Assembly: GCA_963678065.2 (NCBI GenBank)
Contig: CAXXVZ010000003.1
Coordinates: 1,472,001 to 1,536,000, forward strand
Source of the DNA: Treponemataceae bacterium
GTDB taxonomy: Bacteria > Spirochaetota > Spirochaetia > Treponematales > Rectinemataceae
Length of the DNA stretch: 64,000 bases
Direction: 5' to 3'
Positions 1 through 64,000 of this stretch are shown here, piece after piece. The notes under the pieces are model-generated. The model was given only the letters and a program-made list of their open reading frames with translations. It was not told the DNA's origin and did no database searches. The translations under genes were made by a program, and so were the position numbers. Position 1 is the stretch's first letter; each line of letters opens with the position of its first letter.

Positions 1-310
1 CGCTCGCCATGCCCATGAAGAGGCTCGACAGCGATATGATCGACGCGACCGAGATGTCGATATCCCCGAGGAGGATGACGAACATCATCGGCATGGCGAT
101 GATGGCCTTCTCGATGAAATTGAAGGTCGTGTCGAAGAGGTTCACGACATCGAGGAAATAGGGCGACAGGGCCGTGTTGACCGCGCAGACAGCTATGAAG
201 ATGAAGAACAGCATCGTCTCCCAGCGGAGGAGAAAATCGGCGAGCTTCTGCGCAGGGCTGAGCGTGGTGAGCCTGGCCTCGTCGACCAGGGTGCTTTCGG
301 GCCGGCTCAT
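1..310 (-). CDS. rhaQ: Rhamnose-type sugar ABC transporter permease (N-terminal part; 3' end runs off window)
   Basis: ATG at 310 overlaps the stop of the upstream permease (ATGA). Translation MSRPESTLVDEARL...LLRWETMLFFIFIAV...GDIDISVAS is typical of RbsC-family permeases. Confidence 0.75.
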   Translation of the reverse strand, partial: MSRPESTLVDEARLTTLSPAQKLADFLLRWETMLFFIFIAVCAVNTALSPYFLDVVNLFDTTFNFIEKAIIAMPMMFVILLGDIDISVASIISLSSLFMGMAS

Positions 311-1281
311 GCGATTCTCCTTGCGGCGAGCTTGCGCTGTTTGCTCCGGGAAAGAAGGACGTTGACGATGACCGCCGTCAGGATGATGAAGCCCTGGATG
401 GCCATCTGATAGAAGGGCGACATTCTGAGGACAGGGAGGGCGTTGTTGACGACCCCGAGGAAAAGGGAGCCGAGGACAACGCCGAGCACGGTCCCCGAGC
501 CGCCCGAGATGTTCACGCCGCCGAGGACGCTCGCCGCGACCGTCTGCATCTCGAAACCGACTGCAGTCTCGCTCTGCGCGATGCCGTAGCGCGACACGTA
601 GAGCAGCCCCGCGAGACCCGAGAGGATGCCGGCCGCGACGAAGACGAGGATGTCGACCTTGCGCTCGCTCACCCCGGCGAATCTCGCCGCCGTCTTGTTC
701 CCGCCTATCGCGTAGATTTCGCGCCCGGAGCGGGTCAGCTTCATGAAGACCCAGGCCACGACAACGACAAGGAGGGTGATCCACAGCATGCCCGGAGCTC
801 CCAGAACCGGAGTATCGGGGATACGCCTGAAGCTCTCCGTCATCTCGTTGGCGGTGACCCACTGCCCCTTCGAGACGAGGAAGACGATGCCGCGGTAGGC
901 GCTCATGGTTCCCAGGCTGGCGATCATAGGAGGAAGGCCTCCGAATCCGACGAGGAGGCCCGAGATGAGGCCGAGGACGGCTCCCAGGCCGAGGCTCATC
1001 GGGAGGTAAAGCCAGGCGGGTATGCCGGGAATGAACTGGTTCATCATGGCGGTGACCATGCCCACGAGGGCCATGGTGGACGCGACCGAGAGGTCGATGC
1101 CACCGATGAGGATGACCGCGAACTGTCCGAGGGCGACGATGATGAGAATGCAGGAGTCGACGAGGATTCCCGAAAGGCTCTTGGGCGCTATGAATCCGGG
1201 CGCGCGCAGGGAGACCGCGAGCGTCATGAGGACGATGAGAATGGCGAGGGGGACTTCCTTGCTCTTGAAGAACTTTTTCAT
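307..1281 (-). CDS. rhaP: Sugar ABC transporter permease (RbsC family)
   Basis: Multi-TM protein with GGIDLSVAS, GREIYAIGGN and ASVLGGV..GG.G motifs; in an operon with the ATPase and binding protein. Confidence 0.8.
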   Translation of the reverse strand: MKKFFKSKEVPLAILIVLMTLAVSLRAPGFIAPKSLSGILVDSCILIIVALGQFAVILIGGIDLSVASTMALVGMVTAMMNQFIPGIPAWLYLPMSLGLGAVLGLISGLLVGFGGLPPMIASLGTMSAYRGIVFLVSKGQWVTANEMTESFRRIPDTPVLGAPGMLWITLLVVVVAWVFMKLTRSGREIYAIGGNKTAARFAGVSERKVDILVFVAAGILSGLAGLLYVSRYGIAQSETAVGFEMQTVAASVLGGVNISGGSGTVLGVVLGSLFLGVVNNALPVLRMSPFYQMAIQGFIILTAVIVNVLLSRSKQRKLAARRIA

Positions 1282-2861
1282 GCGCGTCCTCCGGGCTTTT
1301 TCGTGCGGGCCTTGGCAGGAACCGCGCCGGCTGCATCGGCGGCGCGAGTCACATCGCTACGGGGAGCGCTTTCAGCGCTTCCCGTAGCGGCCATGATCAC
1401 CTTCTCTTCGGTCGCGTCGGCGCGGTCGAAGGCGGCGGCTATCCTGCCCTCGTGCATTACGATGATGCGGTCGGACATGCCGAGTATCTCGGGCAGTTCC
1501 GACGAAATCATGATGATGGACATGCCCCCTTCGGCGAGCTCCGACACGAACTCGTGCACCGCGGCCTTCGTCCCGACGTCGATACCCTTGGTAGGCTCGT
1601 CCAGAATGAGGATCGAGGGTTTTGTCGCGAGCCACTTGGCGAGGACGACCTTCTGCTGGTTGCCGCCCGAGAGAGTCGCAGCCTCCACTTTCCAGCCGGC
1701 CGAGCGGATCTCCATCTTCTTGCCGTACTCTTCGGTGAGGGCCGCTTCGGCCCCGTCATTGCGGAATCCGGCCCGCCCGAGGCTGCCCACCTGAGGCAGG
1801 GTGATGTTGTGCGAGATGCTCATCGGAAGGACGAGGCCCTGTCCCTGTCTGTCCTCGGGCACGCATGCCAGCCCCAGTCTGAGGGCCTCGCGCGGATTCG
1901 CTATCCGGACAGTCCGTCCCTTCAGCCTGATCCTGCCCGAATCCAGCGGGTCGACGCCGATGAGGGCCCTGATAACCTCGCTGCGCCCGGCCCCCACGAG
2001 GCCGAACATGCCCAGGATCTCGCCCTTGTGGAGTGTGAAGGACACGTCGCGGAAGCTCGAGCCCTGGCAGAAGCCCTCGACCTCGAGAACGGGCTCGCCG
2101 ATCGTGGCCACATGTTTGGGGAACATCTGCGTGAGAGGCCGGCCCGCCATCATCTGCACGAGCGCGTCCAGCGTGACGTCTTTCACGAGACCGGAGCCGA
2201 TGTACTTCCCGTCGCGGAGCACGGTGTAGGAATCGCAGATCGCGAAGATCTCGTCGAATTTGTGCGAGATGAAGAGGATGGCCTTCCCTTCGGCCTTGAG
2301 CTGACGGATGATCCTGAAAAGGTCTTCCGTCTCGCGCATGGACAGGGCGCTCGTCGGCTCGTCCATGATGACGAGGCGGGCATCCATGGAAAGAGAGCGC
2401 GCGATCTGGACGAGGTGGCGCTGGGCGACGGAGAGTTCGATCACGAGAGCCTCCGGGTCCACCGGAAGCTCGAGGCGCGCGAGAAGCTCCACGGTCTTCG
2501 CCCTCATGCCGGCCCAGTCGAGGAGTCCGCTTTTCTTCCGCAGAAGATGGCCGGAAAAAATGTTTTCAGTGATCGAAAGTTCGGGGAACATGATGGCTTC
2601 CTGGTGGATCGCCGCTATGCCCTCGTTCTGGGAATCGACGGGGGAGCGGAAATCCCGCTCCACTCCCTCGAAGACGATGCGGCCCGCCGTCGGTCGGTAC
2701 ACACCGGTCAGGACCTTCACGAGCGTCGATTTGCCCGCCCCGTTCTCGCCGATGAGGGCGTGGACTTCGCCCGGGCGCATCGAAAAATCGACCCCGTCGA
2801 GGGCCTTGATGCCGGGGAAATATCTGCACAGTCCCCGCATCTCGAGTATGTTCGTTTCCAC
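1278..2861 (-). CDS. rhaT: Sugar ABC transporter ATP-binding protein (two ABC domains)
   Basis: GENGAGKST, LSGGNQQK and DEPTKGIDVG motifs. Probable GTG start at 2861 after GGGAG; the ORF track extends too far upstream. Confidence 0.85.
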   Translation of the reverse strand: METNILEMRGLCRYFPGIKALDGVDFSMRPGEVHALIGENGAGKSTLVKVLTGVYRPTAGRIVFEGVERDFRSPVDSQNEGIAAIHQEAIMFPELSITENIFSGHLLRKKSGLLDWAGMRAKTVELLARLELPVDPEALVIELSVAQRHLVQIARSLSMDARLVIMDEPTSALSMRETEDLFRIIRQLKAEGKAILFISHKFDEIFAICDSYTVLRDGKYIGSGLVKDVTLDALVQMMAGRPLTQMFPKHVATIGEPVLEVEGFCQGSSFRDVSFTLHKGEILGMFGLVGAGRSEVIRALIGVDPLDSGRIRLKGRTVRIANPREALRLGLACVPEDRQGQGLVLPMSISHNITLPQVGSLGRAGFRNDGAEAALTEEYGKKMEIRSAGWKVEAATLSGGNQQKVVLAKWLATKPSILILDEPTKGIDVGTKAAVHEFVSELAEGGMSIIMISSELPEILGMSDRIIVMHEGRIAAAFDRADATEEKVIMAATGSAESAPRSDVTRAADAAGAVPAKARTKKPGGRA

Positions 2862-2926
2862 GTGAGGAAGCTCCCTGGCGCAGGGCGCCGCGCCGTGCGG
2901 AAAACCGCGCCGTTTCAAATGAAGAT

Positions 2927-2966
2927 CAAAAAAAATGCGGGCCGGCAGCCACGGCAGCCGGCCCGC
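2927..2966 (-). terminator. Stem-loop with U-tract between the binding-protein and ATPase genes
   Basis: GCGGGCCGGC-loop-GCCGGCCCGC followed by a T-run on the minus strand. Confidence 0.65.
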
Positions 2967-2979
2967 TCTCACTTCCGGA

Positions 2980-3981
2980 TCAGAACATCTTCGCGAACTT
3001 GGCGACGTTTTCCTTGGTGAACACGAAGGGGACGCCCATGACGGTGTTGCCGTCCTTGCCGATGGTGATGGTGCCCATGCGTCCGGCCTTGACGACATCG
3101 CCCTCGTTGCCCTTCACGTCGCCCTTGATGAGGGCGTAGGTGATGTAGGTGGAGGCGTAGCCGAGGTCGATCGGGTTCCAGAGGGCGAACTTGCGGCAGA
3201 TATCCTTCTCGACGTAGTACTTCATCTCGGAGGGAAGACCGAGGCCGGTGAGCTCGACTTTGCCCTTGAGACCCTTGTCCTCGATGGCTTTTCCGGCTGC
3301 GGCGACGCCGACAGTGGTCGGGGAGATGATGCCGCGGAGGTTGGGATAGGACTCGAAGAGGCCGAGGGCTTCGCGGTAAGACTTGTCGGAGAGATCGTCG
3401 CCGTAGACGGTCGCCACGAGCTTCATGGCGGAGTATTCGGGTTTCTTGAGCTCTTCCTTCATCCAGCCGATCCATGCGTTCTGGTTCGTGGCCTGGCTGG
3501 TGGCGGAGAGGATGGCGATCTCGCCCTTCTTGCCGATGAGTTCAGAGATGAGCTGGACCTGCTGACGCCCGATGAGCTCTTCCTTGGAGGGAACGAGGTC
3601 GACGAGGCGGCCGCCCACGTTGATGCCGGAGTCGAAGGAGATGACCTTGATTCCCGCCTTCATGGCTTTCTTGGTGATGGGAATGAGGGCGTCGCGGTCG
3701 TTGGCGGAGATGGCGATGCCGTTCACATGCTGGGCGATGAGGCTGTCGATGATCTCGATCTGGCCTTCAGCCGTGGGGGTGGAGGGACCCTGGTAGATGA
3801 TGTCGACGCCGGAGAGATCCTTGGCCGCCTCCATGCCGCCGTCGCGGACTGCCTCGAAGAATCCGTTGCCGAGATTCTTGACGACGATGGCGATCTTGAT
3901 CCTCTGCTGGGCGAAAGCCGATCCGGTCGCGAATACGGCGAGCACGAGGACGAGTGCGAGAATGCGCGATGCTTTCTTCAT
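2980..3981 (-). CDS. rhaS: Rhamnose ABC transporter substrate-binding protein
   Basis: Signal peptide; KNLGNGFF, PTAEGQI, ATNQNAW, YGDD and ALWNPIDLGY motifs resemble RhaS. Confidence 0.8.
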   Translation of the reverse strand: MKKASRILALVLVLAVFATGSAFAQQRIKIAIVVKNLGNGFFEAVRDGGMEAAKDLSGVDIIYQGPSTPTAEGQIEIIDSLIAQHVNGIAISANDRDALIPITKKAMKAGIKVISFDSGINVGGRLVDLVPSKEELIGRQQVQLISELIGKKGEIAILSATSQATNQNAWIGWMKEELKKPEYSAMKLVATVYGDDLSDKSYREALGLFESYPNLRGIISPTTVGVAAAGKAIEDKGLKGKVELTGLGLPSEMKYYVEKDICRKFALWNPIDLGYASTYITYALIKGDVKGNEGDVVKAGRMGTITIGKDGNTVMGVPFVFTKENVAKFAKMF

Positions 3982-4091
3982 TGAAAAAGCCTCCTTCCTA
4001 AAGATGTGTGCGAAGAAAGTATCGGGCCAATTTCCGGAACGCGGAATGCCGCGGATCTACGCCCGGAGTGGGACGAATCTACGATTTCTCT

Positions 4092-4781
4092 TCAGCCCCG
4101 CGAATCCGAGGGGTACTCCCCCGTCACCTCGCGGTACTTGCGCGAAAAGTGTCGCACGTCCGAATACCCGACGGCCCTCGCAGCCTCGGCCACGGAGAGC
4201 CCCTTTTCGCGGAGGAGCCGCCTCGCGTGCTCCATCCTGATTTTCCCGAGGTAAGCGCTGAAGGTCATCCCGAGTCTCAGGTGGAAGAGCGACGAGAGGT
4301 AGTTCGGCGTGAGCCCCGAGATGTCCGCGAGGTCGGATATGCTGACGTCGGCGTTGAAGTTTCGGTCTACATGCTCGAGGAGAGGACCGAGGATGGGATC
4401 GTTGCGCGGCGATTCGGGCGAAAGGCCGAGTCCGGTCAGGCAGCGGGCAAGGTCCTGGGGGCTCACGGGCTTCACGAGGTACTCGGTGACGCCGAGCCTT
4501 ATGGCGCTGCGCGCGTACTCGAACTCGGCGAAGCTCGACACGATGACCCACACGGTGTCCGGCGAAATAACCTTGCACCGCGCTATGGCCTCGAGTCCGT
4601 CCATGCCCGGCATGCGGATGTCGACGAATCCGAGCCGGGGTTTCGACGCCGCGGCAAGGTCGACGAGTTCGCGGCCGTCGCGGGCCTCGGACATCTCGGC
4701 CTCGGAAAATCCGGCCTCCGCGAGCATGCTCTTCAGCATGAAGCGGGCGGGCCTCTCGTCGTCCGCGATGATCATTCTCAT
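4092..4781 (-). CDS. Response regulator, receiver + AraC HTH (compact YesN-like)
   Basis: MIIADDE, VDIRMPGMDG and YLVKP receiver motifs; C-terminal AraC (VGYSDVRHFSRKY). Start overlaps the kinase stop. Confidence 0.85.
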   Translation of the reverse strand: MRMIIADDERPARFMLKSMLAEAGFSEAEMSEARDGRELVDLAAASKPRLGFVDIRMPGMDGLEAIARCKVISPDTVWVIVSSFAEFEYARSAIRLGVTEYLVKPVSPQDLARCLTGLGLSPESPRNDPILGPLLEHVDRNFNADVSISDLADISGLTPNYLSSLFHLRLGMTFSAYLGKIRMEHARRLLREKGLSVAEAARAVGYSDVRHFSRKYREVTGEYPSDSRG

Positions 4782-6778
4782 GATTCGCCCTCTCTGCCTT
4801 CGAGCGGGCCTTGTCCGGTCTGGGAAGCCGGGATGCGGATGGTGGCACAGAAACCCTTCCCGGGCCCCCCGTCCAGTTCGAGCGCGGCCCCCGAGTACAG
4901 GATATCGAGCCTCTCCCGTATGTTGGCCAGCCCCACCCTCGACTTCGAAGAGAGTTCGTCGGGATCGCATCCCCTCCCGTCGTCCCTGACCCGGATGACG
5001 AGGAAACTCCCCTCTATCCGGGCTTCGACATCGAGGCGCCCCGGGCCTGGTCTGGGTTCGAGCCCATGAATGTAGGCGTTCTCCACGAGGGGCTGGACGA
5101 TGAGCTTGGGAATGCGGATGTCGGCCGCCTCGGGATCGAAGCGGAAGTCGGCCGCGAACCTGTCGTCGAAGCGGAGCCTCTGGAGCTCGCAGTACCGGGA
5201 CAGGAAGTCGAACTCCTCCCTGACTCTGGTCCATCTCATGTGCTCGAGCGTGTATCGCAGCATATCTTTGAGCGCGAAGAGAGAATCCTCCAGCCTCTTC
5301 TTCTCGCCCATCCGGTTGAGGGCCGCGAGGCCGGTGAGGACATTGTACAGGAAGTGCGGGCGGATCTGCGCCTGCAAGGCCTCGAACTCCGCGTCCCGCC
5401 GCGTGGAGAGGGCGGCGTAGGCCATCACGTTGTCGATCACCTGTGCGGCGTAGTCCGCGCTGGCAGTCAGGCGCGCGACTGCCAGATCGGTGAAGATCTC
5501 GCTCTTCCGTGCGAAGAGGCAGAATCCCGCGAGCCGCTTTCTGACCGCGAGGGGTACAATCACGAGGGAGCGCAGGGCAGGATCGAGGCTGAAGGCCTCA
5601 GGGTCGAAGCCCTCGGCCCGCAGGTCCTTGACCACGGTGGAGGAATCTCCGCCGCAAAGAAGCCCTCCGAAGCTCCCGCTCTCCCGCTCATCGCCGACAG
5701 ACCAGTCCGGGAAGGGAAGGAATCCGGCGCAGGCGCCCAGCACGAAGCTCCGTGGCCGCTCGGACGCGGATTCCCCCTGCTGAACAGAGTCCGGCTGCGC
5801 GAGGAAGATCGAGGCGCTCTCGGTCCCTCCCTCCCGGAGAAGGGCCTCGGTCACGAGTCCGAGGATGTGATCGAGGTCGGGATCGTCCGGGATGGCCTCG
5901 TTGACGTCCTTGAGCAGTGTCGGAATCGACTCGACATTCCGTTTCACGTCGCAGGCGAGAGCGCCGAATGCACTGGCGAGCGCGGAGAGTTCGTCCTTTC
6001 CGTGCACGGGAATGCTGAGGGAGAAATCCCCCGCCGCGACCCGTCCGATCGCCGCGTCGAGAAGCCTGATGTTCTCGAGGATTCCCCTCGTGAGGAAAAA
6101 AACGGCGATCACCGTGGAGGATCCAAGAAGGAGGACGAGGAGGGAAAAAAGGAGGATCATCGTGTCCTGCATGACCCTGGCCTGCTTCTGGAGTCCCGTG
6201 ACGAAGCGGTTCAGGTATCCCTCGAAGACATTGGTCAGGAAGAAGGAAGCCTCGCGCAGCTCGCCGAAAATGCGGTAAACCGACTCGTCCTTGCTCGCCT
6301 GGACTAAGGTGTAGAGGTCCCCGTTTCCCGGATAGTCGCTCCGGAGCCGTTCCACGAGGAGGGAGAGGTCTCCGAGTTTGGCGAAAGCCTTCGCGCTCAG
6401 AGGAACGGCGATCTCGTAGGCGACCTTGAGTTCCTCGTCCCGAAGCATGCCCCGCACGGCCGGGTCGCGCATGAACGCATCGTATTCGGCCCGGAAAGTC
6501 CTCACCTCGTCGATCCACTCCTTGTCGGTCACAAGCGAGCGGGGAGAGAGCACCGATTCGCGGAGATACTGGTAGCTGCGCGGCGTGAAGAGGTCGAAGA
6601 CGACATCCTTGAGGAGGCTGTGCACGCGCCGGGAGCGGGCGATGAGGCGGACGCCCTGGTCCACTGACTCGTTGACCTGCCCTACCCGCGCGAAAGTCCA
6701 GAGGGAGAGCCCGGACAAAGCGACAAAGCTGGCCAGCTCAATGAGAAGGACAGCGAAAAACTTGGTTCGGATCCGCAT
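4778..6778 (-). CDS. Sensor histidine kinase (YesM/LytS family; HAMP + GAF-like)
   Basis: Two TM segments, HAMP, ALQAQIRPHFLYN and QPLVENAYIHG motifs. Confidence 0.85.
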   Translation of the reverse strand: MRIRTKFFAVLLIELASFVALSGLSLWTFARVGQVNESVDQGVRLIARSRRVHSLLKDVVFDLFTPRSYQYLRESVLSPRSLVTDKEWIDEVRTFRAEYDAFMRDPAVRGMLRDEELKVAYEIAVPLSAKAFAKLGDLSLLVERLRSDYPGNGDLYTLVQASKDESVYRIFGELREASFFLTNVFEGYLNRFVTGLQKQARVMQDTMILLFSLLVLLLGSSTVIAVFFLTRGILENIRLLDAAIGRVAAGDFSLSIPVHGKDELSALASAFGALACDVKRNVESIPTLLKDVNEAIPDDPDLDHILGLVTEALLREGGTESASIFLAQPDSVQQGESASERPRSFVLGACAGFLPFPDWSVGDERESGSFGGLLCGGDSSTVVKDLRAEGFDPEAFSLDPALRSLVIVPLAVRKRLAGFCLFARKSEIFTDLAVARLTASADYAAQVIDNVMAYAALSTRRDAEFEALQAQIRPHFLYNVLTGLAALNRMGEKKRLEDSLFALKDMLRYTLEHMRWTRVREEFDFLSRYCELQRLRFDDRFAADFRFDPEAADIRIPKLIVQPLVENAYIHGLEPRPGPGRLDVEARIEGSFLVIRVRDDGRGCDPDELSSKSRVGLANIRERLDILYSGAALELDGGPGKGFCATIRIPASQTGQGPLEGREGES

Positions 6779-6836
6779 CGGATGGTCAGTATAGCATGAT
6801 CCCGCTGCAGGGGTATCCTGCGACTGCCTGGATCAA

Positions 6837-7688
6837 CTACCTTGCAGTGCAGGTGCGCGGTATGAGACCCGCTTCCGGGTCACGGCTGTCAATCCTGCGG
6901 GCACTCTTCCCCGCCGATTCCGCAAAGGCCCCGGGGACTGTCTGGACGCCGAAGTCCACACCGAAGGCGCGGGCAAGTTTTTCGGCGGTCAGAATTTCGC
7001 GAGGATCGCCCCTCTCCACACTTTTTCCCTTCTCTCCGTTTCGACCACTTCCCATCAGCGCGACTTCGTCCGCGAGGTATCCCGCGAGAGCCACATCGTG
7101 CGTAGTAAACAGGATGGCTTTTCCTGTCGCCGCGAGGCGTATGAGAGTGTCGGCCACCTGACGCGCGTTGGCGGGATCGAGCATGGAAGTCGGCTCATCG
7201 AGGAGAAGAATGGCCGCTTCCTGGGCGAGGCATCGGGCGAAGCGCAGGAGCTGGAACTCGCCGCCGGACAGTTCTCCGGCTGGCCTGCCGGCATATTCCG
7301 AAAGTCCGAGCCCGTCGAGGGCCCGGCGGGCGGCGAAGTAATCCGCCTCGCCCGGCATGGAGAGCGGATGGACATGAGGAGCCCGCCCCAAAAGAACAAA
7401 ATCGAGACAGCTGTAATTGAAGGCGAGCTTTTCGAACTGTGGCAGGACGGCTATTTTTCTCGCGAGCGCAGGTCTCCCGATTGTTTCGAGAGGTATGCCA
7501 TCCAGCAGCACTTTCCCCGACGCGGGGCGCAGACGCCCGGAGGCGAGCCCAAGCAAGGTCGTCTTCCCCGCTCCGTTGGGTCCGAGAATGGCGGAAATCT
7601 GCCCCGAGGAGATACCGATGCTCACAGCAGACAGAATTTCTGGCCGCCCCGGGCGCGAAAAAGATACGGAATCGAGCTCGAGGGTCAT
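6837..7688 (-). CDS. Iron-siderophore/B12-family ABC transporter ATPase
   Basis: GPNGAGKTT, LSGGE and LLDEPT motifs; ATG 7688 overlaps the permease stop. Confidence 0.85.
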   Translation of the reverse strand: MTLELDSVSFSRPGRPEILSAVSIGISSGQISAILGPNGAGKTTLLGLASGRLRPASGKVLLDGIPLETIGRPALARKIAVLPQFEKLAFNYSCLDFVLLGRAPHVHPLSMPGEADYFAARRALDGLGLSEYAGRPAGELSGGEFQLLRFARCLAQEAAILLLDEPTSMLDPANARQVADTLIRLAATGKAILFTTHDVALAGYLADEVALMGSGRNGEKGKSVERGDPREILTAEKLARAFGVDFGVQTVPGAFAESAGKSARRIDSRDPEAGLIPRTCTAR

Positions 7689-8821
7689 CGCGAAAGCTCC
7701 GTCCGGCGCAAAAGAAGGAGCCCCGCGAATCCGCAGGCTCCGGCCAGCGAGGTGAGGATGCCGAGCGGGACCTCGCCCGGAAAGAGGCTGCGGGAGAGTC
7801 CGTCGCAGGCGAGGACGAAGATGCCGCCGAGCAGCATGGAGAAGGGGATAGACGAGCGCCCGTCCGGCCCTTTCAGAATGCGCGCCGCGTGTGGAACGAC
7901 GAGCCCGACCCAGGACACGATGCCGCACAGCGCGGTCATGACAGCCACTCCCGCTGTCGCGGCGACGATGATGAGGCCCCGCTCGAGTTCAGTCCGGGAG
8001 CCGAGAGCCCGTGCCGCGTCCTCGTCAAGGGAGAGGAGGTTCGCCCTCCAGCGCATCGCGAGCATGGCGGCGATCGCGAGGCCCGCCACGGGAAGTCCCG
8101 CGAGAAAACGCGGCCAGTTCATGGTGGTGAGGCTTCCCATGGTCCAGAAGGTTATGTCAGGCAGCTGGGAGAGGGGATCGGCGAGGTATTTCATCGCGGC
8201 GAGCAGCGACGAGAAGAAGGCCGAAACCGCGAGCCCGGCGAGAACGAGCCGGAGAACCTGCCCTCCGAAACGGAAACGGCGGGCGAACCACAAGGTGGCC
8301 GCGAGCGCCGCCATCGCGAAGGCAAAAGCCGATCCGGCGACTGCCGCGGGCAGCGTTGCCCCGGCCACGAGAGCGAGCGCCGCGCCGAAGGCCGCCCCCT
8401 GCGAGACGCCGAGAAAGCCAGCCTCGACCAAAGGATTTCCGAACACGGTCTGGAAAGTCGCTCCCGCTCCCCCGAGGACAGCTCCGAGAAGGAGGGCGCC
8501 GAGTCCGCGAGGCAGACGGATCGAAAGGAGAATGCGGCTCGAAGTCGCGTCCGACAGCAGCGAGGGAAGCCAGACGAAGCCCGGTCGGGGGTAGCGGCCG
8601 GCCATGAGGTAGGCGACAAAGACCAGACATGCGAAGAGGAGGCAGACCGCCGGACTCGCGGCCCTGCCCCACCAGGATGTTTCCGGAACGGCCACTCCAT
8701 GCCCCGATGTCTCGGTCCTCGCCACCCCCGGCCTCGCCGTTTCCGGCCTCGCCGTTTCCGGCCTCGCCGTTTCCGGCCTCGCCGTTTCCGGCCTCGCCGT
8801 TTCCGGCGGCTCAGTCGGCAT
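7685..8821 (-). CDS. FecCD/BtuC-family permease with N-terminal PETAR repeats
   Basis: IRLPR, FGNPLV..G.LGVS.GA and WVGLVVPHAAR motifs. Confidence 0.85.
   Translation of the reverse strand: MPTEPPETARPETARPETARPETARPETARPGVARTETSGHGVAVPETSWWGRAASPAVCLLFACLVFVAYLMAGRYPRPGFVWLPSLLSDATSSRILLSIRLPRGLGALLLGAVLGGAGATFQTVFGNPLVEAGFLGVSQGAAFGAALALVAGATLPAAVAGSAFAFAMAALAATLWFARRFRFGGQVLRLVLAGLAVSAFFSSLLAAMKYLADPLSQLPDITFWTMGSLTTMNWPRFLAGLPVAGLAIAAMLAMRWRANLLSLDEDAARALGSRTELERGLIIVAATAGVAVMTALCGIVSWVGLVVPHAARILKGPDGRSSIPFSMLLGGIFVLACDGLSRSLFPGEVPLGILTSLAGACGFAGLLLLRRTELSR
8731..8805. repeat. 15-bp tandem repeat x5 (GCCTCGCCGTTTCCG)
   Basis: Five perfect copies plus degenerate flanking copies; encodes (PETAR)n in frame. 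Confidence 0.95.
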
Positions 8822-9842
8822 AGTCCCCGGCGAGCCTCGGGGCGATCAGCGTGGAGAAGCGGGCGGCGTCGATGCCATAGCAGAACGAGAAGAAAGTCTC
8901 AGCCTGCGCGCGCATGGAGAGGTCGGTGAATAGTTCCGGATGCAGGCGCTTCGCGACCCACTGCAGGCCGAGGATCCAGCGCGTGTCAGGCTGATCCCAG
9001 GAATAGAAATCCTGGGGAAATCCGGCCACCCTCCCCGCTTTCACGGCCGCGAGCCCCGCGAACCTCGCGTCGGACGAGAGGACCCTTGCGGCCTTTTTCG
9101 AGTCCTCCCGGTAGGCGATGACGAGGATGAGGTCGGGATTCCAGGCCAGGATCTGCTCAGGTCCGACCTTCGCCCATCCCGCTCCCGGGTTGGCGTCCTT
9201 CCAGACGGGAATCCCTCCGGCCCTTTCGACGAGGATGGTCTGCATCCAGGACGCCGGCGGCACCTCGAAACTGCCTCCTGACTGGCTCTGTGCCTGAAGG
9301 ACGAGGACGCGGGGTCGCGAAGCCGCGGGGATTGTCGCGACACGCCTGGTCACGGACGCGAGGCTCTCCTTGTAAAAGGCCACGAGGGCTTCAGCCCTCG
9401 ACCTGTCCCCGAAAACCTCCCCGAGGGAGCGGATTTCGGAGAAGTAATCCTCCGGCGTCTCCAGATCCATGTAGAGCTGCTTTATGCCAAGGCTTTCGAG
9501 CCCAGACGCGAGGGCCTTCTTCATCGAGCTTTTCAGGATAACGAGGTCGGGCTTGAGCGCGGCGTAGGTCTCGACGCCCGCCGCCCTATCCAGCGAGGGT
9601 TTGGCGGAAAATCCTGAATCGAGGGCGCCGAGAAAAACGCCCATTCCCTGATCGGCGGCGGCCACGGCGACAACCCTGTCGCGCGCCTGGGGAAAGAGAT
9701 AAGCCGCGTCGGCCACCATGAGGACCGCTTTACCTCCCAGCACTATGCGCGACGGGAGGGCGGAAACAGCTCCGGCGGACAGCAGCGCGAGGGCGAGAGC
9801 AAGAATGGAAGACAGGCGAAACACAGAGAATGACCGTTCCAT
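8811..9842 (-). CDS. Iron/B12/molybdate-family (class III) periplasmic binding protein
   Basis: Signal peptide; E...ALKPDLVI and EQILAWNPDLI motifs. Confidence 0.8.
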   Translation of the reverse strand: MERSFSVFRLSSILALALALLSAGAVSALPSRIVLGGKAVLMVADAAYLFPQARDRVVAVAAADQGMGVFLGALDSGFSAKPSLDRAAGVETYAALKPDLVILKSSMKKALASGLESLGIKQLYMDLETPEDYFSEIRSLGEVFGDRSRAEALVAFYKESLASVTRRVATIPAASRPRVLVLQAQSQSGGSFEVPPASWMQTILVERAGGIPVWKDANPGAGWAKVGPEQILAWNPDLILVIAYREDSKKAARVLSSDARFAGLAAVKAGRVAGFPQDFYSWDQPDTRWILGLQWVAKRLHPELFTDLSMRAQAETFFSFCYGIDAARFSTLIAPRLAGDYAD

Positions 9843-9875
9843 GGATGAAAGGATAATCGATACCGGGAGACGGGG

Positions 9876-10571
9876 TCAATGAAAGCCGTCGGCCGTATGC
9901 GGGGCGGGAGCCGCCACCAGATGATGGAGCGCGGCAGCGTATTCCTCAGGCTTGTCGATGTCGAGTATGACACCTTCGCAGTCCGTCTCCACCAGAGCGT
10001 GAGCGCCTGCCTCCACGAAGTCCCTCATCCTCGCTCCCGGACCGAGGCCGAGCATCGCCGGAATCCTGGACGAGGGCAGGAGGACGGGATGACCCGCCCT
10101 TCCCTTCCACGCGGCAAAAAGCGCGATGCCGGCTTCCTCCGCGCGCCGTCGTCCCTCATCGTCCGCAAGCAGCCTGTACACGCGGGACTCCACGAGCGGC
10201 ATGTCGGCGTGGATTATGAAAAAACTGTCTGTCTTCACGAAAGGCAGCGCCGACTGGATCGAGCCCGTCATCCCCTCTTCCCAGTCCGGGTTGTGGACAA
10301 ACTCGATCCCCGGTTCCGATCCGGCCAGCTGCGGCCCGACCGGATCAGGACCAGCCAGCCCCATTCCGTCTGGCTGCGAGGATAGATCGGCGCGAAGTCT
10401 TTCCCGGACTCGATCGCCGCGACAGCCGGTCACGAGGATGATCCGGCATCCCGCCGATCTTGCCGCCGCGATGACCGCCCCGGCCATCGTGGAGCCGCCC
10501 CAGGCGAGAAGCGGCTTGCATTCCCCCATCCGCGACGAGGCTCCCGCCGCGAGGACGATGCAGTCGGGCAT
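9876..10571 (-). CDS. MocA/MobA-like NTP transferase
   Basis: IVLAAGASSRMG.CKPLL, NPDWEEGM, ADMP, GHPV and DID motifs. Confidence 0.8.
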   Translation of the reverse strand: MPDCIVLAAGASSRMGECKPLLAWGGSTMAGAVIAAARSAGCRIILVTGCRGDRVRERLRADLSSQPDGMGLAGPDPVGPQLAGSEPGIEFVHNPDWEEGMTGSIQSALPFVKTDSFFIIHADMPLVESRVYRLLADDEGRRRAEEAGIALFAAWKGRAGHPVLLPSSRIPAMLGLGPGARMRDFVEAGAHALVETDCEGVILDIDKPEEYAAALHHLVAAPAPHTADGFH

Positions 10572-10590
10572 GCCGGGCGCGCCCACGGCG

Positions 10591-12048
10591 TCAATTCCCT
10601 GCCACAGCGACGAGCCCCGCACGTTCCGCCTCGACGAAGGCGCGCAGCCTCGCGATCTCCTCGGTCGTCCTCACGGCCGCCGGGCCGCCGGTCTGGCTGC
10701 GGCGGGCCACGCAGGCGTCGAGGTCGAGGTAGGACTCGAGCTCAGCCTGCGTGATGCCCGCCTGCGCGAGCGCGGGATGGGCCTCCTGGATCTGTTTCGT
10801 GGACAGATCGGCAGGCCCGCACTTCAGCTCGAGGCAGAGCATGACGACGCTCTTCGCGGCCGCGTAGGCCGTCCGGAAAGGAATGCCCTTCAGAACCATG
10901 TACTCGGCGACATCGGTGGCCTCGAGAAATCCTTCCCTCGCGGATGTTCTCATCCGCTGCGCATCGACGAGGAGCGAGCGCACCAGGACAGAGAACGCAA
11001 AGAGACTGCCCGCCGTCGTGTCGCAGAGATCGAAGAGCGCGGCCTTGTCCTCCTGGAGGTCCCGGTCGTAGGCGTAGGCGAGCCCCTTCTGCATGGTAAG
11101 AAGGTTCATGAGCGAGCCGTAGACCCTCCCCGTCTTGCCGCGGATAAGCTCCGCCGGGTCCGGATTGCGCTTCTGGGGCATGATGCTCGAACCCGTTGAC
11201 GCCGCCGGAGTGATCGAGACGAAGCGGTACTCGGTGCTCGCCCAGAGGATGATCTCCTCGCAGGCGCGGGAGAGCCGCGTCATCAGCATGGCAGCGGCGG
11301 AAGCCAGCTCGACGCAGGCATCCCTGTCCGCGACTGAGTCCATGGTGTTGCGCGTCGGCCTCGCGAAGCCGAGAGCGACCGCCGTGAACTCCCTGTCCAC
11401 GGGCAGGCCGGAGCCGGCCAAAGCCCCCGCGCCCAGGGGACACTCGTTCGCCCTCGCCTCGGCGTCGCGCAGCCTCCCGTAGTCCCTCTCGAAGCCGGCG
11501 CACCAGGCCAACAGATGGTGAGCCAGCGTCACGCCCTGGGCCCGCTGGAGATGGGTGTAGCCGGGCATGAGAGTCGCGGTATTTTCTGCGGCGAGGTCGA
11601 GCACCGCGCCCATCGTCGAGAGCAGCCGGCCGCGCAGCTCGCGGAATGAGCGGCGCAGGTAGAGCCTCAAGGCCGTCGCGACCTGGTCGTTGCGCGATCT
11701 CCCCGCGTGCACGGCGCGCCCCACGTCCCCCAGACGCCTCGTCAGCTCTGCCTCGATGAAGGAGTGCACATCCTCGCTCGCAGGATCGACGGCGAGGGCG
11801 CCGGAGCGCGCCTCTTCCATCATCCGCCCGAGTTCGGCCGCGAGAGCCTGTGCGTCGGCGGCCGGGATGATGCCCGTCATGCCGAGCATGCGCGCGTGGG
11901 CGATCGAGCCTTCGATATCATCGTACAGGAGGCGGCTGTCCACGGAGAGTGAGGACAGGAAAACTTCAAGATCCGGATCGAGGCCGGGTGTCTGCGCTGC
12001 GGCCTCCTCTCGTTTCGCCTGGCCGGACAGTTCCCACAATTTCGCCAT
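10591..12048 (-). CDS. argH: Argininosuccinate lyase
   Basis: GRSRNDQV, PGYTHLQRAQ and GSSIMPQKRNPD motifs. Confidence 0.95.
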   Translation of the reverse strand: MAKLWELSGQAKREEAAAQTPGLDPDLEVFLSSLSVDSRLLYDDIEGSIAHARMLGMTGIIPAADAQALAAELGRMMEEARSGALAVDPASEDVHSFIEAELTRRLGDVGRAVHAGRSRNDQVATALRLYLRRSFRELRGRLLSTMGAVLDLAAENTATLMPGYTHLQRAQGVTLAHHLLAWCAGFERDYGRLRDAEARANECPLGAGALAGSGLPVDREFTAVALGFARPTRNTMDSVADRDACVELASAAAMLMTRLSRACEEIILWASTEYRFVSITPAASTGSSIMPQKRNPDPAELIRGKTGRVYGSLMNLLTMQKGLAYAYDRDLQEDKAALFDLCDTTAGSLFAFSVLVRSLLVDAQRMRTSAREGFLEATDVAEYMVLKGIPFRTAYAAAKSVVMLCLELKCGPADLSTKQIQEAHPALAQAGITQAELESYLDLDACVARRSQTGGPAAVRTTEEIARLRAFVEAERAGLVAVAGN

Positions 12049-12065
12049 TGTTCTTTCTGTTCCTT

Positions 12066-12203
12066 ATAAAAAGAATGGCCGCGGGACGAACCCGCGGCTC
12101 AAGGTCGATCGCGATCACCGCAGATCCCTCCAGAGAGGCCGCGCCATTCGCAGCCTTCCGGAAGAACCCGCATCAAGGGTAGCGCATCGCCGGCTTTTGT
12201 CAA
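12066..12203 (-). ncRNA. Putative structured leader/sRNA with its own promoter and terminator between argG and argH
   Basis: TTGACA(12203-12198)-N16-TACCCT, then a ~23-bp stem (12120-12171), a small hairpin and a GC hairpin (12078-12098) with U-tract. Confidence 0.5.
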
Positions 12204-12227
12204 CCGCCGCCGGCACGGTACCCCGGT

Positions 12228-13505
12228 CTAGTCGCCGGAAGGCGCCGTGTAGCCCGAAGAACCCGGAACGAGGACATCCGGCGTTATAGCGCTGCCCGCG
12301 GCCTTGATCCGGGCCTCGAGCCTCGCCCTGACCTTGGTCGGCAGGCCGAAGAGGTTGATGAAGCCCGTCGAGTCGTGGTGGGAGAAGAGCGGTCCTGTCG
12401 TGAAGCTCGCGAGCGAGGCATCGTAGAGGGAATAGGGCGACTTCATGCCAGCGGCGATCATCGATCCCTTGTAGAGCTTGAGGGTGACGCTTCCGGATAC
12501 GCGCTTCTGGGTCACATCGACAAAGGCGCAGAGGGCTTCCTTGAGCGGGCAGAACCACTCGCCCTCGTAGAGGATCTCGGCGAAGCGCTGCCCCACCGCC
12601 TGCTTGAAGGAGAGAGTCTTCTTGTCCAGGCAGAGCTGTTCGAGTTTCTCGTGGGCTTCCATGAGGATGGTCCCGCCAGGGGTCTCGTAGACGCCGCGCG
12701 ACTTCATGCCGACGACGCGGTTTTCCACCATGTCGAGGATGCCGATGCCGTTGCGCCCTCCGATCTCGTTGAGCTTCTTGATGAGGTTGAGGCCGCCCAT
12801 CGCGAGCCCGTTGAGGGAGACCGGCACACCTTCTTCGAAACCGATAGTGACGTATTCAGGCTTGTCGGGCGCCTTCTCCGGCGTCACGCACATTTTGAGC
12901 ATACCCTCGTATTTGGGCTCGTTGGCCGGGTCCTCGAGGTCGAGGCCCTCGTGGCTGATGTGCCAGAGATTGTCGTCGCGGCTGTAGCTGTCGGACTTCT
13001 TCATGGGAACCGGGATTCCGCGTTTCTCGAGGTACTCGATCTCCTCTTCGCGGCTCTGAATGTCCCAGATGCGCCAGGGAGCGATGACGGACATCTCCGG
13101 GGCGAAGGCCTTGAGCCCAAGTTCAAAGCGAACCTGATCGTTGCCCTTGCCGGTGCAGCCGTGGGCGACGGCGTCGGCGCCTTCGGCGATGGCCGCCTGC
13201 GCGAGTCCCTTTGCGATGAGTGGGCGCGCGGCCGAGGTTCCGAGGAGATAGCGTCTCTCGTAGGGGGTGCCCGTCTTTATGAGGGGCCAGAGGTAGTCCG
13301 TCACGAACTCGTCCTTGAGGTCCTGGACGATGAGTTTGGTGGCTCCTGAAGCTATTGCGCGCTTCTCGAGGCCGACCCAGTCGCACTCCTGGCCTACATC
13401 TCCGCAGACGGCGATCACCTCGCAGTCATAATTCTCCTTGAGCCAGGGTACGATCACGGTGGTGTCGAGTCCGCCGGAATAAGCCAGTACGATCTTCTTT
13501 TTCAT
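12228..13505 (-). CDS. argG: Argininosuccinate synthase
   Basis: LAYSGGLDT, HGCTGKGNDQVRFE and KSRGVYETPG motifs. Confidence 0.97.
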   Translation of the reverse strand: MKKKIVLAYSGGLDTTVIVPWLKENYDCEVIAVCGDVGQECDWVGLEKRAIASGATKLIVQDLKDEFVTDYLWPLIKTGTPYERRYLLGTSAARPLIAKGLAQAAIAEGADAVAHGCTGKGNDQVRFELGLKAFAPEMSVIAPWRIWDIQSREEEIEYLEKRGIPVPMKKSDSYSRDDNLWHISHEGLDLEDPANEPKYEGMLKMCVTPEKAPDKPEYVTIGFEEGVPVSLNGLAMGGLNLIKKLNEIGGRNGIGILDMVENRVVGMKSRGVYETPGGTILMEAHEKLEQLCLDKKTLSFKQAVGQRFAEILYEGEWFCPLKEALCAFVDVTQKRVSGSVTLKLYKGSMIAAGMKSPYSLYDASLASFTTGPLFSHHDSTGFINLFGLPTKVRARLEARIKAAGSAITPDVLVPGSSGYTAPSGD

Positions 13506-13584
13506 CGGATGCTCCTTGTGGCGCGCGTTTCATGTACGAAACACAGCGGCAATACAGATAAATTGTGTGGGGGGAGAGAAGGCG

Positions 13585-13662
13585 TCAGCGACGACGGAGG
13601 CGGGCAAAATGGAAAAGAAAAGGGGCAAAGGACAATGAATTGTCCGCGTTCATGGTTGACAT
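13585..13662 (-). CDS. Putative Arg-rich leader peptide of argG (MSTMNADNSLSFAPFLFHFARLRRR)
   Basis: 25-codon ORF ending CGC CTC CGT CGT CGC TGA, 79 nt before argG; ATG lies 6 nt after the -10 box. Confidence 0.65.
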   Translation of the reverse strand: MSTMNADNSLSFAPFLFHFARLRRR

Positions 13663-13668
13663 GGAAGA

Positions 13669-13698
13669 ATCTTAGCATGTTCTTGCATATTTATCAAG
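13669..13698 (-). promoter_or_regulatory. argG promoter overlapped by an ARG-box-like site
   Basis: TTGATA-N17-TAAGAT with TG extension; TTGCATATTTATCAA resembles the ArgR box. Confidence 0.6.
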
Positions 13699-13842
13699 GC
13701 ATTACGGCATTTTTTTGTATAAATCAACAACTCTGCAGCATGTCGCGGGTATGAACCCACTGCCGAATCGGTCGCTTTTTGTATGGAATAAGGGGAATGG
13801 CCTCATGTTGACCGCGTTTCTCAACCGTAGTACAACCGGAGC

Positions 13843-14130
13843 ATGGCGAAAAAAGAAGAGATCGTCACGTTCAAGGCTGACGAGCGGCTCCTGGCCGCGC
13901 TCGAAGGGGTGGCCAACCGCTCGGCCTTCATCCGCGATGCCATCCTCGCCGCCCTCGAGAGCCGCTGTCCCCTCTGCCGCGGCACAGGAATTCTCAACGA
14001 GGAACAGCGCGGCCACTGGGAGGAATTTTCGCGTCACCACAGGATCGTCGAGTGCGGCGATTGCCACGCCTTGCATCTGATATGCGACGCCGAGGAGCGT
14101 CCTTTACCCCACAGCGAGCCTGAGATATAG
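13843..14130 (+). CDS. CopG-like ribbon-helix-helix protein with Cys-rich Zn-binding tail
   Basis: IVTFKAD...NRSAFIRDAI RHH pattern; CPLC and CGDC pairs. Confidence 0.6.
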   Translation: MAKKEEIVTFKADERLLAALEGVANRSAFIRDAILAALESRCPLCRGTGILNEEQRGHWEEFSRHHRIVECGDCHALHLICDAEERPLPHSEPEI

Positions 14131-14137
14131 TAAAACA

Positions 14138-15022
14138 ATGATTTTCATCGATCGCACCGACGGGCGCAAGCTCCGCAACCTGTCGTCCTTCACTGCGCTC
14201 ATGCCCTACCTCATGAGGGGACGCAATGAGTCAGCCGTCTATTTTTCCAAAGATATCGATGTAGAGAATGCCCTGCGCTACGTCCACAGGAAGAACGCCG
14301 AGTTCGACTCGGCCTCCGACGAGGAAGACGGCCGCTACTCCCTGTTCGGCGTCGTGCTCGCCACGGCGGCCAGGACTCTCGCCCTGAAGCCCCGGCTCAA
14401 CTGGTTCATCCACCGCCGGGGACTGTACGAGCGGAACCACATCTGCCTTTCATTCATCGTGAAGAAGCGCCTCACCGAGGAGGCCGGGGAATCGAACGCA
14501 AAAATCTACTTCAAGCCTGAGGACACTGTTTCCGAATCCATGGAGCGAATCAACGCGGCCATTGAGGAGGCGCGGGGAGATAAACCGAACGACGGAGACC
14601 GGGAGGCTGATCTCTGCCACGCCATCCCCTTCGGGAAGGCCATCATCACCTCCGGGTTCCGCCTCCTCGACCGCTTCAACCTCGCCCCGGGCTGGATGAT
14701 CCGCAACGATCCTCTCTTCACCTCGATCTTCTTCGCCAACCTGGGAAGCATAGGACTCGACACACCCTTCCACCACCTCTACGAGTGGGGCTCGGCCAGC
14801 CTCTTCGTCGTGATGGGCAAGATGTTCCAGAAGGAAGTTATCCGCCATGACGGCTCGACGAGCCGCAGGCACTTCATCAATTTCAAGGTATCGGTGGACG
14901 AGCGCATAGCCGACGGGCTCTACTTCGCCCACGCCGCATCGCTCTTCCACAGACTCATCGGTCACCCTGAGATGCTCGAGGAGAGGCCCGATCTGTCGGC
15001 TGCCAGCATCAGGAATCACTGA
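14138..15022 (+). CDS. Stand-alone 2-oxoacid dehydrogenase E2/CAT-like acyltransferase domain protein
   Basis: NLGSIG and C-terminal VDERIADG (variant of DHRxxDG); no lipoyl domain. Confidence 0.65.
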   Translation: MIFIDRTDGRKLRNLSSFTALMPYLMRGRNESAVYFSKDIDVENALRYVHRKNAEFDSASDEEDGRYSLFGVVLATAARTLALKPRLNWFIHRRGLYERNHICLSFIVKKRLTEEAGESNAKIYFKPEDTVSESMERINAAIEEARGDKPNDGDREADLCHAIPFGKAIITSGFRLLDRFNLAPGWMIRNDPLFTSIFFANLGSIGLDTPFHHLYEWGSASLFVVMGKMFQKEVIRHDGSTSRRHFINFKVSVDERIADGLYFAHAASLFHRLIGHPEMLEERPDLSAASIRNH

Positions 15023-15035
15023 AGAGGAGGTCCGC

Positions 15036-15569
15036 ATGAATCCGATTTTTGCCGAAGTCCCCAGGTTCTGGCGAATCATCACCCTGAAACCCTTCAGGAA
15101 GACACCCGGAGTCTCCTTCGACCTTGTGCCGATGGAACTCCTGCCCCGCATCGACGGCATCGACAGAGTCGTGCACGACCACGGCGCCATCTCTCCCGGC
15201 CCGGTCGGTGACGTACCGCGGCCTTGGTATCTGCATCCGCAGCAGGAAGACAACCTCATCGTCATGGCAGGGAAACGCATCGTCGACATCTACAGCGCCG
15301 AATACGGCCGGATGGAGAACTTTGTCGTCGAGCCTGACCGCGTCTGGCACAACGGAGAAATACTGTGCGACCGGCCCGCCATGCTTGTCTGGCCGGTCAA
15401 CGTCTACCACAGGATAGTTTCCGGGGAAACAGGCTCGTCATCCCTCAATTTCGCGGTTCGCCATCCCGGCTTCGACATCCACACAAACTTCTCGATCTAT
15501 GACCTCGACACAAAAACAGGCATTTCGCGCGTCATCCGCGAAGGAAGGCTTGACCAGAATCCGGGTTGA
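15036..15569 (+). CDS. Cupin-fold (RmlC-like) protein
   Basis: WYLHPQQEDNL and P.NVYHRI cupin-like motifs; GAGGAGG RBS. Confidence 0.55.
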   Translation: MNPIFAEVPRFWRIITLKPFRKTPGVSFDLVPMELLPRIDGIDRVVHDHGAISPGPVGDVPRPWYLHPQQEDNLIVMAGKRIVDIYSAEYGRMENFVVEPDRVWHNGEILCDRPAMLVWPVNVYHRIVSGETGSSSLNFAVRHPGFDIHTNFSIYDLDTKTGISRVIREGRLDQNPG

Positions 15570-15587
15570 GGCTATATCCGCTTAAGC

Positions 15588-16046
15588 ATGTCGATACCTG
15601 AGAAAGTCCGGGCCGTGCTCGCCTCCTTCGGAAAGGAAGCTCTCGAGTTCGAACCCGGCAGCACACCCACCGTCGCGTCGGCCGCGGCCCGGCTCGGAGT
15701 AGAACCCGGCCAGATCGCGAAATCCCTGCTCTTCAAAGGCAAACAGGGCGACTACCATATGGTCGTCTGCGCGGGCGACAAACGTATCTCATCCTCCAGA
15801 CTGAAGGCCCTCATGGGATCAAAACCGGGCATGACGGATCCGGCCGAGACACAGTCCGTCACCGGCTTCCTGCCGGGAGGGGTCTGCCCCTTCGGCCTTT
15901 CAGGCGTCAGCATATGGATCGACAGAAGCCTGGAAGCCTGGCCCGAGGTATTCCCTGCGGCGGGAACGGACGGAAGCGCGGTGAGGCTGGAATACGCCTC
16001 GCTCCTGGAAATAACGAAGGGAAGCGCCTGCTCGGTGGCAGATTGA
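15588..16046 (+). CDS. YbaK/EbsC aminoacyl-tRNA deacylase family protein
   Basis: QIAKSLLF, TGF.PGGVCPFG and PAAG motifs. Confidence 0.85.
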   Translation: MSIPEKVRAVLASFGKEALEFEPGSTPTVASAAARLGVEPGQIAKSLLFKGKQGDYHMVVCAGDKRISSSRLKALMGSKPGMTDPAETQSVTGFLPGGVCPFGLSGVSIWIDRSLEAWPEVFPAAGTDGSAVRLEYASLLEITKGSACSVAD

Positions 16047-16125
16047 GGTCGAATGGGCCGAAAAAGGCCCGACAGACTGTTACAACGCGAGAGGTCCCGC
16101 TGCCTCCGGCGGTTTCTCCAGCCTG

Positions 16126-16368
16126 TCAGACCGCTTCTTTTTTGGCTGCGCTATCGGAAGGAGCGGACTTCGGACAATTCGCACAGGACTTTTTGCTGTC
16201 GTTCACGTAGAAGCCGGAACCCTTGAAAATGATCCCGGTTCCTCCGCCGATGACCCGTTTCACCTTCTGGCCACATTCGGGACAAACAGTGACGGGTGCA
16301 TCCGCCATGCTCTGGAAGACTTCAAAGTTGTGTTTACAGGCCGTGCATCTGTACTCATAGGTGGGCAT
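16126..16368 (-). CDS. FmdB-family zinc-ribbon protein
   Basis: MPTYEYRCTAC...CPECG...IIFKGSGFYVND. Confidence 0.85.
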   Translation of the reverse strand: MPTYEYRCTACKHNFEVFQSMADAPVTVCPECGQKVKRVIGGGTGIIFKGSGFYVNDSKKSCANCPKSAPSDSAAKKEAV

Positions 16369-16494
16369 GATTGGAAAACCTCGGAAATCTGGGAATAGAT
16401 AAAGGATACTGAAAACGCGCACAATCGTAAAGACCGCGCAGGGGAAGCCAGGCGCGTGTCGCCGCGAAAAACCGAAAAATCCTCTTTCGCCCCA

Positions 16495-16748
16495 TTGACA
16501 AACGAAAGCAATATGCTAACATTAAACACGTAAAGAAAGTTGGGTGTTTGAGAGATTTCATAAAGTTCTGCGGAATCAAAAAGTTGTCCGTTTCAGTCCG
16601 AATGTCTATCAACTGTTGTAGGATTTAATCATTGTCTGTTTCGTTTCATACTTTTTGCCCAGGCTTGTGATTTCTTTCAAATGCTCCAACTCTCGAAAAT
16701 CAGCCAGCACTCCTGAGTTGAGTGTCAGAAAAAAAGTAGGAGCACAGT
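16495..16748 (+). promoter_or_regulatory. Sigma70 promoter plus long structured 5'UTR, copy 1
   Basis: TTGACA-N16-TAACAT; long hairpin 16535-16694; small hairpin 16707-16726; AGGAG RBS. Homologous to 17990-18244. Confidence 0.7.
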
Positions 16749-17243
16749 ATGAAAAAGTCAGAGCTCATCGCCGTCGTCTTCACCCTCGTCGCCGCCATCT
16801 CTTCCTTCGCAATCGTCGCCAATCCGACCGTCGCTTCGGTCAGCATCAGCGGCTCCGTCCTGCCGGTCCTGAGCGTCGCGGTCAGCAACTCCACCGTCAC
16901 CGTCGCATCGCTCTCGGATACAGGCGGGTCCATCGACCTCGGAAAAGCCACCTTCATCAGCAACTACAAGTCCTGGAAGGTCACCTTCTCCTCGGCCAAC
17001 GGTGGCAAGCTCAAGCACTCCGATTCCGCTGTTTCCGACGTCATTTACTACAACTTCACCGCGGGCAGCATGGTCTCGAATGTCTCTCTCTCGGGAGCGC
17101 AGACGGTCAACATGACTACGAAGACCGCCAAGGGAGGAGATGAGTACGCGATGGGCGTCGTTTATTCCGCCAACAACTCCGCCAACTACCTGACCTCCGG
17201 CGTCTACTCCGACACCATCACGATCACGGTCGCCTCGAACTGA
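16749..17243 (+). CDS. Secreted Csu/spore-coat-U-like pilin subunit, copy 1
   Basis: Signal peptide, beta-rich Ser/Thr/Val sequence, C-terminal GVYSDTITITV motif. Confidence 0.6.
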   Translation: MKKSELIAVVFTLVAAISSFAIVANPTVASVSISGSVLPVLSVAVSNSTVTVASLSDTGGSIDLGKATFISNYKSWKVTFSSANGGKLKHSDSAVSDVIYYNFTAGSMVSNVSLSGAQTVNMTTKTAKGGDEYAMGVVYSANNSANYLTSGVYSDTITITVASN

Positions 17244-17297
17244 TCCAGCGGACGGCCCGCCGGGCCGGACACCGGGGGCCGTTCCCGAAAAGGCGAA

Positions 17298-17885
17298 CTA
17301 TTCGCCCTTGACCGGAGGGAAACCCCTGCGGAATTTGCGGCGCATGACTATGGCATCGGAACAAGATCCCTCGGAACTAGGGAAGAAAGCCTTCATCGTG
17401 CCGGTCTCCGCGAAGCCTTCACTCAGGTACATGGATCGGGCCCGCACCCATCGGGTGTTGACGACGAGGAGTTCTTCGCGGATTTTCGGGACGGATTCCA
17501 TGATTTGCTCGCGGGCAGAGCGGAAAAGCGACTTCCCCGCACCGGTACCGCGGAGGGAAGGATGGATAGTGAGCGAGGCTGTGTAGAGGACGCTTCCTGA
17601 AGGATCGAAGCGCTCGCGGGCAGCATGTCCGAGACAGAAAGCCCGGGAGTAATCCGCTTTCGCGGGGATAGCCTGCCAAAGCTCGGAGCAATAATAGCCG
17701 AGAACTTCGCCGCGGCCTGAGGCTCTGAGCACGAGGAAGCCTTGCGGGAACACTTCGAGCCGTTCGCGGAACACCGACTCCGCTTCGACGATCGCGCTGT
17801 CGAATCCTGCACGTTCCAGTTCCATGATCGCGGGAAAATCGGCCGGAAGCGCATGATCCAGGAAAAGCCCCTCATGAAAATCCAT
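17298..17885 (-). CDS. GNAT-family N-acetyltransferase
   Basis: LTIHPSLRGTGAGKSL acetyl-CoA motif and A..MY..EGF; probable start 17885. Confidence 0.75.
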   Translation of the reverse strand: MDFHEGLFLDHALPADFPAIMELERAGFDSAIVEAESVFRERLEVFPQGFLVLRASGRGEVLGYYCSELWQAIPAKADYSRAFCLGHAARERFDPSGSVLYTASLTIHPSLRGTGAGKSLFRSAREQIMESVPKIREELLVVNTRWVRARSMYLSEGFAETGTMKAFFPSSEGSCSDAIVMRRKFRRGFPPVKGE

Positions 17886-17989
17886 AGAGGGGAGCATGCC
17901 GGTTTCGCCCATGATTTTCAAGCCGAAGCGCCGCAGAGCGGCGCGCATGCCGAATTCCGAAAGATTTTCATTTTTTTTGAATTCCGGTA

Positions 17990-18244
17990 TTGACAAAACT
18001 TGGCCATATACTAATATTAGTTTTGTAAAGAAAGTTAGAGGTTTGAGAGATTTTAGAAAGTTTTGCGGGAATCAAAAAGTTTTGTGTCATTCCGATTGTT
18101 TATCAACTGTTTCAAGATTTAATGATTGTAGGGCTTGTTGTATACTTTTTGACCCCGGCTTTTGATTTCTTTCAGATTCTCCAACTCTCAAAAATTTAAC
18201 CGGCACTCCGGAGTTGAGTGTCAAAAAAAAAGTAGGAGCGCAGT
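17990..18244 (+). promoter_or_regulatory. Sigma70 promoter plus long structured 5'UTR, copy 2
   Basis: TTGACA-N16-TAATAT; hairpin 18030-18189; small hairpin 18202-18222; AGGAG RBS. Confidence 0.7.
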
Positions 18245-18727
18245 ATGAAAAAGTCAGTCGTCATCGCCGTCGTGTTCGCCCTCGTCGCCGCCATCTCTTC
18301 CTTCGCCGCCACAACCGGATCTGTCGCAGTCAATGGGACCGTCCTGCCGGTCCTGAGCGTCGCTGTCAGCAATGCTTCGGTCACGGTAGCATCGCTCTCG
18401 GATACAGGCGGAACCGTCGACCTCGGAAAGGCCACCTTCATCAGCAACTACAAATCCTGGAAGGTCTCCTTCTCCTCGGCCAACGGTGGCAAGCTCAAGC
18501 ACTCCGATTCCGCTGTTTCCGATGTCATCAACTACACTTTTACCGCGGGCAGCCTGGCTTCGAATGCCTCTCTTTCGGGAGCCAAGGAAGTCAACCTGAC
18601 CACGAAGACCGCCAAAGCTGGCGATGACTACGCGATGAGCATCACGTATGGCGCCAACAACTCCACCAGCTATCTGACCTCCGGCGTCTACTCCGACACC
18701 ATCACGATCACTGTCGCCTCGAACTGA
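18245..18727 (+). CDS. Secreted Csu/spore-coat-U-like pilin subunit, copy 2
   Basis: Close paralog of 16749..17243 with long identical DNA stretches. Confidence 0.6.
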   Translation: MKKSVVIAVVFALVAAISSFAATTGSVAVNGTVLPVLSVAVSNASVTVASLSDTGGTVDLGKATFISNYKSWKVSFSSANGGKLKHSDSAVSDVINYTFTAGSLASNASLSGAKEVNLTTKTAKAGDDYAMSITYGANNSTSYLTSGVYSDTITITVASN

Positions 18728-18763
18728 TGAGCTGATTCTCTGACGGCGTCATGGCCGAACACG

Positions 18764-18795
18764 AAGGGTCGTCCCGAAAGGGACGGCCCTTTTTT
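18764..18795 (+). terminator. Intrinsic terminator
   Basis: AAGGGTCGTCCC-GAAA-GGGACGGCCCTTTTTT. Confidence 0.85.
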
Positions 18796-18823
18796 CATTG
18801 ACGAAAGACAAGACAGGATAGAT

Positions 18824-18850
18824 AATGAACAAATGAAAATATTGTTCATT
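18824..18850. promoter_or_regulatory. Inverted repeat, probable TetR operator
   Basis: AATGAACAA-N9-TTGTTCATT just upstream of the TetR ATG, overlapping a TTGACG-N17-GATAAT promoter. Confidence 0.6.
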
Positions 18851-18861
18851 GGTTCTGTTGC

Positions 18862-19455
18862 ATGAATCACGAGCGCAGGGCGGAGAGCCTGTATCCCGCC
18901 GCGTTGCGAATCTTCGCAGAATACGGATTCCGGAAAGCGACGCTGGAAGACATCGCGGCGGAACTCGGACTCGTCAAGAGCGCACTCTATGCCTACGCGA
19001 AGGACAAGCGGGATCTGTACCGGGCGACGGTCGCCTGGGGATTCGGGCGCTGGCAGGAGAAGGTGGCCCGCGCGGTCGCCGCGGAGTCAGGCCCCGTGGA
19101 AAAACTCTACGCGCTCACGCGGGGGGCTTACCGCTATCTCGATGAGGACCCGGCGCTGCGGCGGGTTCTCGAGCGGGACCCCGAGCTGCTCCCACTCTTC
19201 GACGCGGACGATCCCTTCGCCGCCATCAATCGCGAATCAGTGCGGATGATCCGCGAAATTCTCGACAGCGGCTGCGCGGCCGGAGTCTTCTTTCTCGCGG
19301 ATACGGCGATGGCGGCGCGCAGCATGTTCTCGATCTATGTCATGTTCATCCAGAAGACGTATGTGGCGCGCGAGGGGGAAGATATCGACGCCATGTTCGA
19401 GACGACGATAGAGCTGTTCATCCGGGGACTTGCAGCCCGACCCTCCGCTTCCTGA
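18862..19455 (+). CDS. TetR/AcrR-family transcriptional regulator
   Basis: AALRIFAEYGFRKATLEDIAAELG..KSALY HTH. Confidence 0.9.
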   Translation: MNHERRAESLYPAALRIFAEYGFRKATLEDIAAELGLVKSALYAYAKDKRDLYRATVAWGFGRWQEKVARAVAAESGPVEKLYALTRGAYRYLDEDPALRRVLERDPELLPLFDADDPFAAINRESVRMIREILDSGCAAGVFFLADTAMAARSMFSIYVMFIQKTYVAREGEDIDAMFETTIELFIRGLAARPSAS

Positions 19456-19536
19456 ACGGAAATGGAGGACCGCCCTCTTCTCCCCCACGCATACAGAAAC
19501 CGGATGCCGTCAGGGTATCCGATGCAGGAGGTCAGC

Positions 19537-19938
19537 ATGGAGAACGAAATGGTCTATCTGAGCCCGGAATGGCGCGACGAGGCGCTCGCGCGGCTCCAGG
19601 CGAACTTGAATCCGGAGAAGATGAACGGCATCACTACCTCGATGTCCAACATTTACATGAACTGCCCGGGCGGTTCGGAAAATTTCCTCTTCATCGAATG
19701 CACGGGTGGCAAGGTCTCGAGGGTCGAGACGGGTCCCGGACAGGCGCCGGAGGCCGAGTTCCGCATCATCGGCGACTACGAGACCTTCGCGAAAATCTCG
19801 CGGGCCGAACTCGGCTCGCAGAAGGCCCTCTTCACCGGCAAGTTGAAGCTCAAGGGCAATATGGCGAAGGCGCTGAAGCTGGCCTCTCTCGCGGACAGGA
19901 TCAACAAGGTCCTCTCGCAGATTCCGGCCCGGTACTGA
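19537..19938 (+). CDS. SCP2 sterol/lipid-binding domain protein
   Basis: YLSPEW and ALFTGKLKLKGNMAKAL SCP2 signature; AGGAGG RBS. Confidence 0.8.
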   Translation: MENEMVYLSPEWRDEALARLQANLNPEKMNGITTSMSNIYMNCPGGSENFLFIECTGGKVSRVETGPGQAPEAEFRIIGDYETFAKISRAELGSQKALFTGKLKLKGNMAKALKLASLADRINKVLSQIPARY

Positions 19939-19952
19939 AGGAGGAACCAGCG

Positions 19953-21176
19953 ATGGCACGAATACTCGATCCGAAAGACCCCTACTACATCGACAATCCA
20001 GGCCGCGTGGCGGCCATCCAGGCAGAGATGGCCAGGCGCGGAATCGACGTCTATCTCGCCTCGCGCATACGCACGATGAGCTTCGTCCTGGACGCATTCT
20101 GTCCCTGGCGAAGCTATCTCGTCATCCCCGCGGAAGGCATGCCCACCCTCTTCACCTTCGTCATAGACGCGCAGCGCATCGGCGACGAGACCTGGCTCGA
20201 CGAGGACCACGTCCGGGGCTACGGCCCCATGGGTGGCATGGACCAGATTTCGGCCGTCACGGACTTCATAGAGGAAGAGATCGGACTCGCGCGCGGTTTG
20301 ATCGCTTACGAGGACGGAGTATCGACCTACACGGCCGAAGGAAACCTGACACACTGGGAATTCACGGGGTTCGCCTCCGCCCTGCCGGGTTTCTCCTGGG
20401 TGAACGGGCACGAGATCGTCGACTCGCTCTCGATCATCAAGGATCAGGGCACGATCGCCCGCTTCCGCGAAGCCTCGAGGATCGTCGATGTCGGACAGGC
20501 CGCCGCCAGGGCGGCGCTCGAGAACGGAGGCTACAGGACCATCACCGAATCGGTGATCGCCGGCATCGCGGCCCTCGCGATGCGCCGGGTCGGCAGCGTT
20601 TCGGAGTGGAACTTCGCGGGACTCAACGAAATATCCTCCGGCTACCGGACTGGACTCGGGGCCTGCACGCCGCCGACGAACCGCCTCATCCGCTCAGGCG
20701 AGCCGCTCATGCTGGATTTCCACTCGATGTTCAGGCTGGCTCTCGGGGACCACTCGCACAACTACCTCATCGCCCCGGCGACGGCCAGACAGCGCTGGCA
20801 CGCGGACAACTTCGTCGAGCTCGTGGCGGCGGTGCTCGCGAACTACCGCGCGGGCGCAAGCCCTTCCTCGCTCGCGGCCGTCATGATGGACAGGGCCGAG
20901 GAGCTTGGCTGCGCCGACTTCATCCTGCCAGGCTGCGAGCACGGGATCGGGCTCTTCGGCGACGAGTGGAGGATAGGCGGCACGAACGACGGCCCCCTGC
21001 CCTTCTGGACCGACCCCGACCATGTCTACCGCGAGAACGAGATGGTCATCTGCGCGATGCAGTACGCCTGCCCGGGCGAGGCGATCGGGTTCCGCTACGA
21101 GAACCCCGTCCTCATCCTGAAAGACGGCTGCGAGTACATGTCGAAGTATCCTCTCGCCATAGAGGAGATCGGCTGA
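19953..21176 (+). CDS. M24 (Xaa-Pro peptidase/creatinase fold) family protein
   Basis: Creatinase_N-like start; IKD...I...R.A, D...D, HGIG and RYEN motifs. Confidence 0.75.
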   Translation: MARILDPKDPYYIDNPGRVAAIQAEMARRGIDVYLASRIRTMSFVLDAFCPWRSYLVIPAEGMPTLFTFVIDAQRIGDETWLDEDHVRGYGPMGGMDQISAVTDFIEEEIGLARGLIAYEDGVSTYTAEGNLTHWEFTGFASALPGFSWVNGHEIVDSLSIIKDQGTIARFREASRIVDVGQAAARAALENGGYRTITESVIAGIAALAMRRVGSVSEWNFAGLNEISSGYRTGLGACTPPTNRLIRSGEPLMLDFHSMFRLALGDHSHNYLIAPATARQRWHADNFVELVAAVLANYRAGASPSSLAAVMMDRAEELGCADFILPGCEHGIGLFGDEWRIGGTNDGPLPFWTDPDHVYRENEMVICAMQYACPGEAIGFRYENPVLILKDGCEYMSKYPLAIEEIG

Positions 21177-21258
21177 AGTTCCGCGCCGTGGCCGCAGGAC
21201 GCGGGCTCGGGAAAGGGTTCGCGTCTTGCAGCGGATTTCGGCCGCACCGTGGCCGATC

Positions 21259-22491
21259 TCAGGCTATGACGCCCAGCTTCTTCCCCACCTTCGTGAAGGC
21301 CGCGACAGCGGCGTCGATCTGGGTGGAGTCGTGGGCGGCGGAGATCTGGACGCGGATGCGCGCCTTGCCGCGGGGCACGACGGGGAAGCTGAAGCCGATC
21401 ACGTAGATGCCCTCGCCGAGGAGCTCGTCCGCCATGCGGTGGGCGAGCTTTTCGTCGTAGAGCATGACGGGGCAGATGGGGTGGACGCCGGGTCGCAAGT
21501 CGAAGCCGGCAGCGGTCATGGCAGAGCGGAAGCGCGCAGTGTTCGCCTCGAGGCGGTCGCGGAGTTCGGTCGACTCGGTGAGGATCGAAAGGCACTTGAT
21601 GGTGCCGGCGACGATGGAGGGCGCAAGGGTGTTGGAGAAGAGATAGGGTCTGGCCTTCTGGCGGAGGTACTCGACGATCTCGGCCCGGGCCGCCACGCAG
21701 CCGCCCGACGCGCCGCCCAGAGCCTTGCCGAAGGTGGTCGTGATGATGTCGACGCGGCCGGCGACGCCGCAGTGCTCCGGGGTACCGCGCCCCGTCCTTC
21801 CCATGAAGCCGGTCGCGTGGGAATCGTCGACCATGACGAGGGCGCCGTATTTTTCCGCGAGATCGCAGATCTCGGAGAGCTTGGCGATGTCGCCATCCAT
21901 GGAGAAGACGCCGTCCGTGGCTATCATGCACAGGCGACAGCCAGCGGCCTCCTTCAGGCAGCGCTCGAGGCCCTTGGCGGGCTTGCCCGTGTCGGGGTCG
22001 ATCTCGTCGACGTCACGCATGTCGGCGTGCTTGTAGATCCAGCGCTGCGCCTTGCACAGGCGGATGCCGTCGATAATGGACGCGTGGTTGAGGCTGTCGG
22101 TGATGATGGCGCAGTCTTCGTCCAGCAGGGGCTCGAAGACAGCTCCGTTCGCGTCGAAGCAGGACGAAAACAGAATGCTGTCCTCGGTGCCGAGGAAGTC
22201 GGCCATCTGTTTTTCGAGGAGCTTGTGCTGGCTCTGTGTGCCGCAGATGAAACGCACGCTGGCGAGGCCGTAGCCGAAATCGTTGAGGCCGAGAGCGGCG
22301 GCGGCGCGGATGCGGCCGTCGTTGGCGAGCCCAAGGTAATTGTTGGCGCAGAAATTGAGGACTGGCTTCCCGTCAGCGACGCGGATGAGGGCACTCTGGG
22401 GCGTCGCGAGGACGCGCTCATGTTTGTAGAGCCCCTCGTTTTCGATTTTTTCAAGTTTGGCGGCAAGTTCCGCCTGAAGCGAGCCGTACAT
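21259..22491 (-). CDS. kbl: Glycine C-acetyltransferase (2-amino-3-ketobutyrate CoA ligase)
   Basis: [27 protein letters not shown] and [12 protein letters not shown] motifs. Confidence 0.93.
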
Positions 22492-22511
22492 GATTTTCTC
22501 CTTGACTTCTG

Positions 22512-23084
22512 TCAGTTTTGCCGGAGCTGTTTTCGCGGTCGGAGGAACCCGAAGAAGCTGCCCGTGAGTCCCCCGAGAATGTGGGCGAACTGGGAGATGT
22601 TGTCTTTTTGGGCTATCGCGTTCCAGACTTCCCTGCCGAGGAAGAGCACCATCACGAGAATGAAGGTTATGGGCACCTCGCCTTTCTGGAAGTTGGTGAA
22701 GGATGCGAGGAGGATCATCATGAAGACGATGCCGGATGCTCCCATGAGGATTGTCGTGGGGAATACGAGGACGTTGATGAGCCCCGTCACGAGGGCGGTG
22801 ACGACCATCATGACGATGAGGGTGAGAGAGCCGTAGGTCATCTCGAGGATGGGGCCGAGGAGGAGGATGAAGGTGAAGTTGGATATGAAGTGCTCGACGC
22901 TCGCGTGTCCGAGGACGTGGCTGAAGAGCTTGATGTAGTCGGAGACCGCGTTGACGCGGAAAGGTGCGGGGGTGGAAAACCAGGACTGGTTGATGCTTGG
23001 CAGGATGGTCAGGTTGAGGGCGAGAACGATCGCGGCGAGCAGGGTGAATGTCAGGGTCGCGGGCGCGTTGTAGCGAAGTTTCAT
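22512..23084 (-). CDS. Rhomboid intramembrane serine protease
   Basis: GASG (Ser) and AHILGG (His) motifs; multi-TM. Confidence 0.85.
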
Positions 23085-23107
23085 GTCTATCCTCCGGAAA
23101 CTCAGGA

Positions 23108-23896
23108 TCAGGGAGTGAAATCGAGGTCGATCGAAACGGGGCAGTGGTCGGAGCCGAGGACCTCAGGATGGATGGCGGCCCCAAGCATGCCGGGGATGAA
23201 TCCTTCGTCGATGCAGTGGTAGTCGAGGCGCCATCCGACGTTGCGCTCCCGCGCCCCGGGAACCCGGTACGTCCACCATGTGTAGTTTTTGCCTTCTTTG
23301 TTGAAGTGGCGGAAGCTGTCCGCGTAGCCACAGGCGGTGAATTTGTCCATCCAGGCGCGCTCTTCGGGCAGGTAGCCGGGGTTCCCCTCGTTGGCTTTGG
23401 GGTTGGCGAGGTCGATCGGGGTGTGGGCGATGTTGTAGTCGCCGCCGACGACGACATGCCTGCCTGCCTTCACCCTCTCGTCGCACCAGGCGAGGACAGA
23501 GTCACAGAAGCGGATCTTGTAGTCGATCCGCGCGCCGGCCTCCTGACTGTTCGGAAAGTAGGCTGAGGCGAGGATGAAATCCCCGAAGTCGGCGGCGAGG
23601 AAGCGGCCCTCGTCGTCGAACTCGGGAATGCCGAGGAGGGAGAGCGAGCGGGGCTCACGTCTGGAATAGATGGCGACGCCGGAGTATCCGCGCTTCTTCG
23701 CGTCGGACCAGTAGGAATTGTACGGCTTGCCCGAGGAATCCGGAGGAGCGCAGAACTCCTTCCCGAGTTGCTCTTTCTGAGCCTTGGTCTCCTGGAGGCA
23801 GAGCATGTCCGGGCTGGCCGAGGCGAGCCACTGAAAGAGGCCTTTCTGGGAGCAGGAGCGTATCCCGTTCACGTTCCATGAAACCACTCTGGTCAT
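23108..23896 (-). CDS. xth: Exodeoxyribonuclease III
   Basis: [26 protein letters not shown] and SDHCP motifs. Confidence 0.93.
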
Positions 23897-23917
23897 GTGC
23901 ACTCCTTGGGGGACAGG

Positions 23918-25114
23918 CTACAGCGTATCGCGCCCGCGGGAAAAAAACGCGTCGTAGGCGAGATCGCAGGCCGCTTTGCAGGCGACGAGGGGATCGTAGG
24001 CGGCCCCGAGTATGCGGGCAGTCTTCGGGCCGAAACGTTCGTCGTCGCGGGTGAAATCGGAAGAGGCGGCCGCCGCGAGCCTGTCGGAGAGGGCCGCCGA
24101 ACGTGTCACGAAGATGATTATTTCAGGAGCGAGGAGGCGTCGGATGTCGCGGACAGCCTGGGCCGCCACCGCGAACAGGGGTTCGAGAGCCCGCTCGACA
24201 TGCTCGTCGCCCGAGCGTAGGAGGCGTTCGAGTGTGGCGAGGTCGGGGCAATCCGCGACCGAGGCGAGCGCCTTGAAGACGCTGTCTTCCGAGAGGTAGT
24301 TCTCCAGGCAGCCGCGATTGCCGCAGGAACACAGAGGCCCCAGGGTGTCCATGGACAGGTGGCCGACCTCGAAGGCCGTCCTTCCGCGGTCCGAAACGGG
24401 CTGGCCGTTCTGGAGGTAGGCGCCGCCGACGCCGGCGCGCACGAGGAAGGCGAAGACAGACTCGCCTCCTCTGGCGGCCCCGTAGCGCTGTTCGGCTATC
24501 GCGACAACCGTGGCGTTGTTGTTGACGTTCACGGGGACTCCGAAGGCTTTTTCGAGCCTCTCCCCGAGAGGGAAGTTGGTCATGCCGGGAATGCGCGAGT
24601 AGTAGTGGACGACTCCCGTGTCGACGCTGACGGAGCCCGGGGCTCCCACTCCGATGCCGATAACCCGGGACATATCGAGCTTCGCCTCGGCGAGAGCCTG
24701 GGCAATGAGTCCCCGGACGGTGTCCAGGGCGGATTCGGCGTCGGGAGGATCCTCGAAGGGGACCACGCGGGAAAAGACGACTTTCGCGGAGAAATCCTGG
24801 ATGATGACGGCGGCCGAGCTGATCCAGAAATCGACGCCGACAGTGTAGGCGGCATCCGGCACGACGCGGTAGTCGAGAGGCCTTCGCCCCTTCCGGTCCG
24901 AGGTCTCGCGCTTGTGCCCTGTGTCGGCGGCGATCAGGCCCGAGCGCTCAAGTTCCGCGAAGATGCGGAAAACGGTGGGGGGTTTCAGGCCGGTCAGAAG
25001 GGCAGCGCGGCTCTGGGACAGAGGCCCGTTCCTGAAAATCAGTCTGAGGACAAGCTGCTCGTTTCGTTCTCGTATCGATGCGGCGCGCATGGCGCCGGGC
25101 TCTTCGCCTGTCAC
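23918..25114 (-). CDS. ROK-family transcriptional regulator
   Basis: N-terminal HTH, GRRP, GIGVGAPG and EVGH...CSCGNRGCLE motifs. Confidence 0.9.
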   Translation of the reverse strand: MTGEEPGAMRAASIRERNEQLVLRLIFRNGPLSQSRAALLTGLKPPTVFRIFAELERSGLIAADTGHKRETSDRKGRRPLDYRVVPDAAYTVGVDFWISSAAVIIQDFSAKVVFSRVVPFEDPPDAESALDTVRGLIAQALAEAKLDMSRVIGIGVGAPGSVSVDTGVVHYYSRIPGMTNFPLGERLEKAFGVPVNVNNNATVVAIAEQRYGAARGGESVFAFLVRAGVGGAYLQNGQPVSDRGRTAFEVGHLSMDTLGPLCSCGNRGCLENYLSEDSVFKALASVADCPDLATLERLLRSGDEHVERALEPLFAVAAQAVRDIRRLLAPEIIIFVTRSAALSDRLAAAASSDFTRDDERFGPKTARILGAAYDPLVACKAACDLAYDAFFSRGRDTL

Positions 25115-25265
25115 GATGTCTCCTGTACCGAATGTTGGCTCATAAAGACTATATCCTACATGGCAGGCCTAGACAACCTGAATGTCGTTTCGTCAGGTTT
25201 CTCCGGCCTCCGGGAATCCGGGTGCCAGGGAAACCTGGCGATGTGCGCCTTTCCCGGAGGAGAGC

Positions 25266-26057
25266 TCAGCCTCCAAGTTCTTCACAAGTCTTGAGATAGA
25301 GCGCGTAGAGGGCCGCCTTGCCGGAAGAGATCCCGAGTCCGGGCTTCCGGCCGAGGGGCCTGTCGAGCCCGAGAGCCGAGCGGGCCCGGCCTTTGATGAG
25401 TCCAGGGTTTTCCGGACCGAAGAAGGTGCTGCGGCAGAGATGCCGGGCGAACGCATCCCTGAGGGATGTCAGATCCTCCCGATCGGTGGGATCAGGATGG
25501 GGCGCCGGCGATTCCAGCCAATGGAGGATGTCGGGCGGCGTCGGCGCGTCGAGTTCGGCGAGCCTGTCCTCGAACCAGGCGACGGCCCCGGAGTTCCGGT
25601 ACGAGGCAGTCTCCAGTTCCTTGAGGACACCGGTCACCGTCGCGGAGGCGACGGAGGACCCAAGCGCTCTCGAGGAGAGCATCTTCCAGGCGACGACTGT
25701 CCCGATGGCGCCGATGGAGAACTCGTCGAGGACGGGCACGGGATCGCGCACGACTATGGAGAAAAACAGATAGAGCACAAGGAAAACGCCGGAGCAGAGC
25801 GCAACGCGCGGAATGAAGCCGCGGTCCAGAAGCCACTCCCGGAGTCCGTTCCGCATGGCTGTCTCGAGGGCGGGACGGATGGCGGCGGACTCGGAAGGAC
25901 CGGGGATCTCGCGGAACAGCACCTCGACGCCGGACTGTTCCTGTGTTTCGGCGGAGCGTCTCTGCCGGGACGTGAAAAAATCCGACTGCGCGCCGAATGG
26001 ATGCAGCACAAGAGAGTCTCCGCCCAGTCTGCGGACGACGAAGATGCGCGTCTTCAC
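25266..26057 (-). CDS. Hypothetical membrane protein
   Basis: 263-aa ORF with a TM hairpin (FFSIVVRDPVPVLDE); start coupled to the upstream ORF stop. Confidence 0.55.
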   Translation of the reverse strand: MKTRIFVVRRLGGDSLVLHPFGAQSDFFTSRQRRSAETQEQSGVEVLFREIPGPSESAAIRPALETAMRNGLREWLLDRGFIPRVALCSGVFLVLYLFFSIVVRDPVPVLDEFSIGAIGTVVAWKMLSSRALGSSVASATVTGVLKELETASYRNSGAVAWFEDRLAELDAPTPPDILHWLESPAPHPDPTDREDLTSLRDAFARHLCRSTFFGPENPGLIKGRARSALGLDRPLGRKPGLGISSGKAALYALYLKTCEELGG

Positions 26058-26491
26058 GGCAAAGACTCCGGTGCCTCGGGATCGAGTATGGAATCGATGA
26101 GCCGCTTGAGCTTGGGATCGAGCCCCGCGTTGCCGGAAGCGGAAAAATCGTCGATCTGAAAAATGCCGTCGCGAAATACGATAGGGCCGAATTCCTCGGG
26201 ACCGAGGAGATCGTCGTCGTTCTCGAATGCATACCGCGGTGCGGCTTCCTGCCTGTGCGTGGCCGGAGGCGGGAAGATGGGCGAAAGATGCGGCCCGGCC
26301 CCAGGCGGAGTCGCCAGGGAAGAGCCAGAACCCGACCTCGGCGTGGCGCGGGAGCTGGAATGTGCGAGGCTTATGCCTTCGAGTACAGGCAGGATCGTCG
26401 TCCTGTCCGGAAAACGGGAGTCTGGTCTGTCGAAAAGAGAATTCACGATTTCCTCATCCCTCTCAACTCCATGATATCGCCCGACGGCCAT
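26054..26491 (-). CDS. Hypothetical protein
   Basis: Protein-like C-terminus IVFRDGIFQI...LDPKLKRLIDSIL; stop overlaps the next start; start uncertain. Confidence 0.45.
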   Translation of the reverse strand: MAVGRYHGVERDEEIVNSLFDRPDSRFPDRTTILPVLEGISLAHSSSRATPRSGSGSSLATPPGAGPHLSPIFPPPATHRQEAAPRYAFENDDDLLGPEEFGPIVFRDGIFQIDDFSASGNAGLDPKLKRLIDSILDPEAPESLP

Positions 26492-26593
26492 GCCGCACCA
26501 GTGCTCCCGCCGGGGTGGTCCGCAGAGCTCTCCCTTGAGGTCGGCGGGGCAGCGGACTATACTTCGAAACGCTCCGGGCCACAAGGAGGTTCC

Positions 26594-29533
26594 ATGGTTT
26601 TCCGGCGGTCTCAGATCCTGCGGCCCCTCCTCTGCTCCATACTGTTCCTCGTCATTTCCGGGCTTTCGGGAGGATCGGGAGCGCAGGCCCTGTCGTTCGG
26701 CCGGAAAGTATTCCAAATCCGCACCGCTCACTTCGTCATCCATTATCCCCGGGAACTGGAGAGTCTGGCCCTGCGCCTCGCTTCCTTCGCCGACCGGGAG
26801 AAGGAAGGACTCGAGTCCCTCTATGGAAGAGATGCGGGATACCCCATCCCCGTCCTTTTGAGCGACGAATTTCCCGACCTCAACGGCTATTCGACCTCCC
26901 GCCCTTCGGACCGCATCGTGATCCATGTCGCGGCTTCCGGGCTCACAGGCCAGCTCGCGGGGCTCGACGACACGCTTCGCTCCGTCTTCGTCCACGAACT
27001 GACCCACAGCCTCAATTTCCGCTCGCGGAGCCCCTTCTGGAGCTTCCTCGCGGGGATAGCCGGCGATGCGGTGAATCCCGCCATGTGGATCATGCCCTCC
27101 TCTTTCGTGGAAGGCTCGGCTGTCTTCAGCGAGAGCCGCGGCGGGAGTGGGCGCAACAACGACCCCGCCGCGCAGGAGATGATTCTGCAGGCCGTGGTCG
27201 AGAGGCGCTTCCCCTCCTTCAACCAGCTTTCGGGCGCGATGGATTCCTGGAATTCGGGCAGTATCCCGTACATCTTCGGCGGCGGCTTCGTCGAATACCT
27301 CGCTGCGACCTACGGGAAGGAGAAACCCGGCCAGCTCTGGGAAGACGCAGGAAGGGGCAATTTTCTTTCGGGATTTGGCGGGACTCTGGCCGGAGAAGGG
27401 ACATTCCGCGCGGTTTTCGGAAAAAACCTCGGGGAAGCGTGGAAGGACTACGAGGAGAGCCTCGCGAGGCCGAACCCGGAGCCACTCGCGGCGCAGAAGA
27501 TCCGCGGCAGCCCCTCCCGCATAGTCGCCCTGTGCGCCTCCGGGGATTCGCTCTTCATCGCCGACGCCGAGGCGGGGGCGGTGACGGAGATGGACACTGC
27601 GACCGGGTCGGAGCGGCGTCTCTTTGCGGTCGATGGCGCTGTCGAGAGGATCGAGGCCTCAGCGGATAGGACGAAGCTCCTCGTCTCCTGGCGGAAGGAG
27701 AACGGGAAGGGCCTGACTGTCCCGACCGTCCTGACCTTCGGGCGCGACACCGGGGCGAAGTCGGGTTCCGCGCTGACAGGAATCCGTTCCGCCACATGGG
27801 ACGGGGACGGCGTTGTGGCGGTCAGGGACTCGGGATTCCGTTCATGCCTGCTTCTCCCCGATGGCTCGACGATCGGGGACGGATCGGAGGTCGGCTCCCT
27901 CTCTCCTGACTTCGACGTTCCCGTCGTGGGAAAGGCAGGAAAGCTGTACGCTCTTGTGCGTGTGGGAGGAAGGACAGGGATCGGCAAAATCGACACGCAC
28001 ACAGGGCAGGTCCTCCTTCTCGATGCCGGACTCGGGCAGCCGCGATCGCTTTCCGCCGGGCCCGGAGGAGCGATCCTGGTCTCCTTCACCCTGCCGGGGA
28101 GCCTTTCCCGGCTCGCCATCCTGAAAGACGGTGAAACAGGGCCGGAACTGGAGATGCAGTCCCGCGACATCTCGGGAGGCGTCCACATCCCGGTCATGAC
28201 CGATTCGGGCGAACTGTACTATGCGGGCTGCTTCGTTTCGGGTGAATACCTGTGTCGGCTGCCCGCGGAGATACTCGGCTCGATGAGAAAGATCGAGTGC
28301 GCGTGGGTCGAGGCAGGCGTGAAGCCCACCGTGAACGACCGGGTAGGCGAGAAAAACACGCGCGCGGACGAAGAAAAAGCCGCCGGAAGCGGAAAAACCG
28401 CCAGTGACAGCGCGGAAGGCGCCGCGATCGCCGCAGCCGCAGCAAGGCCGGAGAGTGCTCCGGCCTTGCCCCTCCTTTTCCGCACCTTCCGCCTGCCCAT
28501 CCTCGACGCGACGGGCGCAGGTATCTTCATCCAGGGTGCGGACCTGACCGAGAGACTCGCCTGGAGCCTCGCCACACGCTACTCGTGGAAATACTCGGGG
28601 CTTTCGGCCGCCTTGAGTGTATCGGCGAAATCAGGACCACTTTCCCTGTCCTTCGGAGTCTCGGACACGTTCTCCGAGGGGGGAAGCGTTCCGGGAAGCG
28701 GCCTGCACATCGGCGGCGCAGGTCTTTCAGCCGCTTTCAGCAGAAGTTTCGCGCCTGAGCGCAGGCGCTTCGGCGCGGGCGCGTGGATGAACCTCGCGGC
28801 GCTTGCGGATGGCGTCATGCCAGGCCGGGCATACGGCTCGCCCTGGAGCTTCGGATCGGCGAGCGCGGGCCTGAAAGCGGGCTACTCGGACTGGCTTGTC
28901 TCGCGGTATGCCCCCTTCGGGACGAAAGGATTCTCGATCGCCGCCGGACCCGATATCGAGCTGGCTCTCGAATCGGCGGCCGGAGCGGCCCTCTGTTTTT
29001 CGGCACAGGCGCGCGCCGCCCTGCCCGCGGGGTTCGAGTTCACGCTCTGCGGCGCGTTTTCGCCCGATGGGAGGGTCGCCTTCGGACCCGTTTCGCGGAG
29101 GCTATCCTTCGGGTCCGGCTCGCGGGCTTCGGCCGTCGCCATTCCCTATCCAGCGTTCGAAGAGTACGGCGCGGTTTCCGCATCGAGCCCCTGGTACGCC
29201 TTCGCGGAAATATCCGGCAGGGCATTTTCGGCGGAAATACAGCGGGGAATTCCCTTCCCCGGCTTCGGGACGCCCCTCTATCTGCGGCGGGTGACGGGGC
29301 GGGCGGGATTCCGTCTCGCGGCCTTCGAGGAGAAAAGCGCCGCCGGAGATCCCGCCTCTCCCGTGGTCTTTCCGGCCAGTGCATTTTTCAGGATCGAAGC
29401 GCAGCTCGCGCTGACACAGTCCTCGTCGTTCGTGAGTTCGGTGCGGCCCGGAGCGGAAGTCTCCTGGGCGACCGACAGGCGACTCGCCCCCTCGGCCTTC
29501 AGGCTCGGCATCTACCTCTCGGTGATCCAATGA
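26594..29533 (+). CDS. Large exported/outer-membrane protein with HExxH gluzincin domain, propeller-like middle and beta-rich C-terminus
   Basis: AAGGAGG RBS, signal peptide, HELTH...FVEG motif, amphipathic C-terminal strands. Confidence 0.65.
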   Translation: MVFRRSQILRPLLCSILFLVISGLSGGSGAQALSFGRKVFQIRTAHFVIHYPRELESLALRLASFADREKEGLESLYGRDAGYPIPVLLSDEFPDLNGYSTSRPSDRIVIHVAASGLTGQLAGLDDTLRSVFVHELTHSLNFRSRSPFWSFLAGIAGDAVNPAMWIMPSSFVEGSAVFSESRGGSGRNNDPAAQEMILQAVVERRFPSFNQLSGAMDSWNSGSIPYIFGGGFVEYLAATYGKEKPGQLWEDAGRGNFLSGFGGTLAGEGTFRAVFGKNLGEAWKDYEESLARPNPEPLAAQKIRGSPSRIVALCASGDSLFIADAEAGAVTEMDTATGSERRLFAVDGAVERIEASADRTKLLVSWRKENGKGLTVPTVLTFGRDTGAKSGSALTGIRSATWDGDGVVAVRDSGFRSCLLLPDGSTIGDGSEVGSLSPDFDVPVVGKAGKLYALVRVGGRTGIGKIDTHTGQVLLLDAGLGQPRSLSAGPGGAILVSFTLPGSLSRLAILKDGETGPELEMQSRDISGGVHIPVMTDSGELYYAGCFVSGEYLCRLPAEILGSMRKIECAWVEAGVKPTVNDRVGEKNTRADEEKAAGSGKTASDSAEGAAIAAAAARPESAPALPLLFRTFRLPILDATGAGIFIQGADLTERLAWSLATRYSWKYSGLSAALSVSAKSGPLSLSFGVSDTFSEGGSVPGSGLHIGGAGLSAAFSRSFAPERRRFGAGAWMNLAALADGVMPGRAYGSPWSFGSASAGLKAGYSDWLVSRYAPFGTKGFSIAAGPDIELALESAAGAALCFSAQARAALPAGFEFTLCGAFSPDGRVAFGPVSRRLSFGSGSRASAVAIPYPAFEEYGAVSASSPWYAFAEISGRAFSAEIQRGIPFPGFGTPLYLRRVTGRAGFRLAAFEEKSAAGDPASPVVFPASAFFRIEAQLALTQSSSFVSSVRPGAEVSWATDRRLAPSAFRLGIYLSVIQ

Positions 29534-31989
29534 GCGCAGGAAGGGGACCCTCTGTGGACAGCTCACAGCGATTCAGTCCGGAGGCCATCGACAGGCTCAT
29601 GTCCGAAATCGAAGACGCCGGGGGCAACGAGGTCTTCGCGGCCGGACGCCTCGACGCCGAAGGAAAGGTCGCCGAAATCCTCGTCGCCGCGCGGGGAACG
29701 AAATCCGCCGTCCCCGCCCTCGCCGGCTTCCTCGAGCGGGGCGACGTCATCATCCACAACCACCCTTCCGGCTCCCTCCAGCCGAGCGACGCCGACATCC
29801 TCATCGCTGCTGAGGCGGGTTCCTCGGGAGTGGGCTCATACATCGTCGACAACGCCGTCGCCCGAGTCACCGTCGTCGCCGAGCCCGTGCGCAGGAAGGC
29901 CTACATCCTCCTCGATGAGGACGAGATCGGCGGAGTCCTCGAAGAGGGCGGCAAACTCTCGGCCATGATCCCCTCCTATGAGCCGAGGAAATCGCAGATC
30001 AAACTCACGCGCGACATCACGAGGGTCATGAGCGAGGGCGGCATCCTCGCCGCCGAAGCGGGGACGGGAGTGGGAAAATCCTACGCCTACCTCATTCCCG
30101 CCTTCGCCTGGGCGATCCGCAACGAGGAGCGCGTCGTCATCGCGACGGCGACGATCAACCTGCAGAAACAGCTCATCGACAAGGACATCCCCGTCGTGCA
30201 GTCGCTCTTCCGCAAAAAGACGAAGGCTGTCCTCGTGAAGGGCCGCGGAAACTATCTCTGCCGCACCCGCCTGCAGGAGGCCCTCGACGAGGAGGGCATC
30301 TTCGCGGGCGAAGATCACCCTTTGCGAAAAATCCAGGCCTGGGCCGAGGCCGGCGGCTCGGGCGACCGCTCGGATCTCTCCTTCTGGCCCGAGGAATCCC
30401 TCTGGAACCGCGTCTGCTCGGAATCCGACAGCTGCTCGGGCCTGCGATGCCCCCGGAGAGAAGAGTGCTTCGTACTCAGGGCACGGCGGGAGGCCTCGGA
30501 CGCCCAGATCATCGTCGCGAACCACCACATCCTCTTCTCGGACCTCGCGACCCGCATGAACGGAGCGGGATACGAACAGACGGCCGTGCTGCCACCCTTC
30601 CGCGCCCTCGTGTTCGACGAGGCTCACGCCATCGAGGCGAGCGCGACGAGCCTGTTCTCCGAAGAGTTCTCCCGCTTTTCCGTCAACAAGAAACTCTCGC
30701 GCATCCTGCGACGAGTCCGATCCCGGACCTTCGGCATTATGCCCCGCCTTATCGCCCTGCCCTCCTTTCCCGGCCACATGCTGGACGGCCTGCCCGAAGC
30801 GATCCGCTCCTGCAGGGCCGCCATGGAGCATCTCGACCTCCAGGCCCTGGGGCTCTTTGCCCGCGAGAGGACCTGGCGTCTCGCGGAACGGAATCCGGTC
30901 ACGGAAAATCTCCTCCTCGAACCGATGCGGCAACTGGAAACCAGCCTCGGAGCCTGCGCGAAGCTCCTCGGCGAAGCCCTCGAAGCCTGCCCCGAGGAGC
31001 TCGCCCAGGAGCAGGCAGTCCACGAGGCCCGTCTTTCCCAGAGAAGCCTCGGCCAGCTCGCCGCCCTCTGCGCGAGATTCCGCAACTTCGCGGACCAGGG
31101 CGAGACGGTCTTCTGGCTGGAGAAGGGCACGACCGCGAGGGGAGAAGCCTTCGCGGAATACACGGCGACGCCCCTCGACATCACCGGAACGATGAACGAA
31201 GCCGTGTTTTCAAAATTCCGGAGCATCGTCTGCACCTCGGCCACCCTCTCTGTCGGCGGCTCCTTCGACTTCTGGAAGGGAAGGATAGGCCTCGCCCGCT
31301 CCGACACCGAAGTGGAGACCTCGGTCTATCCCTCGCCCTTCCCCTTCAGGACGAACGCCCTCCTCGCCGTGGACAGTTCGGCGCCGACCCCCGACAAGCC
31401 CGCCTTCAAGTCCCACGTCGAGGGAGCGATACTGAGGTTGCTGGAGGCCTCAGGCGGCAGAGCGCTCGTCCTCTTCACCTCCCACGAGGCGCTGAAAAGT
31501 GCCTACGAGAAGGCAAAGCCCTTCCTGGCGGGGCTCGGGATCGCCTGCATGCGCCAGGGCGAGGACGAGAAGGGCCGCCTCCTCGAGGCCTTCCGCAGGG
31601 ACATCACGAGCGTGCTCTTCGCGACCGATTCCTTCTGGGAAGGGGTCGACGCGCCGGGCGAGACCCTCTCTCTCGTCATCATCTGCAAGCTTCCCTTCCG
31701 GGTGCCCACTGACCCCGTCCAGATGGCCCGCAGCGAGGCGGCCGAAAAGCGCGGCGGCAACGCCTTCATGGAAATCAGCCTGCCCGAAGCCGTCATCCGT
31801 CTGAAGCAGGGCTTCGGACGCCTCATCCGCCACTCGGAGGACAGGGGGGCCGTCGTCATCCTGGACTCGCGGATCGTCACCAAACGCTACGGCGAACTCT
31901 TCGTGTCGAGCCTGCCTCCCTGCCGGCTGGTCACCGAGAGTCTCGACGAGGTGACGAAGAAGGTGAGGCAGTTCCTCTTCGACTGGTAG
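29530..31989 (+). CDS. dinG: DinG/YoaA-family helicase with N-terminal JAB/MPN domain
   Basis: EAGTGVGKS, DEAH, Fe-S cysteines, FWEGVD and QGFGRLIR motifs; N-terminal HNHPSG...SDAD. Confidence 0.85.
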   Translation: MSAGRGPSVDSSQRFSPEAIDRLMSEIEDAGGNEVFAAGRLDAEGKVAEILVAARGTKSAVPALAGFLERGDVIIHNHPSGSLQPSDADILIAAEAGSSGVGSYIVDNAVARVTVVAEPVRRKAYILLDEDEIGGVLEEGGKLSAMIPSYEPRKSQIKLTRDITRVMSEGGILAAEAGTGVGKSYAYLIPAFAWAIRNEERVVIATATINLQKQLIDKDIPVVQSLFRKKTKAVLVKGRGNYLCRTRLQEALDEEGIFAGEDHPLRKIQAWAEAGGSGDRSDLSFWPEESLWNRVCSESDSCSGLRCPRREECFVLRARREASDAQIIVANHHILFSDLATRMNGAGYEQTAVLPPFRALVFDEAHAIEASATSLFSEEFSRFSVNKKLSRILRRVRSRTFGIMPRLIALPSFPGHMLDGLPEAIRSCRAAMEHLDLQALGLFARERTWRLAERNPVTENLLLEPMRQLETSLGACAKLLGEALEACPEELAQEQAVHEARLSQRSLGQLAALCARFRNFADQGETVFWLEKGTTARGEAFAEYTATPLDITGTMNEAVFSKFRSIVCTSATLSVGGSFDFWKGRIGLARSDTEVETSVYPSPFPFRTNALLAVDSSAPTPDKPAFKSHVEGAILRLLEASGGRALVLFTSHEALKSAYEKAKPFLAGLGIACMRQGEDEKGRLLEAFRRDITSVLFATDSFWEGVDAPGETLSLVIICKLPFRVPTDPVQMARSEAAEKRGGNAFMEISLPEAVIRLKQGFGRLIRHSEDRGAVVILDSRIVTKRYGELFVSSLPPCRLVTESLDEVTKKVRQFLFDW

Positions 31990-32335
31990 AGCTTTAGTTT
32001 CATCGCGGCCCTGGTCGCCGGGTAGGATGCTGCAACACCCTGAGGATTGCCAGGCACACCTCACACAGCATTGGGATCGATGCTTTCTCAAACCCTTGGA
32101 CGAAGATCTGGCTGGTTATGAGCCCGCTCTTCAAATGCGTGTATGCACAGTCAAACTGAAAAGAACAGACACCTCTTTAAATAAAGAAATGCTTATAATA
32201 GTAAGCAAAATGTATATTACAATAAAGAAATATAGTATTTCAAAAACAACAAACAAGGATACATAATCGTTTTAGGCAAAGTGCAAACGAACATTGTTTT
32301 AGTGGGCCGACAATATCTGTCTACCGGGAGGGAAA

Positions 32336-33112
32336 ATGCCGTATCGGCGATGGTATTCACTCGTCTTGGCCATCATCTTGGTATCCTTTTTTTCCTGCTC
32401 TCAGACCTTTCTTCCGACTGAAGAAGAGTGCGGAACCATAAGTATAGAAATGCCGCCCCTTGCTCCATGGTTAGGCGATAAAAAAACCCCCGCCCTATCG
32501 GAAGAACGACAACCAGAAAACATGGATGATTCCGCGCGGGCATGGATGGTAGCGTCCAGCGTCAAGTTCGATCTCTACTCCGGATCCTCCATTGCGCTGT
32601 CATGGACCTTCAATCCGGCGTCACCCGGCTGGGGTTCCGGAACTGGAGTAGGGACCTCCACAAAAACTGGAATACCATCAGGGACATACACCAAGCTTGT
32701 TGCCTCCATATTCAATAATAATGTGTCAACCTCCACTCCCGTGGTAAGTGGAGAAGTACTGTCGGTCACGGTAAATCCTGGTTCCACCACAACGCGTACC
32801 ATTACGTGTTTTCCGGTTAGTTCCGTATTCATCGGAACGTCCGGAACGTATTCGTCGACATACAGTCTGGTCACACGTGCGGAAAAATGGTTCCGAGTGG
32901 AATCCCCTTATTCCAATACAAGATTTTATGTGAATTCCGTATCCGGCGACATGGATATCTACATCTTCGGGCCGGATGGCTCGTTGCTAGGATCGCAAGC
33001 GTCTAGTGGAACCGGAGAATCATCCGTCGTCCTCTCTACTCCTTCAAATCCCTACTATGTGGTCATGTTCGCCTATTCGGGCGGTTCGGGAAAAATAAAA
33101 TTCTCAAACTGA
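32336..33112 (+). CDS. Lipoprotein, Ig-like + PPC-like domains (paralog A)
   Basis: Lipobox FFSC; GDMDIYIFGPDG...YYV PPC-like pattern; paralog of the next gene. Confidence 0.7.
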   Translation: MPYRRWYSLVLAIILVSFFSCSQTFLPTEEECGTISIEMPPLAPWLGDKKTPALSEERQPENMDDSARAWMVASSVKFDLYSGSSIALSWTFNPASPGWGSGTGVGTSTKTGIPSGTYTKLVASIFNNNVSTSTPVVSGEVLSVTVNPGSTTTRTITCFPVSSVFIGTSGTYSSTYSLVTRAEKWFRVESPYSNTRFYVNSVSGDMDIYIFGPDGSLLGSQASSGTGESSVVLSTPSNPYYVVMFAYSGGSGKIKFSN

Positions 33113-33163
33113 TATGACCCCCTCGGTGGGTTGTATATAGACCGTCGTCATTAGGAGGATGCT

Positions 33164-33958
33164 GTGAAAAAGGTATGCATTCTGTTGTGTGCTGTACTGA
33201 TGGTTTTCGCAGGATGTGACATGCTGGGACTCAAAGAGAAAGAAGAAACAGGATCGATCACGTTTTCGATCAGTCCATTCGCTCCATGGCTCATGATGAA
33301 AACGGCCGGGAGCGAATCCCGGGGATTGGACAGTACAGAAGAATCCAAAGCCTGGATGGCCGCGACGAGTGTCAGACTCGACCTGTATTCCGGAACCTCG
33401 ATCGTGAGGACTTGGACTTTCACCAATTCATCCCCCGGCTGGGGGACAGGCACAGGAACTGTCGGTACGTCTACACAGTCCGGTATCCCGGTCGGAACCT
33501 ATACAAAGCTTGTGGCTTCCGTTTTCAATTCATATACCTCAACGACGACGCCTGTTGTTACCGGTGAAGTTACAAATGTAACAGTCAATGTCAGTGCAAC
33601 CACGAATCTGACAATCACCTGTTTCCCCGTCAGCCCTGCCAGCCTGTCTGAAGGCAGCTACTCTTCCGCATTCAGCTTGGTGCAGTACGCAGAAAAATGG
33701 TTTGTGGCAAGTACCTCCACAAACAGTACAAAATTCTATTGCAAATCAAATTCGGGTGATACGGATATATATGTTTTCAAACCCGATGGGACCTTGCTGG
33801 GTGCTTCGACTGCCACGACGACCGATGAGTATGTAACTCTCGACACACCTTCCAATCCATATTACATCGCCGCTTTCGCGGTAGCCGGCGGCAACGCTCA
33901 AGTGAAATTCATCGCGAATACTCCGGATACAGGTACGATCGGCGTAACAGTGAAGTAA
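33164..33958 (+). CDS. Lipoprotein, paralog B, with extra C-terminal beta-strand
   Basis: AGGAGG RBS, lipobox FAGC, strong similarity to 32336 gene, tail DTGTIGVTVK. Confidence 0.75.
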   Translation: MKKVCILLCAVLMVFAGCDMLGLKEKEETGSITFSISPFAPWLMMKTAGSESRGLDSTEESKAWMAATSVRLDLYSGTSIVRTWTFTNSSPGWGTGTGTVGTSTQSGIPVGTYTKLVASVFNSYTSTTTPVVTGEVTNVTVNVSATTNLTITCFPVSPASLSEGSYSSAFSLVQYAEKWFVASTSTNSTKFYCKSNSGDTDIYVFKPDGTLLGASTATTTDEYVTLDTPSNPYYIAAFAVAGGNAQVKFIANTPDTGTIGVTVK

Positions 33959-33963
33959 ATAAT

Positions 33964-34037
33964 GGAAACCGCATGACAGGCCTCGAGCCTGCCGTGCGGT
34001 TTTCCTGAAGTCTCCGGAAAGACCGCATGAGGCAGGC
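33964..34037 (+). promoter_or_regulatory. Intergenic three-arm alternative stem-loop
   Basis: Arm 33987-34005 is complementary to both 33964-33981 and 34016-34037. Confidence 0.55.
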
Positions 34038-34074
34038 CGATTGGCAGTTCCATGGAGCATGAAAAAGGATCCAT

Positions 34075-34812
34075 ATGAAAAAGCTTGGTTTACGTCGGAA
34101 ATGGGTCATTCTTTCCGTTGTAGTTATCCCTCTACTAGTCTCGTGCGATTTCCTGATTGGCCTTACGAAATCTCAGGATAAAGGCCGTATCGTAGTATCA
34201 CTGTCTTCCGATATGCACGGTCGAACGATTTCACCGCCAACCGATCTCATCGTTGTCGCATACGATATTGATGGATCGGGTCCCTCAGGAAATTCGTTTC
34301 ACTATGAAAATGCAAGCGGTTCGCTCTTCACTCGCGAGGATGTAGCCGTAGGCACCTGGAGCATCACGGCGAGAGGAAAAAACGCGGCAGGAGGCGAAAT
34401 CACACGTGGTACGGTATCGCTGTCCGTATCACCCGGAACGACGGCAACAGCCACTCTGCTGTGTACACCGATCTCTGGTGCCGGAACGCTGCAACTCTCT
34501 CTTTCTTGGCCTGCCGGTACGCTACCCTCACCGTATGCAGAAGCGACAGTAACCTCGTCTGCCGGAGCGGTTCGGAATATCACGTTCTCGATCGCGGGAA
34601 CAACCGCCTCTTGGTCTGCAGACGATCTTCAGAATGGTTATTACACGCTGGGCGTCAAATTGAGGACTTCGGGCGCGGGAAGTTCTGTGGCATGGTCGAG
34701 GACGGAGACTGTTCTGATTCTGTCCGGATCGGTGACGACTGGCTCGTGGGCACTCGCAGAATCTGATCTCGACCTTCCCGAAGAAGGTGTAATCGGCGTG
34801 ACAATACAATGA
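34075..34812 (+). CDS. Lipoprotein with two Ig-like domains
   Basis: Lipobox LVSC; homologous to the N-terminal part of the next gene (GSGPSG.SF, W.I.A.GKNAAG.EI, NG.YTL..KL). Confidence 0.7.
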   Translation: MKKLGLRRKWVILSVVVIPLLVSCDFLIGLTKSQDKGRIVVSLSSDMHGRTISPPTDLIVVAYDIDGSGPSGNSFHYENASGSLFTREDVAVGTWSITARGKNAAGGEITRGTVSLSVSPGTTATATLLCTPISGAGTLQLSLSWPAGTLPSPYAEATVTSSAGAVRNITFSIAGTTASWSADDLQNGYYTLGVKLRTSGAGSSVAWSRTETVLILSGSVTTGSWALAESDLDLPEEGVIGVTIQ

Positions 34813-34850
34813 TGTCACGGTGTATCGGCCGAATCGATGATGGAGAAATT

Positions 34851-37466
34851 ATGAGAACTAGGCCTGCTTCGAAGTGTCTTGTTTTTTTGGCTGCGCTCAT
34901 CGCGATGGGGTTCTTCTCGGGCTGTCCGATTCTCTCGAGTCTGATTCCAAAACCGGAAACGGGTACTCTGGATTTCAGCATCGCGGACGGCTCCGGTTCG
35001 AAGACACTCGACCCTGGTATAGACAGAACGGTCGCAAAATTTACTGTGACAGGGTCGGGCCCCTCCGGAGCTTCGTTCGCGCTGACCGACATTGCCGGTG
35101 GTGCTCATTCCAAAGGCGATCTTGCTGCGGGGGCTTGGTCGATTCGTGCGACAGGGAAGAATGCGGCGGGAGATGAGATTGTCGAAGACTCCGAGAATAT
35201 CACCATAACGGCGGGCAGTAGTACGGCAGTAACGCTGAACTGCCTTCCTATTACCGGGAACGGTGCACTATCTCTCGAACTGTCGTGGCCGATCGGTACA
35301 ATAGGCAATCCCGCAATCGATGCAAAGCTCACATCCCCTTCCGGAAGCGTACAGACGGTAGCGATGAGTATCTCCGGCACCGCCGCAACTGGAACGCGGT
35401 CCGGAATCGCGAATGGATTCTACACCCTGAGCATCAAATTGAAGGATATGGCGTACGATGGGCATCTCTCCTGGTCGAAGACAGAAACGGTGCTTATCAT
35501 GGCCGGAAAGACGACAACCGGCCGATGGGTCCTGACCGGGTCCGACCTCTCCCTTATCTCCACGGGTGGCATCTCGATCGGCATTACGAGCGACTCGAAG
35601 CAACCTATCGCAGTGAGTCTTTCGGGTACTGTACCGACCATCGATCCTGCAAGCCCTGTTACCGTGACTGCATCAGGTGTTCCGACGCCCGACTCATGGC
35701 AATGGTATCTGGATGGAGACCGGATGACCGGGCAGACCTCAGCCTCGATAACCATTGGTTCGAGTTTCGCTTCGGGCATGCACTCGCTCGATGTCATCGC
35801 AAAAAAAGGCGAGGTCTTTGGATCTTCCGGATTCCGTTTCCGGATCGGCTCGGGCTCGGTCCCGACAGGTTTCGCCTATACTCCTGCGACGCCGGTCTAC
35901 AAGGTTGATTTCGCCGGGCAGTCATCGAAAACGATAAGCGTCTCGGGAGCAGCCGGAAAGGCCCTGTATATGGTCAAGACGAATGCATCTTCATCCGCGG
36001 TGGCGGCATCGGATACCGGCGCGGCTCCGAGTGCCTCTTCCGGATATGCATCCAGAGAAAACATACCAGTAATGCTGACAAGGTTTCCTGATAAACCATA
36101 CAGGATCGATCATGCCGAAGCGACGAGATTCAACGAGAATCCGCCTCCGATTCTAAACCGAAGAGAGATCATGATTCCGGGAGCGAATCCGGTGATTCAT
36201 TACGGCGCAGGAGATCCTGCGTACACGGTCGATTCGACGATCAAGAATTTCTGGGTGGAAAATGCGAGCGGGGGATGGATCAGCATACCGGCAACCCTCA
36301 GAGCGATAGGCAGCTACTGCTACATCTGGGTCGCGAATGACAATTTCGCCAACTCTTCGACCGTCGCGAACGACAACAAGCTCACTTCCTCACAGATATC
36401 TTTCCTGAAGGAGAAGTTCGACGGTACACCGGCATCATCGTACAACAACGGAATATTCAAGAATGTGACGGGCATCTTTGGGTATGAATTCGGTGGTGGA
36501 GCTTCAGGAGGCGGGGGAAGAGACGCCGACCAGCACGTTGCAATCCTTGTATATGACATAGACTATGATTATTCGCCCTCTCAGAACAGCGGTGTCGTCG
36601 GGTATTTCTGGTCCAAGGATTATTTTTCTCAGGAAGAGCTTGCAGGCTGGGGATATTCGATCAAGACGAATTATTCCGAGATATGCTATATCGACTCGCA
36701 CTTCTCCGACAGGTATACAAACTACATCGTTTCCACGCTCGCCCATGAATATCAGCACATGATCAACTTCAACGAGAAGAGTGTGAAATGGGATCGGGAT
36801 TCTCCGGCATGGTCCAACGAAATGTGCTCGATGGTGGCGGAGGACCTGACCCTCGCAAACGTCGGCCTCGACCCAGCCGTGTATGGCGCACAGGATAGAC
36901 TTCCCGGATTCACCTATCACTACGCCGAATCCGGAGTCATCGACTGGTTGCCTGGATACGATGTAATGAAGAGCTATGCCGGAGCTTTCGCGTTCGGCGC
37001 TTATCTTGAGCGAAACTACGGCGGCGCGGATCTCTTCTCCCGCATCGCATTGAATAACTCCGTAGGACAGGCATCTATTACGGCAGCGCTGTCATCTGCC
37101 GGTTATTCCGAGACCTTCGAGACGGCTTTCAAAAAATATGGAGAAGCCCTGGTCTTCACGGACAGACCCGCCGGATCGAGCGTAAAAACCCTAAAAACCG
37201 GAGACACCAGCACCGTCGGAGGCATTTCCTATACCGTTGCTCCGATCGATCTCGCCACTATCCAGAACTACGATCTCGCATCGTCGAGATGGGTGCCCGG
37301 ATCCTTCGGAACGCGAATCTACGACATGGGCACTGCGGTTTCGCTACGGCCATTCGGATGCTCCATCCACTCGGGGGCTTCGTGGCAATCGCTTCCCGCG
37401 ACCGCATCCATCACCCTGAATGCCCCGACCGACACCAGTGTAGCGATGTACTTGATGGTCAAGTGA
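34851..37466 (+). CDS. Lipoprotein with Ig-like stalk and M30 (hyicolysin-like) zinc metallopeptidase domain
   Basis: Lipobox FSGC; GYFWSKD, STLAHEYQHMINF and W.NE..SMVAED motifs. Confidence 0.75.
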   Translation: MRTRPASKCLVFLAALIAMGFFSGCPILSSLIPKPETGTLDFSIADGSGSKTLDPGIDRTVAKFTVTGSGPSGASFALTDIAGGAHSKGDLAAGAWSIRATGKNAAGDEIVEDSENITITAGSSTAVTLNCLPITGNGALSLELSWPIGTIGNPAIDAKLTSPSGSVQTVAMSISGTAATGTRSGIANGFYTLSIKLKDMAYDGHLSWSKTETVLIMAGKTTTGRWVLTGSDLSLISTGGISIGITSDSKQPIAVSLSGTVPTIDPASPVTVTASGVPTPDSWQWYLDGDRMTGQTSASITIGSSFASGMHSLDVIAKKGEVFGSSGFRFRIGSGSVPTGFAYTPATPVYKVDFAGQSSKTISVSGAAGKALYMVKTNASSSAVAASDTGAAPSASSGYASRENIPVMLTRFPDKPYRIDHAEATRFNENPPPILNRREIMIPGANPVIHYGAGDPAYTVDSTIKNFWVENASGGWISIPATLRAIGSYCYIWVANDNFANSSTVANDNKLTSSQISFLKEKFDGTPASSYNNGIFKNVTGIFGYEFGGGASGGGGRDADQHVAILVYDIDYDYSPSQNSGVVGYFWSKDYFSQEELAGWGYSIKTNYSEICYIDSHFSDRYTNYIVSTLAHEYQHMINFNEKSVKWDRDSPAWSNEMCSMVAEDLTLANVGLDPAVYGAQDRLPGFTYHYAESGVIDWLPGYDVMKSYAGAFAFGAYLERNYGGADLFSRIALNNSVGQASITAALSSAGYSETFETAFKKYGEALVFTDRPAGSSVKTLKTGDTSTVGGISYTVAPIDLATIQNYDLASSRWVPGSFGTRIYDMGTAVSLRPFGCSIHSGASWQSLPATASITLNAPTDTSVAMYLMVK

Positions 37467-37777
37467 TCCCGCGGAGGAGTTTCCGTTCTCGGGTCATAAT
37501 ACTGTTTTTCAAGGAGTTGCAGGCTTAGGGAGAGAAGGAGCTTTCAGTCAAGCATATTGAGGAAGATAAAGGGGTATTCAGTGGGTGACGCTCATCGGAG
37601 CCCATGTCTCCTCGAAGACTGATGAACTCGTATGGGTGGGTACTCTGAGCGCTGCTGGCCCGGTGGACAACACATCGACATCAAGTTTTCTCGACGTGTT
37701 GGCCGCCGGTCTCTGATCAACTGCAACTGTGCTCCGTCCGGATAGGCCGGAACATTCTGAAAGGATACAGGAAAATT

Positions 37778-38929
37778 ATGAATAATTCGATTCGGTTTAA
37801 AATCGCGCTGGAGCGCTCCATTTTTTCAGCAATAGCAATAATCATTTTTCCCCTTTCGTTTGTGAGCTGTGACATGATCACCGGAGTAATGAATCCCCAC
37901 TCGACCACTACCACAAGTACGACAACTACGACCAGCACAACCACAACAATTCCAATCGTACATGCAACCGGTGCAGTCTGGCATGATTTTGATGATTATT
38001 CTCCAAAACCAAGCATGTGGACCGAGTCTTCCCTCTCGCTGTTGCCGCCGCCGTCCAGTATCCCTGGGTATGGGTGGGCATTCGATACCCATTTTTCATC
38101 TTCTGAAACCATAATTGTCGGCTTCAATACGGTTAACAATGGAGGCTACTGGCAGGATGGTGTATGGGTTTCGTTGGGCGACTTCTCTGTCATACCGAAC
38201 GGCGGTTCATTGAATGGACCTTACTGTGCTGTTGCCGCTTCTGAGATATATTTTGTCGGCCGAAAAGGTACAGGCGAAGGCGGTTATTTCAGAAATGCTG
38301 CTTGGCATTCGCTACCAACACTGCCGGGCACAATATCCGTCTCACCTTTAGGCGTTGTTCTCGTTGGAAGCGATCTGTACATCTCTGGCAATTGCTTTGA
38401 TGAAAGGGGAATGAAACATCCCTGTTATTGGAAAAACGATTCGGTTCATAGGCTGCCGGTCCTGGCTGATGCAAAAGAATCAAGTGCAGGAAGTATCTTT
38501 ATTGCAGATGGTATAATTTACAGTGCAGGCTGGCATCGTATTGAAGGTGAAATTATTGAAGTCGGTTATTGGAAGAATAACACCTGGATAAAAATGGACA
38601 GACAGACGAACCAAGTCGATTTTGAGACTTCGTCAATAGCTGTCTCCAGAGGTAAAGTATATCTGGGCATCTCAAGTCAAAGTCTCGTAAGTGGTGGATG
38701 TGGATATTTTGAGGACTCCTTCTGGAATCCATTGTCGATGAATGATGGGAAAATCCCCCATCTCATGTCGCTTTCGGTTTTCGGCAGCGATGTATATGTC
38801 GCCGGGTGCTACATCTCGGATGATTTCGCATCCGCGCTGCCGGGGTATTGGAAAAACAGAGAGTGGCACGAAGCTGTTTGTCCGGAAGAGTATCCTTTTG
38901 GTATAGTGTGCTCAGTCTCGTTGAAATAA
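37778..38929 (+). CDS. Lipoprotein with Thr-rich linker and YWKN propeller-like repeats
   Basis: Lipobox FVSC, poly-Thr, repeated D(L/V)Y(I/V)xG...YWKN units. Confidence 0.7.
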   Translation: MNNSIRFKIALERSIFSAIAIIIFPLSFVSCDMITGVMNPHSTTTTSTTTTTSTTTTIPIVHATGAVWHDFDDYSPKPSMWTESSLSLLPPPSSIPGYGWAFDTHFSSSETIIVGFNTVNNGGYWQDGVWVSLGDFSVIPNGGSLNGPYCAVAASEIYFVGRKGTGEGGYFRNAAWHSLPTLPGTISVSPLGVVLVGSDLYISGNCFDERGMKHPCYWKNDSVHRLPVLADAKESSAGSIFIADGIIYSAGWHRIEGEIIEVGYWKNNTWIKMDRQTNQVDFETSSIAVSRGKVYLGISSQSLVSGGCGYFEDSFWNPLSMNDGKIPHLMSLSVFGSDVYVAGCYISDDFASALPGYWKNREWHEAVCPEEYPFGIVCSVSLK

Positions 38930-38931
38930 CT

Positions 38932-38971
38932 GCCTTCCGCGTGCTGCCACGCGGAAGGCTTCTGTCGTTTT
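38932..38971 (+). terminator. Stem-loop terminator between convergent genes
   Basis: GCCTTCCGCGTG-loop-CACGCGGAAGGC followed by a T-rich tract. Confidence 0.7.
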
Positions 38972-39045
38972 TGATCGGATTGTGATAGAAATTGTCAGGA
39001 GAGACGCACCTTAGTCCCGCACTTTTGGCACTTCCAGTGCCCGAC

Positions 39046-39495
39046 TTATTCTTTTCCTGGCGGTAGTCCCTTCCCTTCCGAAAAGAAGCTCACTCCTATA
39101 ATCCCCGCGATCAGTCCAACGATTTCCGGTATGATGCCGAATTCAAACCGGAATCCGACCTCCTTGAGTGGGATTTTCTCTCCCATGAAATCGATTCCCG
39201 ATGATTCGGCGTACACGTATGACACGACTATCGTTCCGATTGCGATGATACCACCCCACGAAAAAAGATCTTTCCGCTCATACAGTTTTTTTGTGCTGTT
39301 GAAATAGAAAAATGCCACGGTGAGAAAAACAGCAATTGCAAGAACTATCCACAACACAGGGAATCGGTTCGAGAGTTGCACTCCGGAATATCGCTCGAGA
39401 GTCTGCCCTGAGCATTGTATGCCAGCCCAGGGAAGGGAAAATGATATTACGGCGATTCCAAAACCGGCAGGACTGATGAATTTTTTGTTTTCCAT
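39046..39495 (-). CDS. Hypothetical 4-TM membrane protein
   Basis: FSLPW...SG pattern, four hydrophobic segments, GAGG RBS. Confidence 0.65.
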   Translation of the reverse strand: MENKKFISPAGFGIAVISFSLPWAGIQCSGQTLERYSGVQLSNRFPVLWIVLAIAVFLTVAFFYFNSTKKLYERKDLFSWGGIIAIGTIVVSYVYAESSGIDFMGEKIPLKEVGFRFEFGIIPEIVGLIAGIIGVSFFSEGKGLPPGKE

Positions 39496-39615
39496 GGTAT
39501 CCTCGGTAATACATACACTGCGTATAAAAGTGATGCAGCCGTTGATGGAGACTCAATGGCTGCATCATTATGAAAAATTGGATCAATCGTTTTTGAATAC
39601 ACATCGTGTGGCATG

Positions 39616-40449
39616 TCAGATATCCCGTGTAACCTTCTGTACTTTAAAGATGAACTCTCCTTTTTTGAGAATGGTATTGGCTTGATCGACCTGAACGGGA
39701 ACCTCGAAAATCCCGAGAGTCCCTTTTTCAAGATAGGTCACCTTATTGCTGACGCTGTCATAGGCAACTCCCCCATCGAAGAATGCGAAGCCCTTGAAAG
39801 TCTCTCCTGGAAGAATGAATGAATCAGGGTCGTTGATCACCTTGAATTTCTTGTTCATCCCATATTTGGTCATCGCAAGACCATTGTAGATATTCATATA
39901 GACTTTCCAGGGGGTAACTGTCGGTATCAGCTTGGTCCTGTGCTTGATGATCTCCGCTTCAGCTGCGTTATTCATGAAATCGAATGTTCCCTGCTTGTCA
40001 AGACTGGTGAAGCGCTCCCCATCGGGCGTGATGAATCCGGCCCGGAGATCACGCATCTGGATTGTCCCTTTAGTATTGTTCGTGATAGAGATCTTGAATG
40101 TGTTCAGTCCGGCAGAGATCGGGAAAAAATAGTATTTCTTGTTGTTGTAAAAAAACATGTCCTGCATCCAGTATTGATAGACATTGTCACGCTTCATCTG
40201 CGCTTCGAGCTTGTCCTGGGGAATGCCGAGCATGGCTTCGAGATCGCTGTCCGCAAAGAAACGTTTCCAGCTATCGGTGGCAACATATTTTGCCGTAATG
40301 GTCACACCGTCGACGGTTATCGATGCGACCTCGCCAGAATCGAATTCATAGGTTTCGACTTTTTGTGGGACAACAGGCTTTGTGGCACACGATGCGAGGA
40401 GGACGACAAAAAAAAGCGAAAAAATGCAGATCCGTGCAGCACGTTTCAT
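39616..40449 (-). CDS. Hypothetical lipoprotein
   Basis: Lipobox LASC; C-terminal ILPGETFKGFAFF Ig-like pattern. Confidence 0.65.
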   Translation of the reverse strand: MKRAARICIFSLFFVVLLASCATKPVVPQKVETYEFDSGEVASITVDGVTITAKYVATDSWKRFFADSDLEAMLGIPQDKLEAQMKRDNVYQYWMQDMFFYNNKKYYFFPISAGLNTFKISITNNTKGTIQMRDLRAGFITPDGERFTSLDKQGTFDFMNNAAEAEIIKHRTKLIPTVTPWKVYMNIYNGLAMTKYGMNKKFKVINDPDSFILPGETFKGFAFFDGGVAYDSVSNKVTYLEKGTLGIFEVPVQVDQANTILKKGEFIFKVQKVTRDI

Positions 40450-40501
40450 TGAGTGTACCTCTTTATGGTGGGAATTGGGTCTGATCATGGTATCAAGCCG
40501 A

Positions 40502-40924
40502 TTATTCGGTCATCTTTGTGAATGTGAATTTGGTCTTCCCGATGCTTCCGCCCGCATTCATGGCAAGCGTAAGGGTCGAACCAACGATCTTCGCTTCATA
40601 GGGATATGTACTGTAAAGGGTATTCTGAAGGGAGAACACCATACCGAGGTTCGTAATCGTGACTTTGTTTTTCTCAACCGAGTATTTGAAATTGTCAGTA
40701 AAGAGATCATTCTTGGCCACCGCGGAACCGTCGGCATTAAATGTATATTTCTCGGGAGAAGTTGTTGGTAGCGTCGTTTTCTCGCTGTCTATTTCATATT
40801 CCACCAGTTTCCACGTACCGGTGATGTCGATATCCTTCGTCAGCCCCAAGAGATCACAGCCAGTAATGGCAAGACAGCCAAAAAGAAAAAAGAAAATTCT
40901 CCAAAATTTGATGTCGTTTTTCAT
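40502..40924 (-). CDS. Lipocalin-like lipoprotein
   Basis: Lipobox ITGC; ITGTWKL and YTFNADGS motifs; AAGGAGG RBS. Confidence 0.7.
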   Translation of the reverse strand: MKNDIKFWRIFFFLFGCLAITGCDLLGLTKDIDITGTWKLVEYEIDSEKTTLPTTSPEKYTFNADGSAVAKNDLFTDNFKYSVEKNKVTITNLGMVFSLQNTLYSTYPYEAKIVGSTLTLAMNAGGSIGKTKFTFTKMTE

Positions 40925-41295
40925 GTATTCCTCCTTGTGATGGTGTGAATGCAGCGAAACCACAGTCGTGAAACGGCTTTTCCGTCCTCCTTCAATAGTC
41001 AGATATCAATCGATTGGTGATATCGATAGTGCAAGTATTTAATACCGTGCCTCGTAGTGAGTGGTATCGGTGAAGATGGAATAGTGAACGGCCTGTATGG
41101 GAAGTGTCATAGGAAAATCTTTACATACCCCGGACACGTGTCACAGGTGTACAAGGAAGGGCATCGGCAGGCAGACGGAAATCTACATACGAAGTAATAA
41201 AAAAAGGTAATCATGGTTTCTTTTGAATCACGACCGCAGTACAATCGGAATGAGCATTTCGCAATCCGATGTCAGGTAGTCGTAAGGGAAAATCC

Positions 41296-44094
41296 ATGGT
41301 GAAATCAATCAAAACCGTGCATGAGCTTATAAACGAAGGCCGCATCCTCATCGAGGCGCGAAAATTCAGGGATGCCCACTTGTGCTTCATGGAGGCACGG
41401 GAGCGGGCGCTATCCGATACGGAGAGGGCGTATGCGGTGCTGGGCGTGGAAGAATGTGAACTGCACCTTCGCCTCGCAGTGGAGGACGGAGGGGAAGAAC
41501 TCGAATCGGCTCTTTCTGTTTTCACAGAGCGGGGAGACCATAAGGCTGAAGCTTGGGCACATATCTGCCTCGGAATCAGGAAACAGGCCACGCAAGATCT
41601 TGTCGGAGTGATAGATCTGCTCGAGGCAGGCCGCGCTGCCGCATGTGCGGGGAATGACAGGGAGGCGGAGGCAAGGGCACTTCTCGACATCGCCGCCATC
41701 CTCACTTTCAGGCGGCTTCCAGGCGATGCGGATCGCATGATGAAAGCCTTTGAACGCGGCTACGATCTGGCCGCGAAAGGTGACGCCTATGAGAGGACTG
41801 TTTCCGAAGCCGCACGGGGCATAGTCCGGTACACCTCCGGAGATCTCGCAAGCTCGGCCTCCGGTTACAGAGCCGCCACGGAAGGCTTCTCGAGCCTCGG
41901 CATGCCGGAGCAGGCCCTCGAGACCTCCGTTGCCCTTGGCGTGACCCTCCTGCGATCAGGCGCACGAGAGGAGGCGGAGCGGACCTTCCGGAAAACCGCG
42001 GAACTTGGGAGCTCACTCGACAGGAACATCGAGACGGGCGTGGCGCTCATGTACCTCGGACAGATGGCGGAGGGTTCCGGGCGCTTTTCCGAGGCATTCT
42101 CAAACTATTCCAGAGCAGAAGATAAATTGGCAAACGAGAACCACTACGGGGCGACGTTGAGGCTCGGACAGGCGCGCGCGCTGTGCGCCATGGGGCGATA
42201 CGCCGAAGTTGCCGGCAAACTCGATAGCGTCGCAGGATCGGCGACCGCGGCCGCCCGGATCTCGATTCCCATGATTCGGGCCATGGCGCTGTCGGGCGCC
42301 GGAAAGTACACGCAGGCGATTCGCGAGGCCGATATCGCGGTTGAGGAAGCCTCGGTTCAGGGAATGCCCCGACAGGAGGCCGAAGCCCGCGCCGTCCGTA
42401 TGGATTGCCTCCAAGCCTGCGGCGATTCAGTACGCGGCATGATGGACGCGGATGCCATTCTGGGCGTTCTTTCCGGATCCGCCCCGGCAACGACCCGGAG
42501 CGCCGCTCTGAGAGTCCGGGCCTCTGCATTCAGGACGAACGGAGATGTTGAATCAGCGATAGATCTCGCGAAAAAAGCCTGCTCCCTGCTTGTGGATGTG
42601 GATGCCCCGCTCGAATACGCGAGGGATAGCGCCGAACTCGGGCGCGCGCTTGCGGATTCCGGAGACAGCGAAGGGGCGGGAGAGGCCTTCCGCGTGGCCT
42701 GCACACGGGTTATGGAGGTGCGAAAAGATGCGCCTGAGTCCTATCGCCGGGATTTTCTCGATTCCATCCAGGAAATTTTCGCGGAACGCATCCGTTTTCT
42801 CGTGGACTCTGGCGATACTGCGGCGGCGTACAGAGAAGCTCTGCGCCTTCTTGCGCGCACCATGACCGAGCGTTTTGGCCTTACCGGAGAAGAAGAAGCC
42901 CCTGATCCCGGAACGAAGGCCGAGTTTGTCTTCCTGCCCTTGGGAAAGCGCTTCGCAACATTTGTCCGGACTGCGCGGGGATTGACCGCACGACTCATCG
43001 ATTCTGCCGAACTACTAGCGCTGGGTCCTACTGTGGCTACCATGTCCGATCACGGGGCTTTCAGGGGATTTTCGATCAAACAAACGGAAAAATCGCGAGA
43101 AACGATCGATCAGATTGCGGAAGCTGTTGCGCAATTCCGGGAAGCCCTGAGGATGAGAAAGACAAATATACCTGCTCTCGCCGCGGGCTTGTATGAAAAA
43201 CTTATCGCGCCTGCGGAATTTATCGCGGCAGACTGCCCAGTCTGGGTGATTTGCCCAGGGGGGGCATTCGCGGGTTTCCCGTTCGAAGCTCTTGAAGATT
43301 CCTTCGGCAAACGCATCATCGAACACAGGGAAATAGTCTACACAAAATCACCGCTGTTGGCATGCCGTGCGGAATCCGTACATGCAAACTCCGTACATGG
43401 GGCGGTTCTCGCCGTCGGAGACCCTTTGTCCGATGTGCATTCTGCGGCGAAGCCGCTAGAAGCGAAGGATACTGAAGCCGGTGGAGACTTTCCGACAGCG
43501 GCGGCGCGATTCATCGAACGGGCAGCGGATGCGGGACTCCCTCCCTTGCCTGGAGCGGCCCGAGAAGCAGAGGCCGCGTGCATGGGTGCGACCAAGTCAG
43601 AATTGCTCATTGGAGCCAACGCGACCAAGCGGCATTTCCTCGATTGCCTTCGTTCCGGGGAATGGGATACCCTCCACATTGCTGCCCACGCGCTTTACGC
43701 GGAATCGGGTAAGGAGGGAGCTATCCTCTTTCATCCGGATGGGGACAATATTTTGTCCACTCAGGAAATAGCCTCATTGTCGATCAACGTGCGGAGAGTC
43801 GTGCTATCTGCCTGCGCTTCCGCTTTGGGAAAGCCGTCCTGGAGCGAGGGGGCTTTCGGGCTCGTTGGAGCCTTCTTGGAGGCAGGGGCCAAAACGGTCT
43901 ACGCAACCCTCTGGCGCGTGCGCGACCTCCAAACAGCGGGATTCATGGAAAGGATGTACACGCTGGCTCGGGAATCGGGGCTCGGATTCGACGATGCATT
44001 TGCCGAATGCAAAAGACTGGCGGCATCCGGGGTGTGGGGGGCCGAATACGCTGATCCTGCGCTCTGGGCATCCTTCGTCCGTTATGGATTGTGA
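41296..44094 (+). CDS. TPR-CHAT (caspase-like) protease
   Basis: TPR-like helical repeats; PFEAL, LPGA..EA, LHIAAHA (His), VVLSACAS (Cys), TLWRV and P..WASF motifs; no signal peptide. Confidence 0.85.
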   Translation: MVKSIKTVHELINEGRILIEARKFRDAHLCFMEARERALSDTERAYAVLGVEECELHLRLAVEDGGEELESALSVFTERGDHKAEAWAHICLGIRKQATQDLVGVIDLLEAGRAAACAGNDREAEARALLDIAAILTFRRLPGDADRMMKAFERGYDLAAKGDAYERTVSEAARGIVRYTSGDLASSASGYRAATEGFSSLGMPEQALETSVALGVTLLRSGAREEAERTFRKTAELGSSLDRNIETGVALMYLGQMAEGSGRFSEAFSNYSRAEDKLANENHYGATLRLGQARALCAMGRYAEVAGKLDSVAGSATAAARISIPMIRAMALSGAGKYTQAIREADIAVEEASVQGMPRQEAEARAVRMDCLQACGDSVRGMMDADAILGVLSGSAPATTRSAALRVRASAFRTNGDVESAIDLAKKACSLLVDVDAPLEYARDSAELGRALADSGDSEGAGEAFRVACTRVMEVRKDAPESYRRDFLDSIQEIFAERIRFLVDSGDTAAAYREALRLLARTMTERFGLTGEEEAPDPGTKAEFVFLPLGKRFATFVRTARGLTARLIDSAELLALGPTVATMSDHGAFRGFSIKQTEKSRETIDQIAEAVAQFREALRMRKTNIPALAAGLYEKLIAPAEFIAADCPVWVICPGGAFAGFPFEALEDSFGKRIIEHREIVYTKSPLLACRAESVHANSVHGAVLAVGDPLSDVHSAAKPLEAKDTEAGGDFPTAAARFIERAADAGLPPLPGAAREAEAACMGATKSELLIGANATKRHFLDCLRSGEWDTLHIAAHALYAESGKEGAILFHPDGDNILSTQEIASLSINVRRVVLSACASALGKPSWSEGAFGLVGAFLEAGAKTVYATLWRVRDLQTAGFMERMYTLARESGLGFDDAFAECKRLAASGVWGAEYADPALWASFVRYGL

Positions 44095-44645
44095 TCGGCG
44101 CTGGAACGCACAAGACCGAGAGATTTCGGATCGAGGGCGAGGGGACGTTCTGACCGGCAATACCCTTCCGCTCCACGCCATTTTTCGTCGGGCAGAGTGT
44201 TCTCGGCAAGATCTCCCGCCGCAATGATGACGAGATGCGAATCGTCGATCCCATCCCAGACTAGATCCCCTGATCCCGGGACGCGCACATCCTTACCCGC
44301 AAGGGCCTGCCACTCCGTGAGGATCTCGGCCGGTCCTTCTTTCCCGGAACGGATGAGAAAACAGCGACAATCGCAGTCGGTGATAATATGAAGAGCGAAA
44401 TGTTTTTCGGCTTCCGCTGAATCGGACACCTCTACTCTCCACAAGAAAGGCAGGGGAAGGTCCTGTCCTCCTACGCGATCAGCAGCTGCAAAAAGGGCCA
44501 GAGCTGTCGCCCGCACAGAAGCGGAGAGTGATCGGGATGGATCCGGAGTGATGGGAGCGTTGGGCATAAACATAGTGTAAAGCCCTCCCTCATGCATGTA
44601 AAGCTGGACCCGGGACCTGGCCATGAGGCTGGATGGCGGATTCAT
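44082..44645 (-). CDS. Hypothetical protein with DUF4384-like domain
   Basis: Start coupled to the regulator stop (ATGA); FALHI.TDCDCRCFLI..G..G.AEIL....AGKDVRVP...LVIIAA recalls DUF4384. Confidence 0.5.
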   Translation of the reverse strand: MNPPSSLMARSRVQLYMHEGGLYTMFMPNAPITPDPSRSLSASVRATALALFAAADRVGGQDLPLPFLWRVEVSDSAEAEKHFALHIITDCDCRCFLIRSGKEGPAEILTEWQALAGKDVRVPGSGDLVWDGIDDSHLVIIAAGDLAENTLPDEKWRGAEGYCRSERPLALDPKSLGLVRSSADHNP

Positions 44646-45313
44646 GCTTTATCCTGACTCCTCGCAAGGGGTAAATCGGCATCGATGGCCAGTCTGACGA
44701 GACCGATGTCCGATTCGACACCAAGTTTCTTCTTGATATTCCGCTTGTGGATGTCGACGGTTTTCCGGGATATTCCCAGTTCAGCCGCTATGGCTTTCGG
44801 AGGCTTCTCTTCGCAGAAGAGGCGAAGAATCCTGCGCTCGCGGTCGGTGAGCGAGGAGAACCTCCCCCCTCGGAACAAATCGCAGGAGGTGCTTCCGGCA
44901 AGATATGAAACGACAATCAGGTCAAGAATCTCCGGACTCAGAAACCGATGCCCTGAAAGCACAGTTTTTATGGCACGATCGAGTTCTTCGTAGGCGCTCA
45001 TTTTGAGGACAAAGCCGTCCGCACCGGCTTCCAGCAAGCCCTTCGTGAGGGATTCGTTGCGTTGGTCTGAGAGTATGATGACTCTGGATAATGGAGAAGC
45101 GGACTTGAGCGCGGGCACCAAGTCCAAAGCGGATTCGTTGTGGAGCACAATATCGGTGAGTATGACGTCGGGTAGCAGTTCGCCTGCCAAAGAAAGTGCT
45201 TCTCCTCTGAACGAGGCTTCGCCGGCAACGATCGTGGCGTCCCGCGTGGAAAGCAGCATTTTTAACCCTTCCCTGAAGAGCGTGTGCGCGTCGACAAGAA
45301 GTATTCGCATCAT
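44642..45313 (-). CDS. NarL/LuxR-family response regulator (paralog 1)
   Basis: VDAH.LFREGL, VILTD and LT.RE...IAAELGISRKTVDIH motifs. Confidence 0.85.
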   Translation of the reverse strand: MMRILLVDAHTLFREGLKMLLSTRDATIVAGEASFRGEALSLAGELLPDVILTDIVLHNESALDLVPALKSASPLSRVIILSDQRNESLTKGLLEAGADGFVLKMSAYEELDRAIKTVLSGHRFLSPEILDLIVVSYLAGSTSCDLFRGGRFSSLTDRERRILRLFCEEKPPKAIAAELGISRKTVDIHKRNIKKKLGVESDIGLVRLAIDADLPLARSQDKA

Positions 45314-45571
45314 GCTAGTCTGCCATCCCTGATTTCCCGGATCCCCGGTGGAAGCAAATATGGCGCTCTCCACCCGCCAACTTTGATTTCAACCATTCCG
45401 GGGTGCTCCGTTTCTTCCATGTTATGAGATTTAGCGAGCATATCTTCATCAGACAGGAGCCGGAAATAGGAAATATGGGAAAATGCGGATAAAGAAAACC
45501 ATGCAGAATAAGCATATGCGTAGAAAACTCCTACGGGACGACTGCCATCCGGGTCAGACCTCGATCATTTT

Positions 45572-46222
45572 CTAAAAAGAGAAATCGGCATCGAGGATGA
45601 GCCTGACAAGGCCTATGTCTGATTCTACACCGAGTTTTCTCCGGATGTTCCGCTTGTGAATATCCACCGTCTTGCGGGATATGCCCAACTCCGCCGCTAT
45701 GACATTCGGAGTTTTTTCATCACAAAAAAGGTGGAGTATCCTTCGCTCTCGGCTAGTGAGCGTTGTAAACCTTCCCTCCATGCGGCCATCACAGGACGCC
45801 TTCCTCGACGCCATGGGATCAACAAGCAGATCAGAAACTTCGGGACTCAGGAACCGGCGGCCGGACTGCACCACCCTCAAGGCAAGATCGAGTTCCTTGT
45901 AGGCGCTCGTCTTGAGGACGAAACCCACTATACCCGCCTCGAACAGCTCCCGGATCTGGAATCCCGTACCGATATCGGAGAGGATGATGATTCTGGACGA
46001 GGGCGAGACAGATGCGAATTCGGAAACGATGGTACGAGCGGAGCCCTCATGCGCGGCCATGGAGAAGATAATAATGTTGGGACGCACATCGCGCACCGTG
46101 AGGTATGCATCCTGTGCGCAGGATGCTTCGCCGACAACAGCCGTGGCATCCCGGAACGAGAGCAACATTTTCAAGCCTTCCCGGAAAAGCGCATGTGCAT
46201 CGACGATAAAAATTGTCGCCAT
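45572..46222 (-). CDS. NarL/LuxR-family pseudo-receiver regulator (paralog 2)
   Basis: Paralog of the previous gene; phospho-acceptor position reads IIIFS (Asp absent). Confidence 0.8.
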   Translation of the reverse strand: MATIFIVDAHALFREGLKMLLSFRDATAVVGEASCAQDAYLTVRDVRPNIIIFSMAAHEGSARTIVSEFASVSPSSRIIILSDIGTGFQIRELFEAGIVGFVLKTSAYKELDLALRVVQSGRRFLSPEVSDLLVDPMASRKASCDGRMEGRFTTLTSRERRILHLFCDEKTPNVIAAELGISRKTVDIHKRNIRRKLGVESDIGLVRLILDADFSF

Positions 46223-46445
46223 CAGGCCGTACCTTGTGCCATGCTCCGCGGGGTAGTGTGAGGCAGGAGAAAGGCGCCCATCGTTCACTCAGAATTGCAC
46301 TAAAGCAATATGAATAGATATAAGAATAAATCTTCAACGCGTCTGTGTAAATAAGCATTTATTATCTCGCGTGTAAATGTATTGAATGTTTTGAAGTGAA
46401 TGCACAAGATTGCCGCAAAGCGGCGTTTCCGTTACACTTCGGTCC

Positions 46446-47798
46446 ATGCGGATATACAGGCTCGAAAACACGGTGCAGCGATACGTCTGGGGCAGCGTCG
46501 ACGGCCTCGCAGAAACCCTCGGTATTCCCAATCCGGAGGGAAAACCGGCGGCCGAACTCTGGATGGGGGCCCATCCCGGAGCGCCGAGCATCGCCGTCAC
46601 GGAAGGTGGCAAGCTGGGCCTCGATCAGCTCATCGCCGCGGATCCGGAGGGCAGTCTGGGCGGGTGCGTTGCCGCCAGATTCGGAAATACCCTGCCCTTC
46701 CTTTTCAAGGGACTCTCCGCAGGGACTCCGCTCTCGATCCAGACCCACCCGGACAAAAAAACCGCCGAGGCGGGATTCGCCCGTGAAAATGCCAGCGGCA
46801 TTCCTCTCTCGTCTCCGCTCCGGACCTACAAAGACAACAATCACAAGCCGGAGATGACTCTCGCCATGACCCGCTTCGAGGGGCTGTGCGGATTCCGAAG
46901 CCCCGGGACGATTGCGCGCAATCTTGAGGCGGTGCTTGGCGCGGAGTTGGCCGCGAAAATCGGGCTTGTCAGTGTCGGTGTCAGCGTCAGGAAACCGGCG
47001 CCGGAAAGCGCGGGTGAATCATTCCTGTACGACCTCGTGGCCGGCCTCCTCGGACTTGAGGGGCAGGACAAGGTAGTTCTTTTGTCCGCGCTCAGGGCCG
47101 GGATCGACTCACTCCTCGCGTCGTGGAGCGCGGGGAACAGCGGCCCCGGCGGGATCGACTCATCTGAGCAGGAGGCCTTCGCCTGGGTCGCGCGTCTCCT
47201 CGACCTGTATCCGGGGGATATGGGCGTCCTCATGCCTCTTGTCCTGAATCATGTCGCGCTACAGCCGGGAGAGGCCATCTTCATAGGAGCCGGCGTCATG
47301 CACGCGTATCTTTCGGGCACGGCTCTCGAGATCATGGCCAACTCCGACAATGTCATCCGCGGGGGACTGACGCCCAAGCACGTCGACCTGCCCGAACTCC
47401 TCAGAGTCGTGAGCTTCGAGCCGGGGCGGCCGGGGATCGAGACGGCGGAAGCAGCTGCGCCGGCCGAATTTCCCGCCCGCACAGCCGACGCGCCCGGCGG
47501 CCGGCTGCCGCGTGAGGAAGCCTGGCCCGTCCGCGCAGCCGAGTTCGCGCTTTCCCGCATCGAGCTTCCGCCGACGGAGAGCGCCGTGGGTGGAGCCGAC
47601 GCTCCGGACTCATGCTTCGGGATTCTGACGGAGGGGCCGGAGATACTTCTGTGCACGAAGGGCCGGGTCCGGATTGCAGACGGGGAAGGCTCCCTCGACC
47701 TCGCGAAAGGCGAATCGGCCTTCCTCCGCGCGGACGCGGGACAGTGCCTGATCCGCGGCGACGGAATGGTCTACCGCGCGCGGGTACCCTCCGCATGA
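46446..47798 (+). CDS. manA: Mannose-6-phosphate isomerase, class I
   Basis: Y.WGS, AELWMGAHP, LSIQTHP, YKDNNHKPE, HAYL.G and MANSDNV motifs. Confidence 0.92.
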   Translation: MRIYRLENTVQRYVWGSVDGLAETLGIPNPEGKPAAELWMGAHPGAPSIAVTEGGKLGLDQLIAADPEGSLGGCVAARFGNTLPFLFKGLSAGTPLSIQTHPDKKTAEAGFARENASGIPLSSPLRTYKDNNHKPEMTLAMTRFEGLCGFRSPGTIARNLEAVLGAELAAKIGLVSVGVSVRKPAPESAGESFLYDLVAGLLGLEGQDKVVLLSALRAGIDSLLASWSAGNSGPGGIDSSEQEAFAWVARLLDLYPGDMGVLMPLVLNHVALQPGEAIFIGAGVMHAYLSGTALEIMANSDNVIRGGLTPKHVDLPELLRVVSFEPGRPGIETAEAAAPAEFPARTADAPGGRLPREEAWPVRAAEFALSRIELPPTESAVGGADAPDSCFGILTEGPEILLCTKGRVRIADGEGSLDLAKGESAFLRADAGQCLIRGDGMVYRARVPSA

Positions 47799-48280
47799 CC
47801 CTCTGGGCAGACGCCGACAGTCTCCAGCCGGAGATCCGCGCCCTCCTGGAACGCCGCGCCGCTTCCGAAGCCGCACGGCGGGCGGGAACAGGCCTCGCCC
47901 CCCGCTTCGACCTCGTCTTTGTCGCCTCGAAAAAGCTCAAAGTCGGCCCCGCGGTCCGCTTCGAGCTCGTCGAGAAGGGAGCCGACGCAGCCGACGACCG
48001 CATAGCCGGCGGGGCCCGACCCGGAGATCTCGTCGTGACCCGCGACCTTCCTTTCGCCGAAAGACTGGCTCTCGCCGGCGTCGCCGTGCTCAACGACAGG
48101 GGGGACAGCTTCACCGCCGACAATGTCCGTGAACGGCGTTCCCTGCGCGACCGCGCGGCCGAACTGCGCGCCTTAGGGCTCGCTCCGGAGTCGTCGAAAC
48201 GCCGCAGCTGGGGGAAGAAAGAGTTCAAGGATTTCGCGGACGCGCTGGATAGGACCATCACACAATTACTTATTTTATAA
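47795..48280 (+). CDS. DUF188/YaiI-family protein
   Basis: WADADS, DAADD.I and DLVVTRDLPFA motifs. Confidence 0.8.
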   Translation: MTLWADADSLQPEIRALLERRAASEAARRAGTGLAPRFDLVFVASKKLKVGPAVRFELVEKGADAADDRIAGGARPGDLVVTRDLPFAERLALAGVAVLNDRGDSFTADNVRERRSLRDRAAELRALGLAPESSKRRSWGKKEFKDFADALDRTITQLLIL

Positions 48281-48420
48281 ATAATTGTTTTTTATTCGCG
48301 CGTATGTTTTGAAGGGACCGGTGGCGGCGCGATCGTGGCCGCCCCGGCCTCCTTTCCCGGCTCATCTTCGGCTCATCCTTGACAGAAAAGCCCGTCGCTC
48401 CTCTCGTCCCGAATCGCCCG

Positions 48421-50160
48421 CTAGCGGAGTCCCGAAACGGTCCTGAGGAGCTCGAGATCCTTCAGGAGATTCGCTTCGCCCGGGAATATCGCGAGGGAAG
48501 CGAGCAGCGAATTCTTCGCCTCGGCGTAGCGTTTCGCGTTGAACAGCGAGACGAAGCGGTTGTGCGATTCGACGATGGCATTGCTCCGGTAAACGCCCGT
48601 AAGCTCGCGGAACGTGGCGGTATCGGCCAGCCCGGCGCCGGAGAGAAACTTCCACGCGTCCAGGGCGCTTTGCTTTTTTTCCAGCCGCCCTGCTTCGCGC
48701 GAGGCGAGATACAGGCGGGCATTCTCGAGATCGGCAGGTTTTACGGCCGCGCGGACTTCGGCCGCTGAGAGATCGGCCATTCCCGAGGCGTAGTCGCGAC
48801 TGTCCTGAGCGCGGTTGTACAGGGCCATGCCGATGATGTCCTCGTAGCGGCCATGCTCGGTCGCGGGTATGAGGCCAGAGGCGGTCCGGGAGGCGATAAG
48901 GCGTCGCGCGGCTTCAAAATCCCCCGATTTGGTGAGGGCGAGGACCTGGTTGTGAGTGGCTGTCCTGACGAATTCGGCGGAGCGGGTGCTCTTTTCCGAG
49001 TACGTCGGATTGGCGAGGATGAGATCGAGGCCGCGGTTCCAGTCCCCGGACTCTCCCAGCTCGCCGAGCCAGTTGTCCACGGCGACCCGCGCGATCCGGT
49101 CCAACCCCGGCTCCTCTCCGTACTTCCCGCGCGCCTCGTTCACGAACTCCAGCGCCGACCTGTAGTCCCCCGAATTGGAAAGCTCGCCTGCGGCGTTGCG
49201 GAACCGCGTGAACATGAAATCCTTGGAATCTTTGTCTTTTTCCGAAACGAAATAGTCGACGCCGGGGCCGACGGAAGGCAGGAAGCGGTCGCCCCGGTCG
49301 GCTTCGGAGATCCGGTTCGAGAGGATGAGTGTCACGAGTCGCTTCGCGCTTATCGCTGTCCTTCCCGCGTAGTTCTTGGGCGGGACATAGGCGAAACCCG
49401 TCACTTTGCCAAACGAGTCCGAGAAATTTTTCTTCGATCCGGGATCGAAACCGTAGCGGGTCGTGGTCTCGACATCGATGCTGCCGCCCGGAACGGCCAG
49501 CACGCAGAAGGCGTGGTCGGCTGTCGAGATCCCGGAAACCTCGAGTCCGGCCGCCCGCGCGAAGACGAGAAACATGACGGCGGAGGAGACGCAGTTGAAT
49601 TCGCCGGCCGAAAAGGCGAGGTCGAGGCTGGACTGGTGTCCGGAATACCTGCGGAGATAGGTGTCGTGCATGGACAAAAGAAGCTTCTCGGCCTTTGCCG
49701 CGGGGGCGGCGATACCGGCCACTTTCGAGGCCTCGGAGCGCGCGAGGGACAGTATCTTCGCTGTCCGGAGGCGCAGGGTATCTCCTTCGAGCCCGGAAAA
49801 GGCGAGCGCCGACCGGACGAGGGCCTCGAGTTCGGGGAGGCGCACCTCGTGCGAAAGCGCCGTCGCCTCGGGGAGGGGATCGAGGCGCCAGGGGTGAGTC
49901 GGGGCGGGGCTGGATGGCGAAGGAAAAAATGCGGCGGGAAGCGGTGGCGTGGTCGACGTCGTGGTCGTAGCGACCGTCGTCGCGGGATTTGCGGGGGCGA
50001 GGGTGGTGGCCGTCGACGTTCCCGGTTTGGCCGGCTTTCCTCCCGAAGTCGCGACGATGCCGGGGCGGCTTGCGCAGCTGCCGAGGAGCGCCGCAATGGC
50101 AAAAACCGCGAGAGTGGGTGAGGCTCGGAAAAGGCGGGCGACTCCGGTGCGGTCAGACAT
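48421..50160 (-). CDS. Lipoprotein with transglutaminase-like core and TPR-like C-terminus
   Basis: Lipobox LGSC; FNCVSS (Cys), DHAFC (His) and IDVETT motifs. Confidence 0.65.
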   Translation of the reverse strand: MSDRTGVARLFRASPTLAVFAIAALLGSCASRPGIVATSGGKPAKPGTSTATTLAPANPATTVATTTTSTTPPLPAAFFPSPSSPAPTHPWRLDPLPEATALSHEVRLPELEALVRSALAFSGLEGDTLRLRTAKILSLARSEASKVAGIAAPAAKAEKLLLSMHDTYLRRYSGHQSSLDLAFSAGEFNCVSSAVMFLVFARAAGLEVSGISTADHAFCVLAVPGGSIDVETTTRYGFDPGSKKNFSDSFGKVTGFAYVPPKNYAGRTAISAKRLVTLILSNRISEADRGDRFLPSVGPGVDYFVSEKDKDSKDFMFTRFRNAAGELSNSGDYRSALEFVNEARGKYGEEPGLDRIARVAVDNWLGELGESGDWNRGLDLILANPTYSEKSTRSAEFVRTATHNQVLALTKSGDFEAARRLIASRTASGLIPATEHGRYEDIIGMALYNRAQDSRDYASGMADLSAAEVRAAVKPADLENARLYLASREAGRLEKKQSALDAWKFLSGAGLADTATFRELTGVYRSNAIVESHNRFVSLFNAKRYAEAKNSLLASLAIFPGEANLLKDLELLRTVSGLR

Positions 50161-50178
50161 GATTCTCCTCCCTGTGAA

Positions 50179-51282
50179 TTATGGAGATGGCGGAACCGTC
50201 GGGGCGGCGGCTCCATCCTGCCCCGGGGTCGGCTCTCCCTGCGCCGCGGGGACTTGGTTCGCGGCGCCTGGGGAAGCAGCTTCGGCTCCCGTCCCGGAGA
50301 CCGCGCCCACATCGCCAGCAGTGCCGGTGTCGCCGGTACCGCCTTGGGCGGGAGCCTCGTCGTCGAGGGCGGAAGGCTCGATGCCCTGGGGCGGAGGCTG
50401 GAACTGCGTCGCCTGGTCGGGAAGCTGGGCACCGCCACCCGTGTAGCGGCGCGAAAGGTAGGCGTAGCGCTCGCGGAGGATACCCGAGCGAGAGAGGTTG
50501 GAGGGATTGTACTTGATCGGCGAAGACAGGAGGGCGACGAGGCGCGCCGCCTCGTCCCGGTTCAGGGCGGCGACGGTCTTTTTGTAGTATTTCAGGGAGG
50601 CCGGCTCGATCCCGAAAAGCCCCTTGCCCCACTCCGCGTAGCCGAAATAGAGCTCAAGTATCCTGTCCTTGTCGAGGAAAGCTTCCAGTTCGAGGGCCGT
50701 GATGATCTCGAAGTACTTCCTGATATAGCTCTTTTCGGGGACGAGAAAGAGAGTTCTCGCCACCTGCATGGTGAGGGTCGACCCGCCGTAGAGGGGTCTG
50801 CCGACGATGGCGTTGATCTGTCTCGCCCTTTTGAAAGCCTCGAAATCGAGACCGTGGTGCGTGTAGAATTTGCCGTCCTCCACGGAAACCAGCATGGAAC
50901 GGATGTAAACCGGTATTTTCTTGAGGGATCGAGGTTTCGGGGCTTCAACCTTCCAGCCGTAGAGCACCGCACGGTAGACCATGATGACGCTCGCGGGTGG
51001 GTCGTAGGCCTTGTAGACGAGGATGAGGAGACAGGTCGTCACGATGTACCAGGCGTGGATGGCGAGGACGAGGAGGGCCAGAAAACGCAGCGCCCTGACG
51101 ATGAAGACCGGTTTCCCGGTGCGGGAGGCGGGACTCGCCATGACCGCGGCGGCTCCTGCCGGGAAGCTTCCGGACAGTTTGCCCGCGAGGGCTCGCGCCA
51201 TCCGGAGCTGCGCGAGCGCGCTCTCCGCAGCGGTGGATCTGCGCGGGACAAACCGGGCCGATCGGGATGATCCGGATTCCAT
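50179..51282 (-). CDS. mtgA: Monofunctional peptidoglycan transglycosylase
   Basis: EDGKFYTHHG, GGSTLTMQVAR, RKYFE and K.RILELY GT51 motifs. Confidence 0.85.
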   Translation of the reverse strand: MESGSSRSARFVPRRSTAAESALAQLRMARALAGKLSGSFPAGAAAVMASPASRTGKPVFIVRALRFLALLVLAIHAWYIVTTCLLILVYKAYDPPASVIMVYRAVLYGWKVEAPKPRSLKKIPVYIRSMLVSVEDGKFYTHHGLDFEAFKRARQINAIVGRPLYGGSTLTMQVARTLFLVPEKSYIRKYFEIITALELEAFLDKDRILELYFGYAEWGKGLFGIEPASLKYYKKTVAALNRDEAARLVALLSSPIKYNPSNLSRSGILRERYAYLSRRYTGGGAQLPDQATQFQPPPQGIEPSALDDEAPAQGGTGDTGTAGDVGAVSGTGAEAASPGAANQVPAAQGEPTPGQDGAAAPTVPPSP

Positions 51283-51370
51283 GGGAGTCGCCTGACCATA
51301 GCACGCCGGGCCTCCGAGGGCAAGAATCCTTTCGTTGACACTCTTTTTCCATAAGACTAGGATGGCTCCC

Positions 51371-52837
51371 ATGAAACGAAGGACCAGAGTCGGATTCCGG
51401 CTTTTTGCCGCGGTGAGCCTCGCCATGCTGACGGCGGCTGTCCTGCCCCTCCATTCCCAGCAAGCCGCGACGATGGGAGGCTCGAGGTCGGGTCCCCTCT
51501 CCTTCCGGATGGACAATGGGCTGGACATCATCGTTTTTTCTGACGGGTCGACCGACCCGGCGCGGACCGAACTCGTGTTCCGGGGCGGCGCCTCGGCGCA
51601 GACAAAGGACAACGCGGGAGTCTTCAATCTTCTCTCTCAACTGATACTCGGTTCCGCCGCGCCCTTTGAGCAGGCATCCTCTCCTTCCTGTCAGGTCGGG
51701 ACCGACCGCTTCGTCATAGGACTCAGCGCCAGGAAAGAGGAGCTCGACGAAGCTTTCGGCTTCCTCCGGGAGATCTCCGACGCCGACAGGATCGCAGCCG
51801 CGGTCGCCCGGGAGTCCGCCTTGGCCCAGGCGCGCGAGGCTGCCGTCTTTGCCGCGCACGCCGCGTCCGCGGATCCGGCAGCCCTCCTAGACGCCTCGGT
51901 GAACAGGAAACTGTTCGGGAAGTATCCCTGGCGCAGAGAACTCACGGGCCAGGAAAAGACACTGGCGGAACTTCCGGGCGACACGATACTCGCGGCCGCC
52001 CGCGCCTGGTTTGTCCCGAACAATGCCCTCCTCGTCGTGACGGGGGACGTGGACGGCGAAACAGTCAGAGACCTTGCCGAAAAGGCCTTCGGTTCCTGGA
52101 AAAAAGCTCCCGATCCGCTCAAGCAGAAATTGCCGGTCTTCCCGAAGCCGGGCGTGACGAGGCCGACCTGGCTGGCCCGCCAGGACCCATCCATCCCCGT
52201 GGGAACGGCCCTCGTCGATATACGCTACAGGGGACCGGACCCCGATTCCGAACCGCAGGCCTCCCGCGCGGCGCAGCTCTGGGCAGAACTCGCGGACAAT
52301 CCCTCGGGACGACTCGTCGCGGCGCTCGCCAAAAGCGCGCCGGGATTCCTGAAAACCGAGCCAATCGTCGCGCGCTACGTGCCAGAGGCGGACAGCTCAT
52401 GGATCACCCTCTCCGCCTCCCTCAAATCCGATAACGCCGCGAGCCGGGCGCAGCAGTTCAAGGAGGTGGCGCGCAACACTGAGATGTACGCCATGAAGTC
52501 CAACGCATCCTACTTCAAACCCGATGAGTACGCGGACGCGAAAAACCGCCTCATCGAGGCGAGAACGCGAAGCTTCGAAACGCCCGAAGGCGCCGCGAAG
52601 GCCCTCGAAGACGCGTGGATCCTCTGGAGCCTGGAAGAATTCATCGCCTTTCCTTCGGCTCTGGCAAAAATCGGCAGCAAGGATATCATCTCCCTGTCCG
52701 ACAACTACTTCATGAAGAACCTCGAGGTCGTCAGCCTCGGGCTCAACCCCGCCGACTACGCGAAACAGAAAAAAAGTCTCTCAGGCAACGGTTTCGAGGA
52801 AGTCAGCCAGGACAAGGCTTTCTGGTGGCAGAAATAA
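51371..52837 (+). CDS. M16 (insulinase) family protein, probably non-catalytic
   Basis: M.NGL start and WFVPNNALLVVTGDV; HxxEH replaced by NLLSQ. Confidence 0.7.
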   Translation: MKRRTRVGFRLFAAVSLAMLTAAVLPLHSQQAATMGGSRSGPLSFRMDNGLDIIVFSDGSTDPARTELVFRGGASAQTKDNAGVFNLLSQLILGSAAPFEQASSPSCQVGTDRFVIGLSARKEELDEAFGFLREISDADRIAAAVARESALAQAREAAVFAAHAASADPAALLDASVNRKLFGKYPWRRELTGQEKTLAELPGDTILAAARAWFVPNNALLVVTGDVDGETVRDLAEKAFGSWKKAPDPLKQKLPVFPKPGVTRPTWLARQDPSIPVGTALVDIRYRGPDPDSEPQASRAAQLWAELADNPSGRLVAALAKSAPGFLKTEPIVARYVPEADSSWITLSASLKSDNAASRAQQFKEVARNTEMYAMKSNASYFKPDEYADAKNRLIEARTRSFETPEGAAKALEDAWILWSLEEFIAFPSALAKIGSKDIISLSDNYFMKNLEVVSLGLNPADYAKQKKSLSGNGFEEVSQDKAFWWQK

Positions 52838-52927
52838 CCGCCTGAGCACCTGTCATGCCGGCGGGCACCACATTCGCAGGCAGGAGCGCACAACGCAGGC
52901 GGCTTTGGGCGAATGGGGACGATCCGG

Positions 52928-55078
52928 TCACTCCTCTTCGAGGCCGAGGACGGTCGGCAGGCCTCGGAGGGCCTTGGCGATGCGTTTGACGTCGTCCCGC
53001 GAATCCACTTCCATGGTGAAGTAGCCGGAAAGCGTCCCGTCGCCCTGTTCGTCGAGTTTGCCCTCGCGGAGGCGGCCCCGGAACTTGTGCACCGCGGCTT
53101 CCATCTCCGAAAAAATGTCCACGGTTCTGCGGACAGTCACGCGATACCGCGCGGTCACGAAGGGCGCGTCCTGTTCCCAGGCAACCTCGATCCTGCGGTC
53201 GGCGAAATCGGCGATCGCCGCGAGGGACTTGCAGTCCTCCCTGTGGACGATGATTCCCCGCCCGCGCGACACATAGCCGACGATGCGGTCTCCCGTGACG
53301 GGCCTGCAGCAGCCCGCGATGCGGATCATCATGTTCTTGGCTCCGCCTATGGCGACGCCCGCCTTGTCGTTGCGCAGGACCTGTCCGGGCTCGTAGGCGC
53401 GGAATTCCACGGTGGAGGGTGGCTTGGGGGCCGTGCCCTTTGCCTGGGCGGCCGCGAGCGCCGCTGAATCCCTCGTGAACTGGAGGCTCGTGCCCCCCGC
53501 CTTCTGCTCCTCGCCCTCGTGCGCCGCCCTGCCGTGCTCCTCGGCCTTCTCCTTCTCGGCCTTCTTGCCCGCGATGATGCTCTTGTCGATCGCGAGGACC
53601 TGGCCCGAGGCCACGAGAACGGCGCGGATCTTGCTGCGCGCCTTCGAGGTGCGGGCTATCCGGAGCCAGTTGACGTTGGGCCGGGCCTGGGGCGAGGTCA
53701 GTATCTCGACGACCTGCGTGTTCTTGAGCTCGCCGTCGAGGGGAATGATGGCCCCGTCGGCCTTGGCGCCGAGGCAGTGGATGCCGACATCCGAGTGGAT
53801 GGCGAAGGCGAAGTCGAGGGGCGTCGACCCTGACGGGAGTTCGATGACGTCGCCCACCGGCGTGAACACGAAGATCGAATCCTTGAGGAGCTCGCGCTTG
53901 ATGGTCTCGAGGTACTCCGCGCCCTCGGCCAGGAAGCCGTTCCACTCCTTGAGCTTGCTGACTATGGGCAGGTCGTCGATGCGGGGAGCTTCGGCGCTCG
54001 AGCCACCCTTGTAGAGCCAGTGCGAGGCGACGCCGTATTCCGCGACGCGGTGCATGAGCCCCGTCCTGATCTGGACTTCCAGAAGCGTCCCGCCGTAGCA
54101 CATGACCGTCGTGTGGAGGCTGCGGTAGCCGTTGGCCTTGGGCATGGCGATGTAGTCCTTGAAGCGGCCGTCCATGGGCTTCCAGAGACGGTGGACGAGG
54201 CCGAGGAGGGCGTAGCAGTCGTACTCCGTATCGCAGATGAGCCTCAGGCCCAGAAGGTCGTAGAGTTCCTCGGCGCCCTTGGCCTTTTTGCGCATCTTGA
54301 GGTAAATCGAGTAGAAGTGCTTGGCTCTGGCGGAAATCTCGACGGCGATGCCCTCTTTCTTTGCCTCGGCCATGATTTCGGCCTGGACCCTGGCCAGGAA
54401 CTCCTCGCGCTCGCCCCGCTTTATGGCGACGATATCCTTGATCTGGTCGAAGGCCTCGCGGTTGATGACCTTGAGCGAGAGGTCCTCGAGCTCGTCCTTG
54501 AGCCAGGAAATACCGAGGCGGTCGGCCAGCGGCGCGAACACGTCCAGGCACTCCGTGGCGATCTGTTTCTGGCGCTCCTCGGGCAGCCACTTCAGGGTCC
54601 GCATGCTGTCGAGCTTGTCCGCGAGTTTGACGATGATGACGCGCAGGTCCCTCGTCATCGCGAAGAGCATCTTGCGCATGGTTTCGGCCGCGTGGACCGT
54701 CTTGTTCTTGGCCCTGACCGCGGCGATGCGCGAGACTCCGTCGACGATGAAGGCGGTTCCCGGACTGAAACGCTCGCTGATCTCCTTCAGAACCGACTCG
54801 CTGCCCCGCACCGCCTGGGCGCCGGGCCGCGCTGTGGCGGGGGATTCTTCGAATATGTCGTGGAAGAGGGCCGCGAGGACGGATTCCATGTCCATGCCCA
54901 TCTCCACGAGGGTTCTGGCCACGCGGATGTTGTGCATGATTGCGGGCTCGCCAGAGGCGCGCAGGAGCTCTCCGTGCCGGGCAGTGGACCACTCGAGGGC
55001 CCTTCTCACGGTGTCGGAGGCCGATTCTCCGTAGGCAGAGGCAGTTTTTCCGAGAAAGTCCCGGATCAAATCTTCCAC
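52928..55078 (-). CDS. rel: Long RelA/SpoT homolog, (p)ppGpp synthetase/hydrolase
   Basis: HD, RFKDYIA.PK.NGY.SLHT, EVQIRT, TGS, CC and ACT domains. Confidence 0.92.
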   Translation of the reverse strand: MEDLIRDFLGKTASAYGESASDTVRRALEWSTARHGELLRASGEPAIMHNIRVARTLVEMGMDMESVLAALFHDIFEESPATARPGAQAVRGSESVLKEISERFSPGTAFIVDGVSRIAAVRAKNKTVHAAETMRKMLFAMTRDLRVIIVKLADKLDSMRTLKWLPEERQKQIATECLDVFAPLADRLGISWLKDELEDLSLKVINREAFDQIKDIVAIKRGEREEFLARVQAEIMAEAKKEGIAVEISARAKHFYSIYLKMRKKAKGAEELYDLLGLRLICDTEYDCYALLGLVHRLWKPMDGRFKDYIAMPKANGYRSLHTTVMCYGGTLLEVQIRTGLMHRVAEYGVASHWLYKGGSSAEAPRIDDLPIVSKLKEWNGFLAEGAEYLETIKRELLKDSIFVFTPVGDVIELPSGSTPLDFAFAIHSDVGIHCLGAKADGAIIPLDGELKNTQVVEILTSPQARPNVNWLRIARTSKARSKIRAVLVASGQVLAIDKSIIAGKKAEKEKAEEHGRAAHEGEEQKAGGTSLQFTRDSAALAAAQAKGTAPKPPSTVEFRAYEPGQVLRNDKAGVAIGGAKNMMIRIAGCCRPVTGDRIVGYVSRGRGIIVHREDCKSLAAIADFADRRIEVAWEQDAPFVTARYRVTVRRTVDIFSEMEAAVHKFRGRLREGKLDEQGDGTLSGYFTMEVDSRDDVKRIAKALRGLPTVLGLEEE

Positions 55079-55988
55079 GGCTTTCTTCCCCCCGTGACGC
55101 GGGCGAGGCCTGCGAGATCCTCGACGCAGCGGATATCGGTGTAGCCTGCATCCGACAGCATGTGCCTGATCGCGGCGGCCTGGCTCGGATCGGATTCTAC
55201 AAACAGTAACCCACCCGGGCAGAGATGGTGAAGTGCCTCCGGGACGAGGCGCCGGTACAGATCGAGTCCGTCGGCGCCGCCGTCCAGGGCGAGGCGGGGC
55301 TCGGACCAGCCGCGCGAAAGCAGGCCGTCTGTTTCCCGGGACGGGACATAGGGCGGGTTCGCCAGGATAAGGTCGAATTCTCCCCCGACAGACGAGAAGA
55401 GGTCGCTACGGACGAAAGGCAGCTCACGGCCGAGCAGGTCGCGGGAATTGCGGCGCGCGATGGCGAGGACGCCTTCCGAAATGTCGGAGGCGGAAACCTC
55501 CCACCCGGGCCTTTCGGCCGACAGTGTGATGGCGACGGCGCCCGAGCCCGTGCAGAGTTCGTGGACGCGCAGGGGGCGGGATGGCGGCGCGACAAGGGTG
55601 GTACCGCTCGACGAGTCTCCTTCAGGGCCGAAACCTGCGCAGGACACCGCGCCAGACGCGGCGGCGAGGGCCGCCTCCACGAGTATCTCGGTATCAGGAC
55701 GCGGGATGAGGACGTTCTCGTCGACATGAAAATCGCGCCCGTAGAATTCCTTCGTGCCGACAAGGTAGGCGATTGGCCTGCCCTCAGCCCGCGCCGCGAG
55801 GTGGCCGCGGTAGCGACGCAGGGCCGCTTCGTCGACTTCGCGGGAAAGATCGGCGAAAAGCCGCGAGCGTGTCACTCCGATGCAGTGGGCGAGGAGGAGG
55901 GAAGCGTCCAGACGGGCGGTCTCCGATCCTGCGAGGACGGCCGAACCGCCCAGGATCGCGCCGCCCTCCGCGAGCGCTTCCCGGACTG

Positions 55989-55992
<4 letters not shown>
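55066..55992 (-). CDS. prmC: Release factor glutamine methyltransferase
   Basis: [19 protein letters not shown] and ALDGG.DGL motifs; GTG start coupled to prfA. Confidence 0.92.
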
Positions 55993-57059
<1,067 letters not shown>

Positions 57060-57166
57060 GGCAAAATGGTATACGAAAGACTCCCAGAAGGACAAGCATC
57101 GGCATCCGGCCCGCTGTCAAGGAGCTCATCGTCGATGTACATGTCCGCGACGAGCTGTATCGCGGA

Positions 57167-57472
57167 CTACTCGCTGGCCGTGCGATAATCCACCACGAGA
57201 ACATCCTTGATGAGGGGCCGGAGAGAGGCCGAGAATGATGTGTGATCGGGATGGACCAGATAGGCGTCCCGGTCCGCGTCATCGCGGAAGGTCAGAAAAA
57301 AACAGTGCGTGAATCCGTGGCTCTTGCCTTCGGGACTGGAGTCGGTGCCCCATTCCATGGCAACTATACCGCCGATCTTCCCTTTTAAAGCAAGAAAATC
57401 TTCCACCGCGCGGGCGATCGAATCCTCACGCGCAGTTTCGGCAAACGAGAAAAGCACACAGTGCCGTGTCAT
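57167..57472 (-). CDS. Dabb-family stress protein
   Basis: RHCVLF, GFTH and YLVHPDH motifs. Confidence 0.85.
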   Translation of the reverse strand: MTRHCVLFSFAETAREDSIARAVEDFLALKGKIGGIVAMEWGTDSSPEGKSHGFTHCFFLTFRDDADRDAYLVHPDHTSFSASLRPLIKDVLVVDYRTASE

Positions 57473-57487
57473 ATGTTCCTCCGAGGC

Positions 57488-58675
57488 CTAAAGGGGGCCC
57501 TGACCGATCTCATCTGCGGATGCAGCCGCGGTCGCCCCGTCCGCCTCCGCCGCGTGGCCGATGGCGAGAAGCTCCGGTTTTTGCGGCGCTCCGGCCAGGA
57601 GCTTCTGGAACTTCTCCGGATCGCGCATGGCCTCCAGCAGCTCGGCCTGGGTTCTGGCGAGAGTTTCCAGGTCCTTCTCGTCCACCTCTATCGGCTGGAA
57701 ATACTCGGAGTGCATGAATTTGTTCAGTTGGCCCTGTATTCCCTTGAAAATCCCGCTTTCCAGAAAGTTCGCGAGCCAGGGGAAGGTTTCCTTGTCAGGG
57801 ATACCCGGTTCTTCGTTCCTGTCTTTGGCCTGCCCCAGAAAATCCAGTCCGGCGTTGATCGCCTCCATCTGGACCGCATCTATCGAAAGCGCCTTTACCT
57901 GGAGGCGGAGACCTTCGATGATCCGGTTTTTTTCCTGGATGGTTTTCCGGTACTCGGTTTCCATCCGTTCCTGCCGGGACTTCATGTAGAGCATGTAGGA
58001 TCCCAGCTCGTCGGCGTTGCCCGAAATGCTGTTCAGTATCGACGAGAGCCGGGCCAGCACGTCGTTGTCGAGATTGTAGGGATAGCGGACCGTGTGGTCG
58101 ATCTCGCCCCAGGCCTCCTCGAACAGGGTCCTGACCTGCATCTCGATGATGAACTTCTGCTTGTTCGGACTCGTCATGAGAGAGTAGTGGACCGATCGGT
58201 AGCCGAATTTGTGGAACTCGATCTTGCACTCGTTCTCGCGGTAAAAATCGAGAATTCGATCCGAGTCGCCCTCCCGCACATAGGCGGTCGGTTTTTCCGC
58301 CATCTCCCAGTGCGAGGTGATGTAGCGGTGAATTTTGATCCAGTCTTCCTTGAACAGATGGAGGGCGCGGATGCCGATGAGATCCGTTATCCTGTCTTTG
58401 TAATTGTCGATCCCGATGTCGTTCGCAGGAGATTCGAGCCGCTTCCTGACGATCTTCGCGAGAAGATGGTCGGGGTCCTTGAGCCGGTAGTTGATCGAGT
58501 GGACTATCTTGTTCTTGAGGATGATGTCGACGACGTAGCGTCCGACGGTTTCAAGATCGGGGAGACTGCGGCCGTAATCGTCGGCGATAGCGAGAAGCTC
58601 ATTCCAGCTGATCCCCGCCTTCTCGAACTGCTCATCGCTGAAACGGAAGGTTTCAAGGAAATTCTGAAGGTCCAT
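57488..58675 (-). CDS. RelA/SpoT synthetase-domain protein (small alarmone synthetase-like) with coiled-coil tail
   Basis: RLKD...K, DLIGIR, GYRSVHY and EMQVRT...AW.EIDH motifs. Confidence 0.8.
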   Translation of the reverse strand: MDLQNFLETFRFSDEQFEKAGISWNELLAIADDYGRSLPDLETVGRYVVDIILKNKIVHSINYRLKDPDHLLAKIVRKRLESPANDIGIDNYKDRITDLIGIRALHLFKEDWIKIHRYITSHWEMAEKPTAYVREGDSDRILDFYRENECKIEFHKFGYRSVHYSLMTSPNKQKFIIEMQVRTLFEEAWGEIDHTVRYPYNLDNDVLARLSSILNSISGNADELGSYMLYMKSRQERMETEYRKTIQEKNRIIEGLRLQVKALSIDAVQMEAINAGLDFLGQAKDRNEEPGIPDKETFPWLANFLESGIFKGIQGQLNKFMHSEYFQPIEVDEKDLETLARTQAELLEAMRDPEKFQKLLAGAPQKPELLAIGHAAEADGATAAASADEIGQGPL

Positions 58676-58850
58676 TGGCGCTAAAGTATTCATCCGGCCC
58701 GGGAAAGTCCAATCCACACATCCACACCCGAATGAGCAGGCTCGCGGTGAACTGCGCGGGTATGAAACCCCCTTTAGAATCAGCTTGTCCCAGGGTGATT
58801 CATCCTGTATTCTGAGACCTGTTCCCACAATCCAGGCAGAGGGAAAACAA

Positions 58851-61800
58851 ATGAAGAAGCGACTGTGGACTTCATCGATTTTGCCGGCCCTCATAGTCGC
58901 CATCGTCGCCATAGTCGCCATCGCCGGCATCATCGCGCTGAGGGCCCCGACGCCGAAGCCCGCGCAGGCCCAGGCTGTCCAAGCGCCGCTCGCCAAGCCT
59001 GCGGGGCCGGCGGCCGAAGCATTCAATGGGACTGAACTTCTTTTTCTCGGCAATAAGAACATAGCTCCGGTGATATACCTAAAAGGGACTACTCCCGGAG
59101 GGGTCGCCGTCGACATAGTCCATGCTCTCGCAAAACATATGCGGAGATCCATTAAAATCAGCGCCATGGATTGGTCGGAAGCGCAGGCTCTTGTCGCCAG
59201 AGGCGAGGCGGATGCCCTGATCCAGATAAACGCGACTGAGGAGCGGAAATATATATATGATTTTTCGGAGCCACTCCTTGAATCCCATTTTTCGATTTTT
59301 TCACGCGCGAATACGCTGGACATCATAGGGATCTCGAGTCTTCGCGGTTTACGGGTTGGAGTCGAATCAGGCGGCCTGCCGCATCAGGTATTGGGAAAAG
59401 ATTCTCGGATCGGCCTGACGATCATTCCCGACTTCCTTGAGGGCTTCAGGCGGCTGAAAGAAGGGTCGATCGATGCCGTTGTCGTCGACTACCGGGTCGG
59501 ATCCTATGTCCTCGCCGAAAATGGCATCAAGAATATCAAAGTAACCGGCGAACCGATCGAATCCTCCTACTCTTCGATCGCCGTGAAAAGGGGAAATACC
59601 GAACTGCTCGGTGCGGTCAACGATGCGCTGCGCAGCATCAAGGCTGACGGCAGTTACCAGAAAATTCTCGACAAATGGAGGCCGACAGAGGTTGTATTCG
59701 AAACCCGACAGCAGATCGCGGAACGGATTTACCTCACGATTACGCTCATCCTCTTCGCGCTGCTCCTGATTACCGTGATATGGGTCCTGACCATCAGGAA
59801 GCAATTGACCGGAAGAAAAGCCGCCGAAGAGAAACTGAAGGAACAGTATTCTACGCTGCACGGCATCATCGACCACGCCAATGCATTCATCTTTTCCGTG
59901 GACAGGCAATACCGCTACACCAGCTTCAATGCGGGACATGCCACCATGATGAAAGCGCTCTATGGCGCGGAAATCGAACAAGGCCACAGTCTGTTGGATT
60001 ACTTGACCGTGCCGGAAGACCGGAAGACCGCCAGGCGCAACATCGATCGGGCCTTGGCCGGCGAGCAACTCGTGGAGGAAGCCTATACCGGAGAGGAGCT
60101 TCGGTTGCGGCACTATTTTCGGGTGTCACACAGCCCCATCAAGGTTGACAAAGAGGTCATCGGCGTAGCCATGCTCGCCCAGGATATGACCGAGCGCAAG
60201 CAGGTAGAAGATGAGCGCGTTGAACACATCCGTTTCCTGGAAAGCCTGGCTCTCATCGACCAGGCTATCCAGAAGGAAACCAATGTCGAGGCAATGGTAA
60301 GGAATGTAGTCAATACGGTGTTTTCGATTTTCGACTGCGATCGTGCCTGGCTGTTCTATCCATGCGACCCCGATGCCCCAACGTTTCGCGTACCCATGAT
60401 AATCTGCAGGCCTGAATATCCCGCCGCCCAAGTCCTGGATGTGGACTTGCCAATACCACCGGACATGTCCGAGAATTTGCGGGAGGCATTGGGGACTGAT
60501 AATGCATTGACATATATTGCTGGAACAGATAGACCCATCAACAAAGTGACTGCCGAACAATTTGGCGTTCAATCGCAAATGTTGATTTCCATGTTTCCAA
60601 AGTTAGGCAAGCCCTGGGTTTTCGGAATGCACCAATGCTCGCACCCGCGGGTATGGACAGAGGAAGAGCGGCAGCTTTTCAAGGAGATCAGCAGACGCGT
60701 CACGGACAGCCTGACAAGCCTGTTGATGTTCCAGGACCTTGTGGAAAGCGAACGCGCAAAAACGGAACTCCTCGGGAAGTTGAATGAAGCCCAGCATATT
60801 GCCATGATCGGAAGTTGGGAGTGGGATCTGTCGACCAGTCGCGTATGGTGGTCGGATGAAACGTATCGGATTTTCGGCGTAGCACCGCAGGATTTCGTAC
60901 CTGACTTCGAAACAAACGGCAAGTTCATTCATCCCGATGATGTGCTGACATACAACAAGTCGTTTGAGCATACTATGCAGACAGGCGAACCCTTGGATGT
61001 CGATCTCAGGCTGATCTCAGGCGATGGACTGCAGAAAACCTGTCAAGCCAAAGGGGCGATGGATTATGGCAATTCCGGTAAACCGATCCGCTTTATCGGA
61101 ACGATCATGGACATAACCGAGTATAAACGCACAGAAGAGTCACTGCGCCGTTTGAATCGAGAACTGCGGGCGATCAGCAACTGCAATCAGGCTCTGATGC
61201 GGGCCGAGGATGAGCAGACTCTGCTCGGCCAGATCTGCCACATCATATGCGACGAAGCCGGCTACCGTCTGGCCTGGGTAGGGTTTGCCGAGAACGACGA
61301 GGGCAAGTCCGTACGCCCCGTGGCATGGGCCGGGTCCGACAACGGGTATGTCGAAAACGCCAAGCTCAGCTGGTCCGAAGATTCGGAACGCGGACAAAGT
61401 CCCGGCGGAATAGCCATCCGGAGCGGCAGGACAGTCTATGTTCAGGATTTTACCACCGACCCGCGGATGGCTCCCTGGCGGGAGAGCGCCCTGCAACGCG
61501 GTTATCGCTCTTCCATCGCCCTCCCCCTCAAGGACGAAAACGCGAAGGTATTCGGCATTCTCGTGATCTATTCAGCCGAGATCAACGCTTTTTTCCCGGA
61601 CGAACTCCGGCTCCTCGAGGAAATGTCCGGCGATCTGGCGTTTGGAATCGTCATCCTGCGAGTTCGCGCCGAACATAGATTCGCGGAAGAGGAAATTCGC
61701 AAGCTCAACCAGGAACTCGAACAGCGCGTCGCCGACCGCACCACCCAGCTGGAATTGGCGAACGAAGAATTGAAAGCGTTTGCCTACTCGGTGTCGCACG

Positions 61801-62477
61801 ACCTGCGCGCGCCGCTCAGGCACATTGACGGATTTCTGGATATGCTTCGGGAGAGGACCGCAGGGACGCTGGACGAAAAAAGCCAACACTATATGGAGAC
61901 CATCTCTGGCGCAACCAGGCGGATGGGCCTGCTGATCGATGATCTCTTGTCTTTCTCGCGCATAGGGTATCATGAACTGTCCCGGCGGCCGGTGGACATG
62001 AATAGGCTCGTCCAGGAGGTCATTCAGGAATTCGAGCTGGAAACTCGCGGCCGGACCATCCACTGGTGTCTGGCTGACCTGCCGGCAGTCATCGGCGATC
62101 GGGCCTTGCTGCGTATGGCAGTGGTCAATCTCCTTTCGAACGCCTTGAAGTACACCCAGCCGCGCCAGAAGGCGGAGATCGAAGTCGGCTTTTCCCGTGA
62201 AGCGAACGAAATCATCTTCTTCGTGCGCGACAACGGAGTAGGGTTCGACATGCAGTATGCCGACAAACTTTTTGGGGTGTTTCAACGCCTGCACAGCGCC
62301 AATGAGTTTGAGGGTACCGGCATAGGACTGGCCAACATCCGCCGGATCATCGCCCGTCATGGCGGTCGGACCTGGGCGCAAGGCGAAGTCGACAAGGGTG
62401 CCACATTTTTCTTTTCCCTGCCGCAACTCGCTCAGAAAGACCCGGGATCCGTAGACATACAACCCGATAATACCTGA
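58851..62477 (+). CDS. Multi-sensor histidine kinase (periplasmic SBP, PAS, GAF, PAS, GAF, HisKA, HATPase)
   Basis: SBP_bac_3-like N-terminus, IGSWEWD, SVSHDLRAPL and DNGVGF...GTGIGL motifs. Confidence 0.88.
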   Translation: MKKRLWTSSILPALIVAIVAIVAIAGIIALRAPTPKPAQAQAVQAPLAKPAGPAAEAFNGTELLFLGNKNIAPVIYLKGTTPGGVAVDIVHALAKHMRRSIKISAMDWSEAQALVARGEADALIQINATEERKYIYDFSEPLLESHFSIFSRANTLDIIGISSLRGLRVGVESGGLPHQVLGKDSRIGLTIIPDFLEGFRRLKEGSIDAVVVDYRVGSYVLAENGIKNIKVTGEPIESSYSSIAVKRGNTELLGAVNDALRSIKADGSYQKILDKWRPTEVVFETRQQIAERIYLTITLILFALLLITVIWVLTIRKQLTGRKAAEEKLKEQYSTLHGIIDHANAFIFSVDRQYRYTSFNAGHATMMKALYGAEIEQGHSLLDYLTVPEDRKTARRNIDRALAGEQLVEEAYTGEELRLRHYFRVSHSPIKVDKEVIGVAMLAQDMTERKQVEDERVEHIRFLESLALIDQAIQKETNVEAMVRNVVNTVFSIFDCDRAWLFYPCDPDAPTFRVPMIICRPEYPAAQVLDVDLPIPPDMSENLREALGTDNALTYIAGTDRPINKVTAEQFGVQSQMLISMFPKLGKPWVFGMHQCSHPRVWTEEERQLFKEISRRVTDSLTSLLMFQDLVESERAKTELLGKLNEAQHIAMIGSWEWDLSTSRVWWSDETYRIFGVAPQDFVPDFETNGKFIHPDDVLTYNKSFEHTMQTGEPLDVDLRLISGDGLQKTCQAKGAMDYGNSGKPIRFIGTIMDITEYKRTEESLRRLNRELRAISNCNQALMRAEDEQTLLGQICHIICDEAGYRLAWVGFAENDEGKSVRPVAWAGSDNGYVENAKLSWSEDSERGQSPGGIAIRSGRTVYVQDFTTDPRMAPWRESALQRGYRSSIALPLKDENAKVFGILVIYSAEINAFFPDELRLLEEMSGDLAFGIVILRVRAEHRFAEEEIRKLNQELEQRVADRTTQLELANEELKAFAYSVSHDLRAPLRHIDGFLDMLRERTAGTLDEKSQHYMETISGATRRMGLLIDDLLSFSRIGYHELSRRPVDMNRLVQEVIQEFELETRGRTIHWCLADLPAVIGDRALLRMAVVNLLSNALKYTQPRQKAEIEVGFSREANEIIFFVRDNGVGFDMQYADKLFGVFQRLHSANEFEGTGIGLANIRRIIARHGGRTWAQGEVDKGATFFFSLPQLAQKDPGSVDIQPDNT

Positions 62478-62527
62478 AAACCGGACTCTTGCCCCTCTTC
62501 CGTCCAGGCGCTATGATGTCACCCATC

Positions 62528-63805
62528 ATGCTTGACTACAAATACATACGCGACAATCTCGACGCAGTCCGGAAAAACATCGAGGCCCGCTACATGAAAG
62601 CCGAGGCCGATCTCGTGGCCTCCCTTTACGACAGCCGCAACGAGGTTCTCGCGAGGCTCGACGAGGAACGCCGCCGCCGCAACGAGAACGCCGCCGCCAT
62701 GAAGGGCAAGGTCGAGTCCGAACTCCGCACGAAGCTGATCGAGGCCGGCAAGCTTCTCAAGGACTCCATCGCGGCCCTGGAAAAGGAAGCCACCGAGATC
62801 GAGGCCCGGCTCGACGAGGAAGCCCGCCGCATCCCGAACATGGCCCACCCCGAGGCTCCCATCGGCAAAGAGGACAAGGACAACCTCGAAGTCAAGCGCG
62901 TCGGGGAACCCACGAAGTTCGATTTCGAGCCCAAGGACCACGTCCAGCTCGGTCAGGAACTCGACATCATCGACTTCGACACGGCGACCCGCGTCTCGGG
63001 CACGAAGTTCTACTACCTCAAGAACCAGGGCGTCATCCTCGAACTCGCACTTGTGCGCTACGCCCTCGACATACTGATGAAGAAGGGCTTCACCCTCTTC
63101 ACCACCCCCGACATCGCCAAGACCGAGATCCTCGAGGGTATCGGCTTCAACCCGCGCGGCGCCGAATCCAACATCTACTCGGTGGAGGGCGAAGGCACCT
63201 GCCTCATCGGCACCGCCGAGATCACTCTGGGCGGCTACTACTCGGGTACGATTCTGGACAAAGACAAGCTCCCCCTGAGGCTCGCGGGCCTGTCGCACTG
63301 CTTCCGCCGCGAGGCGGGCGCAGCCGGCCAGTTCTCCAAGGGCCTCTACCGTGTCCACCAGTTCACCAAGGTCGAGATGTTCGCCTACACGACACCGGAA
63401 GACTCCGACCGCATGCACGAGGAGCTCCGCGCCATCGAGGAAGAGATCTTCGCAGGCCTCGGCATCCCCTTCCGCGTCGTCGACACCTGCACCGGAGACC
63501 TTGGAGCGCCCGCCTACCGCAAGTGGGACCTCGAGGCCTGGATGCCCGGCCGCAACGGCGGCGAGTGGGGCGAAGTCACCTCTACCTCCAACTGCACCGA
63601 CTACCAGGCGCGCCGCCTCAATGTAAAGTACAAGGACGAAGACGGAAAGAATAAATTTGTGCACATGTTGAATGGCACCGCCATCGCCTGCTCGCGCGGC
63701 CTCATCGCCGTCATCGAGAACTTCCAGCAGTCGGACGGCTCCATCAGGATCCCCGCGGCCCTGGTGCCGTATTGCGGATTCGAGGAGATCAGGCGGCTGA
63801 AGTAG
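62528..63805 (+). CDS. serS: Serine--tRNA ligase
   Basis: GTAE, FRREAG, GLYRVHQF.KVE, SNCTDYQ.RR and LNGT motifs. Confidence 0.96.
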   Translation: MLDYKYIRDNLDAVRKNIEARYMKAEADLVASLYDSRNEVLARLDEERRRRNENAAAMKGKVESELRTKLIEAGKLLKDSIAALEKEATEIEARLDEEARRIPNMAHPEAPIGKEDKDNLEVKRVGEPTKFDFEPKDHVQLGQELDIIDFDTATRVSGTKFYYLKNQGVILELALVRYALDILMKKGFTLFTTPDIAKTEILEGIGFNPRGAESNIYSVEGEGTCLIGTAEITLGGYYSGTILDKDKLPLRLAGLSHCFRREAGAAGQFSKGLYRVHQFTKVEMFAYTTPEDSDRMHEELRAIEEEIFAGLGIPFRVVDTCTGDLGAPAYRKWDLEAWMPGRNGGEWGEVTSTSNCTDYQARRLNVKYKDEDGKNKFVHMLNGTAIACSRGLIAVIENFQQSDGSIRIPAALVPYCGFEEIRRLK

Positions 63806-64000
63806 GCGTGCATCCCCTTCTCAGCAGGCGCGAAAGGGGGTACGCGGCCGCAGGAAAGATCCGTCGGTCGGTCATGACCCCGACATCGCGCAGGCTGTAA
63901 AAGCTGCGCGGAAAATCTTTGTATGAAAGTATTGAGAAATCCATACCTCGACTTTGTCGAACTGAAAACCGGATCGGATGCGGCCGAGTATTCACGAAGG

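Follow-up and report, generated by a model that had tools for sequence, protein, structure and literature searches.

We analysed a window of 64,000 nucleotides from a Treponemataceae bacterium (contig CAXXVZ010000003.1, positions 1,472,001 to 1,536,000), in which two paralogous pilin genes are each preceded by a long, structured 5' leader. Our reading, to which we give about a one in two chance, is that these leaders are the long members of a lineage-specific class of structured leaders of pilin mRNAs, in which the word (A)AAAGU would be read in single-stranded form by a factor acting in trans, so that the leader would serve as a multi-site post-transcriptional operator. Enrichment, strand, position, frame independence and clade restriction of the motif were computed, as were the predicted folds. 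AAAGU, not the long hairpin, is the informative feature of the leaders. The original prediction had described the hairpin and a switch close to the ribosome-binding site; it was largely right about the former, not about the latter.

The sigma70-type promoter of paralogue 1 (16495..16522, + strand) has its -35 box TTGACA at 16495-16500, an extended -10 TG and the -10 box TAACAT at 16517-16522; judged by the spacing the transcript would start near 16529-16530. It is followed on the same strand by leader copy 1 (16530..16748), which has 39% GC in a genome of ~59% GC, by paralogue 1 (16749..17243), coding for a chaperone-usher pilin of 164 aa with a Sec-type signal peptide, and by a GC-rich hairpin without a U-tract (17250..17284) as a possible 3' end signal. 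The second unit, likewise on the + strand, consists of a sigma70-type promoter (17990..18017; TTGACA at 17990-17995, TAATAT at 18012-18017), leader copy 2 (18025..18244; 36% GC), paralogue 2 (18245..18727; 160 aa, chaperone-usher pilin) and an intrinsic terminator (18763..18792). Between the paralogues lies a GNAT acetyltransferase gene on the - strand (17298..17996, start uncertain), for which no connection to the leader element was shown. As had been predicted, the promoter spacing is identical in both genes (TTGACA-16-TAnnnT at 16495/16517 and 17990/18012), and the AT-rich leaders of ~220 nt are homologous with 83% identity (184/222). The coding sequences are 84% identical (418/495) while identity in the flanks drops to ~50%, and thus the duplicated unit spans the -35 box to the stop codon. 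In the 5.27-Mb genome nhmmer, blastn and a covariance model detected two copies of the leader and no third. Synonymous differences between the paralogues (16749-17243 vs 18245-18727) are patchy, with one run of more than 20 identical four-fold sites, which is consistent with gene conversion between them. Elsewhere in the window, a small ORF with a ribbon-helix-helix and a zinc finger (13843-14130) is divergent from argG/argH-like genes.

Both leaders are represented in RNA libraries. Metatranscriptome run X17 yielded an RNA contig at 16587-16848 over leader 1 and contigs at 18041-18231 and 18202-18308 over leader 2; in a second RNA run the cover was restricted to parts of the coding sequences. 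The contigs fit transcription of both leaders, a type of data that cannot map the start. Neither RNA run covered the GNAT gene or the two promoter regions, an absence that by itself proves nothing. Strain differences in leader 2 include, among those listed, 18087, 18114 and a deletion of the bulged 18152, all of them outside the outer stems. Another RNA-library contig of run X17 (record 11) matches a third pilin type, and its loose end fits P0003; the sample thus contains a related paralogue or species.

Each of the two pilin genes carries five AAAGU sites. With this number they rank first and second of 4003 called genes, a set from our own gene caller, which misses AT-rich genes. In copy 1 (+ strand) sites 1-3 are located at 16536, 16562 and 16580 (16536..16584). 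Sites 1-3 of the two leaders are predicted to be open in short nascent RNA and mostly paired in the finished hairpin, with unpaired probabilities of 0.4-0.9 in transcripts up to 90 nt and of at most 0.32 at 165 nt. Site 4 at 16733 abuts the Shine-Dalgarno sequence (SD) AGGAG at 16738-16742, and site 5 at 16754 lies in codons 2-4 behind the start codon at 16749 (16733..16758). In copy 2 (+ strand) the corresponding positions are 18031, 18057 and 18076 for sites 1-3, and 18229 for site 4, 18234-18238 for the SD, 18245 for the start codon and 18250 for site 5 (18229..18254). Sites 4 and 5 are predicted to be single-stranded in both leaders, with unpaired probabilities of 0.82-0.97. Genome-wide AAAGU is not enriched in leaders (196 vs 179 occurrences of the reverse complement), and the only 230-nt windows with five sites are those of the two pilin genes. 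The third pilin of the genome has retained AAAGU despite a different peptide start, MRKV. Rank three in the genome for AAAGT is held by a lipoprotein-like gene at C4:83238 (- strand) with four AAAGT sites upstream, two of them within a GGAAAAAGTG direct repeat. On C5, a low-GC island holds identical AT-rich stretches near 800167 and 827045, ~27 kb from each other; the listed contamination of the assembly is 6.7%.

The pilin leaders of relatives are built alike: a sigma70 promoter is followed by one or two hairpins, and AAAGU stands at +1, between the hairpins, beside the SD and in the first codons. Five of these leaders (116-140 nt) combine a shorter 5' hairpin with an SD-proximal hairpin as in the window. 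In 97 pilin upstream regions of 130 nt AAAGU was observed 81 times, while 200 dinucleotide shuffles gave an expectation of 22.8 ± 4.6 and a maximum of 39; such counts overstate independence because the relatives are kin. In the same regions AAAGU is on a par with TTGAC, and ACTTT occurs 23 times. Densities were calculated for the 59 leaders with a called promoter, 4/63 having been left out as doubtful calls. They amounted to 13/kb in the leaders and 50/kb in nucleotides 1-18 of the coding sequence, compared with 0.9/kb in promoters, 2.8/kb further upstream, 0 in coding nucleotides 19-45 and 0.6/kb for the reverse complement in the leaders. The strand bias was 61:3 in leaders and 53:0 at the starts of coding sequences.

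AAAGU is present in coding nucleotides 1-18 of 80/103 pilin-like genes vs 55/4003 genes of the window's genome, and after dereplication to <40% identity in 24/33 genes. All three frames are used (61/13/4 of 78). Starts of the type ATG-AAR-AAR-T are written with AAA-AAG in 60/60 pilins vs 18/107 non-pilins from five relatives, and 12/12 MKKL pilin starts use TTR. In eight genes AAAGU is located between SD and AUG. The 18 non-pilin ATGAAAAAGT matches are a mixed group of mostly exported proteins without a leader pattern.

Dereplicated pilin leaders contain AAAGU in 17/21 cases, control leaders of the window's genome in 4/63. The pilin leaders of relatives are also more often structured (z < -1.64 in 17/21 vs 16/60 controls), with a mean z of -2.8 vs -1.25 for 60 of the 63 controls. 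A subgroup of 14 short leaders showed covariation at 7/14 pairs with a score reached by 0/500 shuffles, the structure having been drawn from the alignment that was tested; RNAalifold gave a consensus in this subgroup only and none for 24 mixed short leaders. Twelve pilins that were fetched later had an upstream site in 4/12 and a CDS-start site in 8/12 cases, some of the starts being probably miscalled. In some relatives the sites are predicted to be partly paired, with a mean unpaired probability of 0.41-0.78 per base. One genus (L063-L077) has AAAAUGU or AAAACGU as the middle motif instead of AAAAGU, and the true consensus may allow one inserted base. Taken together, an operator-like pattern of AAAGU on pilin mRNAs is well supported statistically by these comparisons of sequence.

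The motif is largely restricted to part of the family. Flagellin was found in 29/69 family genomes and CsrA in 28/69, the eight genera concerned being identical. Both searches came up empty for the window's genome and for 39 others, many of which are incomplete MAGs; csrA gave 0 matches in the window's genome and none in the motif-bearing genera. Pilin-like genes are present in 35/40 flagellin-less vs 4/29 flagellated genomes (39 vs 7 with a deeper profile). As an outgroup we took 19 pilin-like ORFs, drawn from flagellated genera and, irrespective of flagellin status, from other families. AAAGU was seen upstream in 1/19 and at the CDS start in 2/19; it is thus a mark of sigma70-driven pilins in the group without flagellin and CsrA. 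Six of the 19 fit a strict form of what we take to be the sigma54 promoter pattern. The outgroup pilins, many with sigma54-type promoters, constitute a built-in negative control. The loci from flagellated genera and other families (L171-L183, L012, L014, L021) mostly show sigma54-like TGGCAC-N5-TGC promoters and short leaders without AAAGU, suggesting a swap of the regulatory mode.

The strand bias, the restriction to the transcribed part and the placement between hairpins argue for recognition of AAAGU at the level of RNA. From here we infer a putative sequence-specific trans factor, most likely a protein, along with repression and any role of the hairpin. Sites that abut the SD, lie between SD and AUG or in codons 2-4 would be inside the footprint of the 30S subunit; because they lie under it, a bound factor should repress pilin translation, a sign of regulation that is read from site position only. 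Most likely, binding would repress translation in the way CsrA does at multi-site targets. The 160-nt hairpin at the 5' end would probably stabilise the mRNA. It buries three sites, which would be exposed only during synthesis of the first ~100 nt, and may in this way tune the loading of the factor. More tentatively, we consider that a new AAAGU-reading, sequence-specific RNA-binding regulator may control the chaperone-usher pilins of a lineage that would have lost flagella and CsrA, with the 160-nt hairpin of this genome as a co-transcriptional latch. Factor loading within the first ~100 nt would then commit the mRNA to OFF, and closure of the hairpin would lock it ON.

Among the options in the original prediction protein binding fits best, though via the repeated AAAGU word, which it had missed. 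Proteins with an RRM or a PUR domain and SpoVG were rejected as the factor, AAAGU being absent from the leaders of their own genes. RRM proteins are encoded in 66/69 and PUR-domain proteins in 67/69 genomes; in three genomes RRM genes lie within ~6 kb of a pilin-like gene, with no shared gene order. A scan for sRNAs by seed produced nothing convincing, and no non-coding AAAGU cluster that might act as a multi-site sponge stood out in the window's genome beyond the pilin leaders. The RRM-protein genes have long leaders of their own with recurring hairpins (CGCCCTRGGCG, TTCSGRAAG; C3:1847030-1847350 and L129-L132) and a motif before the start codon that is common across genera, a candidate conserved cis-regulatory RNA. 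A CGCCCTAGGCG hairpin like those of the RRM leaders is found in the pilin leader of L090.

Among the sequence-specific RNA-binding regulators of bacteria, few have had their target word defined. Here comparative genomics provides the word, the target class, i.e. pilin mRNAs, and the lineage, in which no flagellin or CsrA was found. Together they open a direct route to the factor by pull-down with wild-type vs mutant leader, in common environmental spirochaetes that carry expanded sets of chaperone-usher pilins.

The closest parallels are the multi-site targets of CsrA, hag of Bacillus subtilis and flaB of Borrelia burgdorferi (PMC4066749). Like targets of CsrA/RsmA as that source presents them, the window leaders are structured, and a short word recurs in them around the SD of an mRNA for an abundant surface-filament subunit. 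Unlike those targets, the word is AAAGU instead of A(N)GGA, and csrA was not found in this genome. In another spirochaete, Leptospira interrogans, the ligA/ligB leaders contain two identical RNA thermometers (PMC4166951). As there, a structured leader is duplicated in the window and precedes paralogous genes for surface proteins; the window differs in that the SD is free in the predicted fold, that Rfam gave no match and that the genes are chaperone-usher pilins. Literature searches for an AAAGU motif in spirochaetes or bacterial RNA-binding proteins found nothing, subscription papers being mostly outside their coverage. Searches for chaperone-usher pili of spirochaetes returned no relevant paper, and those for pilin mRNA leaders and bacterial RRM motifs nothing on AAAGU or these pili. 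In the text available from PMC11086051, AAAGU occurs only inside a flaB probe. By these searches the AAAGU operator-like pattern is undescribed.

The long hairpin extends over 16535..16694 in copy 1, with the 5' arm at ~16535-16584, a variable inner region and the 3' arm at ~16650-16694, and over 18030..18189 in copy 2, both on the + strand. The small SD-proximal hairpin GCACTC-N7-GAGTGT follows at 16707..16725 and 18202..18222 (+ strand). The pairing of the arms, the 2x2 U-U loop and the small hairpin had all been described beforehand and are present in both MFE folds, with SD and AUG outside of either hairpin. For the hairpin by itself, the limits of which were picked after the fold was known, z was -5.2 in copy 1 (0/150 shuffles) and -2.7 in copy 2 (1/150); for the whole leader it was -2.96 (2/200) and only -1.14 (27/200), respectively. 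The sense strand of the hairpins is 10-15 kcal/mol more stable than the antisense strand. The claim that pairing is kept between the copies held for most of the 23 outer-stem pairs, 19 being identical, 2 having changes on one side and 1 a double change, and failed for one broken pair. The copies do not share a fold over the inner ~65 nt. Within the inner loop (16600-16635 / 18095-18130) the blocks TATCAACTGTT and GATTTAAT.ATTGT are identical across copies despite the differing predicted folds. The arms vary at 12/97 columns vs 18/65 of the inner region (p=0.02); compared with four-fold CDS sites (14/81; p=0.40) they are not clearly more conserved. Selection on the hairpin arms is thus suggested, not proven.

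The absence from known families was confirmed: Rfam gave no match at gathering score in the window and none up to E=10 for the leaders, and detected only tRNAs in 15 loci of relatives. Nor is the element a mobile repeat, as it has just two copies, stems that depend on G-U pairs and a sense strand that folds better; a MITE or insertion-sequence remnant was ruled out since there are no dispersed copies with terminal inverted repeats at the DNA level. The covariance model of the two copies that had been proposed as a check had 0 matches in 68 relatives. Run on 24 loci, its best non-self match was an unrelated intergenic hairpin (E 0.03), followed by the long leader of L008 (E 0.4). When 69 family genomes were searched by blastn for counterparts of the long hairpin, only short matches at chance level came up, and metagenome scans found no relative. 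Because no orthologue was found in 68 family genomes, covariation of the long hairpin rests on two copies, a comparison in which the leaders of the closest proteins (P0003-P0006, 51-71% identical) had no part. Taken by itself, the long hairpin is specific to this genome, where it occurs twice, and of modest interest.

The leaders might instead be built for constitutive high expression, with the 5' hairpin as a stabiliser and AAAGU plus A-runs as a positive element, i.e. a translation enhancer or a protection of the 5' end, and no switching at all. Major pilins require high output, and A-rich starts favour initiation. Both MFE folds leave SD and AUG open, and AAAGU stands at or beside +1 in many leaders (24 sites within the first 10 nt among the 59 leaders). 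Yet a general enhancer would be expected on other genes as well, which conflicts with the low count in control leaders. The exact GU is kept in three frames, and the MKK starts of non-pilins show no preference for it. We regard this design as doubtful.

The second fold put forward in the original prediction, in which CAACUC of the 3' arm pairs with GAGUUG at the small hairpin, is complementary but costly: forcing the helix took +8.1 and +6.4 kcal/mol in the two copies and the pair probabilities were ≤1e-4. Even in the forced fold AGGAG is essentially open, so that the two folds would not control ribosome access. The suggestion of a thermometer is unlikely because the SD is unsequestered in the MFE fold. 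An RNA thermometer of the Lig type was rejected on the predicted fold; the opening cost was 3.5 and 3.0 kcal/mol at 37 °C and 6.1 and 3.4 kcal/mol at 10 °C. What stands of that proposal is an undescribed, structured cis-element on pilin mRNAs, transcribed, in two copies and without Rfam match; the specific two-fold switch does not.

A different co-transcriptional latch is conceivable. Occupation or removal of the 5' arm would free the 3' arm to pair across SD and start codon (OFF); otherwise the long hairpin would lock the mRNA ON. The stretch able to pair in this manner (16668..16691, + strand) is strong in copy 1 only. With the 5' arm of copy 1 blocked or deleted, the predicted cost of opening the initiation region rose from 4.6 to 14.4 kcal/mol, a coupling reached by 2/60 and 2/140 nulls with permuted stem pairs. 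The opening and later burial of sites 1-3 would also suit a latch, and the long leader of L007 was borderline (12/150 nulls). On the other hand, copy 2 (23/60) and five further leaders, medium or long (119/150, 120/150, 59/150, 146/150 and 127/150), showed no coupling above the null, and the swap onto SD and AUG exceeded the null in 1/8 leaders only. Moreover, complementarity to the initiation region partly follows from a 3' arm that is complementary to the AAAGU repeats. Such a latch is unlikely.

In leaders of the TRAP/HutP type, one arm of a long hairpin bears a series of repeated short sites, and the 5' hairpins of pnp and ompA provide a long 5' stem as a stabiliser or RNase III site. The window hairpin, with repeated sites in one arm and a long 5' stem, resembles both. 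It differs in that a search of the leader brought up no terminator/antiterminator pair and in that the alternative fold lacks conservation. A pnp-like RNase III processing site that sets the half-life of the mRNA, with the motif being secondary, is improbable. RNase III is encoded in the genome and the outer stem offers 18 near-contiguous pairs followed by the 2x2 loop and a further helix, but the stems contain many G-U pairs, bulges and register shifts between the copies, and this reading would not account for the AAAGU sites of short leaders or of codons 2-4. Finally, that AAAGT is a DNA operator or a site of a nucleoid protein with the hairpin as a by-product, or that the hairpin is neutral after recent duplication or gene conversion, is very improbable: leader and coding sequence are about equally identical and some of the spacings between sites group near 21-24 and 39-46 nt, but the strand bias, the depletion from the promoter, the better fold of the sense strand and the fewer differences in the arms than in the inner region speak against it.

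The operator reading concerns genes that are chaperone-usher pilins by their modelled pilin beta-sandwich fold and signal peptide. An AlphaFold model of paralogue 2 based on an alignment of 85 sequences had a pLDDT of 95, and Foldseek matched it to Csu (E 9e-5) and CfaB (E 9e-5). Pfam gave no match above cut-off for the window pilins, SCPU being below threshold. In the ESM Atlas matches were found in Spirochaetota clusters and one SCPU cluster, and a relative with 44% identity carries the name 'Rectinemataceae bacterium'. The window pilins share the fold of archaic/alternative chaperone-usher pilins (CsuA/B 7ZL4, CfaB 4Y2L, CupE 8CIO) and match their profiles weakly; unlike these, they have ~17% identity to them, fall below the Pfam SCPU threshold and are encoded ~860 kb away from the assembly operon. 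This operon of the same genome (C3:2349864-2353886) comprises a chaperone, an usher-like ORF and an adhesin. PapD_N was over the cut-off, and the usher match in the adjacent 815-aa ORF had an E of 1e-4, below the Pfam cut-off. The operon is preceded by the third, divergent pilin with the MRKV start, which our gene caller had missed. The whole pilin-chaperone-usher-adhesin operon (C3:2349110-2353886; L136, L109, L110) is AT-rich, and translations inspected by eye indicate an IS110-like transposase, an integrase beside a tRNA-like stretch and a phage-coat-like ORF as neighbours. In relatives the pilins form arrays, at L104 beside chaperones and an usher. At L103, L105, L106, L133 and L137-L139 the arrays often follow a lysA-like gene (identified by eye) directly or adjoin a tRNA gene, and each arrayed pilin at these loci has its own promoter and terminator.
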